Positions 1-64,000 of a stretch of DNA of 64,000 nt are shown here, piece by piece; within the stretch, counting starts at the first letter, position 1; every line of letters starts with the position of its first letter. Below the pieces are notes generated by a model. That model did no database searches. It had not been told where the DNA came from and saw only the letters and a program-made list of their open reading frames with translations. Source of the DNA: Thraustochytrium aureum (taxonomy: Eukaryota). The stretch is taken from the NCBI GenBank assembly GCA_012862495.1, contig BLSG01000014.1:1-64000 (forward strand), in the 5' to 3' direction. The translations under genes and the position numbers were made by a program.

Positions 1-69
1 GGTAGTTGAATATGCAGTTTATCCGAGATTGAGTCCATAGGAGAGGCCTTTTCTCTTCTCTCCTACATG

Positions 70-116
70 TACTCCATTCGGTTTGGGTGTTACTCGACGC
101 AACGCTAAAAGACGGG
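70..116 (+). mobile_element. Partial copy of dispersed intergenic repeat (MITE-like family)
   Basis: TACTCCATTCGGTTTGGGTGTTACTCGACGCAACGCTAAAAGACGGG matches the end motif seen at 3277, 11192 and 48317, and in reverse at 11593 and 51343. Confidence 0.6.
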
Positions 117-461
117 CGATTTGTCTGACGTTGATCTAAAACCTGGGCGGATTTTTTGGGAGATGTGCTGCTTCAACAGCTCGTGGGCTACTTACTCTCC
201 CAGGGACCGTGACGAGGGCTACCGCGGAATTTTTTCAGCTCAGGCTGTCGAACGACCTTGGCTTGAAAAGGAAAGGGAGCGGCACCGCCAAACCTGGATG
301 GGAATCGGATTTATCGTCCCAATCAACAAGACCGTCCGACGTAGACCAGAAGATCAATCTCAGATTGCATTCCATCCCCGATGGACAAACTTGACTCTCG
401 ACGGCAGTCCCCCAACTGGTCTTGATCTGCGCTCGGTTGGTTAGAACGTATCCTCGGGACC

Positions 462-2864
462 ATGGAGGCCAAGCGGCTGGCGCACTGGGCACTTTTTTCG
501 GCAGCGCTGGCTGTCGCAGCCTGGACCGTGCTGCACCAGTGCGGCGACGTGGCGAGCGGTGATGGTGACGGCGACGAACGCCCGTGGCTGGACTGGCGGC
601 TGCCTGTGGAAGAGCGCGCGGCGGCTCTTGTCGATGCGCTCACGCTCCAGGAGAAAGGCGGGCAGCTCGTGAGGCGAGCCGTGGAAGTGCCGCGCCTTGA
701 CGTGCCAGCGTACGACTGGCGCAACAATGTGCTCCATGGCCTCGTGGACAACGGCGAGTCGACAGTGTTCCCACAGGCAATTGGGCTGGCGGCAACCTTT
801 GACCCCGCACTGCTCGAGCGCGCCGCACAGACGTGGGCAGACGAACAGCGCGCGCACCACAACTCCCGGACACGAGGCGTTCAGACGAGCTTCGAAAACT
901 ACGGCCTGGACTTGTGGGGCCCAACGATCAACCTCCTCTTTCATCCGCACTGGGGTCGCAACCAAGAAACGTACGGCGAAGATCCGCTCGTTTCCGGCTT
1001 GATGGGCGCAGCCGTGGTGCGCGGGCTGCAGCGAGAGCGAGGCGGGGTTGTCGAGACTATCGCCAGTCCAAAGCACTTTTTCGGCTACTCGGTCGACGAC
1101 AACCCGCCACGCGAAACGATCATGATGAACATCAGCGAGGCGCAGATGCGCCAGTACTTTATGGTTCCGTGGCGGCGCGTCGCACAGGCCGGCGCGCTTT
1201 CTGTGATGTGCGCGCTGAACGGCGTACGAACTGAATTGCACGGCCGCAAGGTGGAAGCGCCAATGTGCATGTCACCGCTGCTCAACGACCTGCTCCGCAA
1301 GGAACTGGGCTTTCGTGGCTACGTGGTGACGGACACTGGGGCTTTGAGCCATCTCGTGACGGGCTACAAGCTGTTTCACTCCGAGGCCGAGGCCGCCGCG
1401 GCGGCCGTCTCGGCGGGAGTCGACATGAATTCGGGCACCGTCATGGGCGCACCGCTCATCGACGCGGTGAACCGGGGCCTCGTCTCAGAGGCCGTTGTCG
1501 ACAAGGCCTTGCGCCGAGTCTTCGAGGCGCGCGTGCGACTGGGCACACTCAACCCGGCAGAGCATGATCCCTGGTCCGGAATCAACGCCTCAGTGATCAA
1601 CAGCAAGCAGCATCAAGCCCTTGCACTCGAGGCAGCGAGAGCTTCCATTGTGCTCTTCCGCAACCGCGGAGGAACCGCATTGCCCCTCGACGCGCGTGCG
1701 GTGCGCAAAGTCGCTGTTGTGGGCCCAGCCGCCAATGACACTTGGCGCTCGATTGGCAACTACTTTGGCTGCAGCGAAGGGGCGTGGGGCGCGCTAATCC
1801 CGTCATGCACCCCGCCCCCGCTGCTGCACGGCATACACGGCCGCGGTCCCGAGGTGCGATTTGCGACTGGGTGCGAGCAAGAGTCATCGGATACTTCGGG
1901 TTTTGCAGAGGCAGTGCGAGCAGCCGAAGCGAGCGACGTGGTTATTGCAATGCTTGGCCTCACCAACTGCCGTCGCGATGTCGCGCTCGGCGTTCTTTGC
2001 GAAAAGGAAAACAAGGACCGCTCAGACTTGTCCCTGCCTGGCGTGCAGACGGCACTGCTTGACGCGCTGCTCGCGACAGGAAAGCCCGTGGTTCTGGTGC
2101 TCACCGGCGGCGGGGCAGTACTCTTGGACACGGCCCGNNNNNNNNNNNNNNNNNNNNNNNNNNNNNNNNNNNNNNNNNNNNNNNNNNNNNNNNNNNNNNN
2201 NNNNNNNNNNNNNNNNNNNNNNNNNNNNNNNNNNNNNNNNNNNNNNNNNNNNNNNNNNNNNNNNNNNNNNNNNNNNNNNNNNNNNNNNNNNNNNNNNNNN
2301 NNNNNNNNNNNNNNNNNNNNNNNNNNNNNNNNNNNNNNNNNNNNNNNNNNNNNNNNNNNNNNNNNNNNNNNNNNNNNNNNNNNNNNNNNNNNNNNNNNNN
2401 NNNNNNNNNNNNNNNTGTCCTATACGCACTTCAACTATTCGTCGCCCTCCTTCGAGTGGAAGGACGCGCCGATGGTCGAGGGCGTGCATCTCCCTCGCCT
2501 TTGCGTCTCGGTCACCAACGCCGGTCTGCGAGCCGGCGCGGAAGTCGTCCTAGTCTTTGCTAGCTATCTGGGCGAGCAGCCGCTTGCATCGCGACCGCGC
2601 CTGCAACTTGTGGCTGTGGACAAGCTTGCCGAGCTTGCCCCGGGGCAGACGCAGAGGCTTTGCCTCGAGCTCCAGGATGACGTTTTGCGCCTCATGGGCA
2701 CCGACGGCAACCATCGCGTGCAGCCCGGCAAATACCTCCTGCAAGTAGGTCCTCGGCCGCCGATGCGCGCGGCCAAGGAGCTTGACGACGGTCCCGAGCA
2801 CCCGGCTCTCAGCCTTGGGCTTGAACTCTCCTCGCCGGTGTCGATTGTGGCAGACGAGCGATGA
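462..2864 (+). CDS. Glycoside hydrolase family 3 (beta-xylosidase/beta-glucosidase-like); N-gap at 2138-2415
   Basis: N-terminal hydrophobic signal/anchor; GH3 motifs TVFPQAIGLAATFD, WGRNQETYGEDP, SPKHF, GYVVTD (nucleophile Asp), DRSDLSLPG; C-terminal fn3-like VTNAGLRAGAEVV. Confidence 0.93.
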   Translation: MEAKRLAHWALFSAALAVAAWTVLHQCGDVASGDGDGDERPWLDWRLPVEERAAALVDALTLQEKGGQLVRRAVEVPRLDVPAYDWRNNVLHGLVDNGESTVFPQAIGLAATFDPALLERAAQTWADEQRAHHNSRTRGVQTSFENYGLDLWGPTINLLFHPHWGRNQETYGEDPLVSGLMGAAVVRGLQRERGGVVETIASPKHFFGYSVDDNPPRETIMMNISEAQMRQYFMVPWRRVAQAGALSVMCALNGVRTELHGRKVEAPMCMSPLLNDLLRKELGFRGYVVTDTGALSHLVTGYKLFHSEAEAAAAAVSAGVDMNSGTVMGAPLIDAVNRGLVSEAVVDKALRRVFEARVRLGTLNPAEHDPWSGINASVINSKQHQALALEAARASIVLFRNRGGTALPLDARAVRKVAVVGPAANDTWRSIGNYFGCSEGAWGALIPSCTPPPLLHGIHGRGPEVRFATGCEQESSDTSGFAEAVRAAEASDVVIAMLGLTNCRRDVALGVLCEKENKDRSDLSLPGVQTALLDALLATGKPVVLVLTGGGAVLLDTAXXXXXXXXXXXXXXXXXXXXXXXXXXXXXXXXXXXXXXXXXXXXXXXXXXXXXXXXXXXXXXXXXXXXXXXXXXXXXXXXXXXXXXXXXXXXXXSYTHFNYSSPSFEWKDAPMVEGVHLPRLCVSVTNAGLRAGAEVVLVFASYLGEQPLASRPRLQLVAVDKLAELAPGQTQRLCLELQDDVLRLMGTDGNHRVQPGKYLLQVGPRPPMRAAKELDDGPEHPALSLGLELSSPVSIVADER

Positions 2865-3276
2865 GCGAGCTGTTGCTGCGCTGCCGCGAGGCCTTGAGAA
2901 AGCCAAGTCAAACGAAAGTGAAACCTGCATCTACAACGCTGTGCTGTTCCAACAATCGCCCCGTTCTCGCGTGGCGCATCACAGTGCCGAGCCCTACGTT
3001 CATCAAGCCACTGGCATGGCCGCGCCACAAAGCGCGTTGATAGATAAATACCAATATCTTCTCCAGATGTCAACAGGATGGGTCTTGCCGGCTTGCCCAG
3101 CCGTGGGGCTGCCCAGTCGTGCGGCGCCAGGCAAAAATGGGAAGACAAACTCACCATGATCATGCGGAGAGCCTACAAAAATAGAGGGATTACATTTTAT
3201 AGAGGGAATTAGATCCGTTTTCTGAAGCGCCGGTGGGCACGTTGGAGTTGTTGTTTTTACGTGAATGCACCTTCAT

Positions 3277-3321
3277 AATCCATGTGGTTGGGGGTGTTAC
3301 TCTACGTAGCGCTAAAAGACG
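3277..3321 (+). mobile_element. Short copy of dispersed repeat, flanked by 10-bp direct repeat GCACCTTCAT
   Basis: TCCATGTGGTTGGGGGTGTTACTCTACGTAGCGCTAAAAGACG; GCACCTTCAT at 3267-3276 and 3322-3331. Confidence 0.6.
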
Positions 3322-3571
3322 GCACCTTCATTGAAAGACGCTTCTCTTTTAAAGAGTACGAGTATGTGAGTACTGAACTCCTCAACTGCCCAACTTCCTC
3401 TGTTACGCTTTTCTTCTTCTTGTCTCTTGAGAGGTTTGATGATCACGCGAGTCCAAGACGGACCAAATCAACACAACGTGACATGCTCTGGCAGACCGGA
3501 TCATCGTGAAGCGACTAGCTGCGCACAGACTGGGTGGGCAAACCGGACAGGGACGTGGGCACGGCAGCCGC

Positions 3572-5690
3572 ATGGAGTCACCCAATTCGCGCATGGGCGG
3601 GCAACCAGCGCAGGGATCGCCCCGCCGCCGTCTAGAGCTGGGCAGCGAACTCCAGGAGAAAGAGGAGGAGGAGAGTGAGGAAGACAGGCTGCTCTCGCTG
3701 ACGCAAGGGTTTGCAAGCAAAGCAAACGAGTCTGTGGCGACTTGTCCAAAGCCGTTCGTTCGTTCTTGGCTCGCGTGCCCAATGTGCCTGGGCCTCGTCT
3801 TCGCTCTGTGGGCCTTTTCGGTTGACTTGACCATCTCGCCCACGATGTCGCCCACGATGTCGCCCACGATCTCGCCCACGATGTCGCCCACGATCTCGCC
3901 CACGATCTCGCCCACGATGTCGCCCACGATCTCGCCCACGATATCGCCCACGATATCGCCCACGATATCGCCTACGATGTCGCCCACGATGTCGCCCACG
4001 ATGTCGCCCACGATCACACCCGNNNNNNNNNNNNNNNNNNNNNNNNNNNNNNNNNNNNNNNNNNNNNNNNNNNNNNNNNNNNNNNNNNNNNNNNNNNNNN
4101 NNNNNNNNNNNNNNNNNNNNNNNNNNNNNNNNNNNNNNNNNNNNNNNNNNNNNNNNNNNNNNNNNNNNNNNNNNNNNNNNNNNNNNNNNNNNNNNNNNNN
4201 NNNNNNNNNNNNNNNNCAGTGCCGTACAAACTCACTGCGAGTGGCTGGCAAAGGTTCCTCCCATTCTGCCGAGCTGGGCGCTGAACGGATTCGAGTCAAA
4301 CAATCCATCGCCGGGCACCTGCGAGCCTGGATCTGCACGAGACAAGGTCCGGATTTCCGCCGCTGGCACACACGAGATCATTGTGCGTATTTCCACGAAA
4401 CGCGAACGCTGCCTTAGAATGCCTGGCCGCTGCTTCTTTCGAGTTCTAGTGGAGGAGCCAGTCATCACCAGCGTGTACGCCGTTCCGCAATTGAGCAATC
4501 GCAGCGAGGGAGTACTTGACCTGGAGGCACGCGTGCAGCTTGTGCTACCAGCCTGCCGCGTTGAGGTCATCGTTCTGTACTTTGCAGAACCCATGGTGCT
4601 GCGTGTCAGCGGGAACGTATCGACCGTGGTGAGTGCTCAAGGTGCCTGCGAAGCGGCGCTTCCAGACCTGCCGAGCCTGCCGTTTTGCCGCTATGACAAT
4701 GCAAGCGCGTCCCCGCGAGCGCAGTTGGTATTACTGCGCCGCTTTCCGGGACTAACAGCGGCCTCTGTCCCGCTCGCGCCGCCCGACGTGGTGAAGCGCG
4801 TGGCCTGGCGGAGCAAAGAGCAGATTGCCGTGCCGATTGCAACGACGTGCAGGCAGCCGTGGGTCCCGCCCGAAGAAGCTGCGCGACTTCTCGTGCCCCC
4901 CTCGCGTAAGGATGACCCTTTGAATGACGTGGCGATCATTATAGTCGGCACGTCGCGCACCCGAGGCCTAGAGGACGATCTTGCTCACGCGCTCGGGCTC
5001 CCAGAATCTACCGTCGTCGCTCACAATACGTCGACAACGGCTCGGCTCTTTCGAGCCTCAAAGAACCTGCGTATCGGCTTCAAATGGGCCGCAACCCAAG
5101 CTGGATATCACCTCATCGACTACCTAAATCACTTCGAGGCGCAGTTGTGCAAGCGCAACTCGTTCGTCACTTTCGTGATCTCCTTTGGGCTTTGGGAAAC
5201 TTTACAGTATGGTTTTGAGGAAGACGAGTTACCGGAGTCACCGACGGCGCGTGCGGCCTACGAAAGGGTCGTGGACGCGGCCAAGACGGTCTGCGGCGTG
5301 GAGAACGCGAGCCGCGTTCGAATCGTGCTCCTTTCAACCCCCGAGGTATTCGGGGGCGCGGTGAATCGTCGCGTCCCACCAAAAGGTGACTGCAACGCTG
5401 TGGCGGTGGCATCCAGCGGGCGTGTTGCGTTCCACGGTCGCGGCAGTACCCGTCAGGCTTTCTTCGGTCCCGCATTAGACACGCAAGCTCGCACAATGCG
5501 CGCCGTCGCCGCGGACCGCGGGCTTCCTTTCGTTGACTGGCACTATAAATCGCGGGGAATGGCGCCGTTCACCTACGACATCATCCATCTCCCCAGCAAC
5601 ACGGAAACCCATCAAAACGAGGTTTCGTACACAACGCTAAGTAGCATCATCTCAGCGGGAGCCCAGGCGTGGCAGTCACCTAGCCCGTAA
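3572..5690 (+). CDS. Type II membrane protein with SPT mucin-like stalk and SGNH/PC-esterase-like domain (gap, probable frameshift near 4400)
   Basis: ATG 3572, hydrophobic segment WLACPMCLGLVFALWAFSV, (SPT[IM])n stalk; ORF 4383-5690 has IIVGTSRTR, ISFGLWE and C-terminal DIIH. Joining across the gap is inferred. Confidence 0.55.
3833..4020 (+). repeat. 12-bp coding minisatellite (ATNTCGCCCACG)n encoding SPT[I/M]
   Basis: About 15 tandem units running into the N-gap. Confidence 0.95.
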
Positions 5691-7650
5691 CCTGCGCACA
5701 GCGCGACCGGTCTGGTGGCATATCCCAAGCAACGCTCGCAGCCCTTGCAAATCACCAAGTATGCAGCGCTCAAACCGCGGCGCCTGCTCCACGGCCGGCC
5801 ATAACACGTGCCATTGTGATGCCCTATGGCTGGTCGAAGACGACGAATCGTTGTTGCCCTTGGTCGAACTGAGCTTTCCTGCAGTAAGGAAGGAGGGGGG
5901 CTGTGGGGCCGGTACACGGTGGACACGGCGGTGCTCTGCGCAGTGGGACGGATTCTCCCCCAAGAAACGAGCGCCGAGGTATAGATACTCGCCAAGCGCA
6001 GCCGGCTCGTGGTCAGCATGACGGACCAAACCCGCAACTAGATGGATGTTTGAGCGCGGCACTCTCACACGGCAGCAAGGCCAAGGGTGCGGGAGTGGCG
6101 CAGCCTGCTTACTGCAAGGAAACCGAAAGCCCACCCCTTCCTGGGTGCCGAAGAGCCGATTTCACATTACTTTTCGTATGTTTCGCCANNNNNNNNNNNN
6201 NNNNNNNNNNNNNNNNNNNNNNNNNNNNNNNNNNNNNNNNNNNNNNNNNNNNNNNNNNNNNNNNNNNNNNNNNNNNNNNNNNNNNNNNNNNNNNNNNNNN
6301 NNNNNNNNNNNNNNNNNNNNNNNNNNNNNNNNNNNNNNNNNNNNNNNNNNNNNNNNNNNNNNNNNNNNNNNNNNNNNNNNNNNNNNNNNNNNNNNNNNNN
6401 NNNNNNNNNNNNNNNNNNNNNNNNNNNNNNNNNNNNNNNNNNNNNNNNNNNNNNNNNNNNNNNNNNNNNNNNNNNNNNNNNNNNNNNNNNNNNNNNNNNN
6501 NNNNNNNNNNNNNNNNNNNNNNNNNNNNNNNNNNNNNNNNNNNNNNNNNNNNNNNNNNNNNNNNNNNNNNNNNNNNNNNNNNNNNNNNNNNNNNNNNNNN
6601 NNNNNNNNNNNNNNNNNNNNNNNNNNNNNNNNNNNNNNNNNNNNNNNNNNNNNNNNNNNNNNNNNNNNNNNNNNNNNNNNNNNNNNNNNNNNNNNNNNNN
6701 NNNNNNNNNNNNNNNNNNNNNNNNNNNNNNNNNNNNNNNNNNNNNNNNNNNNNNNNNNNNNNNNNNNNNNNNNNNNNNNNNNNNNNNNNNNNNNNNNNNN
6801 NNNNNNNNNNNNGCCAGGCTTTCCAGTTCAAGGTTCAGAGAATCGACGCCAACGTCGGAGTCGATCGAGGCGCTGTCCTGTTCGTCGACGAGACTGTCGT
6901 GGTCAGCCACACAATCCTCCAGTTAGCGAGTGCGACGAACTTGCTTGTCGGCCGAGCACAAGAGGACGACGCATTCATTTCTAATGAACGTCTCCTACTT
7001 GAGCGCTGTTGCTGCTGGGCTTGCGACCTCCAACAACTAGAACTCGACTGCAAACCGACGCGGTCCGCGATTGACACGGTTAAGCACGACGGCCTGCGGC
7101 GAGAAATTCAAGGCCCCGCCGCTGAATGTGGGCTGGCTACGGCCTCCCAGCAACCCAAAGACCGCGCAATCAGCTCTGCTTCAGCGGACGGGTCTTCTAT
7201 CTCGTTGCGACAGCCCGGACGCGTCTGCTCTGCACGCTGCTCGGGGTCTACCTTCTTGACCAAGACCCAAGCGAGAATGGACTTTCAGTTAAGGGTTAAG
7301 TTAAGGGTAAATTACCTCCTCACAAATCCGGGGGCGCTCTCACTCAACGGATCGTTGCAGGTGATCGGACATTGCCCGTTCCGAGCAAGCTGAAAGCGCG
7401 TGCAAGGCCCGGCGAAGCGAGAGCCTTGCAGCACGGAGCGGTCGGCTTTGGATTTGCGGCTGGCGAGGCGGTACTGCAAGTGGCCAAGCAAGGCCCAACG
7501 CTCTCGTCGAGTCGACCAAGTCGTCCATTCGTCGCCAGGAGGGGCTGCAGCGCTTGGGCGAGGCTGTCGTACTGGTGCTACTGGCGCGAACTTGCTCGCG
7601 CCCGTCAGTGTCACTGGAGGGTGGCGGATGACCGGCGGACGATTGGCGAC

Positions 7651-10600
7651 ATGCCAGGAACAAGTGCAAGTGCTGGCAGCAGCACAGGGCTCAGCGCATC
7701 GAGACGCAAATGCCCAGCAGGCGGCGAGCGGCATGCCAACGACTCGCAAGGCGACAACAGCCGGGAGGTGCAGCGTCGCAAAGACAGGCGCGTGACGCGA
7801 ATGCAGAGGAGATCGATGCGCAACAGACGCGCAGTTGCCAAGACGCAAGAGATCACGCCGCTCGTGAGCGAGGCTGAGGCTCAGCAGGTCGCCATTGCGG
7901 AGCGGAGACGACTACTTCAGTTCCAGGTGGAAAACGCCGGGACCAGCAAGGTTGAGCACCCCGGCGTGCACGGGTATCGCTTGGAGCCAGTACCAAGCAC
8001 ATGGGACGCACGGCGGTGCAACCCAACGTTTTTCGGAGCCGCGTCACAGCGCATTGCGGAAGACACTGTTGTTCTACTTGATTTTAAGCTATTCGGAGTC
8101 ACGAAAGACCGGTGGAGCCCCGCCTTGCAGACGAGCCTGCTTGCCGCCGTGAACTCGGTCGTCGCCCCGCTTGGCGTTCCTGAGACGGCAACGTCGCTCT
8201 GTTCTACCGAAGCAGTCAAAGGCGAAAATCTGCGCCGCGTCCGAGAAAAGGTCTCCAAGCGCGCTGCACTCTCCAAGGTCTTTCAAACACACCTTGAAAA
8301 TCTTTCCCGAAGCGAGGGTGGGGCGATGAACGTCAAGCTCGCCGTGATCGCGTCAGGGACGGCGCAAGCCTTGCAAACTCGTGGCAGATACGCGTACCGA
8401 GCCCGTCAAGAACGAGACGGCTCGCGCGATCCTGTTGTGCGGCTCACGTTTGAGATCAAGGAGCACGAAGAGGCCGCAGCTCGGACAATTGCGACAGCGC
8501 TGATGCGCGCAGTCTCCAGCGGCAGGCTCTCCAAGGCCTTCGTCAACCGCGTCCCAAGTGAAATGGCAGGCCAAATCTCCCTCGCGATCAATCACGTCCC
8601 ACACCAAGCCGCTTCAGGAGCCGCGTCACACTATGGCGTTCCGCGCGACACTCCGCGCAAGCGCAAGTCAAAGGAGCGGACCCTCCTGTTTGCAACGGCG
8701 CACGCTATTCAAGCCCTTGAACAAGGCGACAAGGAAGGGGGCAAAACCTCCCGCAGCTCGCCTGCGGCCAACAATCGAGAGAACCTGCACGGGGAGCCTT
8801 GGTGGGGTCGCGCCAGGGTGCTTCATCCGGCTTTCTTCAACCGAGAGGTCAAGCACCTTCGCGCAGATCCCGCCAAAGTGTCACCAATCTTCTGGGGCCA
8901 GTGGACAAAACCACAAGTGCACGACAAGGGCCCAGAGCATCCCGCTTGCCTCCATCCAGCTTATTTTGGCACGCAGGACTGGACTGACCCGAACATGGTG
9001 ATGCACGTCAGCCCAGCATCTGACCTCGGCAAAGCAAGCATGGCGCCATACAAGGTCTCCCCCGTGTTTTGGGGGAAGTATGCCTGCGAGCCTGATCACA
9101 ACTCGATTCTTGCGCGACCAAAGACCAGAACCGAAGAAGACGAGGCTGCCGAGGACGAAGCGTTTGTGAAAAACATTGCTCGGCGGGGCTCGCAAGGCAA
9201 GAGGCTCACAGAGGCGGAGCGCAAGCAGCGCCAGCTTGAGGAAGAGTTGGCAACGACGATACGAGCCAACCGCCACCCTGCAACACGGGGCTACAAAGTT
9301 CGCACAGTTCCACTTTTCAACGACGCAGTCACACGAATTAGCCCAGCTTGCTTCGGTTTTGAAACTGGCGCAGACATGGTCACGCCAGAGTATACAGTAG
9401 TGCACGTAGTACATCCCAGCTGCATAGGCTACGAGTTGGTCGCGCAAGAGCTCGAGTGCGTTCGCCGCGCCGCAGAAGTTACCAACCCAATCTTCTTTGG
9501 GTTTTCACAAGACAAGGGAGCACGGTTTTGTGCCGGACGCCGTCAAGAACGGCAGACTCGAAGAGCGCAAAGCGCTCCTCCACAGCTTGATGGTCAACCC
9601 GCGGCGAGGCAAGGCAGGCGAGGCGGCCTGCCGGGTGTGCTTTGGCGCTGCCGCCAAGGGTTGTCCGATGTGCTTTCGGCCCGAGAAATGGCAGCTTGAT
9701 GGAGCCTCTGGAGGCGGGTTTGAGATGGAAGCAAAAGGTACGTTGCTTTGCTCACGATAAAGTCTGCTGCGCTGCAAGCCGAGATTCAGTAGGTGGCTAA
9801 CAGCGACGGGTCGTTTTTGTCGGCGCGCAGCCGCTCTGGGGGCAATCTTAAACAGCCCCAACCTTGTGCCTCGCGCACGATCACAAGGGTTCGAGTTGTC
9901 TCGGCCCGGAGTTGCCTCGACGGTGGATCGTCTTCGTGCTCCAAAGCCCGTGCGGACAACGATGAAGCTCAAGCTGCAGGCTGCAGCCGCCAACGCCATG
10001 GAAAGAGGCATCGACTTGCAGTCAGCTGGCACAATTGCAAACTACCGCGCGCAAAAGGCAACCTACATCACTGTTCTTGTCAAGACGCTACCCCAAGGTA
10101 TTGTCACCCGACTCTCGTTAGAGTCAAATCGCACCGTGAGCGACTTGTACTTTTTGTACAGAGCAAACGCTCGAACTGAGGTTGGCAACCAGGATCGCAT
10201 GTGGCTCGTGCTGCCACTGATGCAGGGCCTCGTGTGTTTTGACAGCTCGCGCGAGAACGAGAACGAGCTGCAATGCGCCTTTGAACCGGGCGCAACAAAG
10301 CTTTCCGACTTTGGCCTAAAGCACAATGGGGCAACGTTATGCCTATTCCAGCTCAAGGACCTGCACCATCCACGCGCGAGCGAGTTGGCGCAGGCCTTTC
10401 TGTCTCAAAACGTCAACCTCGCACGAACTCTGGACCATGTCGAAATTGAGAAAGACCAAACCGAGAGCGCGACCAAGACGCGAAAGCTACGCCGCTATCA
10501 GTCAAGCTGGGGCACTGGAATCTCCATCAAGTCGCGCATCAACGAAATGAAGCGCAAATCCAGCCGACGACAAGCAGCCCAGGCCATGCACGACGCAATT

Positions 10601-11188
10601 GGCATGCTCTCGAAGGCTGGTTCGCTGGATCAAGACGCAAACGAGTTGAATGGGGACCTCTTGAGGCAAGTTTCGTTCCAGCTTTTGTTTCGGCCCGACC
10701 AAGTCATGCTGCACGAGCCGCTCCACCGCGATCGACTCCAGAAGGTTCTCATCCGCGAGATGCTTGACTTGCTCGACCGCCAGGCAGAGGCTTGGCAAGA
10801 GGAGATCTTGCGGCGTGAGCAGTTTCTTGAGGACCGCCGCAAGAAAGAGCTTGACATTCAAGTCAGCCGCCGCCTAGTTCACAGCACTGCACAGGTTCAC
10901 AAAACAGCAGTGCAAACCGAACAGCAGCGGCGTCGTGACTTGCGAAACGACAGACTCAAGCACAAGTCGAGGCTGCGCACGCTCAGTCTGCTCCCAGGTC
11001 TGCGCCGCTTTACCAAACTGGGCCCTTTGGACAACCTCACAGAGCTCGATGTTCAGCGCCGCCACCCGAACAACCCCACCAAGGCCATCTTTCGTTGTGA
11101 ATCCCCGAGTTCCGAAGACTCGCAGGCGCCGTCTCCACTGGTTCCTCGGCTCGAACTCCCAGACTCGCTCCAATCCTTTTTGGATTGA
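7651..11188 (+). CDS. Large orphan protein with [HSN]PxxFG-type repeats, CxxC-x6-CxxC motif, ubiquitin-like segment and coiled coil; intron 9738-9830; frameshift near 9518
   Basis: ORFs 7372-9699, 9497-9760 and 9866-11188 join by removing one G in GACAAGGGAGCAC and splicing a 93-nt GT..GCTAAC..CAG intron, which keeps the frame open. Confidence 0.65.
9738..9830 (+). other. Spliceosomal intron (93 nt)
   Basis: GTACGT donor, GCTAAC branch at 9796-9801, pyrimidine tract, CAG acceptor; removes in-frame stops. Confidence 0.75.
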
Positions 11189-11191
11189 TCG

Positions 11192-11250
11192 ACTCCATGT
11201 GGTTTGATGTGGTTTGCGGGGTGTTACTACGCTACGCTACAATAAAGGCA
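11192..11250 (+). mobile_element. Degenerate copy of dispersed repeat just downstream of a stop codon
   Basis: ACTCCATGTGGTTTG...GGGGTGTTACTACGCTACGCTA. Confidence 0.5.
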
Positions 11251-11592
11251 CTGCCACTAAAGACTTATGTCAGGCAGCACCAACATGGCCATCTCACTGC
11301 GCAACTCGGGCTGCATGCTGCAAAGAGTCCAGACCAGCAGCAAGTGCTGTGCAATACTGTCGATTGATCCATGGAGATATTGGGTTTCTCCGGAGAATAC
11401 GCAAAGGCGAGGCTGCCTCGCGTGCTGAAGAGCCCCCAGGGCAGCCCTGTAGGAACCGGACCAAAGTCTGATGATGGCGACGAGCCTGGCGAGTGTCGGC
11501 CTTTCGATGTTGAATCGAAGCGCACGTGGCACGCTTGGTAGCGATCACCCGCGGATCGAAAAAATAGTTGCACCATTCAACCTCTTGACGTA

Positions 11593-11679
11593 CTCCAGTG
11601 GTTGGGTTGGGCTGTGTTGCTTCTTTCACGTTTCTTTTGAGGTCGCACCTCCCGTAGAGTAACAACCCAAGACCTGGAG
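11593..11679 (-). mobile_element. Complete 87-bp MITE-like element with imperfect terminal inverted repeats, TA on both sides
   Basis: TA|CTCCAGTGGTTGGGTT ... AACCCAAGACCTGGAG|TA; internal TTTCTTTTGAGGTCGCACCTCCCGT is shared with 51343-51441. Confidence 0.7.
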
Positions 11680-12322
11680 TAATCGAAGGAGTTGCCCCAA
11701 TCAACCTCTTGATGAAACAGCCGTAGATCAATGATCCATGGTGTTATTGGGTGAAACCGCAGAAGACGCGAAAAGACTCCAAATCAATCGAAATGGCGAG
11801 CGGCCAGCCGCCAGGCAGGGAGCTGGAGCGAAAGCCCTGGAGACACGGGATTTGCGGTTTACTGAAACAAGCAAGTCTGCCTGTGCCCGGGCAAAAGAGT
11901 GGCAGGCCAGGCAATGCCGACAGCTTCGCGACCCGCTGATCAGCAGGTCCCTTGTCAGGCCGAGCACGAGCAGAAGCGCCGAGTTTGGGCCGCTCCTTTT
12001 CGAGCACCCGCGTCGACACGGTGTCGCCAACCCGGACCAGCCCAATGCCGCCAATCTGCAGCAACCCGACGTCGCCGCTTGCCAACCGCACCCCAAAGTG
12101 TCCTCGAATGTTACAGCAGCAAGAGGTGCATCTATCCGTTGACCGCCACGGTCCGTGCCCGCGCTGCCATGCTTGGTGTTATCACATTCTCAATCCGAAA
12201 AGTACACAATTTGATAGAGCCAAGGTGCAGCGAGCAGTTCGTGTAATCTGTTGGAGTGCGAGCTTGGTATTTCGTCCGGCAATTGGAGCTCGCTCGCTTC
12301 AACGCGACGACGGGCAGCCGCG

Positions 12323-12372
12323 CCAGCAGCAGGAGCAGCAGCAGCAGGAGCAGCAGCAGCAGCAGCAGCAGA
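12323..12372 (+). repeat. (CAG)n microsatellite
   Basis: Imperfect CAG/GAG run upstream of the FN3 gene. Confidence 0.9.
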
Positions 12373-12700
12373 AGAGAGCAGCAGAAGAAAGCAGCGGGGG
12401 TGGCACTGGTTTGGCGGGGTTTCCGGGGGAGCGCACGCCTGGCTGTGCCGTGCCAGTCGCGGTCATTTCATCACTGCGAACAGCTAGGACGCCGAACACG
12501 ACGGCAGTGACAACAGAAGCGGTGCGCGGCAAGCGAGCAGCTTGACGGCGGCTGGTAAGGCGGCTGGTAGGACGCGCGGGTCTACACGGCTCTGGTGAGG
12601 CAGGGCAGTTGGATCTCGAGGCCGTTCACCGCAGGGCGCAGCGTCGGCCCAGCAGGGCGTCGGCGCGGCGCGCGTTTGCGCTGTGTCAGAGGCCGTGGTA

Positions 12701-15700
12701 ATGCAGGCGGAGATGGAGAGTGGCGGTGATGTGCCGCTAGCAGAAGGTGAGAATTTGAACGCTACATGCGCGGTGGAGGGAAACGCGCAGGCCGCAGAGC
12801 CCGCTGCGGAGGCTGCTGTGGCTTGTTCCTGCGTGGGATGCGGGCCAGAACACATTCTCCTCCGCGTGGCCAAAGACGCCCGCGTGCAAGTGTTGCTCGG
12901 GGCTGCGGGATGGTCTGACGACCTGCAAGTTGGAGAAGACGGCATGGCTCGGGCAGACGGTCTCGAGCCAAGCAGCGCGTACCTAGTCCGAGTCGAGCCC
13001 GCAACCGGAGGCCCAACGGCGTATCTCCTGTGTGCAACCGAGCTCGATGCGCCTCGTATTTTAGAAGAGGCAGACGAGTTCTCCGTTAGCGCCGACGGGG
13101 TCAGCCTGGGTTGGGCTCCATTGTCTACCGATAAAATTGCACACGCGAGCATCAGCAAAGTGCTGGTCAAGTATTGCGTAAAGCGGCGGCGGATCGACTC
13201 TGAAACGCTGAGAAACGCGGACCCCACTCATGGTTCCATCGCCAAGGACGCGGCCACCATTGACGACGACACGGTGATCTGCACGCCTAGCACAAGTTGC
13301 GTCGTTGCACTCGACGACGACAAGGTTGGGCTTGCAATGTATGAGCTCTCCGTGAGCGCAAGACTGAAACCGCGCTGCAAAGACGTTGGCCTGTACTTTT
13401 CCAAGGAAGCGTTGACCAGGGAGTGGGCGCGCTCGGCGGCGACACTTTATACGACACCACCGCCGCTGCCCACCGTTCTTCGGGGCTCGCAAAACACTAT
13501 CGAGCTCAGGTGGAGTCCCGCTGTGATTGACAAGATCAAGCGCATGATTGCTGCCGGATTGGGCAACCAGGCAGTCATTATTGATGTCGCAGAGGACGCC
13601 GAGTCTGCGGCGCGCGAGGCAACCGACGACGGCGTGTATTCAGCAACACAGCAACGCGCTACGTGCCCAGGTCCGTTCCGGCAAGCACTTGCCACCGTTT
13701 TTGACGAGCTGCGACAAGTGACGGACGTCGTTCGCGTACGGGGGCTCACAGCAAATACCTGGTACTGGTTTCGTGTCCGTTGTCCATCGTGCCCCGGAAT
13801 GCCGCACAGCAAGACGGAGATGGTGGCAATACGCACGCCTCGTGGGCCGCCTGCACGACCGGTGGACGTACGCGCATCCTATACGCTCTACAACGACGAA
13901 AAGCGACAAATGAGGCACATTTTTATCAAGCTCGACTGGGCGCCGCCGCCCGAAAGACTCGGAGGGGCCGCAGACGAGTACGTCGTTCTTAGATCAGACT
14001 CGAGCGCTAACGACGACTACAAGGTGGTGTTTCGGACAAGCTCCACGGCGTGTGTCCTGAGCGGCCTGGTCTCAATGGATGAGTTCCAGTACAGGTGCAG
14101 CTTCAAAGTGCGCGCAAAGAATGAAGCCGGCATCGGACCGAGCTCGCAGCTCACGGTTCACATCAAGGGCCAAATGGCCAGCTCGCTCAAGCACAAGCGC
14201 GACAAGGCCAAGGCTAAGGCCGGCAAACAAAACGCGGCCGAGCAGGCGCTGCTTGAAAAGACGCGCCAGCTCGTTCGCGACTACCTTGACAGCGAACTCG
14301 TCTTATCCACGGGGGATCCCAAAGGAGGTCTTGGGGCTTTGCAGGGCGTCAAGATCGCGCGCCCTCCGGGTTCGCCCCGGTCCCCCAGCACCTTGAGGCC
14401 AGTGCGAGTGCCAAAGTCTCCATGCTCGCCCAAGTCACCACGGTCTGCAAGCCCGCGTCGCAAGAAGTGGCGCGAGCCTGACCAGCTCGTGCGGCTCGGC
14501 GATGCGCTGCCAAGCGAGCTGGCGTCCGAAGTGACCAACAAACTGAGGCTCCCCGCCTGCGGCGACGCGCAGCCGCCGACTCAATTGAACGTGGCCACTT
14601 TGACCTCGGAAGCGACGGACTTTGGCGCGTCAGTGGCATTTCCTTCTCCTCCCGGGTCTCGGGCTGCCCCCCAGACCCTCGCCGCCGCGAAGCAACCCGT
14701 ACAAGCAAGCCTTGTCGCGAAAGTCTCTGTCCAAGCTCGCGCTCACGACCCCGGAAGAGTTAGGGCCAGCGTCAGCACCGCAAGTCTGCGCGGTTGTTCC
14801 TGACCCGGGGCTGGACAGCAAGCAGATCTCTAAAGCGGTCTACCGCGAGATGGGGTTACCTGACTTTTCGCGCCTCAAAGGCGTCAAGTGCGAGTTGGAC
14901 GTGGCGAGGCGCCTCAAGAACAAGGAGGTCCAGCTTGTTTGGACCTTTGGGTATGGAGACGTGGGCTTGGACCGCATCGACGCCATCCAGAACGCCGGAT
15001 CGGGGCTGGTAGGGGCGGCCTGGGCGCCAGTGGCGAGTCCGCAGCGAGGGAGAAGGAGGAGGNNNNNNNNNNNNNNNNNNNNNNNNNNNNNNNNNNNNNN
15101 NNNNNNNNNNNNNNNNNNNNNNNNNNNNNNNNNNNNNNNNNNNNNNNNNNNNNNNNNNNNNNNNNNNNNNNNNNNNNNNNNNNNNNNNNNNNNNNNNNNN
15201 NNNNNNNNNNNNNNNNNNNNNNNNNNNNNNNNNNNNNNNNNNNNNNNNNNNNNNNNNNNNNNNNNNNNNNNNNNNNNNNNNNNNNNNNNNNNNNNNNNNN
15301 NNNNNNNNNNNNNNNNNNNNNNNNNNNNNNNNNNNNNNNNNNNNNNNNNNNNNNNNNNNNNNNNNNNNNNNNNNNNNNNNNNNNNNNNNNNNNNNNNNNN
15401 NNNNNNNNNNNNNNNNNNNNNNNNNNNNNNNNNNNNNNNNNNNNNNNNNNNNNNNNNNNNNNNNNNNNNNNNNNNNNNNNNNNNNNNNNNNNNNNNNNNN
15501 NNNNNNNNNNNNNNNNNNNNNNNNNNNNNNNNNNNNNNNNNNNNNNNNNNNNNNNNNNNNNNNNNNNNNNNNNNNNNNNNNNNNNNNNNNNNNNNNNNNN
15601 NNNNNNNNNNNNNNNNNNNNNNNNNNNNNNNNNNNNNNNNNNNNNNNNNNNNNNNNNNNNNNNNNNNNNNNNNNNNNNNNNNNNNNNNNNNNNNNNNNNN

Positions 15701-16303
15701 NNNNNNNNNNNNNNNNNNNNNNNNNNNNNNNNNNNNNNNNNNNNNNNNNNNNNNNNNNNNNNNNNNNNNNNNNNNNNNNNNNNNNNNNNNNNNNNNNNNN
15801 NNNNNNNNNNNNNNNNNNNNNNNNNNNNNNNNNNNNNNNNNNNNNNNNNNNNNNNNNNNNNNNNNNNNNNNNNNNNCATGGACCGGGCGGCGATTGTGAT
15901 CACCGATAGCGGTTGCCCGGAGCTGCACGGTCGCTTTGTGCAAAGCGGCGTCTCGGACGGCGTGCCCCAGTTCGTTTTGCAAAAGCAGGGCGCCTCGTAC
16001 ATGCTCATGCGCTCCCCCTATGGCGAGTCCAAGATCTGGCTGCTTGTCGGCTCGATGACGTTCGACCTGGGGGACTCGTCTGATAGCCTTGGGTCTGGCG
16101 ACTCTGCAGAGTCGCGGTCTCCGAAATCGCCAAAGTCGGCCGATCGACCAAAGGCGACGACAAAGCGGGTCTACTTCGCGAATGTTGTGGAGGGCGAAAG
16201 CGAGCAGCCCCCGCTGGACAACTGGATCGTTGCGCAGCACGGCTCCGAACCAGTGCCGATCTTCGTCCGTCAGAACAAGCTCACCCGAACGACAATTGTG
16301 TGA
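12701..16303 (+). CDS. Fibronectin type III domain protein, no signal peptide; probable frameshift near 14750 and gap 15063-15876
   Basis: FN3 motifs VRGLTANTWYWFRVRC, PPARPVDV..IKLDWAPP, FKVRAKNEAGIGPSS; SP-rich linker. Continuation to 16303 is inferred. Confidence 0.65.
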
Positions 16304-16319
16304 AACCCACTTTTCTTTT

Positions 16320-19313
16320 TTACCACTTCGTAGTGTCTTCGAGCGCTGCGACGACTGCCCGCTCGACCGCTGCATGAAACGCTTTGTCCGCTAGCAAAAG
16401 CTCAACAGCGCGTCTTGCGACCGTCTCTGCTCTGTTGCTGTCGCTTGCACCATCAACGATGCCGCGGCGCCGTTCGCTGTGGTCGGCCGTTTCCGTTGCT
16501 TGCCCTTCCGCATTTGTTTCATGATCCGTCACGCTTGGCCCGGGATGCAGCGCCTCGTCTGCTGCGGCGCCCAGGGCTCGGACATCCTCCGTGGTCTGGC
16601 GTGGCACTAAAGTGAGCTTAGAGTCGGGGCCCACCAGCAAATCCAAGGGCGCATCAGCAACGACGCGGTCTTGTTCGCCAGACTCGGTTGGCAAGGCTCG
16701 GCCACGTCTATTGATGGGCGGCAGGCTCTCGTCTTGCGCAGCCGTAGCTTTCCCGGTGGCTTGCGATAGCTTTGGGTCGTCCAGGTCTGCGCGTTGACTG
16801 TGGGCAAGTGGATCGTCTGCGCTGGCGCCATGCTGAGCGTGGGCGGGCGTTATTTCTGCACTGTCGTCGCGTTCGTTCTGGCCAGGCTTGGTGAACGCGC
16901 TGTCGTTCAGTTGCTCATCCAGGCTAGCGAGACACGTGTCTGGCTGCCCGATTTGAACAAAGTCCGTGTAGCTATTTGTCTCGCCGCGCTCGATGGTGAA
17001 CCGATAATCCACGACACCTGCAAGTTGAGCATCCAACTCGTCCTGGCCGTGTACATCTTGGCCATTCACTAAAAGAAGCCGATCACCCCGCCGGACCCCT
17101 GCGTCAGCGAGCGGGCCCGCGACATACACAAACACGAGGACGGCGTCGGGCCCGCCCGTGGCAAATTCGGCAAACGTTTGCACAGCCCCGCGGTTCCACC
17201 CTTCAAGTTCGACGACGAATTGAAGCGCCCGGTCTACCGGGCTGTGTTCGAAAATGCTCCGGGCCATCTCGAGCGAGACGCTGTTGTGATTGATGTCGAG
17301 GCCTTTCTTGAGCGTCGCTACGGACTCCACAGCGACGTCGTTGACGACCAGCAGCTGATCGCCAGGCTTGATCCCAGCGGCGCTCCACTCTTTGTGCAGC
17401 ACGTCCTTGATGACCAGCGCACCATCCGTGCGCATGCTCGTGCGAAGCCCAAGCGACTCCTCCGTGCACTTGGTTGCAACCACAGTAAAGGATCCTTGCC
17501 CAACGTGAGCGACAAGGCCCCTCGTTGGGGCTGGCGTCGGCTCGGGCGTCGGGGCTGGCGTCGGTTCAGGGGTCGGGGCTGGCGTCGGCTCGGGCGTCGG
17601 CTCGGGCGTTGGGGCGGGCGTCGGGGCTGGCGTCGGCTCAGGCGTCGGCTCAGGTGTCAACTCAGGCGTCGGAAGCGGACGAATATGCTGATGATCGCCA
17701 TGAGGCTCATCGCCCTGCGAGGCCCCGGTGCGCACTGGCTGTTCTGGCGCTGATGGCCCTTCGACGCACTCTCGAGGATCGCTGAGAGAGATGGAGGCCT
17801 TGAAGTTCTCAAGATTTCGCCCACGGAAAAATTCCAGGGACAGCGAGGAGCTGCGCGGAAGCTGACTGAGGTCTTGCACAGTCCAGATCCGCTTGCCTCC
17901 CGCACGAACAAGAATGTCGCCGCGCTTTGCCTCTGCCAAAGCTGTTGGGCGGTGTAGCCGCAGCCCGAGCAGATCAGGACGCCAAGCGTGATCCTGCGGA
18001 AGAATAGGGTTTCGCACAAAGTACACAAACCCCAAGAACGGGGCTTCGCGTCCAACCTTCGGTCGTGAGAACACCACGGTGAGGACTGCCTTGTTGCGCT
18101 CAATCCCCTTCGTTAGAGCTGCAACAGAGTCTACGATGACCCCGTTGACGCTGAGGATGCGGTCGCCAACTTCCACAGGCGATGTTTCCCATACGTCGTC
18201 GTTGATGGCCTTGACTTCAATGATATCTGCACCGGCGCGTTTTCCTACTTTGAGCCCGAGAGATCGCTCCGGGCACTTGCGCACAGACACTAAAAACTGC
18301 GCGTCTTGGTCCTCGGGCACAAAGTCTGTGAGCGGGGGAAAGCTCCACGGGTCGAGAGCGTCGCGCCGAGCACTGTCCCGGACAGGTTGCGCGGGCGAAT
18401 CAGCGTCTTTGGCGACTTCATGCCGTGCCTCCTTCGCACCTTCCAGTTCGCTAATCGCTGGATTCGGGTCAACGTCGCCTGTTACCAGACTAGCGTCTCC
18501 TAATTCACTATTCTGGCCTTTGGTGCCGGACTGCACCGTTGGGGTGTCACCACCCCAGTCGCCGCCCTCGTCGTCTCCCTCGAGCTCGTCGTCCCCGAGG
18601 GAGGGTTGGGGATCAACTCGATTGTGACGAGCATCAGCCTCTGGTTGCTTTTCGTCCTCCTGCGCTACGTCGGCTCGCTCAAGCTGGTCTTTCATTCCTC
18701 CCAAGGTCGGGTCGCTGTTTGGATTCTCCGCCTCGTCCGCGCTCGTGGGCGCGGCGAGAAAATCATGGAAATGAGAGACCTGCCCTGCCTGGTCCCCGCC
18801 CGAGGTTTGTTCATCTAGGCTCTCAGAAGATTGCGGGTCTTCGACTTGAGCAGGCTGAGCGCTTGACACCATAGACTCGGCAACGTGTGACTGCGTCTGC
18901 AGGAGGTCGTCGTCACTGGGCGCAGAAGACCCAGCAATGTGTTTGGCAGGAGCCTCGTCATCGGCCTCTTGTTGGCATGGGGCTTCCAAGTCGACGTCAA
19001 TCTTGCCCTTGGCACTTCTTCGCGCGTTCATGATTCGTTCAGTAATCTCGTCGATACGAAGCCCTTTCACAGCTTCCCCTGCAATGGAAACCACGACATC
19101 GCCCGGCTGGACGCCTGCCCGCGCTGCTGCCCGCCGCTTCTGAACACTCTGCACGAGCACAAGGCCCTCCTCTGGCACGGCCTTGAGGCGCATCCCGAGC
19201 CCGGTCCCCACCGGAACGTCGAAGCTCACAGTGCGCACGCATGGTGTCTCTCCTCGCGCCGCGCTAGCGACGAGCGCAGCAAGCACGAACGCGAGTACGT
19301 CCGCCGTCTTCAT
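16320..19313 (-). CDS. Secreted multi-PDZ domain protein (997 aa)
   Basis: Signal peptide [24 protein letters not shown] signatures [79 protein letters not shown]. Confidence 0.8.
17525..17672 (-). repeat. 12-bp coding minisatellite encoding PTPE/PTPA linker
   Basis: Tandem GGCGTCGGCTCG/GGCGTCGGGGCT units. Confidence 0.9.
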
Positions 19314-20449
19314 CCTCCCTCACTCCCGATCGCAGCGAAGTTGGGTCTGACCCGCGCAGCGCCGCTGGCCGAACGATGAGCGAGAGCTGCCGCCCTGAAA
19401 ACGACTTTTGCCACGAGGCAGACTCGCCGACCGGCCCCAACGCGCGCAACACCACGGTCCTTCCGCCGCGTCTTTTGGCGCGCCAGTCCGCAGCACCTGT
19501 TCACGACGGCACCTCGAGGGGCCTGCAGTCGCAAGCCTGCCCGCTCGAGAGGTCAACAGTTCAGGAGATGCCCTCCCATTCACAACGATTGATGGGGCCG
19601 AATCAAACGCACAACACAAGTGACGAGGCAGCCGCTCGAGCGCGCCACGCGCCGGCAAGGAGGACTGACGCGGACCGCGGCTGTGGTTGTCTGGCGGTGT
19701 CGTGATCCAAGATGGAACACTGCTACCAATCTACCGATCAACTTCTTGAGAGTTCAGAACAGAATGGGAACAACTCAGTACCGGTACCTACAAGTGCTGA
19801 ACTGTTCTGCTGTTCTGGAATGCGAGTCACTGGAATCCACGTTTACGGTTGTGTAGCTGCCACGTGGCAACGTTTCTCAACACACGCCATCATGAGAAGG
19901 CACATGAATTGCTGATGCTGTCGCCTCAGTTCCCGTCACTCCCTCCCACGCACAGATCAAGCCAGCGCGGCCAAGGTACGCACTCAGAACAGAGTCTGCA
20001 CCTCCCCTGCACACCTAAAAGTCCACTCCACTGGTGATGCGTTCCGCTTTTTCTTCTTCGCTCACACTCCCACTGGCAACGCTAACCTTCTCGAGAGTAG
20101 GCTAATAGGCCTACCTACTCTCATACTCTCATTGCCGTCCCCTCACAAAGCCACCACAAAACCCGCATTCACTTCTGTTTCCGAGATATCGGTCTAATAT
20201 GTAGATCAGCCGCGATGCATATGAACAGGCTAAAAGAGGGCCAGTCGGCGAATGTCCTCCGGTATGTCCCGGGCACCTGTTCGGAAGCGGCGATACCTAC
20301 CTACCTTCTCGCAAGCGAGCACGCACACACCATTTCTTTGCACAAGAGTCGGGCTGCGTGTTGTGCAGGAGTGATCGATCCAGTATTGCAGGCGCGCGGT
20401 AGACCCCCAACGCGCACGATCACGCCCCGGGCCTCGCGCGCGCTGGTGC

Positions 20450-20530
20450 TCCTGCTGCTGCTGCTGCTGCTGCTGCTTGCTGTAGGATCTGGGACGTTCG
20501 CCGGCTGGCTGGCTGGCTGGCTGGCTGGCT
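20450..20530 (+). repeat. (CTG)n and (GCTG)n microsatellites upstream of G-alpha
   Basis: Direct inspection. Confidence 0.85.
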
Positions 20531-20691
20531 AGCGGACCGGCTGGGTCGCTCTCGGCGCGCTGCTGCGGGCTGGCTGGCGGTGCTGGTTGGTGCGGTCGTC
20601 GCGGTTCGGGTGGGCAGCTTGACTGTGGAGCGGAGGCCCGAGTCGGCGGAGGCGGAGCAGGCGCCGGTGGAGTCACGCAGGTAGGTACAAG

Positions 20692-21821
20692 ATGGGCAAC
20701 AAGACGAGCGCCGAGAAGCTGCGCAGCAAGAAGCTGTCGATGAAGCTGGAGAAGGCCAAGGCGGAAGACGAGGCGTCGCTCAAGCTGCTGCTTTTGGGCG
20801 CCGGCGAGTCTGGCAAGTCCACCATCTTCAAGCAAATGAAGCTGTTGTACGGGCAAGGGTTTACGCCCGACGACCGGTTGAAGATGCGGCCATTCCTGAT
20901 TGGAAACGTGATTGAAGGGGCCTGCGACATTTTGGCCGCCGCCGACCTTGTTGGCGTCAAAATTCAGGACCCCAAGGCCAAGGCCGCAGCCGACGTTGTC
21001 CTCAAGGCAACGGATAGGCGAGCCTTCTCGGAAGAGGTGGCCGCTGCGATCAACACGCTCTGGGACGACGAGGACTTTCGGGCCGTCTGGGAAAAGCGCT
21101 CGCACTATCAAGTGCAAGACACCTGGAACGAGTTTGCCGACGCTCTCCGAAACTATCCGACATGGGGCGGCCCGAGCTGGGCGCCAACGACTGACGAGAT
21201 CCTGCGGAGCCGCGTCCGGACAACCGGGGTCGTCGATGAGCAGTTCACCGTCAAGAGTATCAAATTAAGGTAAGTCACCAGACAACAGGCGCGGCCTCGG
21301 GCGCTCGCTAACGGCCCCGTCGCTTCTGCAGGATGCTCGACGTTGGTGGCCAGCGCAACGAGCGGCGCAAGTGGATCCACTGCTTCCAGGATGTCACCTC
21401 GGTCCTGTTTGTCGCCTCAATCAGCGAGTACGACCAGATGCTCTTCGAAGACTCGAGCAAGAACCGCCTCATCGAGTCGCTCGAGCTCTTCGAAGAGCAT
21501 GTCAACGGCAAGTGGTTCGTCAACTCGGCCATGATCCTGTTCCTGAACAAGGTGGACCTCTTCAAGGAAAAGTATTTGAACCAAGGCATTCCGCTCAACG
21601 TGAGCGGGCTTTTCCCCAGCGCGCCCTCTGGCACGCCCAATTTGCAGCAAGCCCAGGCTTGGTTCAAGTCCATGTTTGAAGGCCAGGTCAAGAACCCGGA
21701 ACGCAAGGTGTACACGCACTTTACCTGCGCCACCGACACAAAGTCGATCGACGCGGTCATGACGGCCTCCTCGCAACATATCCTCAAGCAAAACCTCACC
21801 AGTTCAGGCGTCCTCGTCTGA
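20692..21821 (+). CDS. Heterotrimeric G-protein alpha subunit; exons 20692-21269 and 21332-21821
   Basis: MGNKTS myristoylation-type start, GAGESGKST, RVRTTGV, DVGGQRNERRKW, NKVD, TCAT; 62-nt intron GTAAGT..GCTAAC..CAG restores the frame. Confidence 0.96.
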
Positions 21822-21948
21822 CCTCGCCTCCTTTTTTAATTTTAAAAAGGTCATTGCTAGCGCACACGCGGGTTTGCTGCAGAGCGGAGCTGTTGCCGGT
21901 GCGTGGTGCGTGGGGATCGAAGAACCAATAATAGTGTTGTTTTGCTGC

Positions 21949-22317
21949 TCACGCGCGAATGTTGAGGAGGTATACCAGGACCGCAGCAGACAGCACGGCG
22001 ACGCCGCCCGCGGGCATAAACTTGGCCGCCTTCCGCGCGCGCATCGACATGGCCAAGCACAGCAAACTCGCAACTGCCTTGGCGGACCACCCGTGAACGC
22101 TGATGTCCTGGGCCGCGTAGATGAAGAATAGTCCCGACCCACCGCCCGCCACCAAGCTCGGCACGCTCCCCTTCTGCGCGCCGTGTCGCGTCAGCCCGGC
22201 GCTCTGCTGCCGTGCCAGCCGTCTCGTGCCGGTCCGATCCTTTCCACTTACCTTGGCGAATCCCACCGAGCCGCCCACGGCCAGCAAGGCGCCGTACGTG
22301 GCCACTACGGGATCCAT
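21949..22317 (-). CDS. TMEM14-family small membrane protein; intron 22174-22251
   Basis: YGALLAVGGSVGFAK|KGSVPSLVAG and KFMPAG motifs; 78-nt GTAAGT..CTGAC..CAG intron. Confidence 0.88.
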   Translation of the reverse strand: MDPVVATYGALLAVGGSVGFAKVSGKDRTGTRRLARQQSAGLTRHGAQKGSVPSLVAGGGSGLFFIYAAQDISVHGWSAKAVASLLCLAMSMRARKAAKFMPAGGVAVLSAAVLVYLLNIRA

Positions 22318-22727
22318 CGTCTCTCCTCGCGTGCTCCCTTGTACCTGCCTGTGTGCGAGCGAGCGAGCGAGCGAGCGAGCGTGCGTGCGTTGCTGCGAAG
22401 GTCTGTTTGGGGACTGGCTAAGCCATTGCAAAACGCGCGACTTGTTGCACTGCGTTGTATCCGGCCCCACAACAGAAGCCGCCAGGCAGCTAACTTGGGC
22501 ATACATAGAGTACAGTACCTCACCCAGCTCGGTATGTACTCGAGCATGGAGCTTCTCGCTCGAGGCGGTCGTCGTTCGCTTTCGCGGCGTTCGTGGACGA
22601 GGTCAAAATCCTGCCCGCTCGACGCTGGGCAATTTGGAACGATGACTCGACTGGCCGAGCGGCGAGCAGAGGCACCGCCCGCGCCAAATCGCCTTTCAAG
22701 GCAAGAAATCAGCGCTTTATATCTGCC

Positions 22728-25700
22728 TTAGAACGACTTGGCGGTGAGCTCGTTCACCCCAGTCCAGCCCTCGTCTTGTACGTCGACGCCGCCAGTCTCG
22801 CCAAGCTTGTCGCGGACGCGCTGCAGAAGATACGACTCGGCCACGTCGCTCGGCGGCGACAGCAGCTCGAGCTGGTCAACAGCCTCCAGCAGCTTGCCGG
22901 CCTGAAACGCCTCGAGCGCCTCCTCGTAAATGCGAATCCTCCGATGGATCGACTCGTCGCGTTCCGCGCAAGTGGGGTAAAACGTCCGCAGGCAGCTCGA
23001 CTTGACGACCATGGCACGGCCAACCTTGTACGTCTTGCTCGAAGTGAGCTTGCCGGTTGTGAGACCTGTCGCTGCGGAGGCAGGCGACGATCCGAGCTCG
23101 ACTTCGGCAGACGACGCCTCGGCCAGCCTTGACAGCCGTCGGCTACTTTTACTCCGCCTTCCCGTGAAGCTCCGGAATCGGCGCCGCAGCGACGCCACGG
23201 CATTGCCACCGTCAGACGCTTCGCTGGATTCTATGACTTGGTTGGAGGCAAACCCTGACTCGATAGGGATGCACTGGCCAACTACCTCATGGACGGTCAT
23301 CGGAATCGTTGTCCCCTTGACAACGACCTTGTCCAGCTCGCGAGTCTCGAACATTTCGCGGTGCCGCGATCCCGCGAGCGTTTCCTCCGAGCACAGAATG
23401 CTGACGCCGTACAACTTGCAGAGCCCCTCGAGCCGTGAGCAGGTGTTGAGGTGCCTCGAGATGCAGCCCCACTTCATTTTGAGATCCGAGCCAATCACCC
23501 CCGTGAGCACCGTCCCGGTATGTATCCCAATACGAACTTTAAAGTCGCTCAGCGACTTGGAGTACTTGGCCCCGAGCTCGTCGCGAAACGTCTTGGAGAG
23601 CACCTTGATGTACTCTTGTTGGGCGAGCGCGGCCGCCAGAGCCTTGGAACAGTGGTCTTCCACGTCATCCGGCGTATTGAAGAATGCCAATAGGCCGTCT
23701 TTTCGCCAGGGTTGCGCGAAGGGTTGTCAGCGGAGCTGATAGTGCCAGCACGAGTTCCGGCGCCAGGCCGGCAAAACTTACCGCCTTGGATCTCAGCCAC
23801 CACGCCTTCGTAAGACTCGACGATGCGTGTCATTGCGGTGAGATAGCGGGTTATCAGGTAGAGCAAGTCCTCGATCTCGAGCTCCTCTGCAATCGAGGTG
23901 AAGCCCTGGATGTCAGAGAACATAATGGTAACCACTCGGCGACGCACGTTGATCTTGCGCCCCTTTTCGCTCTGCACGATCCCTCGGACCACCGAAGCGG
24001 GCACAAACCTAGAGAACGTGTCCAGCGCCGCATACATGGCCAGGAACGACTGCTGCAGGTTATTTACTTCGCGAATCGCCGTCCGCCCCAGCTCTGGCCG
24101 GTTCGAGGTTACGCCGAGGCCAAACTCCAGGTGCTTTATACGCAAGATGAACGCCTCCAATCGTCGGATGGGGCGTGCCAGTGCCCCCGAGAGCCACCAC
24201 GCGGCCAGCAGCGTCCCAGCGACGCAACACACCGTTATTGCGACGTTAATTGCGATTTGCTGCTTGATCTGTGCCTGAATTGTTCTGGCCAGCTCGGCTT
24301 CAAGCCCTTTGCGAAGCGAAATGAGCGATTCGATGTACCGTTCCAGCAAAGGGTTGAGCGGCACGGACACGATAACCAGCCATTGCAGTGAGTGCTTTTC
24401 AGGGAGAAGATCACTCTGCATCGTGTTCATGGGCGCCGATGCGATCACAAAGCACNNNNNNNNNNNNNNNNNNNNNNNNNNNNNNNNNNNNNNNNNNNNN
24501 NNNNNNNNNNNNNNNNNNNNNNNNNNNNNNNNNNNNNNNNNNNNNNNNNNNNNNNNNNNNNNNNNNNNNNNTCGCGGTACGCCTCTGAGGCGTTTACAAG
24601 GCTCAATACGTCTACCGCGGTGAGGTTGCACAGGGTCCCGTCCGTTGTGTTGACGACGACCGATCGAGGGACGGCGAACGATTCGTCGGAGAAATCCTTG
24701 GCCCCTTCGTGCTGCAAGAGCGCCAGGCTCGAGAGCTGGATTGCAAGTCCTTCCCCTGTGGCGTCAAAAATAGTTGTTGCGGTCGCCGCCCACCCAAGAC
24801 TCAGCGGCCCGCTCGAAACCGCGGCAGCAGCGAGCCACCCGACCTGTGACTGCTCCAGATCCGACCCGACGACGCTGTCGTTCCGCACAACCACGTAGAG
24901 TGAAAACATGTCATCATCCCGCTGTTCGGCCGAAAAGGCTTCATGTATCACATCCAAGGCGCTGGCGCAAAATTGGCTGAGGCTTTCCACCGTCATAGTG
25001 CAGGTGAGCACGCCATGAAAGTCCTCGTACGTCAGAGTCGGCACGTTGATGGGCCAGGAGAAGGTTGTGCCGTAGGCCATGCGGGCCAAGCCGGGCAGCC
25101 CACCCGGCGGCTCGGTCGGGTTGGAGCTGTTTTTGAGCACAAACAGTAAGTTGGACCACACGCCCTGCGCACTCTGCTCTGGTGGACTTGTTGACTGGGC
25201 GACGAGCGAGCGGAAGTCGACATTGTCCAATGTCAAGTTTCTCTGGCAGTTTCCGCTGACCAAGCCGGAGCTATCAAGGACGGTGCAGGCGACAACGCCG
25301 TCCCGAGCGCTGTTTTCAAAGTCTCCTGGTTGGATTAGACCAGAGCCCGGCGGGCGCCCGCCCAGAATTGGGGGAAACTCGAACAGATAGCCGGCCTGCG
25401 AAAGTACTTCGCCTTGCGTCTGGTTGGGTTCCAACAGAAGCTGGAAATATCGCGTCAGGTTGGCGGCTGCGGGAGGGACCCCGGGGCCGGGCACGGGGCC
25501 TGGACCGCTCGCATTGACCGAGTACATGGCAGCGCCAGTGGAGAACTGCACGTACGACGAGTTGAGCTGGACGTACATGATCCCGAGCACGCTAAAGTTT
25601 ATGGTTTCGAGGCTGGCCCCAGATTTCGCCAAGACGCTGATCATGTTGAACGTGCCGCCAACAATCTGGAACGTCTCAGACGCAAACGCGCCCGATAGGT

Positions 25701-26778
25701 CGACGGCGATCGACTTGGCAGTCTGGGCGACGACTGACACGGCGGTAGACATTTGGTACGCCAAAGACCCGTACACGGTGGCGTTGAGGGCATCGAAGCA
25801 ACCTGCAGAGTACGTATCCCTGTTCTTCTCGGCTAGAATCGCGTTCGAGATCGTCAGTACGACCGCGCAGAACGCCACAAGGGCGCCAAATGTGGACATG
25901 ATTGCAAAGTGAATCCCCAAACCGTTTTCTGGCGCGGCGCAGTGGCAGCACTTGCCTCGCGAACAGATCGTGAGACCGCCGCCTCCCCAGCAAGAAGCCA
26001 GGCAGTGAACGTCTTCGCCGCTGGTCGGATCGAACCCTGCAGTGAGTTCGGCGGCCATGGGCTCGTCCGCTTTTTCGACCCGAGATTTCGTGAACAGCTT
26101 GCTCAGGCCGAGCGCGCCTGCGCTGGAATCAGTTGGCGCATTGCTCGCCCCGACAGTGGCCCCAGGCGAATCATTCGTGTCTGAGACGCTGGCGAGGTCC
26201 AGCGCGCGTTGCCACCGCTCCACCGGGGACTGACATGTGGGTACTGCCTCCGTTGGGATGGGTACCAAACGACGGATCTCCCCTGGCTCAAACCCTTTGC
26301 CCATGCGGAAGCGGACCTGCTCCATAAGATTCTCTTCGCTCCGCGCAACCGTCGACATGTCCGGGCGCGCGTTGGCATCTCTGTGCAAGTCTCCGCCACT
26401 ACGCGTCACGAACACTGTATCGTGTGATGCCTCGAGTACAAAGTCGGGCTCGCTGCTGCCGACTGGCTTGCCGAAACGACCAAGCGTGGTCCCAGACCCA
26501 ACGCTACCGCCGCCATTCTCGGCACACCCCTGCTCCTCCAAGCGCCGATCTGCCGACTCCTGCTCGCTGCCCGCTGTGTCGGCAAGCGCCGTAGGCACGG
26601 ACACCACAACGTGCATCCCAGCAGCGTCTGCAGCACGGCTTTGTCCGTGCCCGTCAGTCTGCGCTGCAGGGTCTCCGCCAACGACTTGGCTCGCAGCTTC
26701 TTGGCCGTCTTCCTCCTCGTCCGTCAACGTTGCCGCCGTATCCCCGCGGCTAAGCGCAGCGTCCTGCGCAGCCCCCAT
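22728..26778 (-). CDS. Membrane class III nucleotidyl cyclase (TM-sensor-TM-HAMP-cyclase); intron 23699-23781; gap 24456-24570
   Basis: TIMFSDIQGFTSIAE, spliced VAEIQGDGLLAFF, VRIGIHTG, NTCSRLE, VVVKG; HAMP-like LARPIRRL..EVNNLQQSF; two hydrophobic helices. Start codon uncertain. Confidence 0.85.
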
Positions 26779-28003
26779 CGCCTCTGCACAGCCCGGCTGC
26801 TGTCGCTGCTCCCGCCAAGTGTAGGGACTGTTGCAGAGTTTTCGGGTTGCTGAACTGCTCTCTCCAGCCAGGTTACTGGAGGTCGAGTAGGAGGAATGCT
26901 GACGGGACCGTGTCAGTGCAGGACGCGTCGCACCGCGCACTGGGTGGCCCAGCCTATTGATCGGGTTGGGTGATTGCGGGGAAGGGGTATGATGAAGGAC
27001 ACAACACGCCAAGACAACGCTTCCAAAATGAGCCATAGCCGCCTGCCTTAGGCAGCCTTGTGACGGGCATCGAGGCCTCGTGCTGAAGACCCCGCAGACC
27101 AGTCCCGTGGAAACCGGACCGCAATCCAAAAGACTCAAGATGGCAAAGAAGCTGACAAGTGACGGACTTCTGATTTGAACGAGTCATGGCGAATCACAGA
27201 AGTGTTGGCCGTCGTCCCAACAACAACAACAAAACGAAAACCGAGTCTGTACGGTGTGAAACTGATCACGTGCATCAAAACGACCGGCCCAAGGGCACCA
27301 AGCGGATTGCAAACGAGTGTGGCCACCGCAGCATCCTGAGACGCAAGAACAATTCCAGGGCGAACGTCAACCTCGGTTCCCTGACCCGGAATCCTCGTAT
27401 CGCACCTGCTGCCGCACGTGAAAATCTCGAGACCAAAGTCGGGAATGATTCACTTCAGACGGGCGGCACAGTGGAGGAGCCGCGAACGAGCGCCGAGAGT
27501 AGCCCGCGCGAGAGAACGCACGCCGCCCACGTGCAGCGAAGCAAGCACAACCAACAACGCCGACAAGTCGACCGACGCGTGGTCCCGATCGTCTTGTCCT
27601 CGCGACGCGCGTGCACCAATAACGTCTTGTCAATGCACTGCTGTTCATGAATCAGTGCTGCTGCACCAGCCGACCACAGTGCCTCTCTTCTTGTGCGCCG
27701 TGGGATGCCGCGAAGCAGCCGAGCACCGGAACGGACGGAAAGCGCTGCACGGCTCGTTTGTTCCTTGGCCATTGCGGCCGGGAGCCGAGGAGCAGCAAGC
27801 AGATCATCCATCACACAGGGAAGAAGCCCTGCGGCGCCTGGAAGCGAACGGAGCGCGTTTGGCTCTGCGCGCTGGTGGCGCTCGAGAAGGATTCGCGCGA
27901 GTTGGTATTTTTGCGTGGCGCGGTTGCCAAGGTCTTGCGTTGCAGCGCCGGGGGAACGGACGGAGCGGGCTGGTGCTGCGCGCCGGCGGAGTTGGGGATT
28001 CAT

Positions 28004-28052
28004 TTCATACGCGCGAGTCGGGCTGGCTCGAGGTTCATACGCGCGAGTCGGG
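28004..28052 (+). repeat. 19-bp direct repeat TTCATACGCGCGAGTCGGG, two copies
   Basis: Copies at 28004-28022 and 28034-28052, upstream of the exportin ATG. Confidence 0.8.
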
Positions 28053-28186
28053 GTCTTGCGTTGCGCGCTTCCCGAAGACAGCGCTGTTTCAACGGGCGTG
28101 ACGACGGTGGGCAGTCTTCGGTTTCGAGGCGGCACCGCAGGCCGTCGCGTTGAGGTGCGCACAGGGCGAGGCTGCGGCGACCTCTG

Positions 28187-31100
28187 ATGCAAAACGGCGC
28201 GCTGGAACAAGTGGAGGAGGCGCTTGGCGCCGTTTATGCACCGACAACAAATAATGCGGTGAGGGCAAAGGCTCAGGCTGTCTGCGATGCGTTTGCGGCG
28301 AGGCAGGAAGCCGCGCGCGAGGGGCTGATGCTCTACGCGGTGGCGACGAGGGAGGGCAAAAGTGACGCGCTGCGCTTGTTTGCCTTGAGCGCGTGCCAGC
28401 GAGCGCTCCGCGCGCACTGGAGCCAGCTTGGCGATGACGACAAGGAGCAGGTCAAAGGTGGCGCTCTCGAATTGCTGGAGAGCGGCACGCGGGGGGCTGA
28501 CGTGGAGCCCCGTTTCATTTTGAACAAGGTTGTCTCTCTCGTGGTGGATTTGGCGAAACGCGAGTTCCCGCAGCGGTGGCCAAACTTTCTCGGGCAAATG
28601 CTTGAAACCGCCCAGCGCGGCATGTCACAAGCCACGCTCGTGATGGGCGTCTTGCGAGACCTCGCAGACGACTGCACGAACAGCGAGTTCAACGCAGCGC
28701 TGCCGCCCCGCCGGCGTGCCGAGATATTGACAGAGCTACGCGGAGCGCAGGCCGAACTCGTCCCGTTGTGCTACAGGCTCCTTGAAACGTGCTTTGGCCA
28801 AATCGCCTCTGATGCGGGGGCGGCCAAGCAAGCTGCGGCGCTTGCCGAGGCCACGCTGGCCACCCTCGCGGCCATGACCGACATCTGTCCTCTCCAGACC
28901 CTGCTCGAAAGCAACGTGGTCGCAGCAATTGGCGAGTTTACGAGGCAGCTGGGTCGCGGGAACGAGGCTACCATGCTTCAGATGACAGCCTGGCGGTGCA
29001 TCGCCGTATTCGCGGCCAAAACCGTGCCGGAGCGCTCTACAATAGATGTGGGGCTGTGGACGAGCTCGCTGGTTCAGGCCTGCTCGCGTGCAATGTTGAG
29101 CTTCCCAGCGAGGTCGCCAAGCGCGACCCCGGGGACGATTGAGGCTGTTTGGCCCACATTTGCGATCGGTAACGACCCAGGCGCCGCCGAGCTTGCTGCC
29201 GAGCTGATCGGGGGCTACGATGTGCACAGAGAGATGGGGCGCGCAATCTCGTCGCTCGCCGTCGCCTTTTTGGAGCAGCTCGTGAACGAGGCCAACAGGC
29301 TGCCAGGGGCAGAAGCCCGGAACGCGCGCGCACTGGAGGCGCTGCGCGGTATTCTGGATGCTCTGGTGCGATTCCTGGGCCACGCAGTCCCACTCGTCCG
29401 TAGCTCGGTCATGCCGGGCGTGACGGCGTTTGCGCGTGTGCTTACGACAAGTGGCGCGGCGGTTCGCGGCCAGGGGGACCTCGTGGTCGCTCAAGCGTTG
29501 GAGATGGTCTTGCGAGGGTTGGCTGACCATGTGATTCGCCTCGGGCACCCCGACTCGCCCGAGGAAGCCGGCTGGCCCTCGGCCGCGTTCGCGATCGAGT
29601 TTTACGACGATGTAGCCGAGTTTGAGGAGGCGCACAGCAACCAGAGCACCATCGCGAAGACCATCATTAAGACAATCGCCCAGCGGCGCTGCGTAGAGAC
29701 GCTGCATTTTTTCCGGCTCCGTGCCGAGATCGCGTGTGGAGCCGTGGCGCGCCCGCCACTGGTGCAAAATGGTGCTGCGCTGGCGGTGGGCCAGCTGGCC
29801 CCGCAGCAGCCCGCAGGCGAGCTGGCTGGCCCGCGTGAGGCTTATCTCAAGGCAACGCTTGTACATCTTCCCGACGCGATCGGGCCTGCGCTCCCCAAGG
29901 GGATCTTTGCTGCCTTCGGCGCCCCAGGGGCGGAGGTGAGCGCTGCTTCGTATGCGGCGGCTGCTGCCGAGCTGCGCAAGGCGCTTGAGCTGGTGCTGGC
30001 CTACAACCCAATACAGCCGCGCGAGTGGACCTGCTGCGTACACACGCTCAGTCGGCTCAGCGCTTGCTTTGGTGCGCCGCCGGACGGCCCCAACCTTTGG
30101 CTTGGCCCTGCGCTTGAAAAGCTGTTTGCATGCGCCACATTTCGGACACCGGAAGAAGTCCAGCGCGCGGCGCAGGGGTCAGCCCTGTCGGCGGCAACGC
30201 TCGCCGCGCGCAAGCGCGGCTGCACTGCCCCTGGTAGAGATCTGTTCTCAGCTCTCGGCTGGGTCGAGTTCGCCCGAGATCCGCGCCAAGCTGGCCTCTC
30301 TGCTGCCAACCTTTTGCAACCAGGTGTTACTCGCGATGAACAGCGACGCCAATGCGCTCCTTCCGTACGAAAAGCTCATGCTGTACGAGGTACTTGTGCT
30401 GGTCAGCAACACTTTGGAGGACCCCGCCGCGCAGGCAGGATTTGTGCAGGACATAGTGGCAAGCCCTCTTGCCGAGTGGAGCAGCCCCTCGCTGAAAGAG
30501 CTTTGCACCGACCCGCGGCGCGTGGCTGCCGCGTTGCGTGAGGCTCCGGCCCTTCGGACTCGGGCGCTGGTCGACGCCAAGCGCTCGCTCAGCCTTGTGC
30601 TCTCGATAGGGCGCAAGTGCAAGTCGGTGCAGGGCCGTCCCCGCCCCTTTGCGCAGTACTGGGCACAGGTGCTCCCAACGTACTTGCCATGATCAAAGTG
30701 CTCCACTACTTTTGGAAGGAACCGAGCGGGTTTGAGGACCTGCTGTTCGTTCACCCGGAGGAGTTGCGGTGCCTGATTGGGTCGGCGGCGCGCAAGAACG
30801 CGCGGCCGGGGACCTCTCCGCACCAGGCGCAGCAGCAGCATCAGCAGCTCAACCAGCCGGTGGCGGCGACCGCGACTGGCGCGCCGGCGAGCCAATCCTT
30901 TACTCTGTGGATGGATCCTGTCGCACCACCAGCCACCGAGGACGAAGCCATGTGGTTCGTGCTGCACCTCGTCAGCGGTCTTCGCGAGGGGCTGTACAGT
31001 GCACTGGGCGCTGCGGCGCGTTACGGTGATGCGGGCCTGTTCGGCATGGAGGACGCGCTTCGGGGCGTGCAAGATGTCGTCCTGGCAGACCTCGAGGCGC

Positions 31101-32250
31101 TCGAGCACCGGCACCTGGCGCGCATCTTGCAGGCCGTCGTCGTGCCGCTGATAAACAGCTGCCCGCCCCGCTTGTGGCACAACTACTTGTTCCCAGTCCT
31201 CGTGCGCGTATTCGGGCACACGTTTCAGCGCCTCAAGCTCGCGTGGGCCGTCTTGCCAACGCTGCACGACAGCCCTGCGCAGGGTGGCAGCGGCCAGCGC
31301 GCCGACGCTGGGTCCATGGCGGCTGGCCGGCCCGAATGGCAGCCGCGCGTACGCAAGGCTCTCGAATCTGCCGACGAAGACGACGCAAACGTCGAGCAGT
31401 GCACGTCGGGCCGCTGCGGTCACTGTCTGCGGTGCCAGCAAACCGAGATGGCGAGGGACGCCTCGGTGCGACTGTTGAGTGTGTCATTGGTGGATGCTGT
31501 CTCGGCCGTGCTGAACTGCAACCTGCCGGACGGCTGCAAAGACATGCGCGACGAGGTTCCTACGGAGATGTGTATCCAGGCGCTTCGTTCGGATGAGCTT
31601 GCGCACGCTACCTTGGTCTCCCTCGTGGGGACCATCGCCTGCCCGGACTCTGCAAGCATGAACAAGGCAGTGATCTTGGCGAGGCGAATCTTCCACTGCT
31701 GCCTCCTGGCAGAGCCGCGCTTCCATAACTTTGTGGTGAACCAGCTGTTTTGCGCTTGCTTCTCGACAGTGTTTGGCCCGAAGATGGCCGTGCAGGACGC
31801 CGCTGTGCAAGGTCTGCTGCAGATCATCACCGATATTTGGTGCTTTGCGCTCCAAGGGGGCGCGGAGCTCCCAAACGGACCTCGGCAGTGGTTCTGAACG
31901 AGGCAAGCCCGTATCGGCAAATGGTGCGCCAGCACCTCCTCCAGGGCGTGCCCAACCTGCCGATCTCCGAGGTGGTTGCTGCGGAGGAGGCGCTCTGCTT
32001 GGCCACCACGGGTAAAACGCGCCGCAACCGCGTCAAGGAGTTTGTGCAGACCTGCTTGTGCGGACAGGGAGCTGAGGGCGAGATCGCGGCAGGCCTGCAG
32101 GCCCGGCAGGTCGCGGATTTGCCCCTGCAGCCTTCCAAGCCTGGGGCCGACAAGTCTTTTCAGAGGAACCAGGGGTCTTGGGCCAGCGCGGCAGACGCCT
32201 GGGACCTTGGCGTTCAGGCTCTGTTTGATCCGTCTGGTGGGGGCTTGTGA
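28187..32250 (+). CDS. XPO5: Exportin-5/Msn5-like karyopherin-beta (homopolymer frameshifts near 30228, 30675 and 31885)
   Basis: Importin-beta N-terminus and Xpo1 motif EPRFILNKVVSLVVDLAKREFPQRWPNF, EKLMLYEVLVLVSN, HEAT-like helices throughout; four overlapping ORFs join with single-base corrections. Confidence 0.8.
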
Positions 32251-33997
32251 GTGCAGCAGCGGGGTACCGGGCAGCTTGGTTTCAAGTTGATGTTTGATTT
32301 CGTTTACCGTCGATGCGACGCGCAAGATGGCCTCAGGGAGGCCGCTCCACGCGACCCGAGGAGCTGGCTGCGCGAACTGGCTGCGCGATGCGGGCTGTCC
32401 CGCCCCTTGCCCCGAGCAGGCTTCCGCGTCCTTTTGTCGCGTCCTTTTGTGCTTGCAACAAGGCCTTGACAACGCGGCGGAATCTCGCGCGTACACGTTT
32501 CGACGCTTACTCTGCTAGTGGCCCTGCAAGGCCATCGCATTCTGCGAGGCTGGGCTAGGGAGCGGGGTCCAGATCTGGTTCGCGGAGCGATGCCTTTGGC
32601 CTTCTCGCAGCGAGAAGATTTGACTTTTATTCGTGCTTGGGACTTGGCCTGCTCAGCCTCGAGCGGGGCGGCACTCCCTCATCGCCTCATGCTGCGCAGC
32701 GAAGCGCGCTACGTGCTCGAGAGCACGCACGCACGCGCGGCGACGTCTATACTACCTACCGCCTGTGAAAGGCGAGAGCGGCGCAGCGGCAGCCACACAA
32801 TAAAAATTGAAATCAAGCCTGGCTGGGCCTTCACGGTCAACGAGTTCGGCGAGAGCGCAAGGTCGATCTGTCCCCGCGGAGGAAGCGGCGCTCTGGCGCC
32901 CGGCTCTTGCCAGGGCAAGCAGCACAGACGGCACCTGCCAACCCTCGAAGAGGGCAGCAAGGGTGATCTACTAATCTTTAGTTGGTGGTAGAAGGGTCGT
33001 ATTTACATTGGCCAGCGTAGCCCGCCCGCCCCAGGCGCCGTTGTTGTGGTGTGATGTATACAATGTGTAGGTACATGCCGAGCAGGCGCCCCCGCTGGTG
33101 GGCGCCGCCGGTGCCGGCAAGCGAGCGAGCGAAACCAAGCCATCTGCAGCGCAACCCGGCTGTCGTGTGTACAGGAAATGAATAGGTGGATCGAGGCGCA
33201 GCGTTCGATCGATCGATAACGAGGAATTTTATGCACATCTCGTTGCGCTGGCGCCGCCCCCAGAGCCGCACTCCAACCGATCGAAGCTCACAGCCTTGGA
33301 CTTGGCTGCGTCCTCACGACTCGTCGACGGGCCGCATCAGTAGAAGGACGGCTCGGAGAGCGANNNNNNNNNNNNNNNNNNNNNNNNNNNNNNNNNNNNN
33401 NNNNNNNNNNNNNNNNNNNNNNNNNNNNNNNNNNNNNNNNNNNNNNNNNNNNNNNNNNNNNNNNNNNNNNNNNNNNNNNNNNNNNNNNNNNNNNNNNNNN
33501 NNNNNNNNNNNNNNNNNNNNNNNNNNNNNNNNNNNNNNNNNNNNNNNNNNNNNNNNNNNNNNNNNNNNNNNNNNNNNNNNNNNNNNNNNNNNNNNNNNNN
33601 NNNNNNNNNNNNNNNNNNNNNNNNNNNNNNNNNNNNNNNNNNNNNNNNNNNNNNNNNNNNNNNNNNNNNNNNNNNNNNNNNNNNNNNNNNNNNNNNNNNN
33701 NNNNNNNNNNNNNNNNNNNNNNNNNNNNNNNNNNNNNNNNNNNNNNNNNNNNNNNNNNNNNNNNNNNNNNNNNNNNNNNNNNNNNNNNNNNNNNNNNNNN
33801 NNNNNNNNNNNNNNNNNNNNNNNNNNNNNNNNNNNNNNNNNNNNNNNNNNNNNNNNNNNNNNNNNNNNNNNNNNNNNNNNNNNNNNNNNNNNNNNNNNNN
33901 NNNNNNNNNNNNNNNNNNNNNNNNNNNNNNNNNNNNNNNNNNNNNNNNNNNNNNNNNNNNNNNNNNNNNNNNNNNNNNNNNNNNNNNNNNNNNNNNN

Positions 33998-33998
33998 N

Positions 33999-34048
<50 letters not shown>

Positions 34049-34081
34049 TCTGTCTCTCTCTATCTCTATCTCTCTATCTCT
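33998..34081 (+). repeat. (CT)n microsatellite adjoining a gap
   Basis: Direct inspection. Confidence 0.95.
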
Positions 34082-34839
34082 GTTCGCCCTTCCTTCCACC
34101 GAAAATATTTATTGTTTTGAATTGGTTTTGAAATTAGGTTTTTGGGTTTTCGTTTTGATTTCAAGGGGGACTATAACCTACGATCGTCCTCCTCCTCTTG
34201 CCTCTCGGCCGCCGTCTGCTGAGGGACAGGTCCGATTCCTCACAACCTGGCCCGAGCCGGGTCTTCCTTGCCATGATAGTGGTAGTGCGGTTTGTTTTTG
34301 TTTGTTTTTGTTGTTTTTGTTGGGTTTTTGGCAAAAAGACATTTCTCCGCGTCGTTGCGTTTGTGAGGTCCAACCAAGGCACACCGTTTTGCCCTCTGAC
34401 GACGCCCTTTCAAAAACCGATTTTGTTCAACGAGAGGGGAAATCCCCGCAGAGGACCTTACAAGACCTCGCGGAAACAGGGCAAAGAATAGCTATCTGAC
34501 CGTAGTCTCGTATTAATGTTACCTCAATGGCTCGGCACGTTTCGGCGCCAGCGACATTTCTTCGACGGAGCTTCATTGCGCTCCTCACATGCCTTCACAA
34601 CGGTCCCAAGCGCAACAACCTGCGCGCTTGCGAAGACACCTCGTCGCCTCTCTCTACTGCTGGCATTGTGTCTGTTGCCATGCACGCTTGCGGCGACGTA
34701 CGCCGTGTCTTGTATTCAGTTCCACGCTTCGGCGAAATTATCTGACATCTCGGAGTCCCCTTGCATGCTGTCGCAGTGCACTTTCTCTCGAGATAGTTTC
34801 TCCGAGGGGCAGCTCCTCATTGATTCTCTCTGTTCTTCC

Positions 34840-34933
34840 CGTCGTTCATTCTTTCGTTCATTCACTCGTTCTTTCTTTCGTTCGTTCACTCGTTCGTTCT
34901 CCCTCGTTCGTTCTTTCTTTCGCTCACTCGTTC
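34840..34933 (+). repeat. (TTCG/TTCA)n low-complexity tract
   Basis: Repeated CGTTCATTC/CGTTCTTTC units. Confidence 0.8.
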
Positions 34934-35124
34934 TAACAGGACAGAACAGGTCAGAACAGGTCAGGCGCTGCGAGCGTGGCGCTCTGCGGCGGGCGGGCGG
35001 TCGACAGCGCAGGTGCGCAGCCCAGGTACTGCCGATTGCGTGGCCGGTCGGTCGTTTCGCTTGCCGGTTTCTTGTTCGGCCTGTCGGTTAGGCGGTGAGC
35101 CTGGCGCCGCTCGCAGTGGGCCGG

Positions 35125-35898
35125 ATGTCGGGGCAGGCGCTGAGCGCGCCGCTGATGGGGAGCCAGAGCGACGATCCGTTTTATGCCTTCAGGGACGAGC
35201 TGCAAGTGCTCGTGCAAGGGGCGGCGGTGCGGTTTGGCAAGTGGAAGTCGCTGCTGGAGAGCACGGACACGAGCGCGAGCCGCGAGTTTCGCGAGGAGGG
35301 CGCAACACTGGCCAAGGAGCTTCATGCAATTCAGTCCAACGTGAGCGACCTGGAGCAAGTGCTACAGCGCGTGCAGACGCATCGGTCGAGCTTCAAGCAC
35401 ATCTCGGACGACGAGCTCTCCAAACGGCAAATGTTCATCCGCGAGATGAAGAACGAAGTGAGCTCGATGAAGTCAGCGATGAACAGCCCCCAGACCCAGG
35501 GCAAAATAGAACACGACAGAAAGCAGAGCTTAATGCGCCGCAGCCAGACGGAGGAGCGCGGCTCCACCCTGACGCAGTCGAGCAACGCCAGCTTCTTGGA
35601 AGACCAGCAGCAGCAGCAGCAGCTTATCGAGCGCCAGCAAGACGAGCACCTCGATGAGCTCGAACAGGGCGCGACGCGACTCGGGCACATGGCGCTGGCG
35701 ATCGGTGAGGAGATTGACTCGCAAAACATGATGCTGGACGAGCTGCACGACGACATCGACAGGACCTCGGGGCGCATGGACGCGGTGCTGGGCCGTATGG
35801 ACAAGATGCTCAAGAGCAACTCACGGTGCCAGACTCACACCATTTTAGCCCTCATGGCGGTTCTGCTCGTGCTTATCCTGCTTGTGGCGTGGACATGA
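35125..35898 (+). CDS. STX6: Syntaxin-6/Tlg1/SYP61-type Qc-SNARE
   Basis: N-terminal DPFY motif, ELSKRQMFI, SNARE motif QDEHLDEL..IGEEIDSQNMMLDEL, C-terminal TM helix. Confidence 0.92.
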   Translation: MSGQALSAPLMGSQSDDPFYAFRDELQVLVQGAAVRFGKWKSLLESTDTSASREFREEGATLAKELHAIQSNVSDLEQVLQRVQTHRSSFKHISDDELSKRQMFIREMKNEVSSMKSAMNSPQTQGKIEHDRKQSLMRRSQTEERGSTLTQSSNASFLEDQQQQQQLIERQQDEHLDELEQGATRLGHMALAIGEEIDSQNMMLDELHDDIDRTSGRMDAVLGRMDKMLKSNSRCQTHTILALMAVLLVLILLVAWT

Positions 35899-36529
35899 GC
35901 GGGTCGTCGCCTTGGGGTGCGCCTCTGGCACGTGCCATGAGCGCCTGCGGGTGAGAACGCGACAGAGCTCCCACACATTTTCGCCAGCTCGGCGTGTTTC
36001 GTTTTGCTTGGCAGTAAGGCAGGGCGGGAGCTGCCGGACGTCACTGAAAAGGGCTGCGGCGCGCGGCATGTGCGCTTGCCGCCGCCCCGCCGGGGTCGAC
36101 GGGCATTCCATAGCATAGTTGATCCTTCAGTTTTCAGACGGATTTCTTGCACGAAAGTGGTTATTGTAGGATTTGTTCGAGTTGCTTTATTTATTGTGAA
36201 TGAACAGCGCCGGCAACAGGCTCGCCGGCCGATCGAGCATCGCGATTTGCAGGCCTCAGTAGAGATGAGCGCAGAGAAACAAGGGCTTGTCGGAGCCGAG
36301 GACGAACGCTTGCACCGTGCTTTGCTTGTTTGCTGCTGGGCGTTCGTACCTGCGCGGAGTCCGCAGCGACCTTCCGTACCGAAACGTGGATTTTTGAGTA
36401 AGCGCACCGTGCTACGCCTTTCGTCAGAGTCAACGCCGCCAACGCCTGGAGAAACCGCTCTCAAACGACGCCGAGCTCGTTCGAAACACCACAAGCGACG
36501 CCGAGCTCGCGCACGGCTGCGCGCAATCA

Positions 36530-39500
36530 CTACACAAAGAGCTCCAAGTACGTGCGGCGGTACGAATTGCGCACCCGGCGCTCTCCCGGGGCCTTGGACA
36601 GCACCTCGATGGTGGCGCGCTTGTGCGCGCCCAGCTCGAGCGGACCGTCGTCGAGACCAAGCTCGTAGTCGTCCGCAAGACGCGGGAACGCCGGGACGAT
36701 CGCATGGGCGCTGTACACGTACAAGTTGTTGAACAGCTTCCAATAAACCTCTCGCACGCTGCGCGAAGGGTGAAAGAGGCCCTGCAAGATGTACTGGAAA
36801 ATGCGCTGCGGGCCGAGCGAGACGCGCAGGCCCTCGATCGCGTCAAATACCGCCTTGTTCACGTGCGGGTTGGTCTCGAAAATGTTGGGCCACACAAAGT
36901 TGAGCAGGTGCAACAGGGCATCCTCGCACCCCAGCCCATGCACCCCAAGCGCCACGTGCTGCACAACAGTACAGGCCGTCTGCCGGTGCACCGCATCCTT
37001 GTCGGTGAGCGCATCCTCCAGCAATGTCAGGATCGCGTACACGTAGTCCTTGCCAATCGCGCCAATGTACTCGAACACGAACGACAAACACTTGAGCACG
37101 CCGTTCTGCACGTTGATGTCCGTCACGCGGTACTCGTTCAGGAGCGCCGGCAGCACTGCGAAGGGGCCGCAGCTCTCGGCCACGACCGCGATCGCCACCG
37201 TCGTGCAGACCCGCATTGTGCGGTCCTGGACACGAAGGTTGTTGAGTAAAGTGTGCAACACGTCCTGCGGCCCGATCGCCTTGGCAATAAACCCAAACGT
37301 GCTCACGCTCGCACGCCGGATGCTCTTGCGCTTTGCGCGCAAGAGCTCGATCAGGTCAAAGCAGATTCGCATCCACTCTCGCGCCGCGACGAACTCGGCG
37401 CCGCGGTCCGCGACACGGCCGATGAGGTCGATGCAGGCCTCTTGCACGCGCTCGTTCTGGTTTTTAAGAATCGGAGTCAGCCGAGGCACAAGGTCCTTTA
37501 TTGGCGGCTGCATCTTGCGCATCCCGATCACGCTCACAATGCCGCGCAGGCCGACAAGTATGGCGGCAAGCGCGTCGGGAAACTCCTCGCCGAGGCTCTC
37601 AAACAGCACTACGCCGAGGTGGCCCATGAGCTGGTCCTCCTTGCAAACCGCCATGACGTTGGCGATCCGAGCCACCAGCGCCGCAGCCTGCCCGCGCACC
37701 AGGGCGTCTTTGTTGTTGAGCCGGAACTTTATCGTGCCCGCGATCTGGGGCAAGTAGGGCTTGGCGCGCACGCCCAGCGCGTTTACGATCACGCCAAACC
37801 CGTCCAGCATAACTGAGCTCTCGCGGTCCCCGATCGCGGGCCGCTCCCCCGCCCCCGGCCCGCTCGCTGCGCCGGCCGGCGCAGACGCCGACACGGCCGC
37901 TGCTGCGATCATGGAGGCGGCCTGCTCCTGGAAGGCAAACAGCGCGCCGTCCACGAGCCGCTGCTCGAGCTCCTGGCTAACGTCGGCGGCGCCTAGGTTT
38001 TCAAGGATTTGCATTATCCCTTCGACGGTCATGCGGCGAAGCGGCTCGCTATCGTCCTTGAGGTCGTTCACAATCAGTTCAACAACCTGAGCCCCGCCAA
38101 CCTTGGTGGCGATCTCGACAGCGGTCTCCACCAGCGGCCTCGCGATGCGCCGGTCCAGCGCGCTGCGCCGCACCCAGAAGGCCGTCAGAAACTCGGCCAG
38201 CACCTCCTTGCGTACATAGTCGGCGGCCACGCCCTCCGTGCTCACGCACTGGCGCACGACCTTGAGCACGATGCGCCGCATCTCCTCGTCTGGGCTGCGA
38301 AACTCGCGCACCAGGATCTTCATCACCTGACCGGTAAAGTAGCTCGCGTACTCGTCGTCGTCCATCAAGGGGATCACGTTGCCCGTCGCCTTCAAAAACG
38401 CGGCCAGCGTCTTGCCGTTGTGCTGCCGCACGCCGCGCCACAGCGGCTCCAGCACGGTGTCGAAACTCTCAATGCCGTAAGGGTGCGCGCTCTCCGCCAA
38501 CGAAGCGAGCGCCAGCGCTGTCATACGTCGCACCTTGGGCTCCACGTCCGTCAAACCGGCGCCAACAATCTGCACGAGCTGCGACAGAAAAGGCAGGATC
38601 GCGCACCCAAGCAGAATGGCAATCTGCTGCACCGTCTTTGCCCCTGTGTGCCGCGCCTCCCAGCTCTTGCGCGACTGGCACACCGCCTGGAGGAAGGGAA
38701 GCATGGCCGGCACGCCGAGGGCGGAGGCGACCACCGCGAGAGCGCGGCTCGTCGCATTTCTCACAAACGCGTCAGGGTTGTCAATGTCCGGCCTAATCGT
38801 TGTCAGCATCGTGGGCAGGCCGGCGGCTTTGCTCAGGTTGGCAATAATTTCGCGCGCCTCCACCTGGGCATAGTAGTCGTTGTCGATCAGCATGGGCTCG
38901 ATCACCACAAGAATCTTGTGAGTGAAGGGCCGCACCAGCTCGTCCAGTCGGAACAGGACGCGGTCGACCACTTTTACGAGAAGGTGGCGCTCCTGGTCCT
39001 CCAGCGAGGGCGACATCAGCAGCGGCAGCAATTGGTTGAAGAGCGCGGCGGCGCCAAACTCGCGCGCGCGAACTGCTATCGTGCGCAGCGCGCCCTTTCG
39101 TTGCGCCGGTGTGCCGTTCTTGATGCGAAGCAGCAGGCGCATGATTCGCCGCTCCTTGACCGCCTCGGGGTCTAGCTTCGACTCCTCCACCGGCTCGGTC
39201 AGCGTGCCAAAGAATGCCATATCCTCGCGCCCGATCGCAGGGAGAGTCGCCCCATCGGACCCGGCTGCAAGCAGAACCGCCTCGCCTGCGCCGCCTGCCT
39301 CGCTCGCTGCGCCACCTTCAGACGCGGCCGCGATCGAGTACTGGCCGCCGTGCTGTGGCGTTGGAGCAGCAAGTAGGCGCCGGGCTGGCGTGCGGATAGG
39401 GTTGTACCCGGGCGGCTCACCCACTACTTCGTACCCTTCTGCGGGCAGCAGGGCGTCCAGCTGCTCGTCCGACAGCTCGCCGCCTAACAACACTGCGTCG

Positions 39501-40374
39501 ACGCCCGCGACGCTTGCAGGCGTCGCGGCCGCCCCGGCCGGCGTCGCGCCGTTGGCGCCAGGCGTAGCCCCCCAAGNNNNNNNNNNNNNNNNNNNNNNNN
39601 NNNNNNNNNNNNNNNNNNNNNNNNNNNNNNNNNNNNNNNNNNNNNNNNNNNNNNNNNNNNNNNNNNNNNNNNNNNNNNNNNNNNNNNNNNNNNNNNNNNN
39701 NNNNGTGCCTTTCGCGTTGGGGCGGCGTCAGTGTCGCTGCTCACGTCCGCCTCGGTGGCGCTCAACCCGCTATCTGCCGGCGTGTCCCAGCGCCGTCGCC
39801 GCTTGGCGCGGGGCGCTTGCGACGGGGGCGTGGAAGCCGGGTCCGTGGCTGGGAGTCCAAGGCGCGGTGCAGTTGCATTTGGCGCCTCAGTCACAGCTTT
39901 GCCGAGCGCCCCAAGTCGGTCTCCAATCGAATCGCTCGATTCGCTCTCTAGCGCGGCCTGGCCGCGCGCCGCAAAGATGCGCCGCTTGGCATCCGGCTCA
40001 CGGTCGGCGACACGAGTGTTTACGATGCCAGACCCGCGCGTTGCCCGAAGCCGCTCCACGAGCTCTCGGTCGTCGGCATCGCCATTCGCTTCGCTAGAGC
40101 CTTGGGTGCGGGTCTCGGCGCCAGCTGCCCTCGATGCTGGATGCGAGGCGCCTTTGACTGCGGCCAAGTCCAGCACCTCGTCCTCGTCTTCCCCTTCATC
40201 CTCCGACCCTGACGTCTGCACCTCCGCCGCAAATCCCTCAAACCGGCTGCCCTCCGGCGTATACAGGTGCGAATCAAACGTGCCGACCTTCCCAAACCCT
40301 ATGCCCTTCGCTTCGCCGCGGTCCCGCGGGTCTGGCGCGGCCTGCGCCCCGTTCAACGTGTTGTCGTCCTCCAT
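36530..40374 (-). CDS. SF3B1: Splicing factor 3B subunit 1 (gap 39577-39703)
   Basis: [65 protein letters not shown]. Confidence 0.97.
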
Positions 40375-40972
40375 GCCGCCGTCAGAACCGCCCCAAAAAC
40401 CAGGCGCGCGGAGGCGACACGAAGAGGCACTCGAGTGCACTGCCGCGCGACCTACTTGTACTCTTCGACCTCCGCCACGGCCGACCTCTCTGCGTGCCGA
40501 GACTCGCTCGGTTCGGGCTCTGCTGCGCCGCTGGTGCCACTCCTGCTGTGTTTCTCCGCCGGCAGGAGGAAACATCGAGGTAAGAGGAGCGCGGGCGTCC
40601 AAGCGAAGTGGCAGACCTCCAGAATCGGCGCTTGCACCCTCGGGCACGTAGAGTACTCCTGGGCTCTCCAGGCTCACCAGCACTTGACCTGGTAAGTAGT
40701 ACGAGAACCGGCGCCGGGTGCCGGCACCACGGCGTCGATTTTGCTGGCATGAGCCTGGTGAGCCCGTCCAGCGCTGCTAGTGCCGAGCGAGCGAACACAT
40801 GTGAACAGAGGTGTCATGATCTTTGTGATGCGATCACCGACACAAAATAGGCCAACATGCCATCGGTCGGCAGAAGCAGAAGCGCATCGCATCAGGCGCC
40901 TGGACACATCTGTCGGAGCTCGTGGAGAAAGCCATCCGTGCTGCTGCGCACGATTGGGTGCCTTGGAGGGCG

Positions 40973-42068
40973 ATGGAAGGCCATGCCGGCTCGGGAGGCG
41001 TGAGCGACGAAAGGGCTGTGGAGCTCTTCAAAGAGCTCCTGCGATTTCGCACAGTGAGCGCGGAAGGTCCGCGCACAGGCGCGTACAAGGCGTGCTGCGA
41101 GTGGATTGCGAAAACGTGCTCCGAGCTGGTCCCCGGGGTGCAGGTGACGACCGTGTCGCCCGTCGAGAACAAGCCGATTGTGGTGGCCAAACTGCCTGGC
41201 CGCGACCCGAACCTCGAGGCAGTTGTGCTCAACTCTCACTATGACGTCGTGCCAGCCATGCAAGATTTCTGGGACGTCGATCCGTGGGACGCCGTGGAGA
41301 AGGACGGCAAAATCTTTGGCCGCGGCACGCAGGATATGAAGTGCGTGGTGATTCAGTACGTGCTGGCACTGTCGCGCCTTTCCACTGCGGCTGGCGCTGG
41401 CCCTGGCAAGCCTCTCTTCGCCCGCGATGTTGTGCTCACGTTTGTACCGGACGAGGAAATCGGAGGCAGGGACGGCATGGGGGCCCTGCTCGCCAGCGGC
41501 GAGTTTGACCGGCTTATTCCCAAGGTCGGGGTCGCCTGGACGAGGGCCTGGCAACGCCAGAGGCGGCACCAACACCGTTTTCTTCGGAGAGCGGGTCCCC
41601 ATGTGGATCTTGGTCACCGCCAGGGGCCCAACAGGGCATGGCAGCCGGTTCATTCCCAACACGGCCACTGAAAAGCTCATCAGAGTCGCGAACAAGGCCC
41701 TTGCAAAGCGCCGCGAGCAGGAGATGATCCTCGGGATTGGGTCCGCGGTCGGCGGCAGCGCAGGCGAAGCCGGCGAGGAAGCCTCCGGGTCGGGCTGCAA
41801 GCACTGCGAAGCGAAAAAGCTCGGAGATGTACTCACGATAAACTTGACCGTGCTCCAAGCCGGGGTTTCCTCGGACGGTGGCGAGTCGTTCTCGATCAAC
41901 GTCATTCCCAACATGGCTGTAGCCGGCTTTGACATCCGCGTCCCGGTGACGATGCCGATCAAGGACATCGTCGCCATGCTCGACGAGTGGACTGCCGAGG
42001 AGGGTCTCTCGTGGCAGATCGACCCAAAGACGGGCAGGCTCGAAGACTTCAAGCATGCAGTGTCCTCC
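40973..42068 (+). CDS. ACY1: Aminoacylase-1 (peptidase M20), 3' end in gap; frameshifts near 41535-41560
   Basis: LNSHYDVVP, GRGTQDMK, VPDEEIGG, corrected LDEGLA, GHGSRF, INVIP, FDIRVP. Confidence 0.9.
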
Positions 42069-42881
42069 NNNNNNNNNNNNNNNNNNNNNNNNNNNNNNNN
42101 NNNNNNNNNNNNNNNNNNNNNNNNNNNNNNNNNNNNNNNNNNNNNNNNNNNNNNNNNNNNNNNNNNNNNNNNNNNNNNNNNNNNNNNNNNNNNNNNNNNN
42201 NNNNNNNNNNNNNNNNNNNNNNNNNNNNNNNNNNNNNNNNNNNNNNNNNNNNNNNNNNNNNNNNNNNNNNNNNNNNNNNNNNNNNNNNNNNNNNNNNNNN
42301 NNNNNNNNNNNNNNNNNNNNNNNNNNNNNNNNNNNNNNNNNNNNNNNNNNNNNNNNNNNNNNNNNNNNNNNNNNNNNNNNNNNNNNNNNNNNNNNNNNNN
42401 NNNNNNNNNNNNNNNNNNNNNNNNNNNNNNNNNNNNNNNNNNNNNNNNNNNNNNNNNNNNNNNNNNNNNNNNNNNNNNNNNNNNNNNNNNNNNNNNNNNN
42501 NNNNNNNNNNNNNNNNNNNNNNNNNNNNNNNNNNNNNNNNNNNNNNNNNNNNNNNNNNNNNNNNNNNNNNNNNNNNNNNNNNNNNNNNNNNNNNNNNNNN
42601 NNNNNNNNNNNNNNNNNNNNNNNNNNNNNNNNNNNNNNNNNNNNNNNNNNNNNNNNNNNNNNNNNNNNNNNNNNNNNNNNNNNNNNNNNNNNNNNNNNNN
42701 NNNNNNNNNNNNNNNNNNNNNNNNNNNNNNNNNNNNNNNNNNNNNNNNNNNNNNNNNNNNNNNNNNNNNNNNNNNNNNNNNNNNNNNNNNNNNNNNNNNN
42801 NNNNNNNNNNNNNNNNNNNNNNNNNNNNNNNNNNNNNNNNNNNNNNNNNNNNNNNNNNNNNNNNNNNNNNNNNNNNNNNNN

Positions 42882-45800
42882 NTGCGCGAAAGGAATCTGT
42901 ACCACCTCCCAAACCCGAAAGCGACCAGGAGGAGGCGGTCGCAAACCCCGTCGCAAATGACAAGCGAGTTGATGCGCTGGTGCGGCGGCTGCTTGCCGAA
43001 CATGTAGATCCGCGACTTGGGCACGTAGATGCTCTGCATCCACGAGTCCACCTTGGCCACTTCGAACGCCTGCACCTTGGGGTTGTCGCGAAAGTAGTCG
43101 GGCAGGTTTACAAACTCGCTGCTGCGTTGCCCGCTGCGCCGCCTCATCGCCGCCCTGCCCCACCCAGCAATGTCCTCGCTCGCATCTAGCTCGGCGTCTG
43201 TGGTCGACCCCGAGCTCTCCTCGCCCGAGCTTGTGCCTCCGCCGTCGTCCGCACTCGACCCCTCGGCCGTATCCGGGCCCCGGGTCCGGCGGGCGCGCGC
43301 CTGCCTGCACTCGGCCTCGATGCGCTCAGCGATCGCTCGAGCACGCCGCGCCTCGAACTTGAGCTTGATGACTGCGCTCTTGTCGTGCGCGAGATGCACT
43401 TCGACGGAACGCTTCTCGGCGAGCTTGGCCTCGAGCTTGTGTATCTCGGCGACGTCGCCGGCTATGGCCTCCTCGAGCATGGCCTCCAGCTCGGCGCGCT
43501 CTCGCGAGGCCATTCGGCAAACAAGGAAGAGCCGGTTCTTCGCGCTCAGGCGTTCGGGCTCGCTCAGGCTGCGGTCTAGGTAGGCGACAAGCAGGTCGCG
43601 CACGGTTGGCTCGAGCAAACCTCGCTTGCGCAGGTCCGCCTCGATCCACTCTGTGGGATACTCTACCACGCGCGAGGCCTGCTCGCAAACTCCGCGCGGG
43701 CGCGGCAGTGCTATTTCCCACGCCGCTGGGAAATAGCCGTGCAGGCGCTTGAGCTGGTAGTCCTTGAACAGGGCAACGGCGTGGATGAGCATCAGAACAA
43801 AGCACAGAGCCAACGCGGCTGTGGTGAAAATACGCAGCGAGACCCTCTGCGTCGCGAGAGTAGATATTCCCGCCGCAGGCGTGTCCGCGTTCCCGTACAG
43901 CTCTATCCAGCTCGACACGAACACGAACCAACGCAGCAAGATGGTCAAAAACGGAATCACGCGCGCAATGCCACCGTCGTTTCGCGCCACGCCAGCGGTG
44001 ATTGAACTGAGCAAAAACGCAAACACAAACAGGTTGGAGCACAAGGAGAGCATGGAAACGACGCCGCCCAAGCCGGCAATGTCGTCATACGTGGACAAAA
44101 CGGCGAGGACAACCAGTGTAAAGTCCATCAACAACGAACCGACAAAGCCGATTCGCCAAAAGGCTCTCGAGACCTCAACGACCCAGGAAAGTTGCGTCGT
44201 GAGGCGCGACGTCCACTCGCGCAGCGCCTTCCACTCAGCGCGCACCCAGAGACCGCTCACAACGACGAAGAAGACGACTGGGAGCGCAAGGTAGACGTAC
44301 CCGAGGTATTCGAGAGACGTGAGCCTGGTGGTCATGAGTCCTCCCGCAATCATGGGCGCGGCTAGGCAGAACAGCACCCAGAGCGCGACCCACGGGGCTC
44401 CATGGACGCGGCGCTGCGGTGTGACACCGAGAAAGATCTTTCCCCCGTAGAACAAAACCGACAGGATTGGGCCTATCACGAGCGCGGCGACGAGAAGCAC
44501 GACGCCATCAGAGTCTAGTGTGTTGATAAGAATGACCATAAGGACGAGCGGCACGGCTACGATGAGAACCAGGTTGATGTATAGCCTGCGCACTAGGATC
44601 GTTACAGGCTGGTTGGCGTGGTAGTGGAGCCCCTTGGTTGTGACCCCCTCGCCGATGGAAAAGTGGGGATAGTCGCCCAGCGAGGCGAGACCCCAGTTGT
44701 TCTCCACGGTCAGCATCATGTACTCGAGTTCTTGGCTAACATACGCGTCCAGGTGCGCCGCGGAGAGCTGCAGCACGGTGCGTCGCGAGAGCGAGTAGGC
44801 CAGCAGGCTGAGCACCAAAAAGCACGTAAGTGTGACAAAGCCCCAAGTCTGGATCGTCTTCCGGACGGAGCCGTCCGGGACGTCGCCCGCAGGGAACCCA
44901 ACGAGCTCGTAGTAGCGCAAGAAGGACAGGAAGAAAAGCGGAGGCGCGACGACCAACGCCCAAGCGACGACCACCTCGCGGTGCACCCAGCCAGGCACTA
45001 GCTTGACCACACGCTCAACGAGCGCACCGAGGGTCGGACGCTTGCGCCCTTGCCTTTTGCCGGGCAGCTGCTGCAGATCGTCGGCCTCGCCGTTTACGTC
45101 GAACTGCGGGTCCTGGTACGAGGCGACATCGCGCGGCGCGGCGTGCAGCATTCGGGCCGCGCGGACGCTCGAGAGGACGGTTTTCGTGGAAGGCAGCGCA
45201 GATCGGATCGAGAGCCCCCGAGCCAGTCGAGCTACCGCTCTTCCGCCATACCAGAGCGCGCGAATGCAGTACAGCGCAACTGGAATCCACGCTAGCGCAG
45301 TGTAGAGCGCCCGCACCTGGCTCTCGCCCCAGCGGTATCCCAGCGGTAGGTCAACGTATGACAATGGGATAAGGACGCACAGCGGCACCAGCAGGCAGAG
45401 CACAATGAGAGCGCCCATCGCCATCTCGCCGCGCCAGCACAGGAATCGACCTCGCTCGCTGCGCCCGCAGCAAGCGACGACAACGATGTTGTTGAGCACG
45501 GCATCCTTGACAGCGGTGACGTGCTCGCACAAGATCCGCTTGATGACGGCTTCCAGGCGCGCGACCTCGTTCGGGCTCGTCGAGACCAGCAGGCCGCGAA
45601 CGAGCGCCTCGACCTGGCCGTTCCGCTCGCGCTCTGAGTCATCGTACCGTTGCGCGGCAAACACGGCCTGCGTGACGAGGAAAGTGCTGAAAGCCGGAAT
45701 GCCAACCACAACGAGTACAACGGCGCCGGCGCCTATCAAGGACAAGTTGCCACTGCGAAGTCCCACCGGGATCAGCACGCTCAGTGGGACCACGGCACCG

Positions 45801-46018
45801 GCGGCCCAGCCCAACCACAGCGCGAGGCTCCAGCCAGGCGAGTACAGCCACAGAGTCGTCAGGCCAACACCGAGCCGAAACCCAAGTTTGACCTTGCCAG
45901 CCTCTGCTCGCTCGAGAACTTGCGCGCGCCGGATCTCCTCACTGGTTGCCTCCACGCGTTTGCGTCTCGTCCGTCGCCTCCGCGGCGGCGCACCGAGCCG
46001 TGTCTCGGCGTCGTCCAT
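42882..46018 (-). CDS. Large polytopic membrane protein of unknown function, 3' end in gap
   Basis: More than 1000-aa open frame with many paired hydrophobic helices and a C-terminal coiled coil. Confidence 0.75.
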
Positions 46019-46405
46019 CTCGACCGCGGGGGGTGCTTGTCGATCTCGTCCCAAAAACGAACAACCGCCGTGTCAACCTGCTCGCGCCGCGCCTCGCCGG
46101 CCTCGCCTCGCCCTCGCCCTCGCCTGCCTGCCCCGCCCCGGCTGCCTCCCTCGCGGCCCCGAGCCGAGCCGCCTGGAGCGCGAGTGAGTTGGGGACCTGC
46201 TCCTGGCGCGCGAGGGTCTCGCGCAAGGCGTGCAAGTGCTGCGGCGACTGCAGAGACAGCAACCAGTTCAGACCCCCAACGAGGACTTGCTCCTGGGACG
46301 CGGCGCGCGCCGGGCCGGCTTGGTGAGGGGAGGGCCGCCACTCCTGGCGCGCGTGTGCCGAGTGTGGGCCGAGCTGGGGCGGCTTGCGCACGCAGCGGTG
46401 GCGAG

Positions 46406-48229
46406 ATGGCGCCCGAGGCGGCGCGCAACAAGGGCAACTCCAAGTTCAGCTCGGCGTATGGCGGGAGCAAGGTGAACAAGGAGGTGGCGGTGTCGTTTCA
46501 TCGGCTGGCGCAAGATCTGCGGGAGAGGATCTATGCAAAGTACCAGGTCAGGGAGCTCGTTGTCCACGTGCTGATGTTGCTTTGCTTTGTGGCGTTTGTC
46601 TCGCAGCAGCTCGCGTTGAGCAGGGTGACAGATATGCAGCGCGCGGTGGAACAGATTTTTGTGAGCCGACCGTTCCCTTCGTCCACGGTAGACCGATTTT
46701 TTACATTTCACCAGGTTAGCTCTGACACCGATGTGGCCCAGTACGTTGTCAACGTGCTCCACAGCAACCTCCTGAGCCCGGCGAATTTTGCCGGTTCAAA
46801 CTACACGACCATCGCGTCGAGCAACACGCTGCTGTGGGGCGTACGCTTTCGAGCAATTGCTGTTCAGCCCGGAAAAGACTGCTTGTGGCGCGGCCCAGAG
46901 ACCTCGGTTCACGACAGTAGCGCCACGCTTGAGCCGCCGAGTTGCATCCCCGCCTTTAGCGATCGCACGGAGCTCACGGAAGGGGGCTCGTACAGCTGCT
47001 TTTCGTACGTGCGGAAGACGGGCGAGCACGCGTTCCGGTCCAGATTCAACACGTACCCTGGCAGCGGGTTTGTGGAGGATGTGTACATCTCGGAAACGGC
47101 TGCAGAGGACGTCATCACCGCCGAACGCNNNNNNNNNNNNNNNNNNNNNNNNNNNNNNNNNNNNNNNNNNNNNNNNNNNNNNNNNNNNNNNNNNNNNNNN
47201 NNNNNNNNNNNNNNNNNNNNNNNNNNNNNNNNNNNNNNNNNNNNNNNNNNNNNNNNNNNNNNNNNNNNNNNNNNNNNNNNNNNNNNNNNNNNNNNNNNNN
47301 NNNNNNNNNNNNNNNNNNNNNNNNNNNNNNNNNNNNNNNNNNNNNNNNNNNNNNNNNNNNNNNNNNNNNNNNNNNNNNNNNNNNNNNNNNNNNNNNNNNN
47401 NNNNNNNNNNNNNNNNNNNNNNNNNNNNNNNNNNNNNNNNNNNNNNNNNNNNNNNNNNNNNNNNNNNNNNNNNNNNNNNNNNNNNNNNNNNNNNNNNNNN
47501 NNNNNNNNNNNNNNNNNNNNNNNNNNNNNNNNNNNNNNNNNNNNNNNNNNNNNNNNNNNNNNNNNNNNNNNNNNNNNNNNNNNNNNNNNNNNNNNNNNNN
47601 NNNNNNNNNNNNNNNNNNNNNNNNNNNNNNNNNNNNNNNNNNNNNNNNNNNNNNNNNNNNNNNNNNNNNNNNNNNNNNNNNNNNNNNNNNNNNNNNNNNN
47701 NNNNNNNNNNNNNNNNNNNNNNNNNNNNNNNNNNNNNNNNNNNNNNNNNNNNNNNNNNNNNNNNNNNNNNNNNNNNNNNNNNNNNNNNNNNNNNNNNNNN
47801 NNNNNNNNNNNNNNNNNNNNNNNNNNNNNNNNNNNNNNNNNNNNNNNNNNNNNNNNNNNNNNNNNNNNNNNNNNNNNNNNNNNNNNNNNNNNNNNNNNNN
47901 NNNNNNNNNNNNNNNNCAACGAGGTTATGACGGGTGTGATCAGCACGGCAGAGTTTCAGGCACGTGTGCTCCAGTACGCGAAACAGCAGGGCTGGGTCGA
48001 CGAAGACGAAGGCGACGCTGCGCGGCCCGCGAAAAGTGAGGCGGTGTTGGACGACTTTCAGGGGACTCTGGACGCTTTTCTGGACCTCAAGCGCAAGCAA
48101 ACCTCTGCGGAGCTGCAGCTCGCGCAACAGTTTGACAAGGTCTCGAATCGCCAGACGGCCATCCTTTCGTTGCTCGGCAAGATCAACGAGGCCACAACAG
48201 ACCTAAACGCGATCCCGGGGCGCAAGTGA
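46406..48229 (+). CDS. Polycystin-2-like (TRPP/PKD2) channel; pore region hidden in gap 47129-47916
   Basis: S1 ELVVHVLMLLCFVAFV, TOP-domain motifs LLWGVRFRAIAVQPGKDC and YPGSGFVEDV, C-terminal coiled coil. Confidence 0.75.
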   Translation: MAPEAARNKGNSKFSSAYGGSKVNKEVAVSFHRLAQDLRERIYAKYQVRELVVHVLMLLCFVAFVSQQLALSRVTDMQRAVEQIFVSRPFPSSTVDRFFTFHQVSSDTDVAQYVVNVLHSNLLSPANFAGSNYTTIASSNTLLWGVRFRAIAVQPGKDCLWRGPETSVHDSSATLEPPSCIPAFSDRTELTEGGSYSCFSYVRKTGEHAFRSRFNTYPGSGFVEDVYISETAAEDVITAERXXXXXXXXXXXXXXXXXXXXXXXXXXXXXXXXXXXXXXXXXXXXXXXXXXXXXXXXXXXXXXXXXXXXXXXXXXXXXXXXXXXXXXXXXXXXXXXXXXXXXXXXXXXXXXXXXXXXXXXXXXXXXXXXXXXXXXXXXXXXXXXXXXXXXXXXXXXXXXXXXXXXXXXXXXXXXXXXXXXXXXXXXXXXXXXXXXXXXXXXXXXXXXXXXXXXXXXXXXXXXXXXXXXXXXXXXXXXXXXXXXXXXXXXXXXXXXXXXXXXXXXNEVMTGVISTAEFQARVLQYAKQQGWVDEDEGDAARPAKSEAVLDDFQGTLDAFLDLKRKQTSAELQLAQQFDKVSNRQTAILSLLGKINEATTDLNAIPGRK

Positions 48230-48316
48230 CTGCCCGCGCAATCGACGCCGTCCTTGCAGGTCCTGGCAGGCGTGACGTCAGGCAAGGGACAGACGACTGC
48301 CATTGTTCTTGATGTT

Positions 48317-48390
48317 CTCCATGGTTGGGTGTTGCTACGCTACTGTAAAAGACGGGAGGCGCGACCGCAAAACGGCGCTGCCGAACCTTC
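48317..48390 (+). mobile_element. Copy of dispersed MITE-like repeat
   Basis: CTCCATGGTTGGGTGTTGCTACGCTACTGTAAAAGACGGGAGGCGCGACC..CGCTGCC. Confidence 0.65.
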
Positions 48391-48662
48391 TTTACGCAGC
48401 ACGGACTTTGCAAGTTGCGATGCGCGACGGGCGGCACGCTGGGGAGAACTTCCAGGCCAGCCCACAGTGGGTTGAAGCGTGTGGCGAATCAAAGGTAGGG
48501 TACCCTAGACGACGCAAAAACGATAAGAAAGGCGCATGCAGGTAGTTCCGTCGAGCGGGCGGGCATGCAATCAGAAAGAGATTCACCAAACCAAACCAAA
48601 AGAAAAAAGAAAGGCGAAGACAAAAGTGGAGCAGGTAGGTACTATACACAGCGACAAAGCGA

Positions 48663-49529
48663 TTAGTCCTCTTCCTCCAACTCGGCTCCCAATTCGTCCT
48701 CGTCTTCGAGCTCTACTTCCTGCTCAAAGTCGCGCATCTTGGCGCCGAGCATGTAGTCTTCGCGAAGAGCGCCCCACCCGCCGCTGCCTGCAGAGCCTTC
48801 GACAGCCTCCTTTCGAGGAGCCGCGGTCTCGGCTCCTCTCTCTGCGCTCGCCTCTGTTGCGCCCTTCTTGAGAAGGTCCAGGAATGTCTCCTTGGTAGCT
48901 TCCTTGACGCCCTTTGCCGCCGTGGCTGGCGCGTCCTTGGCCGCGACCTTGCCGGCCACACGAGCCTTGGACTGGTGCTTTTGAATCGCGTTGAACAGCA
49001 CGACGACGCCGCGAGTGGCAACCCTGCGCAGCTGCCGCTCGAAGACGACGTTCTGCAGCTCGGGCTGCACAAGGCCTTGTTCTCGGCGTGCTCTTTTCTC
49101 GGCCCGAAGCCGCTTTGCCTCTGCCATCTCGCGTTTCGCCTTTTCGATTTCCTTCATCTCGCGTGTTTTGCGCTTGCGCAGCACCGTATCGCCTTCCTCG
49201 TCTTGGTCTTCCTCGCTCTCTTCTGCAGCGTCCTTTGCTCCAGCGCCTACGACCAGGTCTTTGAGGGTGCTTGCGAAGAAGGCCCCTTCGTCGTCGTTGG
49301 GGGCGTCCTCCTCCTCCTTCTCGTCCTCCTCGGCTTGTTCGATCTCATCCGCATCCACGCCATCGCTGCTCGAGGCATCTTCCTCTGCATCCTGAGCCCT
49401 GTCCTGCTCGACGTGGTCCTCCGCGGCGAGCTGCTCGGCGGGGTCAAGTTCAGACTCGGCCACCTTGGTCGCAGGTCGCCGCCTGTCCGCTGCCCTGGCC
49501 CTCGTCGCCGGCGCTACAGCGCGGCCTTC
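48663..49529 (-). CDS. RRP15: RRP15-like ribosome biogenesis protein, 5' end in gap
   Basis: ERQLRRVATRGVVVLFNAIQKHQ, KETFLDLLK, WGALREDYM, acidic tracts. Confidence 0.88.
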   Translation of the reverse strand, partial: EGRAVAPATRARAADRRRPATKVAESELDPAEQLAAEDHVEQDRAQDAEEDASSSDGVDADEIEQAEEDEKEEEDAPNDDEGAFFASTLKDLVVGAGAKDAAEESEEDQDEEGDTVLRKRKTREMKEIEKAKREMAEAKRLRAEKRARREQGLVQPELQNVVFERQLRRVATRGVVVLFNAIQKHQSKARVAGKVAAKDAPATAAKGVKEATKETFLDLLKKGATEASAERGAETAAPRKEAVEGSAGSGGWGALREDYMLGAKMRDFEQEVELEDEDELGAELEEED

Positions 49530-49965
49530 NNNNNNNNNNNNNNNNNNNNNNNNNNNNNNNNNNNNNNNNNNNNNNNNNNNNNNNNNNNNNNNNNNNNNNN
49601 NNNNNNNNNNNNNNNNNNNNNNNNNNNNNNNNNNNNNNNNNNNNNNNNNNNNNNNNNNNNNNNNNNNNNNNNNNNNNNNNNNNNNNNNNNNNNNNNNNNN
49701 NNNNNNNNNNNNNNNNNNNNNNNNNNNNNNNNNNNNNNNNNNNNNNNNNNNNNNNNNNNNNNNNNNNNNNNNNNNNNNNNNNNNNNNNNNNNNNNNNNNN
49801 NNNNNNNNNNNNNNNNNNNNNNNNNNNNNNNNNNNNNNNNNNNNNNNNNNNNNNNNNNNNNNNNNNNNNNNNNNNNNNNNNNNNNNNNNNNNNNNNNNNN
49901 NNNNNNNNNNNNNNNNNNNNNNNNNNNNNNNNNNNNNNNNNNNNNNNNNNNNNNNNNNNNNNNNN

Positions 49966-51072
49966 GGAAGAACATGTCTCGCTCGCCGGTCATGGAGAAG
50001 TAAAACTCCTCTGGCATGGCCTCTGCACACCACTGAGTCATCCACAGCGGTCCTGAAAAACGGTCGTCGCCGTCCTCGTCGGTGCGAGGGACGGAAAAGC
50101 AGGATTCTGACCCGGACGCATTGTAGAACAGGGCGGCCGCGCGGCGCAGCACCTGTGTGGCCTCGCTGGTCGAGGCTGCCGCAGCACACGCCGCCTTGAC
50201 CGGAAAGGCTGGCAGGAAAACGTCGGTGCGCCCGGTCAAGTAATTGGACCTGAACGGGAACTCGCCCATCGCCATCGTGTCGAAAGCGTTTGCCACCCAG
50301 AGAGCCACGTCGAGCGACGACACTGACGCGCTGCAGAGCCCAAAGGCCTGCGCGAGTTCATCTCCAGACCACGAACGGCGGAAAAACGCGGCGTACGCCG
50401 ATCGCACCTTGGCGGCGCAGGCTGGCCCAGCCGTTTCGGTCACGATGCGCCAGTAGCCATTGCCGCCGTCCTCGAAAAAGGAAAACCCTTGGCCCTCAAA
50501 CGCAAAAATCGGCGCGCTCGCCGCGACCGCTCCAGTGACTAGGGCAGGGTACTTGTACCGGAACCAGGCACTGAGCATTCCTCCGTAGCTCCCACCAAAC
50601 GCAACGACGGGCGAAGTGAAGGCCGAGCGGTTGGCTTGGAACGAGTACAAGAGCGCCGCGTAGTCAGCGAGGGCCTGGTCGTGTGTCAAAAACTCGAGCT
50701 GGCTGTTGTTCGCAACCTTGCTCTTTCCGTAGTACCTGTGCTCGGCGAACAAAACGGCGGCGCCAAAGCCAGCCGCGTTTTCCCACACAAGCCCTGTGGC
50801 CTGCACGTACAAGCTAACGTCTGCTTCGTTGCCAGTGTAGAAGAAGATGGGGCTTCCGTCCCGCCCCAGTGCGTCGTGTCCACAAAGTACCTCTGCGCAA
50901 ACGTCTCCCTCGCCCCGTCCCCAGACCCGAAGTGGTCCACGCGGTTTTCAAACCATCTCTCCTCTGCGCGCCAAGGGCCACCTCGTGCACCGCTAACTGT
51001 TGCGGTGGCCGATCCCGAACCAAGGAGCAGCGCCAGCGCAAGCAACGCCGAGTCCTTGATGCGGACCCGCAT
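49966..51072 (-). CDS. PRCP: Peptidase S28 (lysosomal Pro-X carboxypeptidase-like); frameshift near 50850; 3' end in gap
   Basis: Signal peptide, RVDHF, TFAQRY, corrected FFYTGNE, FAEHRYYGKS, QALADYA, FGGSYGGMLSAWFRYKYP, ASAP. Confidence 0.92.
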
Positions 51073-51342
51073 CGTGCCAGGACGTCCGCTGGGCTGCTCA
51101 AGTCGAGCAGCGAGTACCGACGGCAGCGCCTTTCCCTTCTGCCAAGCGAGTCTGCGAGTTTGTGCCTCAGAGACAATCGAAAAAGCAATTGATCGCGATC
51201 AAGGAATTGTTTCTTCACTTGGTGAGACGCGCGAGACGTCCGCGACAGCGACCACTTGCCGACAAGCTTCAAAAGTTCTTGATCAATCAGCGAGCCGCCT
51301 TCGTGGCGCAGCGAGACGTCCCTGTCGGTGCTGCCTGACCAA

Positions 51343-51441
51343 CTCATTGGTTGGGCAGCGTTGTTTCTTTCACTTTTCTTTCTCTTTTCTTTCTTTTGAG
51401 GTCGCACCTCCCGTCTTTTAGCGAGTACCAACCACATGGAG
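51343..51441 (-). mobile_element. Complete MITE-like element with imperfect terminal inverted repeats
   Basis: CTCATTGGTTGGG ... CCAACCACATGGAG|TA; shares its internal segment with 11593-11679. Confidence 0.7.
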
Positions 51442-51892
51442 TACTACTTCGAGTTGTTCATGATCTCTCGTGGATCGTCAGCAACCGAGGTGACGGCCTT
51501 CAACAGCATGAACAGCACAGCATGATCATCATGGTGAATCACAATCGGGTTTGTGTGGCTCGCGATGTGTTCGTCGCGTTGGTTCAAAATACCAGACAAA
51601 GCGTGTCCGTTTTCAAAAACCGATCACAGAGAAGGAGCGCGGCAGACCCACAGCTACCTCGTAGACGCGCTCCAGGCCGCACGGCAGAGGCGGCAGAGGC
51701 GGCGCGCGCGAGGCTCTTCAAGATCGCTGCGGGCCGGCAGCTGGCGCAAGCCACGGTCGCTGTGGCTCGGCTGCGCGACAGAGGCGCTTGGCGGTGGTTG
51801 GCCAGCGAGTCTCGCAAAGCCGACTGCGACGGGCAGTTAGGCTCTAGAGGTAGTCGTTTGTCGAGGCGCGCCAAGTGCGCGGCCCCGAAGAG

Positions 51893-54431
51893 ATGCAGAG
51901 GTCGAGGTACTTTGCTCGCAACGTCCAACACGAGCAAGAGTCGATTCTCGACCTGCCGCTTGACTCGGCGAACGGAGTGGACCTGTTCGCCAAGTTTGAA
52001 GGCCCCGGCTCCGCCTCCAAGCCCGCGCGAAAGTCTCCCGCGCCTTTGACTGCAGTCTCCGCGTCAGAGGACGACGATTGCACTATGAGCGCGTCCCAGG
52101 GCAGCCCCGACGACGCGCCGGGGCCCACACGCAGCGGTGCTGTTCTGATCGACTCGAGTGACAGCGAGGCCGAGGCCACGAGCAAGCCGCGGAGCTCTTC
52201 ATGTGCCAAGTCGGTGGCGCCAGCCGTCACTCGGCGCAACCCCCGTTATGGTGGTTTCTTCCTCGTCAGAGGAAGAGGCGGAAAGAGGCAGTGGGGGCAC
52301 GGGCGCAGAGGCCCCCAAAAAGCTGCGGAGAAAACGCAAAATGGCCAGCCGCCCTAGCGACGCTAAGCCCCATGCAGCGTCCAAGCCGCTAGCAGCGCTC
52401 GAAGTGGACTCGAGCTCTGACGGCAGCAGCTCCGAGGACAGCGGCCGACGCCAAGGTGGGAAGCTTCTAAAGGGGAAGCGGAGGAAGCGACTTGCCAAGC
52501 CCGCCGGCCTCAAGGTCGCCCAGAGGCGGAAAGACGCTCCAACGTACGATTTGGACTCGGCGATGGGAGCATTGCGTGAGGACATCGCCAACGACCCGAG
52601 CCCGCTGGCATCAACGCCGCTCCGGCCAAAAAACAAGTCTGGCGGGGCAAATGGAAAGGCCCGCGCTTCGCCAGACAGCCAGGACGAGTCAGAGAGCGGC
52701 GACGACTTTTCCGGGAGCGAGGAGGGCGACGCGGTGGGCAAGCTATTTGAGCGGTGCCAGGCCATTTCAGAAAAGCTTGTGGCCCACGTCAAGAACCTGA
52801 ACCTCGCAGGCTCGAGCGAAGCGGCCGCAGAGGTGAACCATCTTGGGACGCAGATGGTTGTATCGCGCACAGAGGCGGACAACCTCTTCCCGGGTAGCCT
52901 TACCCTCAAGGACTACCAGCTGGTTGGACTCAACTGGCTGGCTGTGCTGTACAGGGAGGACCTGAACGGGATCCTTGCCGACGAAATGGGTCTCGGGAAA
53001 ACCGTTCAAGCCATCGCTGTCTTGGCGTGGCTGAGAAAGGTCAAGGGCATCCGCGGGCCGCACCTGGTCGTAGCCCCGGGGTCAACGCTGGAGAATTGGC
53101 GCCGCGAGCTTGANNNNNNNNNNNNNNNNNNNNNNNNNNNNNNNNNNNNNNNNNNNNNNNNNNNNNNNNNNNNNNNNNNNNNNNNNNNNNNNNNNNNNNN
53201 NNNNNNNNNNNNNNNNNNNNNNNNNNNNNNNNNNNNNNNNNNNNNNNNNNNNNNNNNNNNNNNNNNNNNNNNNNNNNNNNNNNNNNNNNNNNNNNNNNNN
53301 NNNNNNNNNNNNNNNNNNNNNNNNNNNNNNNNNNNNNNNNNNNNNNNNNNNNNNNNNNNNNNNNNNNNNNNNNNNNNNNNNNNNNNNNNNNNNNNNNNNN
53401 NNNNNNNNNNNNNNNNNNNNNNNNNNNNNNNNNNNNNNNNNNNNNNNNNNNNNNNNNNNNNNNNNNNNNNNNNNNNNNNNNNNNNNNNNNNNNNNNNNNN
53501 NNNNNNNNNNNNNNNNNNNNNNNNNNNNNNNNNNNNNNNNNNNNNNNNNNNNNNNNNNNNNNNNNNNNNNNNNNNNNNNGTCGCCGAGTATCGGGCCAAC
53601 AAGGGTGGCTTTGTGCATTTTTTCTCCGAGCTGCGCAAAGCAGCAAACCACCCGCTCCTCGTTCGCAGCCAGTTTGGCCGAGACGCTGCGTCCGCGGGCG
53701 ACAGCGTGGACCGCCGCATGGATCGCGTCGCGGCCTTGCTCGACCAGTGCGGCGCCTTCGGGCCGGAAGCCTCGGGCGAAATGATTCGTTCCGAGATTAA
53801 AAACTACTCGGACTGGGACCTCCACCTCTTGGCCACCCAGTACGGGCCCGCATGTCCAGAGCTCGCCAAGATGAAGCTGCCAGACGAGAGGCTGTGGCTG
53901 TCCAGCAAGGCGCAAGAGTTGCGCCGACTGCTTCCCGAGCTCCGTTCGGCGGGCCACCGCTTTCTCATTTTTTCGCAGTGGACCACAATCCTCGACCTCA
54001 TCCAAGAGATGATGCACGCGCTTGGCATTTCGTACGTTCGCTTTGACGGCCAAACGGCTGTTTCTGAGCGCCAGGCCATCATCGACAACTACAACACCGA
54101 CCTCACAATCTCGGCTTGCCTGCTTAGCACGCGGGCGGGAGGAATGGGCATTAATTTGACCAGCGCCGACACGGTCATTCTGCACGACTTGGATTTCAAC
54201 CCGAGCCTGGACCGCCAAGCAGAGGACCGCTGCCACCGCATCGGGCAAACCAAGACGGTGCGCGTCTACAAGCTGGTCACCAAGGGCACGGTTGACGAAA
54301 ACATACTCCATATTCAAACGCGCAAGAAACAGCTTGACGAGTCGCTGCTGGCAGCGAACGGGTCGACGCCGCACAAACAGGCAGGCAAGAGCAGCAAGGA
54401 CCCCATCAAGCTCATCATGGAGCGCTTGTGA
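51893..54431 (+). CDS. SMARCAD1: SNF2-family chromatin remodeller, SMARCAD1/Fun30/ETL1-like (gap 53113-53579; frameshift near 52200)
   Basis: [70 protein letters not shown]. Confidence 0.88.
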
Positions 54432-54661
54432 CGTGAGATCAGCAGCAAAATTTGCGAAGCTGCAAGAAAGCCCCGCCGTGGTGGCCTGGCTGTAGGTCAA
54501 GGCGCGATCGGTCGATATGCCGTCCAGACCAACAAATAGTTCCTTTGCGATCATTGCTCAGTTTTTCTGTGTACGGACGAGAAGAAAGGGAACACTACAG
54601 CATGCGCGCAATGCGCGCATGCCCATGCGAACTCGGCGCGCGGCAGGATCACTCCCGGTTT

Positions 54662-55561
54662 TCATTGGTGCGTTCCATTGTTGTCGTCGTCGTCGTCAAA
54701 CGTCCCATTGAGGCGGAGCAACGCGCGAAAGTGGCGATACCTCTCCGTGCTTACCGTTGTGGCCCCGAGCTTGAACGCCTCGTGGAGCTCCTTGACAAGG
54801 TTGATGGCCCCGTCTTGCCAGTTGCAGGCAACGACCACCATTCCACGCTTGGCGAGGTGCCGCAGCATTGGTGAGACCAAATACAAGAACCCAAAGTCAT
54901 TTGGGATCCAAATGTGCGCGCCAGGCGTGACAGAGACAAACGGAAGCACGCCACACACATAAGCGAGCATCAACCACTTGGTCTCCGAGCCGCTCAGGAC
55001 GGTAGCAACATCCGGCTTGAGGGTTCTGCAGTGTCGGTTCACCTTGGAGCTCGTGAAACTGCCCCAGACGACGCGCGACCAGTCGCCTGCGGCGTCGACC
55101 GCGGCCTTGACCTTTTCAACAAGTTCAATATTGTCTTTGCTCTCGTCTTTGATCTCGATCAGGACGGGTGTCTGCCCCAGCGACCGCAAGGCCTCCACGA
55201 GGCTTGGCACTTGGATTGGAAACTGGTGTCGCAACAACTCGCGCGTGTAAACACTTGAGAACGAGAGTTTGGGGTGCAGCCTCGCCAGACAGTCGTCGTG
55301 GAACACGACAACCTCGCCGTCCTTGGTCAGCTGGGCGTCCAGCTCTACCATCTCCGCGTCCTCTGTGCGGCACCGCTCGAACGCAGCGACTGTGTTCTCC
55401 ACCACGCCGTCATCCACCTCCATGAGGCCCCTATGCGCCACAAGCCTTGGCGCCTTGGCGGCGGCACCCGTGTCCTCTCGCACCCATCCTCGCAGCAGCT
55501 GCAGCACTGTGCCCCAGTATATCCAGACCACTGCGAACGCGTTGGCAATCTCGTACAGCAT
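54662..55561 (-). CDS. Glycerophosphodiester phosphodiesterase (GDPD1/3-like) with N-terminal anchor
   Basis: LVAHRG, ENTVAAF, VELDAQLTKDGEVVVFHD, LIEIK, VVWGSF. Confidence 0.9.
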   Translation of the reverse strand: MLYEIANAFAVVWIYWGTVLQLLRGWVREDTGAAAKAPRLVAHRGLMEVDDGVVENTVAAFERCRTEDAEMVELDAQLTKDGEVVVFHDDCLARLHPKLSFSSVYTRELLRHQFPIQVPSLVEALRSLGQTPVLIEIKDESKDNIELVEKVKAAVDAAGDWSRVVWGSFTSSKVNRHCRTLKPDVATVLSGSETKWLMLAYVCGVLPFVSVTPGAHIWIPNDFGFLYLVSPMLRHLAKRGMVVVACNWQDGAINLVKELHEAFKLGATTVSTERYRHFRALLRLNGTFDDDDDNNGTHQ

Positions 55562-55929
55562 CCTGTGTCAACTGACGAGACAGACCACGAAGGAGCAGCG
55601 NNNNNNNNNNNNNNNNNNNNNNNNNNNNNNNNNNNNNNNNNNNNNNNNNNNNNNNNNNNNNNNNNNNNNNNNNNNNNNNNNNNNNNNNNNNNNNNNNNNN
55701 NNNNNNNNNNNNNNNNNNNNNNNNNNNNNNNNNNNNNNNNNNNNNNNNNNNNNNNNNNNCTGACGAGACAGACCACGAAGGAGCAGCGAGGTCGGCCAGC
55801 GCACGGCCCTGCCGAGCTGCGGCGCGTCGGACTGCGGCGCGTTGAGCTGCCAGTGTCTCATTTTCATTCGCGCGCTCTAGAGGTAGAGTACCCTACCGGT
55901 ACCGGTAGAGTATCTTGTAGTCGTTTAAA

Positions 55930-55961
55930 GGGTTAGGTTAGGTTAGGTAGGTTTAGGTTAG
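55930..55961 (+). repeat. Telomere-like (TTAGG)n interstitial tract in a divergent promoter
   Basis: GGGTTAGGTTAGGTTAGGTAGGTTTAGGTTAG. Confidence 0.75.
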
Positions 55962-56123
55962 ATATTATCTTTTTACCGTCAGCAGTCGGGTCGCCAGCGG
56001 ATCGCGCAGGCGCTAGACACCGTTGCGAAAGCTCCATCCTTGCGGGGCGGCGGTGGTGGTTACATACTTGGCAGCAGCGCTTTTTCTCGGGGCCGGCTGA
56101 GCGAACGCGGCCACAACTGCGAG

Positions 56124-59100
56124 ATGGAGGAGGACGACAGCATGGTAACGGCCTACGAGCGCCCCAGCAAGGAGCTGGAAAGCGTGATTGACGTCGAAGA
56201 GGAGCCGACGATGATCCAGGACCCAACGAGCCGCTGGGCAGTGGTGCTCAGGTACCGCGCTCTGCCGTTGACGATCGCAGACCTCAGCAAGACGCTGATC
56301 CGAACGGGAGGACTCTGTTTCGACCCCGAGCTTCGGGTCCCAGAGAAAACATTCTTCGCGGAAACGGTTCGACTGAAGCGGATATTCAACGGTGAGCATG
56401 CAGAGTCAAACGAGGCTGGCCCCGTTGAGGAGGACGAGGTCGCGATCGAAGGCTTGGACGCCTACACTGGGTTTCGGTACTTTCACTGGCACCCGGCTGG
56501 TCGCCGGTTGCTGTTCACAGGGCGCATCGAACGCGGCGGCGTTGAACGGCTCGACCTGCTGATGGTCTCGTTCGACCCGGAACAGGCCGCTCGCGCGCAG
56601 ACCATTGTGGCGCGCAAGATCGTCACAGAGAGGGTGTTCAACGCGATTGTGCACCGGCCAGCGACCTTTGTTGGAGACGGGTCCCACGTTTTGTGCTACT
56701 TTTGTCCCGCTAGCGCTGGACCGCCGCCCGGGGCCCCAAAGGTCCCCGCGGGACCGAATGTGAAGGAAAACGCGTCGGGCAAGAAGGCACCTGCGCGGAC
56801 TTACCAGCGCTTGATCGCCTCGCAGCACGACGAGGCACTCTTCGAGTACTACACGAAGGTAGACCTGGTCGTGCTTGCGCTGAGCGAGAACGATGACGCG
56901 CACTGCCTGCAGCAGACCCTAGCCGAAGGCGAGATGGTACGATTTGCCTCGCTTTCCCCCGACAAACGGCACATGCTTGTTTCTATCACACGAAAACCAT
57001 TTTCGTGGACGCTCCCGTACGGCAAGTTTGCAAAGTCGATTCAGGTCTGGACGCTGTCGCGCGAGCTGAGCGCGCACCCCGCACCTGCGACTCACGAGAA
57101 AGCACTGAGCAAACACCCTGCGTATCCAGAGCGCGGAGCGGTTGGCGCAGTTTCGTTTGAGCGGGCTGACGACAAGTACGAGCCGGTAGCTTTCACGCAC
57201 CCTGTCGTTGTAGACAACGACTGTTCGACGAAAAAGGGCGGCTGGGCTGACCCCCCGGCAGAGCAGGTCGACCAGACCGAGCTGGGGTCCCGCTTCTCGT
57301 ACCACGGCCAGATCTTTTTGGAGGGCGGCTTGCCGCGCAACCCGGTCGGCCGAACCGGCATGGTAGGTCGTGGGCTGCTTGGCAAGTGGGGCCCCAACCA
57401 CGCAGCTGACGCCATCGTCACGCGCACCTTCGAAGGCCGTCTGCAGATGGTCGCCATCCAGCGCAAAGACACTGGGGCTTGGGCCATCCCTGGCGGCATG
57501 GTGGACCCGGGGGAGTCGGTGCCCGCCGCCATGAAGCGCGAGTTCATGGAGGAGGCCGGGAACTTGAACCTTGGGCCGCACGAGGCCGAGGAGCACCGCG
57601 CAAAGGTGGACCGCCTGTTCGCCAGAGGGTTTGAAATATATCGAGGATACGTGGACGACCCGCGCAACACGGACAATGCGTGGATGGAGTCCTCGTTTGT
57701 TCATTTTCATTGCGATGACGACCTCGGGCGGTCCATTCCTCTCGAGGCCGGCGATGATGCAGGGGCGGTCTCGTGGCTCGATGTCGACGAGGACAACGCC
57801 GACTTTGCAAATCTGTACGCCAGTCACAAAGCCATGGTGCTCCGCGCCGCCGAGCGGTTGCGCGATGAGGCGGCAAGCCGGCGCCGGGAGGAGGCCGCTC
57901 TTGCTGTCAGCGTGGCCGAGCGGTCCACTGTGATCGAGGTACCTAGCGAGGAAGGGGTAGTCATCTCCTTTGACGCCCGCATGCGCGGGCCGCGCGGCTT
58001 AGCTGGCACTCGCAACGCCCGAGCACGCTCGAGTTTCGCTTCGCCCTGGACNNNNNNNNNNNNNNNNNNNNNNNNNNNNNNNNNNNNNNNNNNNNNNNNN
58101 NNNNNNNNNNNNNNNNNNNNNNNNNNNNNNNNNNNNNNNNNNNNNNNNNNNNNNNNNNNNNNNNNNNNNNNNNNNNNNNNNNNNNNNNNNNNNNNNNNNN
58201 NNNNNNNNNNNNNNNNNNNNGGACGGCGGGGACCCAAAGGCCGACGCTGCGATTGAGGACAAGGCGCGGGACGCCCTTTACCTCCTCGAACGCCCGTATG
58301 TGCTGGGGACAGGGATGGACCGTGACCCGGTCGGCGCGACCAACGTCGCGCTTGTTGTTCGGACAGAGTTTCGCATTTCCGGAGTGTCTTGGGCGCGCGC
58401 GGGGACGGGCCTTGGCTTTGTGTCAGAGCGTTGGCGAAAGACGCGCTGGACGCGGACGTGGGTCCTGCGCGAGGACCGCCCAGGCAAGTTTACCGCCACC
58501 AAGCTTTTCGACCGTTCCTTTGACGACGCCTATACGTCGCCTGGCTCGCTGCTCAGCTATCAAGACGCGAATGGGCTGCGCCACGTGCAGCAGAGCGCTG
58601 AGGAAGGTTTTTTTGACCTGCTGGGCAGCGGTGCGTCCCCAGCGGGCTCGCGACCATTCTATGACCGACTCTACGTCAGCGCGCCTCCGCTAAAGGCAGG
58701 CAAAGCTGAGAGTCAAGCCGCGTCTTCACTCACATGCAGGATCGAACGAGTTTGGCGCGCTACGCTAGACCCGAACGCCGACGAACACGAACTCGGCCTG
58801 GAGGCCTCGGGCGAGCCTGGCGGAGCGTTTACTCCTCCCGAAAAGCGGCGGCCCGTGTACGAGGTCTTTGACGATTTGGCTGTTGGGGGCCACTGGGCCC
58901 TGCTCCGGCGCGAGTCGAACGACGAGCCGCCCAACTTTTACTGGTACCACATTGCCTCTGGGCGCGAGTGGCAGATCTCGCGGTTCACGCACCCGCAGCC
59001 CGCTCTTGTCGGCGTGCGCAAAGAGCTCGTCAAGTACACGCGCGGCGACGGGCTTGAACTGAACGGCGACCTGTACCTCCCCAAAGGGTACGACCCAGAA

Positions 59101-60019
59101 ATCGATGGGCCACGGCGCTGCCTGCTCTGGGCGTACCCGCGCGAGTTCAAGGCCAAGTCGGTGGCTGGACAGGTCAAGACTTCCCCCTTCCGCTTCACGC
59201 GAACTTCTTGGTCGCGTCCTGTCACATGGGTTGTCAAGGGCTGGGTGGTGCTTGGGTTTGCCTCTCCGATCGTGGCTGAAGGCGCGGACGCGGAGCCAAA
59301 CGACACGTTTGTGGAGCAGGTGCAGCTCAATGCGCACGCTGCAGTCAAGCTTCTCGTGGACCGTGGCCTTGGCCGGGTCGGGGGGTTCGCGGTGGGCGGG
59401 CGACTCGTACGGGGCATTTATGACTGCGCACTTGTTGGCGCATACCGACTACTTTAGCGCGGGTATCGCGCGCTCGGGAGCCTACTTGCGCGCACTCACG
59501 CCCTTTGGGTTCCAGGCCGAGGAGCGGACCTTCTGGGAGGCGCCCGAAGCCTACGCGCGCTTGTCGCCGTTCTCCCACGTGCCGAGCATCGCCAAGGGCC
59601 GCGGGAAGCTGCTGCTTGTGCACGGCACGCACGACGAGAACAGCGGCACGTACCCGCTGCAATCCGAGCGCCTCTTTGACGCGCTCAAGGGCCACGGAGC
59701 GATCACGCGCCTTGTCTTGCTGCCCAATGAGGGCCATGGCTATCGGGCGCGAGAGTCTGTTCTTCACCTCCTGGCTGAGCAAGAAAAGTGGTTGGACAGG
59801 TTTGTCGCCGATCCGGCCGGCGACCTTTCGAGCACCTGCGACTTGGCCCCACTTGATCCTGCCCTAGCTTCTCTCAGTGTTGCGTCCGGGTCAGGATCAC
59901 GCGCGCCAGCACAGGCTGCTGCCATAGATGGGGTCGCTTCCCACCGCGTCAAGGCCTTGCTGGCGGCGTCCGGCGCAGTGCTCCTCCTCGTCGGCGTGTG
60001 GCGTCGAGCGCGTCTTTAG
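56124..60019 (+). CDS. S9 prolyl-oligopeptidase-family peptidase (glutamyl endopeptidase-like) with inserted NUDT9-type Nudix domain and C-terminal TM anchor; frameshifts near 58000 and 59400; gap 58032-58220
   Basis: Propeller motifs VPAGPNVKEN..ARTYQRLI..LFEYY, DGGDPK; catalytic domain LYLPKGYDP, WAYPREFK, EPNDTF, GG-D-SYGAFMTA, GIARSGAY, HGTHDENSGT, EGHGY. Confidence 0.9.
57090..57870 (+). other. NUDT9-type ADP-ribose pyrophosphatase domain inside the S9 peptidase
   Basis: PRNPVGRTGMVGRGLLGKWGPNHAAD, WAIPGGMVDPGE..KREFMEEA, YRGYVDDPRNTDNAWME, LEAGDDA, LYASH. Confidence 0.93.
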
Positions 60020-60300
60020 CGCCGTGGACAACGTGTTGCTCTTGCAGCTTAGAAGAAATAACGATCTCGTGCTATGTGGGGCGGGCGCCTCGATGTGGCC
60101 GGACGCTGAAGCACAAGCTCCCAGAGTCCCAACGCGCCGCCTTCGTTTTCGATTACCACCACCGCAGCAGCAGTAGCAGTTGGCAGGAGGGAGCAAGCAA
60201 GCAAGCGTGCGCGCGGCACCGCATGCCTGGTACCTTGCTGGCAAGCGAGGCGGCTACGTGTGCCGCTTGCTGAGGTGCGGGATTTCCAGTTGGTGTTGGA

Positions 60301-61644
60301 ATGGCGGCGTATGGGGCAGTCGAGACCGGCGAGGCCGCGCGCCTGCTGCCGCGGGCGGGCCAAGAGGACGTCGGCGGTCGCGCAAGCGCGCAGACAAGGT
60401 TCTTGCGAGACGCGGAGCGATCAGAGCGGCTCGTGTATGTAGAGCTCGTCTACGTGCGGTATTTGTCGGACGTGGTGACAACCGACATGACGTTCCGCGC
60501 TGCGATTGGGTTTGACATGGAATGGGCAGCGTCCGAAGAAGATGTGCAGGGGTGGGAAGCTGATCCCGTCGGCTTTGCACCGTCGCACATCCCGCGCTTC
60601 GAGTTTCCCAATGCCAAGGAGATCGACCTCGAGCGCCGCACATGGCAGAACGGCAACTGCTTCAAGATCAACGTGAAGGAAGACCCAGTGACAGGGACGG
60701 AGACCCGCTTTTGCTTTCTGCGAACGCTAGCTGTTGGCGTGTTCATGGCGCGGTTCGACTTGCACGCCTTTCCGTTTGACTCGCAGACCCTGCGCGTCGT
60801 CATGGACCTCACCTTTTGCGAGATCAGGCAGTCCATGTTTGTTCCGCCGTTCGCGATCATGCAACGCGGGGCTGGAAGCGCGCCCAATACAAGCGTAGTA
60901 ACGGTAAATCGCGAGTTTTCTGCTCTGAGCGATTTCGAGCTCGAGCGGTGCCTGTGCGAGTTTGCGAGCCGGACGGCAGACACGGACAAGCATTTGCCTG
61001 ACGACGAGGCGTTTCGCTGGAGCCAGGTTGTGGTGCACTTTCAGCTCGTGCGCAAGTGGGAGGGATACATCGGCCGCCTCGCTTTGCTGGCTTTTCTTCT
61101 CTCGCTGACGAGCCTCGCAGCATTCGGGTTTGATGTCGAGGATGCTTTGCCTGACCGGGCGGGGTACCTGATGAACCTCGTCCTTGCGAACGTAGCGTTC
61201 CAGTTCATCCTCAACGATGTGCTCCCGCCCGTGCCGTATTTGACTACGCTGGACAAGTACTGCCTTGCTCTCTTTGTGCTCACGGTGCTGCAGCTTTGCC
61301 TTACGACCCTGTACGGCAACCTCGATTGGCCGCCTGATACGGTGCGCCACTTTGATTTGCACGTGGCGATGCCCGCGTTTACACTGCTGCTGGTCGCGTG
61401 CCAGCTCGGATTTGTTCGCCTGGCCGTTGTGTCTCGTCGCGGAGAGGTCGCAAAACTCGATATGGGCGTCCTTGAACTGCGTCAAGAACAGGCCGGGCGG
61501 TCTGGACGGCACGCGTCGCATGCGATTCGGCTCTTGGGGCGATCGATGCTCGACGAGGCCGCCAGAGCAGCAACGCGAGCGGAGAACGCTTTTGTGACGT
61601 TTGCGAGCCAGAGCTGCTTTCGGAAGCCGCCGAGTGACAGATGA
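60301..61644 (+). CDS. Cys-less (Pro-loop) pentameric ligand-gated ion channel-like subunit
   Basis: PRFEFPNA, FDLHAFPFDSQTL loop, four C-terminal TM helices with DRAGY, LPPVPYLTTLDKY. Confidence 0.82.
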   Translation: MAAYGAVETGEAARLLPRAGQEDVGGRASAQTRFLRDAERSERLVYVELVYVRYLSDVVTTDMTFRAAIGFDMEWAASEEDVQGWEADPVGFAPSHIPRFEFPNAKEIDLERRTWQNGNCFKINVKEDPVTGTETRFCFLRTLAVGVFMARFDLHAFPFDSQTLRVVMDLTFCEIRQSMFVPPFAIMQRGAGSAPNTSVVTVNREFSALSDFELERCLCEFASRTADTDKHLPDDEAFRWSQVVVHFQLVRKWEGYIGRLALLAFLLSLTSLAAFGFDVEDALPDRAGYLMNLVLANVAFQFILNDVLPPVPYLTTLDKYCLALFVLTVLQLCLTTLYGNLDWPPDTVRHFDLHVAMPAFTLLLVACQLGFVRLAVVSRRGEVAKLDMGVLELRQEQAGRSGRHASHAIRLLGRSMLDEAARAATRAENAFVTFASQSCFRKPPSDR

Positions 61645-61832
61645 TGATGGAAGCACAAGCTCCAGAGTAGCGCTAGCGGAGGGAGCGAGAGAGAGAGGTT
61701 CAAGCTGCAGCGGGCCGCATAGCGCTGGTTTGGTTGGCTGTTACTGAAACGAAGAAAAGAAAAGAAAAACTCTAACGTAGAGCCCCGCTCTCCCCTTGCC
61801 TGCCGCGCAAAGTTCTGCGGGGGCAGCAGCCG

Positions 61833-63738
61833 CTATGACTGCGCCGCAAACACAGGTTGGGGTCCCACAGACTCGACCGAGACACAGTCCGCCAAACCCG
61901 CAGCCCCACCAAACTCGTTCGCGGAGTCCACTTGGTCGTCGTGCGCATCGGCCTCCACGGGAAGCGCAAAGTCGTCCGGCAAGTCGGTGTTGATGAACGA
62001 GATGCCAAGCTCTGACAAGCGCTGCGCCGTCTCAACGTTGTCAGGATCTGAGGCGTAGCCCCAAACCCCGATTGTGTAAGTCTCCGCCAGCTCGCGCACC
62101 AATTTCGCACAGGCAGAGTTGGGCTGCACCATCGCCGGGTGATACTGCATGTAGACGCCATCCAAGCAGCTGGACCCTTGCTCGACGTAACCCAAAATGT
62201 CAGCGCGCAGCTCGTCGCTCGTGCGCCCGTCCCAGTCCACGGGCATCTCAATCGCGTTGTCGGGCTCTGCGGCGTCGCGCGTCAGGAACATAATCTTTGG
62301 CGCCATCGCAGGGTTGAGCTCCCCAAAGTGCTCTTGAAAAAAGTTGTTAAAAGTTGTGGATGATGTACAGGTCGAAGCTCATCACCACGGCCACTCGAGA
62401 CAGGAGCGTCATGTTCTCGCTCATGAGTCGACAGAGCGCAGCCGCCACCTCGGCGCCGTCGGCGCCCGACTTAATCTCGATGACGAGCTTGGCAGCGGGC
62501 CCTGCGCGCGTTGCTGTGCGGAGCACGTCTTCGAGCAGCGGGGCCGAGGTACCGTTCTTGAGCGGGAGCGCATAGAGCTCTTCGAAAGTGAGTTTGGTGA
62601 CCGGCTGGAACGCTGAGGTGTGCCCAGGGTCGCGCGCGAGGCGGTGCAAGTCGTTGTCATGGCAGAGCACGATTCGGCCGTCCAGCGTCAGCGTGATATC
62701 GCACTCGCAATATCGCAGACCAGACGCCCACGACTGCTCATATGCGGTTATGGTGTTCTCCAGTGGGCGGTGAAGAAGGTCCTCCTTGCTATGAAACCCG
62801 CGGTGGCTCACCAGCTTGGCGCGCAGCTCGCTGTCGACCTGGTTGATCATGTTGCAGAGCAGGTCGAACGGGCTTGGTCCCGAGCTCGTGCTACTGTTGC
62901 TCTTGGTGTGACGCGGCGCCCCGCTGCGCGGAGCAACCGTCTGGTTGGCGCTAGGGTGGCGAGCGGATGACCCGGGCACGCTGGCGCTGGTGTTGGGCCG
63001 GGTCTCCTCGGGGACAGCGCAATCGGCGGCGCTCGAGCTAGGCTGCGATGAGCGCCCCTTGCCGAGCCTCACCTCGCCAGAGGACTTGCTTTCAAAGTCA
63101 GCGCGGTCTGTATCGTCGCCGTACAAGTCCTCCTCACTAGCGCTCGGGGAGCACCGAACGAGGCACTCGCGGATCATGTCGCGCAGCTTGGCTGCAAAGT
63201 CGGTGCTCACGCCGCTCGCCATCGGCGACATTGCCAACTCGACGTAGAGCGCCGACGCGGTCGCGGGGCAGACGTACTTTTCCAGCTTCTTCGCGAGCTT
63301 GCGCAGCGCCTCCACGTTCAGCAACCCGAAAACGCGCCGCTGCTCGAACAGCGGGAGAACCGACGCCTGCAGCTCGGGGGCGTCGTTGTCCGCGGCGTCA
63401 TCGTAAAAGCTGTCGCGGCGTTCGCTGAGCGTCTCGCCAAACATGAACGATTCGCCGTAGCCGCGGTTCGCCGACTTGCACAGCCCAGGCAGCTGCAACG
63501 CGACCTTGCGCGCCAGCGAGTTGGTCTCGCGGAGGCTGAAGAGCGCAGCGACCGCCTCGCGGGAGATCATGTCAAAGTGCGCCGAGGACTTGGCCAGCTC
63601 GCCTCGCCACCTCGCCGAGAACGCCTTGGCGTTCGTCCCAGGGTTGCTCGCCAGGTCGCGGAGCCCGTTAAAGTCGACGTACAGCTCCTCCCACCCGCTC
63701 ACGCGGGAGGTGCTCAGGTGCGCCCCAAACCGCACCAT
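61833..63738 (-). CDS. SPX-domain glycerophosphodiester phosphodiesterase (frameshift in A-run near 62340)
   Basis: SPX start MVRFGAHL..WEELYVDF and LNVEALRKLAKKLEK; GDPD motifs SHRGF, PLENT, ECDI, CHD, VIEIK, VMSF, INTD. Confidence 0.85.
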
Positions 63739-64000
63739 ATTCCTTACCGCCCGGGTCGAGCCCGTCCGCGGCGCCTCGCGAAGGGTTTCTGCTGCTCCAC
63801 AAAAGCAGTTTGTCGACTGGGCCGCTCTGATCAGACCTGCCTTGTCACCCAGAACTGGCAGCCTCCCCAGCCAAACGAGCGCTCTGCAGCCTGGTCGGTG
63901 GGTCGGTCACCTTGCCTGCGCGGCCCAGCTCTACGACCAACTCAGCCGCCACCGGTCTGCGCTGCCACAAACTCTCAGCGCCGCCAGCCTCGTCGCGCGC

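What the first reader, a model, noticed from the sequence alone, without database searches (positions are those of the whole stretch)
56124..60019. S9 glutamyl-endopeptidase-like protease with an intact NUDT9 ADP-ribose hydrolase inserted in its beta-propeller, tail-anchored
Seen: in one gap-free, stop-free frame the peptidase propeller sequence ...PFSWTLPYGKFAKSIQVWT is followed by about 260 aa of NUDT9-type sequence (57090-57870) and a helical linker, then resumes with TVIEVPSEEGVVISFDARMRGPRG. Known: in plant chloroplast glutamyl endopeptidase (S9D) and its bacterial relatives these two propeller segments are, as I recall them, nearly adjacent, so this is a domain insertion, not an end-to-end fusion. 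The Nudix box keeps REF.EE as in active NUDT9, unlike the RIL of the enzymatically dead human TRPM2 domain. The Ser-Asp-His triad motifs are present. The protein ends in a hydrophobic helix plus basic tail (ALLAASGAVLLLVGVWRRARL). Inference: a membrane-tethered bifunctional enzyme. ADP-ribose might gate substrate entry through the propeller, or the enzyme might clear Glu-ADP-ribosylated peptides, since S9D cuts after Glu and Glu is an ADP-ribose acceptor. I know of no description of this architecture but cannot search.
Basis: partly seen in the sequence, partly recalled or inferred. Interest (0 to 1): 0.88.

Follow-up and report, generated by a model that had tools for sequence, protein, structure and literature searches.

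The report
Peptidase with built-in ADP-ribose hydrolase
Marine thraustochytrid protists share one gene in which a complete ADP-ribose-splitting enzyme is inserted inside a peptide-cutting enzyme; the two likely work independently, and a conserved tail signal is predicted to send the protein to the peroxisome membrane.

Summary
The insertion is real. A complete NUDT9 domain sits inside the beta-propeller of a CGEP/S9D peptidase. Seven orthologues at 50-63% identity share it; the named ones are Hondaea, Thraustochytrium and Mucochytrium, the last two from transcriptomes. Both modules form one clade with broadly matching branching, which fits a single old insertion. Both active sites keep their catalytic residues.

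New here: all 8 of 8 fusions end in a short hydrophobic helix plus a PTS1-type tripeptide, and several unfused eukaryote-like S9Ds end in SKL, so peroxisomal targeting is likely. The insert lies in a propeller turn predicted to face away from the active site. Gating by ADP-ribose and clearing of Glu-ADP-ribosylated peptides are therefore unsupported. The proteins are in databases under automatic names; two paper searches found no description. New variant, moderate interest.

The parts
56124..57056 (+). S9D N-terminal segment and propeller blades 1 to 4C; no signal or transit peptide
   Evidence: aa 3-312 match CGEP chain 46-334, E 1.4e-21; orthologues start 3-14 aa before the same Y-x-R-P-S motif
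56706..56807 (+). equivalent of the CGEP dimerisation loop (B-C loop of blade 3 in the model)
   Evidence: alignment; PMC13181208 section 2.3; coordinates
57060..57923 (+). inserted NUDT9 domain (cap + Nudix core) with short linkers, in the C-D turn of blade 4
   Evidence: model residues 315-580 of orthologue P0006 align to 1qvj at Z 29.2, rmsd 2.6, 255 aligned
57492..57554 (+). Nudix box ending REFMEE, the same six residues as in active srTRPM2
57654..57761 (+). DDPRNTD (terminal ribose and phosphate binding) and AGDDA (catalytic base Asp)
   Evidence: equivalents of srTRPM2 D1426, R1428, D1460
57924..58047 (+). blade 4 strand D and start of blade 5; the window lacks one base near 57998
   Evidence: extra base in contigs of X1, X2, X3; tblastn frames
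58052..58220 (.). 169-N scaffold gap that stands for no missing sequence (GGAC duplicated on both sides)
   Evidence: joint 58047-58221 in X2 and X3, weakly X1; flanks printed
58221..59401 (+). propeller blades 5-8 and first half of the catalytic domain, with hinge-loop WAYP at 59128-59139
59395..59425 (+). S9D nucleophile motif GGHSYGAFMT, interrupted in the window by one extra base at 59402
   Evidence: one X1 contig lacks the base; Ser motif present in 7 of 7 orthologues
59403..59803 (+). rest of the alpha/beta-hydrolase domain with catalytic Asp (59630-59641) and His (59729-59743)
   Evidence: PF00326 E 5.5e-17; CGEP alignment
59954..60001 (+). 16-residue uncharged hydrophobic helix, transmembrane-like
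60002..60019 (+). basic end RRARL and stop; ARL is a PTS1-type tripeptide
   Evidence: 8 of 8 fusions end [SA][KR][LI]; controls 0 of 94, 0 of 113, 1 of 120

Best explanation
This is a conserved thraustochytrid gene for one protein in which a whole NUDT9 domain is inserted in the propeller of an S9D peptidase; it likely acts as two independent housekeeping hydrolases, predicted to be delivered to the peroxisome membrane by a hydrophobic helix plus PTS1 tail. Shown: the architecture, its conservation, intact catalytic residues, no N-terminal targeting peptide, and the tail motif. Inferred steps: (1) the peptidase cuts short peptides after Glu as CGEP does, with substrate entering by the side opening; (2) the NUDT9 domain, on the outer propeller face, hydrolyses free ADP-ribose to AMP and ribose-5-phosphate with Mg2+; (3) PEX5 reads the C-terminal tripeptide and the helix holds the protein at the peroxisomal membrane (matrix side somewhat more likely than cytosolic side); (4) the fusion persists because it gives NUDT9 the peptidase's address, and it is internal because the C-terminus must stay free for targeting.
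For: Architecture. Model of orthologue P0006: pLDDT 91.1, pTM 0.89, strands 263-270, 276-282, 297-304, then the insert, then 587-596; it aligns end to end with S9 peptidases (5yp4 Z 24.9, rmsd 4.1, 606 aligned) and with NUDT9. Catalytic residues: S9D Ser/Asp/His motifs and hinge WAYP in 8 of 8 (window by read-through); Nudix REFxEE and DDPRNTD in 8 of 8; catalytic-base Asp in 7 of 8 (Glu in P0220). Conservation within fusions: NUDT9 core 0.76, catalytic domain 0.82, linkers 0.37-0.62. One origin: fusion clade support 99 for the peptidase part and 97 for the insert (quick trees). Tail: ARL, AKL, SRL, SKI, AKL, SRI, SRL, ARL in 8 of 8 although the preceding 27 residues are only 15% identical; chance 0.003 per protein. 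Unfused relatives: 6 of 23 in the eukaryote-like clade end PTS1-like against 3 of 113 outside (Fisher p 7.5e-4, rows not independent); Perkinsus marinus P0480 ends SKL. Precedent for uncoupled NUDT9 catalysis in a fusion: sea-anemone TRPM2 (PMC6461439, passages).
Against: No activity or location has been measured. A hydrophobic helix ending 0-7 residues before the tripeptide is unlike typical polar PTS1 context (recalled); a basic end also fits an ordinary tail anchor. The nearest unfused relative P0106 has the helix but no PTS1. Whole-chain pTM of 0.87-0.89 suggests the insert has a defined position, which leaves coupling open. The face on which the insert lies is inferred from strand order, not measured on coordinates. 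Glu specificity is transferred from CGEP, whose own pocket assignment the authors call not definitive (PMC13181208 discussion). The window's catalytic motif is restored by one low-depth contig only. No source of ADP-ribose inside thraustochytrid peroxisomes was shown.
Confidence: 0.5

Rival explanations
1. Same two independent enzymes, but an ordinary tail-anchored protein facing the cytosol on mitochondria, ER or peroxisomes; the tripeptide is a relic or only part of the basic tail.
For: 12-20-residue uncharged helix of low hydrophobic moment with 1-3 basic and no acidic residues after it in 8 of 8; unfused P0106 has such a tail without PTS1; 5 of 120 stand-alone NUDT9 hits also have hydrophobic tails.
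Against: A tail anchor does not need Ser/Ala at -3 and Leu/Ile at the end, yet 8 of 8 (and partial P0346) keep both in varied forms.
Confidence: 0.28
2. ADP-ribose-regulated peptidase: binding or hydrolysis at the insert shifts the open/closed state of the cap, tying peptide turnover to NAD breakdown.
For: The insert is attached to the mobile cap domain; high pTM; neighbouring outer loops of blades 1 and 5 are longer in fusions; srTRPM2 is a precedent for a NUDT9 domain in a regulated protein (PMC11479946, abstract and passages).
Against: Outer-face position inferred; CGEP is gated by a side opening and hinge loop; 0 of 51 fusion-specific invariant positions fall inside the insert and its C-linker is the least conserved part.
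Confidence: 0.12
3. Coupled disposal of ADP-ribosylated peptides: the Nudix domain trims Glu-linked ADP-ribose and the peptidase degrades the peptide.
For: A review lists NUDT9 as a partial eraser of poly-ADP-ribose (PMC6414514, passages); NUDT9 domains occur fused to ADP-ribosyltransferase domains elsewhere.
Against: Residues that anchor the free terminal ribose are conserved; bacterial ADPRases do not act on protein-linked ADP-ribose (PMC4680915, passages; NUDT9 itself not tested there); the two sites are inferred to be on opposite sides of the propeller.
Confidence: 0.06
4. The family is real but the window's copy is a recent pseudogene.
For: The window has an extra base in the catalytic motif; only one contig contradicts it.
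Against: The other two defects are corrected in 2-3 runs; the read-through has no stop in 1240 codons; two neighbouring genes are also split across frames, as expected of an error-prone assembly.
Confidence: 0.04

Closest known systems
Chloroplast glutamyl endopeptidase CGEP (MEROPS S9D; PDB 10EO-10EU; PMC13181208)
   Same: GGHSYGAFMT nucleophile motif, Asp and His, hinge-loop W-x-Y-P, dimerisation loop, eight-bladed cap.
   Different: About 280-aa NUDT9 insert at the turn equal to CGEP residues about 386-392; no transit peptide; hydrophobic helix plus PTS1-type end instead of the self-cleaved acidic tail (no Glu in the window's linker); found in a lineage without plastids (recalled), outside the range the paper gives.
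Human NUDT9 ADP-ribose pyrophosphatase (PDB 1Q33, 1QVJ)
   Same: Cap plus Nudix core, Z 29.2, rmsd 2.6, 46% identity over 255 residues for orthologue P0006; canonical Nudix box.
   Different: Internal domain of a peptidase; no mitochondrial presequence, so the GenBank name 'mitochondrial' for GBG26202.1 looks like transferred annotation.
TRPM2 chanzymes of Salpingoeca and Nematostella (NUDT9-H domain)
   Same: Active-type NUDT9 domain in a larger protein; eight of the nine srTRPM2 binding and catalytic residues named in PMC11479946 are kept, F1372 being Met as in human NUDT9.
   Different: C-terminal appendage of an ion channel with a separate MHR1/2 ADP-ribose sensor; here an internal insert and no second sensor domain detected.
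Unfused eukaryote-like S9D peptidases with C-terminal SKL (P0361, P0376, P0392, Perkinsus P0480)
   Same: Same peptidase family and PTS1-type end.
   Different: No insert and no hydrophobic helix; themselves uncharacterised.

Membership tests
Peptidase S9D (CGEP) | GGHSYGAFMT motif around the catalytic Ser | tested here: met
   Exact in 6 of 7 orthologues and GGHSYGGFMT in P0004; in the window only after the read-supported removal of one base
Peptidase S9D (CGEP) | Ser-Asp-His triad in that order | tested here: met
   Aligned to CGEP S781, D855, H889; motifs in 8 of 8
Peptidase S9D (CGEP) | Eight-bladed propeller cap plus alpha/beta hydrolase | tested here: met
   Model of P0006, blades counted from DSSP strands; end-to-end match to S9B/C structures, Z about 25
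Peptidase S9D (CGEP) | Hinge-loop W689/Y691/P692 | tested here: met
   WAYP in 8 of 8
Peptidase S9D (CGEP) | Cleavage after Glu; homodimer | not testable with these tools
   Needs assay; W825 and F837 equivalents kept, V832 is Ala in the window
NUDT9 ADP-ribose pyrophosphatase | Cap domain plus Nudix core | tested here: met
   PF25969 and PF00293 on orthologues; structural match to 1qvj
NUDT9 ADP-ribose pyrophosphatase | Canonical Nudix box and catalytic base | tested here: met
   REFxEE 8 of 8; Asp base 7 of 8, Glu in P0220
NUDT9 ADP-ribose pyrophosphatase | Mg2+-dependent hydrolysis of ADP-ribose | not testable with these tools
   Needs assay
PTS1 peroxisomal proteins | C-terminal (S/A/C)(K/R/H)(L/M/I) tripeptide | tested here: met
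   8 of 8 under the pattern used; 6 of 8 end in Leu and fit the stricter consensus quoted in PMC8955342; allowing Ile/Met is recalled
PTS1 peroxisomal proteins | Exposed polar residues upstream of the tripeptide; PEX5-dependent import | tested here: inconclusive
   Upstream is a hydrophobic helix; import cannot be tested here
Tail-anchored membrane proteins | Single C-terminal hydrophobic helix, no signal peptide | tested here: met
   Tail Kyte-Doolittle 1.63-2.37 over 17 residues, non-amphipathic; shortest is 12 residues (P0103); no dedicated membrane-topology predictor was run

The most novel reading that the evidence does not exclude
An ADP-ribose-sensing protease on peroxisomes: the NUDT9 domain docked on the mobile cap reports NAD breakdown and tunes peptide cleavage, a protease counterpart of the TRPM2 chanzyme, targeted by a combined membrane-helix plus PTS1 signal that uses PEX5 to place a membrane-anchored protein.
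Probability: 0.1. Interest if true: 0.82.

Novelty: new variant of a known kind. Interest (0 to 1): 0.52.

Why it matters
It extends S9D peptidases, described from plastids and bacteria, to heterotrophic stramenopiles and points to an unreported peroxisomal branch of the family. It is a clean natural case of a 280-residue enzyme grafted into a propeller turn and kept under selection across a whole order. It also offers a testable helix-plus-PTS1 targeting signal in genetically tractable oil-producing protists. If coupling were found it would be the first ADP-ribose-controlled protease known to me (recalled, not searched as such).

Tried and rejected
No whole genome is held for the window, so paralogues, a stand-alone NUDT9 and PEX5 could not be sought. 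Runs: no RNA holder listed; X2 and X3 are only guessed RNA and are used as contigs, not as expression evidence. Alignment A2 put the bacterial propeller on the insert; its model was set aside and A5 was used. The complex-folding test of insert against propeller was not available and the protein atlas did not complete. Viral contigs: no match to six patterns. NCBIfam gave nothing above a curated cut-off. CGEP was not among the Foldseek or VIA rows shown. Earlier findings of the scan: none. Recent import of the insert rejected: GC3 0.76 against 0.73-0.81 for the host parts. Conserved self-cleavage at a tail Glu rejected: none in the window's linker. A paper search for a precedent of helix-plus-PTS1 targeting found none. 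Trees are quick or FastTree runs; 7 unfused rows were skipped and 4 of 149; P0106 and P0161 are long branches; no plant CGEP sequence was in the trees, so the donor of the peptidase is not settled.
Full report
What the window is. A gene-dense eukaryotic scaffold with 13 N gaps; neighbours are an S28 peptidase, an SNF2 helicase and two GDPD genes. No whole genome is held. The closest named relatives of the gene are from Hondaea fermentalgiana, Thraustochytrium sp. LLF1b and Mucochytrium quahogii, all Thraustochytrida, so the window is taken to be thraustochytrid (inference).

The observation. The frame 56124-58051 has no stop and no N. It matches CGEP over residues 3-312 and NUDT9-type domains over 346-587, and the downstream pieces continue CGEP. 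In an alignment of 8 fusion rows and 42 unfused S9D proteins, the anchors either side of the insert are 21 residues apart in 40 of 42 unfused rows, 32 and 36 in two eukaryote-like rows, and 274-305 in 7 of 8 fusion rows. Through an unfused relative the site maps to the turn at CGEP chain 332-338, about residues 386-392 (offset 54 from S781).

The breaks. Contigs of X1, X2 and X3 have one more base behind 57998; X2 and X3 (and X1 with a short side) join 58047 to 58221; one X1 contig lacks the base at 59402. A second laying found no other contig over 59402, so that correction rests on one contig of depth 4.7 plus the intact motif in 7 of 7 orthologues. Read through accordingly, the gene is 3723 bases, 1240 residues, without a stop. 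The upstream junction is bridged in 3 of 4 runs and position 57870 in 4 of 4; no contig spans the whole insert, and X1 may be the source. Two neighbouring genes are also split across frames. Assembly error is the simplest reading.

Distribution. 4 of 98 long hits carried both Pfam domains; a full-length search gave 7 among the best 120 of 2393. An exhaustive HMMER search of 1.84 billion representatives gave 4 two-module proteins among the best 150 of 6619, with 7 NUDT9-only and 139 without NUDT9; one of these, P0346, is a C-terminal fragment inside the fusion clade. Identity to the window is 50-63%. P0007 and P0220 come from transcriptome sets, so the insert is not spliced out there. Locus L001 holds a whole gene with an apparent 51-base GT-AG intron. 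The peptidase parts form one clade (99) sister to unfused P0106, and the inserts form one clade (97); both place P0103 first and group P0004, P0005 and P0006 (quick trees). In a FastTree of 145 catalytic domains the fusions sit in a 32-row clade (91) that includes Galdieria, which weakly favours a eukaryotic S9D as host.

Structure. The model of orthologue P0006 from the checked alignment A5 has pLDDT 91.1 and pTM 0.89. Three strands of blade 4 precede the insert and the fourth follows it, so the insert is in a C-D turn. The CGEP dimerisation loop, which contacts a catalytic domain (PMC13181208 section 2.3), is a B-C loop in the model; since strand connections alternate faces in a propeller (established geometry), the insert should face away from the catalytic domain. 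The model matches NUDT9 (Z 29.2) and, end to end, S9 peptidases (Z about 25).

Active sites. S9D Ser, Asp, His and hinge WAYP motifs are in 8 of 8; so are REFxEE and DDPRNTD; the catalytic-base Asp is in 7 of 8. Of nine srTRPM2 residues named in PMC11479946 (passages), eight are kept in the window. The NUDT9 core is nearly as conserved as the catalytic domain, the C-linker is the least conserved part, and none of 51 fusion-specific invariant positions lies in the insert.

The tail. All 8 fusions end in a 12-20-residue uncharged, non-amphipathic helix and a PTS1-type tripeptide in five different forms, while the 27 residues before are 15% identical. Controls: 0 of 94 long NUDT9 proteins, 0 of 113 unfused S9D, 1 of 120 short NUDT9. 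In the wider set, 6 of 23 unfused members of the eukaryote-like clade end PTS1-like against 3 of 113 outside, four of all these in SKL, one from Perkinsus. No orthologue with a complete start has an N-terminal leader. Against: P0106 has the helix without the tripeptide, and a hydrophobic helix next to a PTS1 is atypical (recalled); no precedent was found.

Mechanism. Most likely (0.5): two independent hydrolases on one chain at the peroxisomal membrane, one cutting short Glu peptides and one clearing free ADP-ribose; the fusion lends NUDT9 an address. Next (0.28): the same enzymes on an ordinary cytosol-facing tail anchor. ADP-ribose gating (0.12) is weakened by CGEP's side entry and packed propeller core and by uncoupled catalysis in sea-anemone TRPM2, but high pTM leaves it open. 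Disposal of ADP-ribosylated peptides (0.06) is weakened by the conserved terminal-ribose residues, though a review lists NUDT9 as acting on poly-ADP-ribose.

Literature seen. PMC13181208: parts 1-4 of 6 (abstract to methods). PMC11479946, PMC6461439, PMC6414514, PMC4680915, PMC8955342, PMC8546548, PMC7106852, PMC12178909, PMC8172628: passages only. Other papers: search listings only. No supplements were opened; those of the CGEP papers may list further lineages. The 2020 CGEP phylogeny paper was not read. Searches for NUDT9 + thraustochytrid and Nudix + prolyl oligopeptidase + propeller returned 0 papers; the library lacks most subscription journals.

Verdict. A real, lineage-wide domain insertion of two known enzymes, catalogued automatically but apparently undescribed, with an overlooked peroxisome-type tail. 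New variant of a known kind; interest 0.52.

Noticed in passing
P0361, P0363, P0366, P0376, P0382, P0392, P0437, P0480: Unfused eukaryote-like S9D peptidases with PTS1-type ends; SKL is kept in 14 of 15 listed members of each of two clusters. Suggests an undescribed peroxisomal S9D group.
   Followed up: partly
one search hits P0029, P0035, P0040, P0042, P0049, P0078, P0083, P0087: NUDT9 is a promiscuous module: precomputed Pfam sets pair it with ADP-ribosyltransferase, PF02714 membrane, nucleoside hydrolase, phage portal or Mu-F and a multi-enzyme NAD-salvage protein (family names recalled from accessions).
   Followed up: no
P0245, P0251, P0260, P0304, P0305: Stand-alone NUDT9 proteins with a C-terminal hydrophobic helix, possible tail-anchored ADP-ribose hydrolases in other protists.
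   Followed up: partly
window 55929-55961: Short degenerate TTAGG/TTAGGG telomere-like tract about 160 bases upstream of the start codon; very deep short contigs map there.
   Followed up: no
window 49514-51198 (-) and 61833-63906 (-): S28 peptidase and GDPD genes split across reading frames without a gap between the pieces, probably further assembly errors.
   Followed up: partly
window 60274-61644 (+): Intronless 456-aa frame with a weak ligand-gated ion channel membrane match (PF02932, E 0.0057, below cut-off), directly downstream.
   Followed up: no
L001 606-656: Apparent 51-base in-frame GT-AG intron with a stop, which explains why P0103 is truncated at its start.
   Followed up: yes
fusion family, P0006 residues about 797-826 and 1154-1156: A propeller loop insertion shared with P0106 and P0161 but absent in bacterial S9D, and a Cys kept in the linker before the tail in 7 of 8 fusions.
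   Followed up: no
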